From: Antedon mediterranea
Lineage: Eukaryota; Animalia; Echinodermata
Direction: 5' to 3'
Length of the DNA: 64,000 bases
Assembly (NCBI RefSeq): GCF_964355755.1
Contig: NC_092676.1
Coordinates: 19,858,871-19,922,870 of the forward strand
This document shows positions 1 to 64,000 of the stretch, piece by piece. The first letter of the stretch is position 1. Every line of letters starts with the position of its first letter. The translations under genes were made by a program, and so were the position numbers. The notes beneath the pieces were generated by a model. The model was not told where the DNA came from. It searched no databases and was given only the letters and a program-made list of their open reading frames with translations.

Positions 1-28879
<28,879 letters not shown>

Positions 28880-29017
28880 GAATATAAATCTTTATATGAT
28901 TGCTTGACTGATTATTAAGTTGTTTATGCCACCAGCAGAAAAAAAAAAGAGAATTTATTTATCTTTGAATAAAAGATTTTAAAATCGGAATGGTAGTTTA
29001 GTACAAACGTTTTCTTA

Positions 29018-29177
29018 AGCTCTGTCTACACTATCAAACTTTAAGTGACAAAAAAATGTGATGTGCCCATATATTGACATGATGATCTCATATAACTATC
29101 ATATTTGGTCATATTACTACCATATTTGGGTACATCACACTTTTTTTGTCAAACTAGTTTGAAAGTGTAACAGAGCT
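29018..29177. mobile_element. Intact copy of the Harbinger-type MITE in the CKAP5 3'UTR region
   Basis: TTA|agctctgtctacactatcaaact...cagagct|TTA. Confidence 0.85.
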
Positions 29178-31589
29178 TTATAAACATACTTTTACAATAT
29201 TTTGAAGAAAACAAAAGTTAAAATATGCAGTTTCTTCTTGGCTAAATCTCAAGAAAACACATTTAAAAATAGATAATACTGTAACTTCTCGGAATGTTTA
29301 ATTCTAAAAAAAAAAAATATTTACAAATTTATAAATAAGTGGCAAATAAAAAAAGAATGCTTCATAAAGGCTGGACCAATGGTTTTTCTATTTTCAACTG
29401 GTTTGTTTCCAAAATTCAAAGTTAGCAACCTATATTATTCAATTCAAACTACTTTAACATTTATGACTACTTTGTACAGAATGAAGGAGATACAGTATAT
29501 TTTATGCGTGTACGGCCATTTCCGCTGGTATAAGAAAAAAAGCAAATATTTTTCAATAAATGCACACTACCCAAATACTTTCATATTTCCAATTTTCCTA
29601 AATAAATTGTGGATATTTTGAATATATTTTCTGCTTAAATAGGTTATCTTATTTCCGTTGCCTATATTGTCAAGTAATTAATATTTGCTTTGCAAATCTA
29701 GTCTATGAATATTCATAGTTTTGGTTTATTTTGGTTCAAAGTTTAGAAGATATACAGAGAAAATTAACGACGTGTTGAGCAAAAAAGATATTTTGATGTA
29801 GAAATGTACTTACTGTTTTTGTGTGAATTAAGTGGTTGTGTTTTATAGCAATATTGATAAAAATATAAATAATTATCTCATACAATGTCAAACTAGAAAT
29901 TTACAATCAGGTTTATGAATATTCATAATTTTTCATAAATATATTAATTATACATAGATCTGATTTGCATGTGTTATTGTATAAATCAATGCTATGCATT
30001 TTAATAACAATGATATGACAACTTCATCCTGAAGATAGCTGTTGAATATTCATAAGCAGTGGATTATTTATCTATAATTTACATAATATTCATAGAATGG
30101 CATTGAATATTCATGGTTTAATAGGTGAATATTTATAAATAATATTCATGAATCACATTGGAAATGTTAACAGTGTTCATGAATAATTAATATGTTTATT
30201 CATAGTTTAATAGGTGAATATTTATAATCGAATTAATATTCATAGAATTTCATTGACTATTTAAATAAATGTTTCATGAATATTAATATTATTATGTTTA
30301 TTCATAGATTAATAGGTGGGTATGTATAATAATATTCAATATTAACATGTTAATAGATAATGTTTATTAAATGAATATTCATTTCATTGTTTTTTATATG
30401 GCCTCTAGAAAAACAAAATATGCAAAAAGCTTTTCTTATTTTTAAAATACTTTGTGTGTAGACATTGTTGTTTGACGCTTATATTTGCCAATTTGTTTGT
30501 CTTTTAAATTCTTTTGGTTTCAAGATTGTTTAGTTGTTTTTGAAAATTTGTCACAGAAAATTATTGATACAGGATAAGATAATGAGTTTGACTTATTGAT
30601 ATAAAGTTGCTTCCTAAATCTGAAATATAGAAATTAGAGAGAATTTTAATAAATGAATGAAGTGTAATGCAATTAATTTTTAACTAAATGCATTACACTA
30701 ATAAAATTATTAGATTAATGTGATTGGGAACTAGAGTGCAAAAGATGCTCGCTACAAGCCCATAGTCACTGGGGGACCTTTTTCCCTTTCAATCTAAATA
30801 GGCCCAACTAGCCTAGCTCATGAAAAAATCAGTCCCATTTTGAGGTAAAAAGCACCCCATATCCTGGCTATGGGCTTGTACTATCCAATCTATATTATAG
30901 AGAGCACATTGCAAAAAAATTAATTGTACAAAGTTTGTTTATTTATGCTGTACGTTGTGCTAATTGAACGTCAAAAACATTGTATACACTTCATGCAAAC
31001 AAATAGCATATTCTAATAAGAAATATGAGTGTTAATTCATACTTACAGTATATCACATAGAGAATAGTATGACAGATTTTTTGAATGGTGAGTCGAAATT
31101 ACAAAAGAAAATAACATGCATGTTCACTATGGGTTTGACAAAAAACAAAATCTTTGTATAGGGTATAAGACTGTCGATCCCTGCCAGTGCTATAAGGGTA
31201 CTGTTGTAAAGATAGATGAATTACCAATCCCTCAATAACTAATTGGGAGTAAATCATACATCATTATTAAATACATAGATTATTATTAGTCGTACAGCTT
31301 TTAATGTTACAGTATTACATCATCATCATACTAAATCATGTAATGGTAAAATGGTAACCTAACCACAACAATCAACTTAATTAAAATCAAATATGTTAAA
31401 TAATAATAATATTTGTTATTAATACTATTACAGTATTAAAAAAGGCGGATGAATGCTATTTGCATGCGGATGCGAGGAAAAAATAAAATAACTAAAAGTT
31501 ATATATTGTGTCTTATGTTTCTGTTGCTCTGTTATAAATTACTGATACTTTTAGGAATTTTTTTTGTTTTTTGGATTTAAACTACAATT

Positions 31590-31720
31590 GCGATTACGTC
31601 ATCACAAACTCGCTCGATCCGTGACGTGATCGATCATCAATACACGTAACGCTTCAATGAACAACCACGTGCATATCCTACGTGTACGTACGACGTGTGG
31701 TGGTGACGTGACGTGTCTCC
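31590..31720 (+). promoter_or_regulatory. Choline kinase proximal promoter with clustered ACGT-core motifs (CRE/UPRE-like, E-box, HRE-like)
   Basis: Nine ACGT cores in about 120 bp (TTACGTCA, TGACGTGA, CACGTA, CCACGTG, TACGTG, TACGTA and three further GACGTG), 150-280 bp upstream of the first ATG in otherwise CpG-poor DNA. Confidence 0.65.
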
Positions 31721-31867
31721 TCAAAAAGATCACAAACAAACTACTCACGCTTCACACATCGAATCAAACCACCACACACAGAGGATTGTGTTGTTTTTTT
31801 GTATTATAATTTTGTGTATTTATCAAAGTACTGCTGTGTGTTAATCGTTTGTTAATAATATTAACGA

Positions 31868-34800
31868 ATGTTTCTAGCAAGTAAACTAACAAATTACACT
31901 TTTTTGCGATCTGTACGTCTCACGGCCAACAACGTTCTAAGAAATCCCATTCTTTCTTTATATCACAACATGGAGGTTGAGCCCGAGTTCAGAGTGAAGG
32001 CTTTTAACTTGTGTCGTGAATACATCGGAGGAACGTGGTCCAGGCAGAGTGTTAACGATTTCAAGATAATTCCTTTACGGTAAGATAAATGGTGGTATCA
32101 TCAAATACGTTATATTCACTCTGGCTACTTTGTTTAGGATCAATATAAAGAATACTACTACAGTACGCCACGGTCACCCGTGCGTGCTACTACTACTAGG
32201 CCTAGGCTACTAGAGGCCTACTACTAGGCTAGCCCTAATATATTAATTCGGCTTAGTCAGGTTGCCGGAGACGTTTCGTCCCAGTTTTTAGGCTGACCAA
32301 ACTTAATAATTCTTAATATTTTGTTTGGTATTGAACAAGTTTGTTTTAAAGGATAAATGTTTTTCAATGTATATAATACATTTTTAAATTTAAAACACCT
32401 CAGACAGTAAATAGTATTGATTATTAATTAGTAAAAGAATATTAATAATAATATACATGAGAAGGCCTTTCATTGTGAAAAGGTTAACAAAATATATGTA
32501 CTTTCATCATTGCAGCCCAAGTCATCTAACCTAATTCTACATTTCTACATTGGTGTGTGCAGTGAATCGATCTCAATCATTTCTAATCAGTCAATCACAT
32601 GAAGCGAAAGGTTACACACATCAATCATCTATTATTAACCTTTTACATTCTCATTTCAGATTACGCTAATCATCTCGTCTTCATTTCTGCAGATTTTGGG
32701 AGTTCCTTGGACTTAAAAAAAGTAAAATTTGTATTACCCAATGAACCATAAACCAGTTCTCGCATTGTTTTCTTCTTTTTTTCAGTGGTGGTATTAGCAA
32801 CGAAATGTATCTTTGTTATCTTCCAGTTGAGAAATCACCAGGTAGCTTCCACTTAACATCAACAGTGAATCAAGATGGAGGAATCCCACAGTTTAAGGTT
32901 GTCTATGTTCCACAGGAATCATTTCAAGATGTATTCTATGTCATGTTGAATGTTTTTTCTTATGTCTTCATTTGGCTCTGCGAATCTGCGCTCATCCATG
33001 CGGTGTGATAGCATCTACTATTATAGGCAGCGCACCAGTGTTTTTGTATTGTTTTTTTTATAGAAGGAATGATGTTGAAATTTAGCTCGCTGATTCGGTG
33101 TACGGTAATTAGTGTACGGTAATTAGTGTGCTAATCACTGCTTTATATTAAAGCTGCGGATGGCTCCATTTTTTCTCAAGATCGTTATCTGTTAAACTGT
33201 ACAGTATGCTATGGATTACGACATATGGCAACATTTATACGTCATCCTTTCTTTCTGACTGGCTTATTTTTTTTTTTCAACTTTCAGTTGCATATAAATT
33301 TATACTCTAGTATTCATTTATAATTAAGGTACTTTTTTTTCAATATTAATATTCAACGTGCATTGTATGATGACCTAAATATTTATTAAGTTGCAACTTA
33401 GTTTTGGCTTTTTTCTGATTGATTGCCTAACAGTTATTTTTTTAACAAAATTTAATTATTTCTCTAATGAAAAAAGGTTCCTGGATGTGAATTTATTTTC
33501 AGACCCGTACAATTGTACTTTATTACAGTAATCTTTAGTGGAAGCAAGATTTTTTTTTTAAATGAACAGAATATTGCCAGGCATGGGATTTCCTCTTAAC
33601 TTGATTTCTTAAGAATTCATTAAATCGCCTTTAGATCCCATGGCATATAAAAGGTACTCAGGGATTTTTGTTTAACCAAATAAGTTTATAATTTTCTCAT
33701 ATGAGAAGCAGAGATCACTATAAGCAGAGTTTTGAATTAGTAATATTTTTACAGAGAGGAGTAAAAAGGTCATATATTCACTATACACTTTAATAAGAAG
33801 CTTGTTTTATTGGCCAATCATTTTTCCTGAACTGTTTTGTTTTTTCTGCAGAATTTTTACTTCACAGACATTAACTTCCTCGTAATTTTTTCCATATTAA
33901 TAAATGGTATTTTTTCTTCATAATTCCTGCTTCTTTATAGTTTTTTTAAAATGATATTTATTTGTGGAAGAAAAAAATTACCATTTTTATTTTTGGTTTC
34001 TAGTTGTCCAATGACCTTGAAGATCGTAGTGGCGTAGCAGATGAGATACAGTAGTAGTACTCATCATGATACGATACAGTACTCCCAGTAGTGCTCATCT
34101 CGTCTCCGGTTTATTAAATAAGAAATGAATCTCCTTCTTCCCCCCTTCCCCCTTTAAATTGCACATATATATTATATAAGTTTATAATAAATAATACTGT
34201 GTATATTAACTGTAACATTCACTCCAAATTTAACTTTGAACTGTTTTTCATCATTTGTAACCTCTGATCCTATTCATTTTTATATCAATCTAAACACTAC
34301 AAATCTTATCTGTGTGTGTATTTAAATTGTAACACCTAGAACAGAAAATTGAAATTATTTATACCATGGAGAAATATTTCTCCATGTTTATACTAAACAA
34401 TTCTGCAAACAAAATGATTTGTAAAATGTAATCAAGTGTAAACAGATTTATTTATTACTTTATTATTTATAATTTATTAATAAATGTTATTTTTAGATAA
34501 AGTGTTATATACTCTTCTTCAAAGTTTGAAGGGTTTGTTATCAATTTGTATGAAACATATAATTTATTTTATTAAAGTACTTTAAAAGCATCATAAATTT
34601 ATTGAACCAAATTTTTTTTTTTTTGGTAACATGAAAATAAGTTGTTTGTGAAAGTCACCTTCAAGGGACAAAGCTGTGTTTGACCTTCACATGACCTTGA
34701 TTACTAGTTATAGTTTTGACTTTGACCAAAATAATATCACATGATTAGCATTGTTCTGTCAAGTGTATTTTGTGTTTGTAACTTTCCTGCCAACCAATAA

Positions 34801-37800
34801 TTGCTAACATGTTCATTCTATGTCTCAACACCCTAGCTTGCTCAATTTGTATTTTTAAATCTAGTTTTGACAGAGGTTAGTTAGGGAGTCTGATGTTGAG
34901 AGTTTACTATACAAAAGTCTAAACTCTATTCCTTGTATGAATGGTAGGGAAACAAATACAGTACACATTACACATCATCACCATGTTACTGCTGAATATC
35001 TACCATTAAAAATGTTCTACACAGCTTTGTGTGGTTGTGTTTCAGAACTGGTCTTAGTAATTACATTTATCTCTGTTCTCTGCCGCATAAACAGAAACTG
35101 CCTAAAGATGAGCCACGACAGGTGCTACTACGTATTTTCGGCACTATAATTCGAGAAGATGGTGATGCCTCCCTCACCGATAGTATCATTTTTTCGTTGC
35201 TGTCCGAAAGGAAGCAAGCACCAAAGTTGTATGGGGTTTTTCAAGAAGGAAGGCTAGAGGAATACATTCCAGTGAGTAAAGTTCTGTTTACACGATCAAA
35301 CTTTATGTGTGTGCCCATAGATGGACATGATGATGTCATATCACAACTATATTTGGATTTGCATTTCACTTTTTCTTTTAATAGTCAAGAGCATTGCACA
35401 CATACGAACTAAGTAATCCTGAAATATCAAAAGAAATTGCCAGAAAGTTAGCAGAATTTCACCAATTAAATTTTTCTTTTAATAGTCAAGAGCATTGCGC
35501 ACAGATGAACTAAGTAATCCTGAAATATCAAAAGAAATTGCCAGAAAGTTAGCAGAATTTCACCAATTAAATCTACCATTGAGAAAAACTGCTAGTAAGC
35601 TCAATGAACAGATAGATAGGTATGTTTAATATTTAAATTATCATATTATTAATATTAACTACTTGATATTTGTATAACATGTACTGTTACTTACAGCACC
35701 ACTTACTGCGCTGCATTGAAAAATATAAATATCCAGTGTAATGCATCCCTGTGATTGGCTACTACATTTCTGTTTCACTTTACTATATAACCATCTTTTT
35801 CTTGATTTGTGTTAATTTTAATTTGTATTATAAAAACTAAATTTAGAATGCATATAAATGTATATATAAAAATTTGGGTAACATAATTTTTTCAATCTTC
35901 TATCGACTAAAGTCAAAGTATAGTCGTTATCTCGGGACCGATCTATGGCCACCACCAGGTAGGCTTACTTCATTAAGGCTTCTATGAATGGATGTACTGG
36001 TTGAGAGCAGGAACGCTAGTAGACCAAACCCAGTACCGTTTTGATTACAATCAATCGGGAAATTACCTCACGATGTATTAGGAAAATTTTTCATTCATTT
36101 TCAGGTGGATGAAACAGTATACAGGGTTTATGGCCAAGGCATCCGGAAAGAAACGTGACGAATTTGCAAGATTTGCATCATATAACTTGGAGAAAGAGGC
36201 AGAATATGTGAAGTAGGTATTATAAGATGACGACATTAGGTTAAGGATCTGACCGCCTCTGAGTTTTTAATTTTTCAATCAAAAATTGAATTTGGAATCT
36301 TTGGCTTGATATGCCAATGTCCTAAGCTCTGTCCACAATATCAAACTTTATGTGACAAAAAAATGTGATGTGCCCATATATGGACATGATGTCATATCAC
36401 TACCATATTTGGGCATATCACTACCATATACCACTACTCTTTTTATATATCCATTAAACTTTATATATAATTTAATAATAATCTATTAATGATACTTCTG
36501 TGCCTTCCATTCCTATCACCTATGATGATGGTCACAATTTTATCCTGTTAACATAGACTAGTACATTACTTTTATATATGATCAGTATGATAAATTTAAA
36601 TATACAAATTGTCTTCAAACTTTTACTTTTCATTTCTTTAAGGAAACTAGTAAATGCTTCTGAGAGTCCGGTTTTATTTTGTCACAATGATGCGCAGGAA
36701 GGCAATGTTTTGTATTGCGAAAATGATTCAAGTTTTTCACTAGTGTTAATTGATTATGAATATGCTGGCTACAGCTATAGGTAAGACAAATTTTAAGCTA
36801 TTATATTAAATATTTTTAAATAATTTTCACCTGGTTTAACACCAAAGAAAAATTCTCAAAATGTAAATATTTTATACATTGCACATCCTGATATGTAAGT
36901 TTGATAAACTGATTTTCCATTGACAGAATGATATACATATTACACTTTTTTTTTTACATTTACAGGGAACACGATTTCGGAAATCATTTTTGTGAATGGG
37001 CCATCAATAACAACACGGATGAATACCCGTACTACTCAATAGACATGAGCAAATATCCATCGGAAGAGCAGCAGTTGTTTTTCTTTAGAGCTTACATGAA
37101 AAGCGCCGGAATACCTTGCAGTAAAGAAGATGAAGAATTATTCCTTAGAGAATCTTTTAGGTAATTCACTATTTGTTTAATGCATTTGCAGTAAACTCAT
37201 AATTTGATCAATCGGACGTATCCTTATATGAGAAGACCAGAACTAATAGTGCTTTGAATATTTGCCAATAATTAGTAGCTGGCAAAATGTATTATAAAAT
37301 ATAAGGTCAACTATGAAACTACTGACCCATGACTGTGCTTTAACGGTTCCACATACGTAACCAGTGGCGTAATGCACGGGGCAAATGCCCTTGTTTTAGC
37401 ACTCCTAAGGAGCGCTCTGGGTCTACTCAACTTCCAGGGCTACTCAACCTTTGGGCATCTTGAACTCTGGGGCCTCTTGACCTCTGGGACCTCTGGGCCC
37501 TTGACCTCTGGGACCAGCCGTTACGCCACTGCACAGAACGTGCAAGTTCTATGTGTACATGTTTTTATTTTATTCACTGTCTATCTAGGTTTGCAATAGC
37601 AAGTCACTTTCGATGGTCTATCTGGTCAGTAGTTCAAGAAAATTTATCAAATACAGCATTTGGTTTCTTGGTAAGTATCTTTTTTCTTACATTTCACCAT
37701 TTACACATACTTTTTTAAAATTCTCTTCGCCCCAGTGAACCCCTATTATGGGAACACCTTTGGGACACTAGAAAGTGTCCCCTGAATAAAGATGTCCTCT

Positions 37801-38845
37801 GAATAAAGATGTCCTCTGAATAGGGGTGTCCCCTGAATAGGGGTGTCCCCTGAATAGGAGTGTCTCCTGAATAGGAGTGTCCCCAGGATAGAGATGTCCC
37901 CTGAATATGGGTATCCTGACTGTATTACTTGACTGACTGACTGACTTGCCTCGCTGCCAAATATCCAATACCTGCAACTAAATGCTAAAACAATTAAATG
38001 TTTAAGTGTCAATATTGTAACAAGATAAAGCTATGTCTACAAACTAGTTTGACAAAAAAAAAAGATGTGATGTAAGCTAAATGAATATGAATGTTTATTA
38101 TTATTTTTATAAATCTACTTTATCTAAATTGAATTTTTTCTTTAATATGTTGAGTAAACCGTAGACCCCTTACATTGGAACCACGTTAAATGATAGAATT
38201 TTACTGCTGCTATATAAGGAAATTAAACTTTATTTATTTATTCACACCCTTTATTACTACAAGACCAGCCATTTCTGTTAAAAACACAGATAACAACATC
38301 AAACAATGTAACCAGTATTTACAATCTTAAACCATCAATTAAATATCAACCAAATGAGCACAGTACTTCAAACTATATATGTTACACCACATACTGCAAT
38401 AGAGCACTGTGGCGCAGTGGTTAGAGCATTGGACTTGCAATCAAGAGGTTTCCGGTTCAAGCCCGGCCCGATCACTGCAGTGTTGAGTCCTTGAGCAAGA
38501 TTCTTTATCCACGTTGTTCCTCCCCACCCAGGTGATACAAATGGGTGCCGGTATGTAAAAAGTACTGGGAAGGTAAATCAGACTTGTTTGTGAGGGCGGA
38601 GTGGCGTACCCCCACAAACATACACACTTAGTGGAGTCTGGCCCAAACGCTAAGGAAATGGAGATGGGCACCGTTAGCATTTGCTTTGGGGTCGACCTTA
38701 CCTTTTTACTTTTTTACATACTACGCCAAGAAATTTTTATTATTGTTATTTTTGTTTTATTTAGGAATATGCAGAGGACCGTCTAAAAATATATTCAGAA
38801 TTAAAGAAACAAATTCCAGAAAGACTGAATTTTCCAGCTGAATAA
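31868..38845 (+). CDS. Choline/ethanolamine kinase (CHKA/CHKB family), complete, 8 coding exons
   Basis: Exons 31868 (or ATG 31970)-32079, 35046-35271, 35486-35619, 36105-36212, 36643-36780, 36966-37160, 37589-37670, 38765-38845 (TAA). Motifs: CREYIGGTW, RTGLSN ATP loop, EPRQVLLRIFG, PKLYGVFQEGRLEEYIPSR, Brenner motif FCHNDAQEGNVL, choline-kinase motif LIDYEYAGYSYREHDFGNHFCEW, and ASHFRWSIWSVVQ..FGFLEYAEDRL. Confidence 0.95.
32786..33008 (+). CDS. Alternative exon 2a of choline kinase (paralogous start, hydrophobic tail, in-frame TGA)
   Basis: Strong ttcttcttttttttcag-type acceptor in the same phase as exon 2b; reads GGISNEMYLCYLP versus TGLSNYIYLCSLP in exon 2b; open for 73 codons to TGA. 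Confidence 0.65.
35370..35571 (+). repeat. 101-bp tandem duplication spanning the choline kinase exon-3 acceptor
   Basis: tttttcttttaatagtcaagagcattgc...caccaattaaa occurs twice with about 3 substitutions. Confidence 0.95.
37733..37923. mobile_element. Tc1/mariner (pogo-like) MITE with internal 18-19-bp tandem repeats
   Basis: CAGT...ACTG|TA ends; repeated gtgtcccctgaatag; related fragments near 2808, 11870-12003, 14290-14342, 26880-26970, 27820-27975, 53955-54100 and 54491-54765. Confidence 0.65.
38403..38715 (+). mobile_element. tRNA-derived SINE (second family)
   Basis: A box TGGCGCAGTGG, B box GGTTCAAGCC, body gtccttgagcaag...ccacccaggtgatacaaatgggt, (ACCTTT)-type tail; related fragments near 17035-17220, 43700-43860 (reverse) and 59720-59870. 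Confidence 0.8.
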
Positions 38846-40121
38846 ATTGTCGAAATATTTGCAATATTGTATAATTATGAATACCTTCAACTCAAAATAG
38901 CTTTTTTGTTCTATGCATGGATTAACAAATTGTTAAGCTGATACAGCTCACAGATTTTAACCAAACTTTTAACAACAAAAAACCCTGAAATAATTGTATA
39001 AATGTAAGCATAGCTTAACGTGAATGTATTTACTGTGTGATTGATTGATTTAAAGCTCGCCCACTTTCCCTAAGCAAGCAGTATAAGTGTTATCATTTGT
39101 AATTAATGTGAAAAAAAAGTCATGTATTAAAAAATGACAATGTTTGGCAGTCACAATGTAATAACCCAGAGGGCAGCAGACTAAGCAACACAAAATGGTG
39201 ATAATTTAACGATGCAATGAAGGTGTTTACAAAAATAATAATGTTCACAATTGGAATTGGGATCAACTCCCTTCTTTTTTTTTCAATGAAACAGATATTT
39301 CTGTAATAGTTTTGTAGTTTTCACATGTCAATTGTTTGGAATATTTGACAATAATAAGATCAAACTTGCTAGGAACAGACATATTGGTGCATGGCCATGT
39401 ATGGCTTCATAGTAACATATGTTAAGTGGCATAATGCATGGGACACAGGCCCCTGGTTTAGCACTCCTAATGGGCCCACCAATACTGGGTAGTTGCATTG
39501 GGGCTGCTTATGCTTTGGGGCCCCTTAAGCTCTGGGCCCTTGGGTTTAGCCAGGGAGCGCTCATAGCCGTTATGCCATTGCATATGATCTGCAGAAGCTG
39601 TATAATAACGAGACATTCCATTGATTGCCAATGTCTATTCAAAATATAAATATATATAACAATACATAATTAAAGAAGTCCCCATTGAGTGGGGACTCAT
39701 ACTTGAGGGTGAACTCTGCTTGAATATGAATGAATATATAGTATATATCTATATACTCGCAAATGTATTCCTAATGCATAGCATAGTGTATAGTATAATC
39801 AGTAAGTAACATACACTGCATTGTATATGTATGTGTGTGTGTATACCACTCTTATAAGGTGGTGGTCTTGGGTATTTTATAAATGTTTAGTTAAGATAAG
39901 ATTTACTTTAGATTGTATTGTAGATTTCAACACATTCTTTTTAACAATTTGTTTTATGAATATACTATATGTATAGTATATTACTGCATTTGTGTGGTGC
40001 TGATTGGGGTAGTTAAATTGTGCTTTGAAATAAGTAATATGATTGTGCTAAACTACTCAACAGTATTCAAAGATTTAACTATTTACTTGTGTAAATATAT
40101 ATAACTTCAATAATAAAAAAA

Positions 40122-40380
40122 TTAATAATAATAATAAACAGTATTTATATAGCGCCTAATGGATCACTGACCCCTCTAGGTGCTTTACATTAGAACTTAA
40201 CTAATGGTAATAAACTATCCCCCGCCGGACACCATTCCGGTATTTCTTAGTCAAGGTTTCGGGGATGGAGACAATCAATAATGTGAAGAAAAAAATGTAA
40301 CTAAGCTTAACTATGTTTAACTAAGATAAAACTATCCCCCGCCGGACACCATCCCGGTATTTCTGAGTCAAGGTTTCTGA
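40122..40380 (-). mobile_element. L2/CR1-type LINE or SINE 3' tail fragment with local 50-bp duplication
   Basis: Reverse complement tgtaaagcacctagag...taggcgctatataaatac...(tat)n; aaactatcccccgccggacacc..gtcaaggtttc repeated at ~40212 and ~40329. Confidence 0.55.
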
Positions 40381-42431
40381 ACTGCATTATTCAGAATACG
40401 AGTGATGTAACTGAATCTTACCTTACCACTTATGATTATGTAAGTGTTACTACTTAAATAAATTAAGTAGAATATTATTACTATAGTACACATAAGATGT
40501 TGTTCTTTTGGTTTATGTTACTCATTTTTTTAAATATTTTTCGGAAACTTACATAAATTATGCATTTCATCATTTGTCCATTCTCTCATCCAGCTCCGTA
40601 AAATCAATTAAATCGTCCAAGGTTTCAAGTATTAAAGGACCACTTGGGACATCCCTAAACCAGGGCCTCAGGCCTCTTTGTTTAATATGCTACCGCCTCC
40701 TGTTGTCACTGCCATATATTTTTTTAAGAGAGTAAAAACACAGGGCTAGGTGTATCGTAACCCATCGTATATATTGGTGATGCTGTATAAATATGCTACT
40801 ATCTAGTAATTCCATATGGTGTGTTGGCTATTTGTAGGTTTAAAGTTCGCATTTGTTTTGTTGCAGTCAAACATTGTATTGTTAATATATAACTATGTAA
40901 TGCTCATTTATATTTGTAAAAATTATTGAATTTGAAAAGTTATAATTTCTTAAAAATTACATAAACAATCTGAAAATATAACTTGTGTTTTTACATGATT
41001 TGTTTTAATTGGAATTCATTAATTCTTATAAATAATTAAGTTTAGCATGCTGATTATTTTTAAATTTCTGAATATTATTATATTGGCCATGTTAGTACAG
41101 TCTTGATAATGCAAACCTGTTAATTGCTTGTAAACAATAGTACTATAGAATACAGTATTCTTATATATATCGTACATTTATTAATTGTTTGGTTTCTATT
41201 CATCGTTTTTTCTCACTAAATGGAGAATTTTAATTCACATATTTTTATCAAAGGTGGTCAATGTGAGCAAAACCTTTTTTTTGTGTATTATAGTTTAAAT
41301 TAAAACAATTTTCCTTGATTATATTTATTTTGTTTGCACAATTATCAACGGTGTTAATGAATTTTTCTTGAATATTTCAATCAAACTAGATTTATGATAT
41401 ATTTTCATTTTTCATATTTTCATTACATTTTTAAAAACCAGTTTTTATCGGTTTAAATACAGTGTACATATTTCTAGTGTAGTTACGTACAGTGTTTATA
41501 AACCTACAGTATAGTATATTTAGTATGCTTGTGCAGTAGATGTAGATATAATGTGTATTCAGTTCTATCTACACTATCGAACTAGTTCAACAACAAAAAA
41601 GTGTGATGTGCCTAAATATGGTAGTGATATGCCCAAATACGGTAGTGATATGCCCAAATATGGTAGTAATAATCCTGTCCATTATGTTGTCACATAATGT
41701 TTGATAGTGGAGACAGAGCTTTACATACGTACATTGAGATATGGTCTTTAGTACTTGCCTCTTGTTCACACAACACATTTATAAATCTTACAAAAGTATG
41801 TTATAATATGTTGTACAGTTGACGTTACAAAAGTGTATAGTAGTCAAACACAATAGTGGGTAGGGGGCTTAAATTGAACTACTTTAGTAGTTTTACCAAA
41901 TAAATAGTAATCATGTTTCACAATGCTTGTATGTATGTATGTTCAAAGTTACGTTACTGAATTTGTAAGGTACCGTAATGTGTTTTTTCCTTGTTTTTAC
42001 ATGGATAGCCTTACAGTATAAATGTACAGTATTACATTGATAGGAATTATGTAGTTAATGTGTATATTATGCCTATTGTATAAAAATACGTGATTCTATC
42101 CAAACTGTATAATATTGGAAAACATTTATACATATACGTTTAGGATACTGTATATATTTCGCTGAAAATGGTATCTACCGTACCTGTAGATTGATTTAGA
42201 TTTTTGATTTAGATTGATTTCATGGGGCCATTCAAGTGTAACAATTGATATGTGATAAAATGTTAATGTCATTTTAATTTTTACATTTATTCTCAAAAAA
42301 GTATTAAAGAAACATAATAAAGATTGTTTATAAGGTTTTTTGTATAATTTTGTAATCCGGGTTTTTTGCATAATTTTTATTCCGGGTTTGTTGCCTACTG
42401 TACTTAGTAAAGATAGAATACTGCATATCGT

Positions 42432-43110
42432 GTCTTCAATAAATCGTGGTCGTATCAGCGTTTCATCAACACATCGTGGTCGTATCAGCGTTTCGTCAAC
42501 AGATCGCAGTCGTATCAGTAACACATCGCGGTCGTATCAGCTGTGTTTCTTCAACACATCGCGGTCATATCAGCGTTTCGTCAACATATCGCGGTCGTAG
42601 CAGCGTTTCGTCAACACATCGCGGTTGTATCAGCGTTTCGTCAACACATCGCGATCGTATCAGCGTATCGTCAACACATCGCGGTCGTATCCGCGTTTCG
42701 TCAACACATCACGGTCGTATCAGCGTTTCGTCAACACATCGCGGTCATATCAGCGTTTCGTCAACATATCGCGGTCATATTAGCGTTCCGTCAACACATC
42801 GCGGTCATATCAGCGTTTCGTTAACACATCGCGGTCGTGTCAGCGTTTCGTCAACACATCGCGGTCGTATCAGCGTTTCGTCAACACATCGCGGTCGTAT
42901 CCGCGTTTCGTCAATACATCGTGGTCGTATCTGCGTTTCGTCAATACATCGCGGTCGTATCCGCGTTTCGTCAATCGCGGTCGTACCAGCGTTTCGTCAA
43001 CACATCGCGCTCGTGTCAGCGTTTCGTCAACACATCGCGGTCATATTAGCGTTTCGTCAACACATCGCGGTCATATCAGCGTTTCGTCAACATATCGTAG
43101 TCGTCAACAT
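42432..43110. repeat. 30-bp minisatellite (~22 units) CAGCGTTTCGTCAACACATCGCGGTCGTAT
   Basis: Direct head-to-tail repeats with no spacers; CpG-rich. Confidence 0.95.
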
Positions 43111-43167
43111 CCATGATGTTCTCAACACATGTCGCCAGAGTGTCGTCAACACCATATCGTTTGTTAA

Positions 43168-43355
43168 AGGCCAACTTAGACAGCGTCGTACGATGAGGTC
43201 CGACGAAACGTATTGGCGAGTCGGTGCTGTTTGAGTTAAATCCCGACGAGACGAGTCGTCTTGAGATAGCGTCGGGCGTGGTTTTTAGGTCGTCGCGAGA
43301 AGTTTTCTCCCGACGAGACGACTCGTCGGGCCTTGTCGTACGGACGAGTTGGCCT
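43168..43355. mobile_element. CpG-rich Harbinger-type MITE
   Basis: TAA|aggccaact...cgtcgtacga / tcgtacggacgagttggcct|TAA; internal cccgacgagacga repeats. Confidence 0.75.
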
Positions 43356-43481
43356 TAACACATACTTTTGAATATTCGTCCCTACACCAAATAGAAAATG
43401 GATAATAACAGTGTTACTTTATTCACTATGATTCTTTATTTTTGTCCATCTATTATTCATTAAACAGTACTCAATCTTTGT

Positions 43482-45525
43482 TTAAAGTTTAAGAAGAGAA
43501 GCCACTTCGTATACCCACCATCGATCTCTGCAAAAGAAAAATAAATTTATGTTATAGAGTATTGTATGTTGTAATGGATACATATTGCCAATCTAGTTAA
43601 AAGTCGTGGGTTTGTAATAAGTTTCGAAGATTTTTGTTCACATTTTAGTTTTAATTAAATATTTTCTTGTTATGTTATATAGTGTTTAATTCACAACGCC
43701 TCTAAACGGATCACATTATTACCCCAGTAATGTTTTGGATCAAACACGTCTGGAAATATACCTCCATATAATGCTGCAGCCAGTAATCAGCGCAGTTGTG
43801 TTTTGACCTTTATACCAGGTAACCATTTGTACACCTGGGTGGCGAGGCAAAGTGCCTTGATAACTTACCTGTGATAGTAGTCATATTGGGAGAATGCACC
43901 GTGGTACCAATGACTGTCGTCGAGTTGGTGCGAGTTACCAACGTTTATGGTTGATGGTATTTCTTCTATGTAAGGGTTGATCACTCGGTATTCACTGCTA
44001 CCACAGCAAAAGAATCTCCAACTTGACGGGGGAAAAAAGACATTTTATTAGAATACTCGACCATTTTTAAAAATGTATATTTGTATACTATATATTGTGG
44101 ATAGCGATCTTTTTATTTCAATGTCCAAAATTGCCTCCGGTCCATTAAAAAAATCATTATTTTCAGACATTTTACAGTTTTTTTTCTTTTTTCTTACATT
44201 GTTTATGGCACATATAGTTTAAGAGACATTTCTTCTTTTTTTAATGTACCGTTTTTTAAAAATGGTTATCAACTTTATAAGATTAATTGGTTGAAAAATG
44301 GTCTGAACATTTTTATATAATAATCTAAAGGGTGCCATAACACTAACTACTGATAACCATATAAAGTTTGTAAAAATCGGCTCCATTGAATATAACAGAT
44401 TCATACATGACGCATTTATTCTACGAATGGAGTTTGGATTATAATATTGTTGTTATTTTGGCTACTCATATCAACTTTTTGAATTTATACCTGTGTATAT
44501 ACCGGGCGGTTCAGAATTAATGTGCTATACCTGATGTGTTTATATATGTATACTGTATATATATACCTATATTTGTACATAAACAAATCAAAGAATATTA
44601 CTGTAATTCTAAACTTGTGTAAACATTTTTATTTTGTTTTCATTCTGTGCTATTTGTTTTCTATGACAATACTGTAACGTACGATGAGAGTCAATAAAGT
44701 ATTGAATTGTAAAACTCACCCACGATCATGTTCTTTATGGTCGTATATGCCTTGAATACCGGCTACCACCGAATTATCACCACAAGAAAACAGCATGTCA
44801 GTGGTAAACCAGTTTATGAAACCCGTCCATTGACAGTGATCGAAATATGTTGGATAATCTCTGTAACATAAACATTAATTGACTAGAATTTATTTCTAAA
44901 ATCAATTCTACCACGTAAATGGATGGAAGAACATGTACTGCTGTAGCTGTTTGATACTAGCTTGGTTAACACTAGGAAGCAACGTCAATGACAAGCGACA
45001 GTTCGAATAATCCATCGTATGCGATTGGTCAAATCAATGACGTTGCGCGTTGTGTTCGATCTAAATTAGGTCAGGACTGTTGCTATCGCATATGACCCAC
45101 GGTTCCCACAGAGATCTGGTTTTTTAAAGTTTAATACTCCTCGCCTATGTCGTTATAAATATGCATTTATGAATGGTTAGGCTTAATCTTCAGTCACATG
45201 CATCTAATTAAGCCCCCAAATCCCGACTTTAATCCCAGTATGGTCTTTCCATCTCCTTCTTCATGCAACAAGTAGGCCTCGATAAACTAATATAAGCCAT
45301 TAATCAATGCGATCATTAGACCTATATTATACTGTATATATCACCAGTGTGAACCCACCTGCAGTAGAATGAGAAATATCGGTCGTCGGGATCTGAATTG
45401 ATATGTTCTGAATCGATTCTATAGAAAGCCTGATGAGTCGGACAAGTAAAGTATACGTCTTTGGTCAATTGGGTGTCCCATGCGTTACTTGCTCCAATCA
45501 GAGAAAGCAATATGAGAAAATGCAT
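43482..45525 (-). CDS. Secreted dermatopontin / hemagglutinin-amebocyte aggregation factor-like protein, 168 aa
   Basis: Minus-strand exons 45525-45359, 44860-44720, 44021-43869, 43527-43482 (all phase-2 GT-AG introns). Signal peptide MHFLILLSLIGASNA; three family repeats ending DRYFSFYC, DRGWRFFCC and DRWWVY; FTCP, CQWTGFINWF and FSCGDNSVVAGIQG segments. A 5'UTR intron lies at about 45540-45711. Confidence 0.88.
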
Positions 45526-46379
45526 TTTGATAACAGTCGCTGAAAGATGAATTTGATTTAAATTTACCAAGATCGATTGGTAAAACTGTGGTGTCAGTTA
45601 CTTAATAATGTTAAATGTGTGAAGAGAACAGAATCAATAATTAGGGGCAAAAATAAAGGGAACGATAAATTGGGACAACCAACAAGATATTAAAGTGGTG
45701 AGCAGGCTTACCTTCAAGTGTTCTTCCTCTGGAATGAATGATTTTAATGTTTCATTTAGATATTTCAAACAATTAGTCTACATCTGGTCTTTCACATAGA
45801 GATTGGACAGCTTTATTAGATATTGCATATCTTCCATGCGATAAGGATGCTCTAAGTTCAGGTGCTAAGTTTAAAATATTAAAATTATGACGTTAATACA
45901 CAAAGTATAAGATAAACTACGACAGATTATTTAAGATTGTCTATTTACGGTAGCGTTTATTTGCACGTGGTCGCTTGTTTAAAAACAAGGCCATATACAT
46001 GGCTGGAGTCGCGTGTTTACCGACCAACCGACCGACCTACAACAGAAATTTATAATTCCCAGCAATGTTTTAACTGTATATATGAACTGTTTTATAAGTT
46101 GTTTTGTGACTGTGTAATTTGGTAGTAGTCACTCTCATACTGTAGGCCTACATTTAAAAGTAACACATCCAAATGCCAACTTTAAGTCAATGGCTACCAG
46201 ATGACTCTGTGAGACGGTTATTTGAACCAGTCCCAGTAGGCCTACCAGTACCAACCGACATAAGCCTAATTAATTTACAAGCTAGGCTTAATTATTATCT
46301 AAATTAAATAAAGTCTTATCAATCAGTGAGATACGATTATGCTGACGAAATTTAATTAACCATTCGTAACATTTTAAGG

Positions 46380-46830
46380 TGGTTGAATCGATTCTATAGC
46401 TTGATGAGTCGACAAGTAAAGTGTGACGTCTTTAGTGGATATCCCATGCGTTACTTGCTCCAATCAAGGCAGGCATTATACATTTCAATTTACCAAAAGA
46501 TTGGTTGGTAACACTGTCGTTTTAGCTGTGTGCTAGATATAATTAGGACATACAGTACCTTGTTATAAAGGTGTAAATTAGGACAGAATACAAATAATAA
46601 AGATCAAGACAAAGTGCCGATTGGACAGTGATGAGCACGAACTTATCAAGTAGTCTTCTCAGTTTGGAATAAATTATTTTAATTAACTAATGTTTCATTT
46701 AAGATAATTTTCAAACATAGTCTACATCTGGTCTTTCACATGGATATTGGAAATTATTCGATATGCCTATTAAATATTATCTATTGTCTACGCGATAAGA
46801 AAATGGTATAAAGTTTAAAACATTTAAATA
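46380..46830 (-). pseudogene. Decayed partial duplicate of the dermatopontin-like first coding exon, 5'UTR exon and promoter
   Basis: gaatcgattctatag..tgatgagtc.acaagtaaagt..cccatgcgttacttgctccaatca and tagtctacatctggtctttcacat recur collinearly from 45410-45890, with frameshifting indels and no intact ATG. Confidence 0.8.
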
Positions 46831-47099
46831 TGAAGATAATTTAATATTAATAACCAGTATGCTTAAGAAAACGACAATTACAGCTAAACCAGACTATTAT
46901 AAACTGACTAACCGTAAAATAAAAAGCATAAGTCATGTGTGTTATTATAACTTATTATTTATTAAGTTAAAAAGAGTTACGACTCCATTATCTAGATTAA
47001 TAAAGTATTTATCTGTTAACCTAAGATACGTTGATTGTGTTGTTAATTACGTATAGGGCAGAACTTAATTAACTGTTATTTTCATAATTCAACTGACCA

Positions 47100-47709
47100 G
47101 ACAAGACAGACAGTGAAAATGGCGCGAAAGTAGGAATTAAGTTCATCCAGAAACCCAAACAGACTTGGCCCAAATGAAGCACCATACGCCCTTTTAATGT
47201 TTTAGATGATTGACCAGGAAGAGAGTGGTTTTTCGAATTCCTGATTAAACTAAGATCGGTTCTTAAATGTAGTCTTCTCAGATTAATTAATAATAAAACA
47301 GTAGATCCAATAATTAAATCGAACGCGATAAAAAAAAAATGACCATGACAAGCGACCTACTTATTGACATGTCGGATGAAACTTCAATACCGGAAGTATA
47401 AAAGTTTTGAGCCTGTTATGTCATGTGTGTGATGACGCATGACAAATCATTACTACACGATCGAACAATCAAATCAATACGTTCATGTTAAACCGTGCAC
47501 TAAAAAGAATGTTAAACAAAGTTTAGGAGAATCAACAAGTGCTTGTGTGTGGTATAAATACACATTAAGCTCTTGAGACACCGCTGGTGAAGTAAAGTAT
47601 TGTAATTGCTTAGAAATTCTCTTTGGTTTTAGACAGCACTAAGCTTAGCAGCAAATGGTCATGTTTTCAACCGGACTGATGAGAGGGCTCACGCCTGGCC
47701 CGGAAACAG
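47100..47709 (+). promoter_or_regulatory. Probable DENND2 promoter and non-coding first exon
   Basis: YY1-like AAAATGGCG (~47117), ETS ACCGGAAGT (~47389), TGACGCA (~47433), CAG|gtaatc donor at 47709; the next acceptor cacag at 49985 precedes the ATG exon. Confidence 0.5.
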
Positions 47710-50012
47710 GTAATCTCAGATAAACATTTTGGTTGGGGAGGCCTACAGATTAGTTATTTCTGGCTCTTGAGAAATGGGTTACTAGGCCTATATTTAGATA
47801 ACCGTGTTAATAATGTGTGTAGTTGTTTATTTGTTTTTTAAACTATTGAATTTAATTTATTTATTGTTTGTGTTAAATCATGGAGGTAAAAATAATTTAT
47901 ATTTACCCCCCCCCCCCCCACTTTCCCCATGGTTTAATGAACATACAGGTACTTAAATGTTGTCCTCACTAAAAACCTAGGTAAGCCTAGGCCTACTACT
48001 ATATATTTATAGTACTGAATTAGTCTGAACTAAACAGTATACTATACTAGCCTATACTGTGTACAGCATTATCCTACAGTAGGCAGTGGTGTAACACAGT
48101 GGCTTGAGGCCCTGGTTTAGGAACCCTAAGTCGGCCTCAGGGGTTTTTAGAGTTTTTCAATATATTTTAATATATAATTTTTGTTTATCCTCTGGGCCCT
48201 GCTCAGGGTCCCCATAAGCTGTGGGGCTCCGGTTTTAGCCAGTGAGCACTCATAGATGTTTCACCACTGTATGTATACTATTTATTTTGATGTCTAGTTT
48301 GATTTGATTTAAATTTATTAGGAAAATCATAATAAATACGTACAAAGAGATAACATAAATTACTGACATTACAAATAATACATTTATAGTCATTAAATTA
48401 TTTACACTTCCTGCAGTACTATATTTTCAAGCTTTTTTTAAAATATATTATGCATGCGCTAAAGTCTGTAGATAACATTGAAATGAAATACTACATTAAT
48501 GGGAAGATAGAAAGAAGGGTCACTGTGTGGGTGCAATTTATCACTACCTTTAAATAAAAGTACAATTGTATTGCATAAGTTGGCTATAAAATGAATGGAA
48601 ATAAGACCTAATAAATGCTGTTTAAATATTTATTCAATATCTATATTATCAGGATGTTGGTATTGCTGTTAAAACCACATATTAAGGACATGAAACAAAA
48701 AAATGTGTTTTAAAACCATAAATTATTATTATTATTAGTAATATTATACTGAAGTAAACAGACCTTTTATTGTATTTTAGCTATTTTTACTGATTTTGTT
48801 TCATTTTGTTATTTAAATCGAAAACATTATGAAAAATACCAGGCAGGGGCAGATACTTTAAAAGCAAAATATAGCGCTGTTAAACTCAATTGTCCCAGCT
48901 ACCCTCATTACTGTTTTTTTACATAATTTTGTTCAAAAAGTGTTTCGTCTACATATTACCAATTTTATTTTTAGAATTGCAAGTAAAAATCAGTCTTAAG
49001 CTCTGTCTACACTATCAAACTTTAAGTGACAAAAAAATGCAATGTGTCAATGGGCATGATAATGTCATATCACTACCATATTTGGGCAAGTCACACTTTT
49101 TTAGTCAAACTAGTTTGATAGAGTAGACAGAGCTTTAGTGTTTGGTGGGCATTCAATCGACTTTGCACCCCTCGTGTACAGTAATACGGGTAGTATTAGT
49201 ACACCCCACACACACACAAAATTTTCAATACTGCCCACACAGTCTTGCGTGATAGCTTTTTTTATGACTCATTTGTTAAATGGCAAAATTTCTTGTTCCT
49301 TCGAGTTAATTCTCAGTATAATTCTGTATCGTGGAACCCATAGTTTTTTTTTAAACAGGCTTAACATTTAAGTGTCATTTCTTTTCATTGTTTTATAAAT
49401 GGTAAGTGCAAGGCTCTTTATGTTAATTTTTTATGTTGGGTTGTTTTATTATATCTTTGTGCTAAGCTAGGCTTTGATTTAACTGCATTATTCATGACGA
49501 AATAAATCTGGTGTCTTGTTCGGTACCTCGTCGTTGGTGAATCATTTTGGCAGTGTATTTTGTAGTTTTTACATTATTCCAAATATGGTATTGTTGACAA
49601 TCTTGGTTTCATTTCTGTATGAAGAATTAACCAAGTGTTGACAGCTAAAAGCAGTTCAGAACGCATTTCACAATACAGTATTCTGTTTTGTATTGAGTTT
49701 TTCTATGAACTTCTGTTATTTATAATATGCTACGTTTTGTTACAGTATATCAAATCAGATTTTAACAGATATAATTGTGTTTTCTTTTGTAATCTAGTTT
49801 TATTTCAATTTTACTTGTAACTGACTGTGAAAAGACCTTTATTTATTCGAACTTTGAGTTTCAGGTAGTGTGAATAAATCAATAAATTTGTCTGATTTGG
49901 GAACCATGACTTGTTGCATATGTATGCAGAGTTCAAAGTGGAAGTAATCTGATTATATATACATATGTTTTTTTTAATTTCACAGGCATGATTTGCAAGT
50001 TTGTAACCAAAC

Positions 50013-53000
50013 ATGAGTAGAACAGGAACTACTGTACCTCTAACAATAAATCCTTTACATAGAAAGATCAAACAAAGTAGTAAAAGCGGGAAAGAATTCT
50101 CGAAAGTGCGACGCTCGACTAAAAGCATAAAGCCAGATCTTTTTGCTCAACGTTGGTCACAAAATGATACTGAACTAAATGGTAGTTGTAGTAACAATGT
50201 AAGACAAGGTAGTAATGGGAATATTAAACGGTCAAATGGAGTAAGAGTGACGGATCAAAACTCAACGCAATGTAAATCAGACTTACTGCAAGTACCACGA
50301 TATGAACGCCGATTGCCTAGTAAAAATGATGGATTACATACTAGACATATAGGCCAAGAATTACCCAGAAGGCCAGAAACAAGATCTGTCATTGAAACAC
50401 AAAGCCCAAGATTAAGCAACAATTTACTGCATCCTCATTGGTCAGTTGCTGGTCTGCCTAGCGAAACATATAACGGCATGGAGCAAAAACCACGTCCTGT
50501 TAAAAGCCGACCTCAAGCACGAAATGTTGTCACGAAAGTTTTAAAAAAGCGTGCAGCATCAGGCAAGGAGGAACAAAGCCTTAGTAACGATAACGTACAT
50601 ATGCGACAAAATAATGGGAGTCTGTCTACTGAGTCAGACAGGAATTCAGTATTTGACCGTGTGAAAGAATTTGAAGGCATCGATAAATGTCCAAATACTA
50701 ATTCAAACCGCCGTACTGTAAAAGACGAACAATCACATGTCGACTTAAACCCACGCGTCATAAAAAATGAATCGCAAAATCTGCACCATACTTATGAAAA
50801 TCAAGACGTTAAGGAAAAGGAAGAGAAGAATCCTCGGATTGGACCAAAACCAACAATAAAGCCTAAAACGAAACGAGTTCAGAATGTTTTTGAAAAGAAA
50901 AAGAAAAGTATGTCAACAGCAATAGTTCATACTTACGAGGAGGTGGCAGAGGATGAGATTGAACACGACGAATCAAATGTTGGAAACATGCACAGGAATA
51001 AAAATGTTGACCTATCAAAACAATCTAGGAATATACGCGATGGTGCAAAATCGCAACGCGAAAGATCCATTGTTCTAGGTGAAAAAAAAGATGGTAGAAC
51101 AATTGGCAGCTCTGATTCGCCACGATATGAAGACGTTTACGAGGGTGATGATACCGAATTTGATAGAAAACCGAATTTAAAATTTAGCGTGTACGATGAA
51201 GTATTTGAAGGAAGCGTTGATGATACGTTTCAAATCGTGTCGCCTGTTTCACCATCCCATAACTCAAAACCATTGCCTCCGCCAAAACCTAAAAGTAAAC
51301 TTCCCCCTCCGTATTTTGTTCTGGAAAGAAACAGTGCTGACAGCGATACACTAAACTCCCCGGACAACCAGTCTAATGGAGATTTTCGACAATCTTTATT
51401 TCATTTTCAAGCGTACAAAACACCATACGTTTTAGCAGACACAAATGGGATGATCGACCAGCCAGTGTCGCCGACTGGTCAGAGTTCAAGACGCAATCTG
51501 TACGACAAACCTCTGCTTTTATCGCAGCGTTCAGCAAGTGCTGAGGATATTTTTGATCAACAGAAAACGACAATTCAGGACGGGAGTGGGTATTCCATAC
51601 CAGGTAGTCATTTATGGAGGGCTCGTTCATATACAGAACATGTAAGTACGTTTGTGATGTTAAAGGTAAATATTTGTGACATTTAGGAAAAAAAAGTTAA
51701 TGTGATTATTCATTTATTTGTAACTTGTAAGGGAACGGTTTATTTTTTAATTGAAATTGTTAAATATTTGAAAATTGCACACTTAGGAGTTTTAATCCAT
51801 CTCATTGAGTATCACAAGCTCTGTCTCCACTATCAAATTTTACGCGACAACAAAAATGTGATATGCCCATATATAAACTTGATGATGTCATATCACTACC
51901 ATGTTTTGGCAAATCACCACCATATTTGGGCATATCATACTATTTTTTTTGTCAAACTAGTTTGATAGTGTAGACATAGCTTTACACTCTACAGTGTGTG
52001 TTGGTGTCCACTGCTGGTCCTATTATGACTTTAGTATTTACTATCACTTCTGCTGCTATACTGTATAGTGTTTAGTTTGAAAAAGCCATTTCAGTAAGTT
52101 ATTTTCTTCCCTTGGCAGAAAGCTTGCTATTGGCCAATATCTCCCGATTTATAGATGATTCTGTGGCTAGAACACAGCGAAATTTCCATCTTCAGGACAG
52201 AATAATCAATATCTTCACATTTTAACAGGGTGAAGAGAAATCCCCCATTAAAGAGGAGGTAAGGCTTATTCCATTAAAAGATGGAGACTCAGGCTTTACA
52301 GCAAAGAAAGGAAAAAAGGGCCGTTTACAGACAGTAAGTTTTATTGTTATATCTTGATCCAAAAAAATATATATATTATTATAGCAAATTAGATTAAATA
52401 GTGTATTTGTTTTTTGTGCAATATTATTTTTTTTAATTGTTGTATTGTATTCTAGTGCATTTACTAATATTGTCTACTTTGTATTTTGATAATTTCAAAT
52501 TTAAAAAGCATTGGGCAGATATGCCAAGTCTTTCGCTCTCGCTCACCCATCAAGGCTTGTCGAACACCTCCATCCCAGCGACCAAGCCTTTAATGCATCG
52601 AACTTGCAAAGTTTGGGGAGTTAGTATTTTTATTATTATATTTATTATCAGTGCATGTTTAAATTGCATTAACCTTGAATTTCAAGGCAAGGAATAGGAA
52701 CACATTTGGCTGTCAAAACGTCCCTCTACGATACTTGTTAACCAATGATTGTGTATTATTAAGAATAAAACATAAATAATCCAAAATGATGAAAATGTTA
52801 TTTTATGCTTGATTACATATAATTTTTTCAGCATATTGTTCAAATATGATACTAACACTTTCCAAGTTTTCAATTTCCTTCCAAGTACTAATTACTGAAG
52901 GGTACGTTTTCTATTAATAGTCTAAAAGATTGCGTATCAAGTAATTGCATTGCTTTTTATTACTATACAGCCTAGGGATCTCATGAACCTCAAACTCCTG

Positions 53001-56000
53001 TTAATAAGGACATAGAGAGTACACAGTGTTAAGGAGCTAGAAACTCTTTGCTAAGAGCCTATCGAACAGCTCTTAAGAACATTTCCTTTCAAATTATCGT
53101 TTTCAAAAACACTTAAAAAATTGATGCAAAAGTTGATTAACTCAATGTAGTCTGACTTGTGATATGTTTTAAAGGCTATGATTGGTTTCATGATTTGCCT
53201 AGGTCACTATGGGAAATAATATGTCGGTTCGTGTCGTTTTTATAGCTAAATTTGTACAAAACTGCTTCAAAATAATGTTTTTATTTAGAAAAACTTACAC
53301 TACAGCATAATATCAAGAATTGTTATTCAATGTACAGTACTGTAAAAGCATGAGCTGTGCAGTTGATTCAAGGAATACATCAAATGGTTTTACATATATG
53401 TTTCTAGCTAACACCTTATTTCAAGTTTAAAATAAGTGATTTTACACCTTATTTCAAGTTTAAAATAAGTAATTTTACACCTTATTTCAAGTTTAAAATA
53501 AGTGATTTTATTACTGTAATGATGTGCCCTACGACCTACGTTTTTTCGACCTAATTTAAGGTCACAAACTATATTTTATACAAAATTAATACTAGGCCTA
53601 TATGATCCTATTTCGATAACTTTTTTTCGTCTTTAAACTGTTAAAAATGTGAAAAATAAGTTGATTCTAATAATTTAAGCGGCCCGCTATAAATCCCACA
53701 AGGATTGACATTTTCATGTTGATATGGATGCACGGCAAGTTTCGGTCGGCGATCATGAAAACAAATAAGAGAACCATAACTTTTTGGCGAAAATACCAGG
53801 TCTTCCCCAATTTGTATTAACGGATTCTGCCAAAAAAGGAAATACTAATTATTTAAAACTAACTTTAAAAAAAAACTAAAACAAATTTTAAACTAAAAGC
53901 TTATAAAATACAGCCAACTCTCATTAAATTGATGCAACTAGAGTTGTCTACATACAGTATAACCTCTATTAAGGGTATACCTTCTAGACCCAACAAAGTG
54001 TCCCCTTCATATGGGTGTTCCCTGAATAAGGAATATTAAAACACATAAGGCTCCTTGTTCGTTACACAGGAAAGTATCCCCGTAATAGAGGTCCCCTAAT
54101 GTAGTTCTTATGTATTTCAAAGAACTGAAATAATTTTATCCTTTTCGTTTTCAGGTATAAACATTATTTTAGATAATAATGAGGACACAAATATGTTCTG
54201 TTGATCTTGTTTTTGATAGAGTTGGCTGTATTTACTAAAATAAAATATCTAACATCTTTTTTTCTGAATTCTTTAATTTGCAGGATATTCACTATAGCAA
54301 GTATAATACTCTGCCAAATGACTCTTACTCAAAAGTTTGTAGCTTGTGGTTTGCCAGCTGACCACTTTACTTCCTGCATGCTCGCTTTAGATATTAACAG
54401 AACTAGAATTCAATTACGAAGTACTAGCATGACATACAAAAAACCATTCTGGGTTACCACCGCCATCTTTATAATATTCCATTTCAGAATACAGTACTGA
54501 AGACCCCTATTAAGAGCAGTGGTGTAGCAGCTATGAGTGCTCACTGGCTAAACCCCGGGGCCCAGAGGAAAAAAAGGCATTAAAATATGTCGAAAACAGC
54601 TTTGCCAGAGGCTTCCAGCGTTAGTAGAAGGCCACTTAGGGTTCCTAAACAAGGGTTCTCAGGTCTCTGTGTTACGCCACTGATTAAGAGGACACTGTTT
54701 TGACTATAGAAAGCGTCCCCTTAAGAGGGCCGTCCCCTTAAGAGGGCCGTCCCCTGGTTCTACTGTATTTAGTTTTTCATCGGTCAAGGCTAGCAAAATA
54801 TTGTCTTGTAAAATTTACACCCATAGTTGCCAAGGGCTATTTTCGAAAATATAAATAAATAATAAAGACCTCTATTAATAAATACATAAGCCAATAAGGG
54901 CATGCCCAAAAAGGGTAACGCATTTACATTGTATGTCAGACTAGTACTAAAGTGTAAACTGATAATACCAATGCATATACTGTATGTATAGAGACTTCAC
55001 TATAATTTCTCTATGATATGCCATAGGTATACAGTATATACTGTATATAAATATACTCATGGTAATAGCAATGCCTTTAATTATCTATATTAGTTATAGA
55101 ATATTATTATTACTACTATTATTTATTAATTAGTTTACTTTAGTCACATTGCAGTCCTATTTGTTTTACTATGACCTGCTATTGTTGACACAATATCCAA
55201 CATGTCTTTTATTGATACTCTTCACAATAACCCCTATATGACTAATGCTTTAGCTTTGCTCTGAACCTAAAGAAAAACATGTTGAATCACAATACAAGGT
55301 CGTCAGTCTTGAGTGTTAGAATGACATTTTTTATTTTGATTTCCTTATTTATATATATTATTGATTTTAATATGTTTTTTTTTTTCATTCTTTTTATCAT
55401 CAATTCATCATCAACAACAAATATCAAATGATTTTAATTTTTAGTTAATTATATATTAACTTGTATTTTTATTGTATAAGAATATAAATTTATGTAATTA
55501 CTTTAAATCACATATATATAATATAATATTAATTTATATATTTATGTATTTAAACTTTTAATTTACATATTATATTCACTGTGCACAGATGTTTATATCA
55601 TATTTATAATGTACTGTAACAAAATATATAAGATTAACAAATTTGATGACAACTTTGATTTGAACTTAGAATCGTCTGCGTATCAGGCAAATGCCCTACC
55701 ATTTAGACCACTGAGGTTTTCATAATCTTTTCAGAGATTTCTATCCAAAAATCTTTTCATTTGATAATATAGAAACAAAAACTATGTGAGATTTGAACTT
55801 AGATTTGAACATATCATCTTTTATATATCAGGCAAACATTCTAACATTAGACCACAAAAATCATTATTCAGAGATTTCTTTCAATTGATTTGACTTTTTC
55901 TAGGAAATTCAACAAATGATTTATATTGCTTTTAAGATGAATACAAGTTTGCAGTCCATAAGTACTTTATTGATAGATTTATAAGTACCTGTTCAAATTG

Positions 56001-59000
56001 ACAGTCGTTTATTTCATAAGGTCATTTAATAATGAGTAAATACAAAAGTGAAAGTATAATTTTGTTTTAATTTCCTGAATGCTATTATTATAATGATACA
56101 GTACTTTCTTAAGCTCTGTTAAATACACTATTAAACTAGTTTGATGTGCACAAATACGGTAGTGATATGCCCAAATATGGTAGTGATATGCCCAAATATG
56201 GTAGTGATATGCCCAAGTATGGTAGTGATATAAAATCATATATGGGCATATCACATTTTTTTTTGTCACATAAAGTTTGATAGTGTAAACAGAGCTTTAT
56301 TTATAGTAGTATAAAATAGAAAAAAAAGAAGCAAAATTATGATGTATTCATTTTAAAAGATACATTTATATAATTAAATGTTAATTGGATGGATATTTAT
56401 TGCATCAAACCTCATCCTTCTTCCAGATTCTACCCTCTCTTTGATCCCCATTCTACCCTCTCTTTGATCCCCATTCTACCCTCTCTTTGATCCCCATTCT
56501 ACCCTCTCTTTGATCCCCATTCTACCCTCTCTTTGATCCCCATCCCTTCACCCAACATTTTAAAAGTTTTGTACGGTTGGAAAAATATGTAGAACTTTTT
56601 TAATTCTTTATTCTATTGCTTTTTAAAAAATAAATTCTCCAGAAAGATGAGATTGAGAGTATATTAATAACAAGGCCAACAGCCATTAAGTCGCGTGCTA
56701 CAATGCATAGTGATACCGGACCGACAGACAAACAGACCGACAGACAGACGGACCGACCGACATAGTGAACTATACTGACCGAAATTACTGAACATGTTTA
56801 AAAATGTTGAAATGTTTAAAAACATTTATATTTTTTTAATTTACACGTGCGTAGCCTGTCACTTTTGACGTGCTCGTATAACGTAATTTCGAGTTGAAAA
56901 GTAAGTCAAGAAAACAGAAATCGGGCAAAAAGAGTGCGCAAAAACATTTAACGCGCAGTGCGCGCACAAAAATCTGCGCACTCATGGCAATTTTGTAAAC
57001 GCTTAAAATTGCCTGAAACGTACTCTTATTTCATCGAAAAAATTGAAAATTTTAAGCGCGCGTACGCATGCGTTACATGCGCTACGCACGTAATTGTATT
57101 GCCATATGATGATTTATGCCCTGAAATTTATGAGTACCAAATTTTATTTAATTGTGATTCATGGTTGTTAAGATATGATTACAAACGTGATTTCGTTAAA
57201 TCGTGCGTAGACCGCGTAATTTTTTATTGCGCACCGTGAAAACATAACCACATCGATTCCTGGCCATAAGGAATATTCTGTGAAAAATTGACTTAGCTAG
57301 ATTAAACTGATATCAAGATAAGGTCATAAAGCGATAAAACGCATAGTGATACCGGACCGACAGACAGACAGACAGACAGACCGACAGACAGACAGACCGA
57401 CCGACATAGTGAACTATAGAGTCGCTTCCACGCGACTAAAAACTTCTTCCTTTCTAATAAAGTTGTAATTGCGTGGTCCATATCCATAAATACAGTCAAC
57501 TTTCCCAATACCGGACACATTAGGCTGGCTAAATATATCTGGTTTTCCGGAAAGTCTGGTTTTCGGAATGTTTTTTTAATGGTAAAAATTAATTTGCGAC
57601 TGGGCTTCAAGAAAAGTCTGGTATTCAGAGAGTTGACTGTATACACATTTAACTTTTACCCACAAATCAGTAATACAACAAAAATGTTATGAATGTTTTA
57701 ATATATCTATATTAAATACACTTAATTAATATAATCATTTTGATATTTTGTCAAATTATTTTACAACACTATTTCTGCATGTGGTCGGATATTTGGTTGC
57801 AAACTATTTAAAATGGAAAATTTCTTCCATCAATATGATGATCTAACTGTATAATGTTTATTACAATCTAGATACAAAGAAAGATTAACAATGCATTCCG
57901 GAGAAAAGAGAACAAGCCAGCAAGAGAGAGTACAGCAAGTGAAGACAGGTCGTCGGTGGCGTCAGAGGACAGCGATGGCGAAATAAATGAAGCAGGTAAG
58001 GCATAACCTTGAATGTGTTGTTGAAATATTAGCAAGGTTTTCTAGAAATAGTTTTGGCGATAAGAAAATGTAAATATGAACAATTTGTCATTAAAAGTAA
58101 GTGTTTAAAAAATTGATAAGGTTTGTTGACTTTAATATCCATGACTAAATACCAGTTTTTTCTGGTAGAGTTTTTGTATTATCTATATACAGATTTAGTT
58201 CCTCTCATTTTAACACGGAAGTGTCTTGGTTTCCACCATATATTTTGAGTTTTCAACATTGGACCTTTATCAATGGGCCTATGGTTAGCCTACTTCCAAA
58301 TATTGAAGAGTAATTTTTCTACAATTCGATAATACAGTATACTGACCCTAAAGATCATATCCCCAGGTTAGGTATGAACTTCAGAATAAGATGGATTAAA
58401 GTTTGAGTTTAAAGATGTTATTCTGAGGCGATATACACCTTGTATGAAAAAAAATTAGTAAATAACAAAAATAATTCAAAAAAAATAGTTCAAATTTTGT
58501 AGGGGCTCCTGTTCATTCTTCACACATGACCAATTATCTAATTTTAGACTCGACAAAATCATATTTAAATCCAAACAATACAAAATTAAGTTATAGAGGT
58601 ATTAGTATGTTATTGTTTTTGTAATTTAAACAATGAATTGTTTCCGAAAAAGTAGCCATAGAGATTCTTTTATGTAGCCAAAAAAGTTATTTTTTGATAC
58701 CTAGTATTACTAACTGTGGTTGAAATCTCCATGGCAACTGTCAACGGTCACAGGAAGTCTGAGAGGAAGGGGAGAATCTAATTGTCCTAAGCTGTGTCGT
58801 AACGGTACAGCGTGGTATGTTTGAAACTGTCAAGAGGTTAATCAACCAACCGCCTGTTTGAAAAAAAAACCTGAGAGGCCAAAGTCAAACACCTTTAATT
58901 GATTAATTTAATTCATTAGGACAAAAAAAAACACCCTGTATATAAATTGCATTTCCTAGTTCTGTTGTTATTTCTCAGTATAGAGTTGGCAGCTTTTGAT

Positions 59001-62000
59001 GATGATAAATTAATTTGGTGAACTGTTCGCCGGCTTCTGTAAAGCTAGGCTATCATTTGTGATTTTTGTTTAAGCCTTTCGAGACAGCCTCGAAGCATCC
59101 TGTGTCAGGAAGCTTAGCGCCGTTTACTGGTCAGATTCTCTGCGCACTTGGCTTTCGCATCTCAGATCATTGATACTTTATTTCATTGTCATGGTTTTTT
59201 CAATAGGAAGTTTTTAAATGTTGTTTTCAAGTAAGTGAATATTAATTTTATGCCTTATAATGACTTACTGTATTTCCTAAATATTGTTAGATAGTGTAGA
59301 TTGGTGCTGATACCATGGATAAATAAAGTTTATTCAGGGAGATTTAAACAACAAAGTGCATGTACTGGTATCATCCATACATTTTGTTTGTATTTCCAAG
59401 GTTGTTGGATCAGTTCTTTTACATAAAATTATACTTTATATTTTTATAGTGATCTTTAATAAACTAATTTTGTTTGTTCTAGTGTATAGTACTGTATCTT
59501 TTAGTGGAATTATTTAGAGTTTCAAAATAATAAAATCTGATCAACACCTGTTGTTACTATACCTGGATGAATGATAATATTCAGCTTTTCAAAATAGATT
59601 AGTTTTGTTTAGTTCTTATATTGGCAGCGTTTGTTTATTTTGTATTCTATTTCCTTATATTTGTCAATTCTATTCGCTTTACCATGATTTTTTTGGAGTT
59701 GGGTAGCCGATATATCATTTCGACAGTCTACTCAGCTGTAAATTAGTACCTGGTTGGAATACTAGAGAGGATAAGGTGGCATGGAAATGGACTGGCCACC
59801 TCACCACATAATGCAGAGGCTTAGTAAAATGAGCTCCTACTAACAGCTCATTCCCTTATGGGACCTTTACCATGATTTGTTATGTTTATTATAATTTAGT
59901 ATGGAATTTTGTATTATTTCATTTTCAAAGAACTTATAAACACACCTCAAAAGAGGAAGTATTTAGTGTTTACAGTAGTTGAAGGTGTGATTTGTGAAAT
60001 GCATTCACCAACCCAGCTAATTAGTTTTAGAGTTTATAAACAATATATCCTCTTTCCTAGCATTTTGGATACAATTTTATTTCACCCTTCAACATCTTGT
60101 AAATTCATTTTGTTTAAAACTAGTATATATCAGAGTAAGCGAGAAGGTTTACAAAAGGATGAAGTGGGTGTGGTTTTTTTTTTGACTAGAGCAAATGAAT
60201 TTCCCTTTTTTAAATCTGAAGTCGGTTTGTTGAATAAAGCATGTTTGATATTTTTGCTATGTTAACTTTCAATATGTTTGATTCAAAGTTTAAGAAATAG
60301 TTGTGAAAGTAGAATTGAAACTACAGCACAAAACAACATATTTATTAGATTCTCACAATTTCCAATCAGAGGTGAAACAGTGCATTTTTGTAGACAAACA
60401 CTGGTTGCGTAAGGTATAATTTTGTAGGAAACAATTGAGGCTATTAGATTATGGTGATATTCCGCTTTGCATGCTTTGTCACAAGAAATTTAAAATATTA
60501 TTATTATTATTATATCCAAAAAAAAAAAAAAAATAAAAATGAGGTAGCCTATGTTTCCTACTCACAAATATATGTTGAAGCAAAAGCAGTTCTGAAACCT
60601 ATTGCTTGTTCCTGACAAGATTGTGGTAAAAATATTGATTCTATTATTCGAATAAACGCTCTGCTTTGAATAAACACTTTCTTCAAATCAAATGCCCCCA
60701 TAGAACATCATTTTTAATAAAAGCTCACCCACGAATTAACCCTCTACAGGGCCTTTATTTATTTCCTCAAATAAATTTCTTGTAGCAGAATTCATTGATT
60801 GACATGATCTACAATTAACCAAGCATTTTGAGAAAATGTTTACTGTATTTTATCACTTCTCGAAATTAATTGTGTTTTTTCATATCTAGTGGTATTATGT
60901 TACCAATTACACCAAAAAAAATAAATGCATCCCTTGGCCAAATTAAATACAAAAATCCCTCCTGAACAATAAATGGCCTTGGCGAATTCCATACGGTGAA
61001 TATAAAAATAAATATAAAATATGGCTCCTAATGAATAATAAAAGAAAAATATTATTTTAAAAGTTGCATATAAGCTGTGTGGTCACAATGATAATATTGC
61101 TATAATTTTATATAGCATATCCGTAGATGTTCATTGTAATGCTTGATAATTTCTGGCCCATTTACCTACAAGGATCGTGATAGAGTTATTTGTCTCGTGG
61201 AAGAAAATGTATAATGGTCAGAGTTGTAGAAAGGAAATGAAAATAAGTAGATTGAGTACTGATTTTGTGCACAATCGTATAACGAAGAATTTATATAATT
61301 CTTCATGCTTCAATGAACTCAATTTCGCAATATTCACACAATTCAACACAAATTTTTGTTTATTTTATAAATAAACCAGAAATGAGGCATTATTTCTTTA
61401 TTTATTTCTTAATAATATATATGTATATATATTCTTGCACCAGATATATGTTTATTTTTAAATCATTCATATTCGATAAAGTTTATTCTTATTCAACTTT
61501 TTTTTTATAGAACATAAAAAGAGGCTAACAGAAATAAGACGTAGACGAAGTCGCTCCCAGTATTGCAGGGTAGAACGTATCCGCCAGTACGCACGTTATG
61601 AAAAGTTATTTGATTATGTCGTAGTTGTGTCATTACGGAATAATTCAGAGAAACGATGCTTTGAGCCATATGAAGTGAGGAGATTTCCGCAAGAGGTAAG
61701 AATGTTTCCGGTATCAATTGGATTTATGTATTGTAGATGTTTCCAGTATGACTATAATATTGGGTATGAAAATAGTTATCATCCAATACATGTATGCCAT
61801 TAGAGAGTGAATTGGCATAATGATTAAGGGATATAGGACTAGCGTGTGAGAGGCATGGGTTTGACCTTTCTCTACCATAATTTGTGTATCATTAAGCAAG
61901 ATAATCTGCCCTCATTGCCTGTCTTTCGGATGGGACGTAAAGTCGTTGAACCTGTGTACATACATGCATGTGCCTGATAAAAGATTTTCAAAAAGACAAT

Positions 62001-63576
62001 GTTCATAGTCATTCACAACATTTTTGCTAACCAAACAAATTATTAAAATTCAAGTGTCATACTTTATATTTGTAGTAAATACGAATAGTTTTTTATTATA
62101 TAATATTTTCAAAATATTGCATTCATTTTATGTCTTACAAAGTACATTGAAAATGAAATAATTAAAATAAATTTTTTCTAGGAAAAAAAACATAACATTT
62201 CATTTGGTTGTGTTTAGTGGATTAAATTTCCGAATGACATGTGTCAAAGAATGATAAATTATATTATATTATTATATTATTATTATATACTCTTAATCTG
62301 ACACAGCATATTCATTGAAATTATGAGCTATTTTAAATAAACTGTGGTTTATTTAATTTATTCAATTTAAAGTTGTTTTGCAAATTCTGTAAAATCTTAT
62401 AGCTATTTATATTCTGGACAGCATTTTTACCTCCAATCACAAAAACATTGCTTGCTTCTATATGTACATGGGATACAAAAAATAGAAATTTTTTATCAAA
62501 TGTCGAAATATTAATACCAATTACTACAATATATACTACTAAATACCAGTTGACTATCCCAATACTAGAATATCTGAAAAATCTTGAAAACTCAGGAGAG
62601 ACTAGACCAAACTTTTCTTGTGGTCCATTTTATCATTAAAAACACATTGGGAATACCAGAATATCTGGAAAATCAGACAAGTACAATGGAGTCTTGTAGA
62701 GTTGACTGTAGTGTACTCTAAATTCATTGATTACATGATTCTTTTTGTACATATAGGTTGGTGGTCCAGATAAGTTACGAGCAATACCACAATTCTGCTT
62801 TCCAGATGCATTTAAGTGGGCACCAGTTGAGCAATACCGTAGGTATGGCCTTTAAATTTCACTTAATATACACTTGCATATATCTTGTGGTAAATAATTC
62901 TGCTTTCCAGATTCATTTAAGTGGAGCAATACTGTAGGTATGGCCTTACAATTTTTAGCTAAGCAGCTGCTCAACATGAAGGGACGATATAGAGGAGATA
63001 AAAGTTGTTGTGTGTGTGTGTCATCCGCACCTGTTCAGGCTGCAAAACACAGATTATTTCGCCTATTTAATTAATTAACCACTGGTATAACACTTTTTTA
63101 AACCTTGTGACATATGTACTCTGCATCATCATTGCTGCGTAGCAGCTATCTAAATTCTGGACAGTAATTTGACCTCCCATCACACGAACATTGCTTGTCA
63201 GATCCGAAAGGTCATGGTTTGCCTAAAAAAACTCACCTAAAACGACCTAGGCCAAGTTTACGGCTTTCACTTCCTGGAAGTGAAATCAATTATTGCAGGC
63301 GATGATTGCTGCATAGTCCATAGGAGGTCATTTGCTATCCAAATGAGAAGCGTTGCAACCCCTCCGCCTCTATTTTAAAGTAGGCTAGATCCGCCCGCTG
63401 CTTAGTACAATATTTGCTTGAGCAAATTTGTAGGCCGATGTCCACAGCCATTTCTAGTTTATTTATATAATTTAATAAAAATTCTTTTCTTTTATGTTAT
63501 ATTTAGTGAAACATTCTCGTTTGTTCTAACAAGTGAAGATGGATCCAGGTTGTATGGTTATTGCAGAAGACTTCTG
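50013..63576 (+). CDS. DENND2: DENN domain-containing protein 2 / ST5-like Rab GEF, 5' part (continues beyond window)
   Basis: Exons 50013-51641 (long disordered N-terminus), 52229-52333, 57872-57995, 61511-61695, 62757-62842, 63507-63576. uDENN motifs LFDYVVVVSL, RFP, LRAIPQFCFPDAFKWAPVEQYRSETFSFVLTSEDGSRLYGYCRRLL are diagnostic of the DENND2/ST5 family. Confidence 0.92.
53411..53510. repeat. 33-bp tandem repeat x3 (ACACCTTATTTCAAGTTTAAAATAAGTGATTTT)
   Basis: Three near-identical copies. Confidence 0.9.
54517..54682. mobile_element. hAT-type MITE with 8-bp TSD, nested in a Tc1/mariner-type MITE
   Basis: ATTAAGAG|cagtggtgtag...ttacgccactg|ATTAAGAG; related copies at about 37362-37531, 39425-39580 and 48084-48269. 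Confidence 0.8.
56427..56543. repeat. 23-bp tandem repeat x5 (ATTCTACCCTCTCTTTGATCCCC)
   Basis: Five perfect copies. Confidence 0.95.
56669..57442 (-). mobile_element. Helentron-associated non-autonomous element (DINE-1/HINE-like)
   Basis: AACAAGGCC terminus, two (GACA/GACC)n microsatellite blocks each preceded by gcatagtgataccggacc, agtcgcgtg/cacgcgact subterminal inverted repeats, terminal hairpin agtcgcttccacgcgact, A-rich insertion site; a short related end at ~45983-46040. Confidence 0.7.
59218..59230 (+). CDS. DENND2: Candidate alternative first coding exon of DENND2 (short isoform)
   Basis: ATG TTG TTT TCA A|gtaagt; phase 1 matches the acceptor at 61511; preceded by a GC-richer promoter-like stretch. 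Confidence 0.45.
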
Positions 63577-64000
63577 GTGTGTAACAATACTTTTACTTTC
63601 ACATAAATCTTTTGTCTGCCTTTTCTTTGTTTTTATTAATCTTAGATACAGTAAAGTTATTTCCTTAAATTATCATACTACAATTTTAAAAGATGTATTG
63701 TCTGCCAAAAACATGAAAAATGAAGATTCATTTAAATCAGACTTTGCATAAGTTATTTTATAGTTTTAATAAAGTTAATCACTTCCGAAGAAAAAAAAAC
63801 AATGTTTTCACTTATATAAGATAAATAAATATTATGTGACATTAAAATGGCATATAAAAAAAAAAAAAATTATTTTTCAGGGGAACAATACATCTTTAAC
63901 AAATTTGTCTACTTTAAAAAGTGTCTCCAGGTTTTGCTTAAAGGTTTTTACTTTAATTTGTTTTTAAGTAATAGAAAATTCACCAAAATTGATTCTCATT

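What the first reader, a model, noticed from the sequence alone, without database searches (positions are those of the whole stretch)
32786..33008. Second, paralogous exon 2 in choline kinase that swaps the kinase body for a hydrophobic tail
Seen: intron 1 holds a strong acceptor in the correct phase. It is followed by GGISNEMYLCYLP, a clear homologue of the real exon-2 start TGLSNYIYLCSLP and closer to the canonical R-G-G-L-S-N ATP loop. Homology then stops, but the frame stays open for about 60 more codons, ending VFYVMLNVFSYVFIWLCESALIHAV-TGA (about 20 hydrophobic residues). Amino-acid similarity despite nucleotide divergence suggests an old exon under selection. Inference, model A: a terminal exon giving a ~110-aa (or ~145-aa) catalytically dead, tail-anchored isoform that keeps the N-terminal helix and ATP loop. 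Model B: a mutually exclusive exon, since GCG|gtgtga at 33002/33003 would give a 217-nt phase 2-0 exon versus 226 nt for exon 2b. Model C: a poison exon for NMD feedback on phosphatidylcholine synthesis.
Basis: partly seen in the sequence, partly recalled or inferred. Interest (0 to 1): 0.8.

Follow-up and report, generated by a model that had tools for sequence, protein, structure and literature searches.

The report
Swappable ATP loop in choline kinase
A feather star's choline kinase gene holds a duplicated exon that is likely spliced into the middle of its sister exon, which would give a full-length enzyme with a different ATP-binding loop, a switch that gene models of sea stars and sea urchins also show and that may tune membrane-lipid synthesis.

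Summary
The extra exon is real and old, but it probably does not make a tail-anchored stub. The gene is crinoid choline kinase: its 8 canonical exons give a protein identical to the Antedon mediterranea record (391 of 391). The crinoid Anneissia has an annotated isoform with the orthologous exon (20 of 37 residues identical), which ends at the Lys matching 32897 and resumes 16 codons inside exon 2b. In the window that is 32786-32897 joined to an internal acceptor at 35094/35095, predicted to give a full-length kinase with a swapped ATP loop and 21 extra residues. 10 of 14 echinoderm species seen have this model; 0 of 295 non-echinoderm proteins do. The hydrophobic tail looks like read-through into T-rich intron. 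Against: the donor is weak, Antedon's own annotation lacks the isoform, and the junction was not seen in RNA; only the canonical junction was. The orthologue evidence is automated annotation. Function is untested. It is a variant of tandem-exon substitution; my searches found no paper on it. Interest 0.5.

The parts
31868..32079 (+). Exon 1 coding part (upstream ATG 31868, second ATG 31970), ends in phase 2
   Evidence: Identical to residues 1-71 of the Antedon record; RNA contig of X1 covers 31771-32078 and joins exon 2b
32756..32785 (+). Strong acceptor of exon 2a (17 of 20 pyrimidines)
32786..32897 (+). Exon 2a, predicted 112 nt, phase 2 to 0, 37 codons: alternative ATP loop, strand beta-2 and a linker
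   Evidence: 20 of 37 residues identical to Anneissia isoform X1, both ending in Lys; end inferred from the orthologue, not seen in RNA
32839..32847 (+). Competing phase-1 donor CAG|GTAGCT inside exon 2a; would shift the frame with either downstream acceptor
   Evidence: 7 of 9 consensus matches; stops after 58 or 89 codons; use untested
32895..32903 (+). Predicted donor of exon 2a, AAG|GTTGTC, weak
   Evidence: 4 of 9 consensus matches; position matches the end of the Anneissia exon
32898..33008 (+).
   Evidence: T 42% against 29% in the 112-nt exon and 41% in the intron after it; ATGT x6 reached by 0.03% of 70-nt windows
35046..35094 (+). 5' part of exon 2b (49 nt): canonical ATP loop, doubling as pyrimidine tract and AG of the internal acceptor
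   Evidence: RNA joint 32079-35046; 14 of 20 pyrimidines before CAG at 35092-35094
35095..35271 (+). Shared 3' part of exon 2b (beta-3 onward), predicted re-entry point after exon 2a
   Evidence: X1 and X2 isoforms of 7 species rejoin at this codon; RNA joint 35271-35486
35385..35485 (+). Recent 101-bp tandem copy of the exon 3 start, skipped in the RNA run
   Evidence: 98 of 101 identical; bridged in DNA run X4, skipped in X1
35486..38845 (+). Exons 3-8 (35486-35619, 36105-36212, 36643-36780, 36966-37160, 37589-37670, 38765-38845): catalytic lobe shared by both isoforms
   Evidence: All introns GT..AG; spliced product identical to the Antedon record; Pfam PF01633 above cut-off for 3 of 5 pieces scanned

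Best explanation
Exon 2a is an old tandem copy of the start of exon 2 that likely ends at 32897 and is likely spliced to an acceptor hidden 49 nt inside exon 2b (35095), which would give a minor, full-length choline kinase with a different ATP-binding loop and 21 extra residues between strands beta-2 and beta-3. Only two routes keep the frame with these sites: exon 1 to whole 2b (357 aa from the second ATG; seen in RNA) and exon 1 to 2a to internal acceptor (378 aa; inferred). The crossed routes hit early stops (54 and 77 codons), so decay of those transcripts would make the two loops behave as mutually exclusive (inferred). The weak donor and the ATGT cluster behind it suggest regulated, low-level inclusion (inferred). 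In crinoids the new loop keeps the G-x-S/T-N motif, so the isoform is predicted to be active with altered kinetics; in sea stars and sea urchins the motif is lost, so it is predicted to be weakened and to damp activity within the obligate dimer (untested).
For: Anneissia RefSeq X1 carries the orthologous 36 codons, ends in Lys and resumes after the Gln of 2b; the window has AAG|GT and CAG| at those codons. The same swap is modelled in 10 of 14 echinoderm species seen: Anneissia, Patiria, Acanthaster, two Asterias, two Diadema, Strongylocentrotus, two Lytechinus (7 X1/X2 pairs resolved). Urchin models that join exon 1 straight to the internal site (P0124, P0128, P0258) support that acceptor independently. 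Exon lengths differ (36, 37, 40, 48 codons) yet all keep the frame. Base composition switches at 32898. AlphaFold places the Anneissia 2a loop and beta-2 in the normal N-lobe with residues 92-107 disordered (mean pLDDT 83.7; top match human choline kinase alpha, TM 0.89). 32 of 286 proteins held, moth, butterfly and fly sequences read by eye, carry long inserts at the same loop. The loop contacts ADP and phosphocholine, and the enzyme is inactive as a monomer (PMC2871500, PMC4364537, passages).
Against: The donor matches consensus at 4 of 9 positions, and a better-looking donor at 32842 shifts the frame. The Antedon mediterranea cluster has 1 member, the 2b form; Amphiura has no 2a model among 4 members. 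The one echinoderm kinase from Logan assemblies that I found (P0157) is the 2b form. All orthologue evidence is automated annotation seen as proteins, which favours in-frame forms; I saw neither their DNA nor their reads. Apostichopus uses 2a plus the whole of 2b, so the pairing is not universal. Crinoid 2a scores no higher against sea star, urchin and sea cucumber 2a (15-46) than against 2b (35-54), and a non-crinoid 2a profile finds window 2b (E 0.0003) but not 2a (E 2.3), so one origin for all classes is not shown. The folds used alignments dominated by 2b-type rows.
Confidence: 0.75

Rival explanations
1. Exon 2a is mainly a poison exon: inclusion through the phase-1 donor at 32842, or through 32898 to the canonical 2b acceptor, gives an early stop and decay, lowering kinase output as mouse Chka alpha-3 does.
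For: These routes stop after 58, 89 or 77 codons. The 32842 donor has 7 of 9 consensus matches, and the Anneissia residues at that spot (Ser-Gly-Asn) are compatible with a kept donor (inference from protein). Mouse Chka has a premature-stop exon that rises in fasted lipin-1-null liver (PMC8492312, passages). Frame-shifted models exist in urchins.
Against: Residue-level similarity to Anneissia continues past 32842 with an in-frame one-codon indel. Sea star and urchin 2a exons keep a recognisable beta-3 copy over 40-48 open codons, which a pure poison exon would not need.
Confidence: 0.1
2. The exon is functional in other echinoderms but is decaying in Antedon and rarely spliced.
For: Weak donor; no 2a model in the Antedon record's cluster; 2a is 54% identical between the two crinoids against 80% for the whole protein (20 of 37, 287 of 359).
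Against: Acceptor, frame and the terminal Lys-GT are intact. A similar level of divergence is seen between sea stars (26 of 48) and between urchins (19 of 40), where models exist.
Confidence: 0.07
3. One reading: 2a is a terminal exon giving a 110- or 144-residue, catalytically dead, tail-anchored isoform.
For: The frame is open to 33008 with a 19-residue stretch of mean hydropathy 1.79; chance of both features is about 1% per site by the window's own rates. RNA run X1 holds a contig at 32989-33217, depth 2.5. ATTAAA lies at 33147.
Against: The tail has intron-like composition and no similarity to any protein held (best local score 34). None of the orthologue models read ends this way. X1 holds other intronic contigs too (34689-35074, 37852-38352), so that contig fits pre-mRNA, and it runs 70 nt past the ATTAAA.
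Confidence: 0.06
4. One reading: a 217-nt exon (donor 33003) replaces all of exon 2b and joins exon 3.
For: The join is in frame (354 aa) and the length is close to 226 nt.
Against: It would remove beta-3 with the Arg equivalent to human Arg-146, an ADP contact (PMC2871500), and the next helix; no orthologue model read joins 2a to exon 3; the donor has 4 of 9 consensus matches.
Confidence: 0.02

Closest known systems
Tandem exon duplication-derived substitutions / mutually exclusive homologous exons (PMC8373072, passages read)
   Same: An adjacent duplicated exon replaces a homologous stretch of the protein, is old and is kept across species.
   Different: Only the first 49 nt of the sister exon are replaced, through an acceptor inside its coding sequence; the swap is unequal (+20 to +32 residues); sea cucumber includes both copies.
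Vertebrate CHKA alpha-1/alpha-2 splicing (18-residue insert 155-172; PMC2871500)
   Same: Alternative splicing changes the N-lobe of an active, dimeric choline kinase by about 20 disordered residues.
   Different: The vertebrate insert lies after beta-3 and leaves the ATP loop unchanged; here the loop itself is exchanged and the insert lies before beta-3.
Mouse Chka alpha-3 (premature-stop exon; PMC8492312)
   Same: An alternative exon in choline kinase that can lower activity; frame-shifting routes also exist here.
   Different: The conserved route here keeps the frame and all catalytic motifs. I could not test whether the alpha-3 exon is homologous.

Membership tests
Choline/ethanolamine kinase (PF01633) | Profile match above the curated cut-off | tested here: met
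   3 of 5 pieces scanned score 49-54 bits against a cut-off of 29; exon 1 and the 73-aa 2a frame do not match on their own
Choline/ethanolamine kinase (PF01633) | Kinase fold and catalytic motifs kept in the 2a isoform | tested here: met
   X1 isoforms share the whole suffix with X2; Anneissia X1 model matches human choline kinase alpha, TM 0.89. Tested on the orthologue, not on the window's own predicted isoform.
Choline/ethanolamine kinase (PF01633) | Enzyme activity of the 2a isoform | not testable with these tools
   Needs an assay
Tandem exon duplication-derived substitution | Adjacent exons are homologous | tested here: met
   8 of 13 residues and 27 of 39 bases; urchin and sea star 2a also keep a beta-3 copy
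Tandem exon duplication-derived substitution | One copy substitutes for the other in the protein | tested here: met
   7 of 8 X1/X2 pairs compared are substitutions; Apostichopus is an insertion. Annotation models only.
Classical mutually exclusive exons | Two whole exons, exactly one included | tested here: not met
   177 of the 226 nt of exon 2b are kept in both forms
Tandem exon duplication-derived substitution | Both forms transcribed in this species | tested here: inconclusive
   Canonical joint seen in one contig-level run; contigs drop rare variants, so the 2a form stays open
Tail-anchored membrane protein | Single C-terminal transmembrane helix | tested here: inconclusive
   Best 19-mer hydropathy 1.79, reached by 70 of 756 ORF ends in the window; no transmembrane predictor was run
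Tail-anchored membrane protein | Tail conserved in orthologues | tested here: inconclusive
   Absent from all orthologue protein models read; orthologous intron DNA could not be fetched
Poison exon (alpha-3-like) | Inclusion brings a premature stop | tested here: inconclusive
   Not for 32897-35095; yes for three other pairings; usage unknown
Poison exon (alpha-3-like) | Transcript rises when NMD is blocked | not testable with these tools
   Needs an experiment

The most novel reading that the evidence does not exclude
Echinoderms have kept, since before crinoids split from the other classes, a splice switch that swaps the ATP-binding loop of choline kinase: a duplicated exon plugs into an acceptor written inside the coding sequence of the loop it replaces, making a full-length but retuned or near-dead subunit that sets phosphatidylcholine synthesis through mixed dimers in particular tissues or stages.
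Probability: 0.3. Interest if true: 0.7.

Novelty: new variant of a known kind. Interest (0 to 1): 0.5.

Why it matters
Choline kinase starts phosphatidylcholine synthesis and is a drug target; the known splice variants add a disordered insert or truncate the enzyme. A natural, phylum-wide exchange of the nucleotide-binding loop would be a new way of tuning it, and gives ready-made loop variants (motif kept in crinoids, lost in sea stars and urchins) to test in sea urchin embryos. It is also a clear case of a coding exon that doubles as a 3' splice site, and of how a duplicated exon can survive as a partial swap. The isoform already sits unremarked in RefSeq for several species, which limits the novelty.

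Tried and rejected
No whole genome is held for the window, and a metagenome scan returned 80 loci, none above 43% identity, so none looked echinoderm; orthologous intron DNA, dN/dS and donor conservation could not be tested. No RNA holder was listed on record; X1 behaves as spliced RNA by two GT..AG joints that DNA run X4 lacks. X1 has no contig over 32786-32897; contigs drop rare variants, so this is no evidence either way. The 73-aa frame found nothing among proteins of 129-2000 residues (8 candidates; a 110-aa isoform lies outside that range) and 4 hits among 1.84 billion representatives, of which I read 1, an unrelated repeat protein; its Pfam DUF5707 hit (E 0.029) is below cut-off. A search for CHKB intron positions gave none for introns 1-2, so the vertebrate exon-2 boundary is inferred from lamprey isoforms only. 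The Esrp paper's 6 text supplements hold no choline kinase term (PMC5703972). Rfam gave only a tRNA-like match. Three look-ups of earlier scan findings were empty. One search used downstream exon coordinates that were off by one; the lengths reported come from the corrected. One search stopped on a script error after 20 rows; the species tally rests. No tree and no complex prediction were run: 13-16 alignable residues carry too little signal, and a dimer would pass by likeness to solved structures.

Full report
Observation. DNA contigs of one sample span 31700-34060 nearly unchanged.

The gene. Exon 2b is identical to a record named choline/ethanolamine kinase-like of Antedon mediterranea. Eight exons with GT..AG introns give 391 of 391 residues of that record, so this is a crinoid of the genus Antedon. 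Run X1 shows the joints 32079-35046 (depth 8) and 35271-35486 (depth 19.5), which DNA run X4 does not.

What exon 2a joins. The cluster of the Anneissia japonica orthologue holds a second isoform, X1, 20 residues longer. It replaces the first 16 codons of exon 2b by 36 codons that match the window's 2a frame (20 of 37 identical; score 103, 0 of 10,000 shuffles), ends in Lys, and goes on after the Gln of 2b. The window has AAG|GT at 32897/32898 and CAG| at 35094/35095, the matching codons, with 14 of 20 pyrimidines before that AG. The join is in frame and gives 378 residues from the second ATG, 21 more than the canonical form. This junction is inferred from the orthologue; I did not see it in RNA.

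How widespread. Of 14 echinoderm species among the proteins fetched, 10 have a model with a 2a-type exon entering 2b at this codon (Anneissia; Patiria, Acanthaster, Asterias rubens, A. amurensis; Diadema antillarum, D. setosum, Strongylocentrotus, Lytechinus variegatus, L. pictus; the two Lytechinus models are partial or fused upstream). Apostichopus has 2a plus all of 2b, Holothuria has an unclear 24-residue insert before 2b, and Antedon mediterranea and Amphiura have no such model. Three urchin models join exon 1 directly to the internal site, out of frame, which supports that acceptor on its own (my reading of P0124, P0128, P0258). Of 295 non-echinoderm proteins that the script could parse (vertebrates and arthropods mostly, with a few hemichordates, amphioxus and a tunicate), none has a doubled motif; one bird model lacks the loop motif for another reason. 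These are automated models seen as proteins; that such isoforms usually rest on RNA-seq is recalled, not checked. Whether the crinoid exon and those of the other classes share one origin is not shown by sequence; shared position, phase and re-entry codon favour it. That the classes split some 450-500 million years ago is recalled.

The tail. Base composition changes at 32898: T rises from 29% to 42%, as in the intron beyond. An open run of this length and this hydropathy each occur at about 7-11% and 9% in the window, about 1% together, so chance is adequate but not overwhelming. The stretch holds six ATGT copies in 70 nt, a density reached by 0.03% of windows; UG-rich elements behind weak donors as splicing enhancers are recalled knowledge, and that reading is untested. 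One low-depth X1 contig covers 32989-33217, but X1 has other intronic contigs as well.

How it likely works. With these sites only exon 1 to whole 2b and exon 1 to 2a to the internal acceptor keep the frame; the crossed joins stop after 54 and 77 codons. A 105-nt form of 2a joined to whole 2b, as in sea cucumber, would also be in frame. The swapped stretch is the ATP-binding loop (human 117-124), which contacts ADP and, through Ser121, phosphocholine; the enzyme works only as a dimer (PMC2871500, passages and section 16; PMC4364537, passages). 238 of 254 kinase sequences held carry G-[LIVM]-[ST]-N there; 10 of the 16 exceptions are sea star and urchin 2a models, while crinoid and sea cucumber 2a keep the motif (the sequences are not independent). 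AlphaFold keeps the fold for Anneissia X1 (insert 92-107 disordered) and for Strongylocentrotus X1 (64-85 disordered, beta-3 taken from 2b), with alignments dominated by 2b-type rows. So the isoform is predicted to fold and to differ in nucleotide handling, mildly in crinoids and more in sea stars and urchins. Activity is untested.

Origin (inference). Lamprey isoforms place a phase-0 boundary 36 codons after the loop start, the length of Anneissia 2a. Exon 2a may therefore be a copy of a short ancestral exon 2 whose sister later lost its downstream intron, with the internal acceptor recruited as the new partner. A partial duplication explains the data equally well.

Comparison and novelty. 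It works like a tandem-exon-duplication substitution (PMC8373072, passages) but fails the test for classical mutually exclusive exons, since most of 2b is shared. It differs from human alpha-1/alpha-2 and from mouse alpha-3 (PMC8492312, passages; its figure was not visible). Two searches pairing choline kinase with echinoderm or sea urchin terms gave 5 papers, unrelated by their listings, and 0 papers; the library lacks most subscription journals, and bioRxiv supplements are closed, so this is no proof of absence.

Verdict. Observation confirmed, interpretation partly supported; a new variant of a known kind; interest 0.5, confidence 0.75 in the splice pattern and lower in the function.

Noticed in passing
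window 31868-31969: An upstream in-frame ATG adds 34 residues that are basic and acid-free (4 R/K, 0 D/E in the first 30; 0 of 327 body 30-mers are like this). Similar starts occur in Anneissia, Diadema, Holothuria, Styela X1 and Ixodes X1, less cleanly in Patiria and amphioxus X1, and not in the two vertebrates or the nemertean checked. It resembles a mitochondrial presequence (recalled pattern, no predictor run); the X1 contig starts at 31771, upstream of it.
   Followed up: partly
window 35385-35485: 101-bp tandem copy of the exon 3 acceptor and first 29 codons, 98 of 101 identical, present in DNA run X4 and skipped in RNA run X1: a very young exon duplication in the same gene.
   Followed up: yes
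window 34689-35074: X1 holds an unspliced contig running into exon 2b at depth 5, against 8 for the spliced joint: retained intron end, slow use of the canonical acceptor, or an internal start.
   Followed up: no
window 38409-38468: tRNA-like Rfam match just above cut-off (29.6 bits) in intron 7, in a many-copy repeat: likely a SINE head.
   Followed up: no
window 38846-41500: X1 contigs continue well past the stop codon at depths 17-42, which fits a 3' UTR of 2.5 kb or more.
   Followed up: no
window 33098-33125: A 14-nt tandem repeat; contigs of X1 and X3 over this region show a 14-letter gap, which fits a one-copy allele.
   Followed up: no
window 42126-43354: Long ORFs in several frames made of a short tandem repeat, probably a minisatellite.
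   Followed up: no
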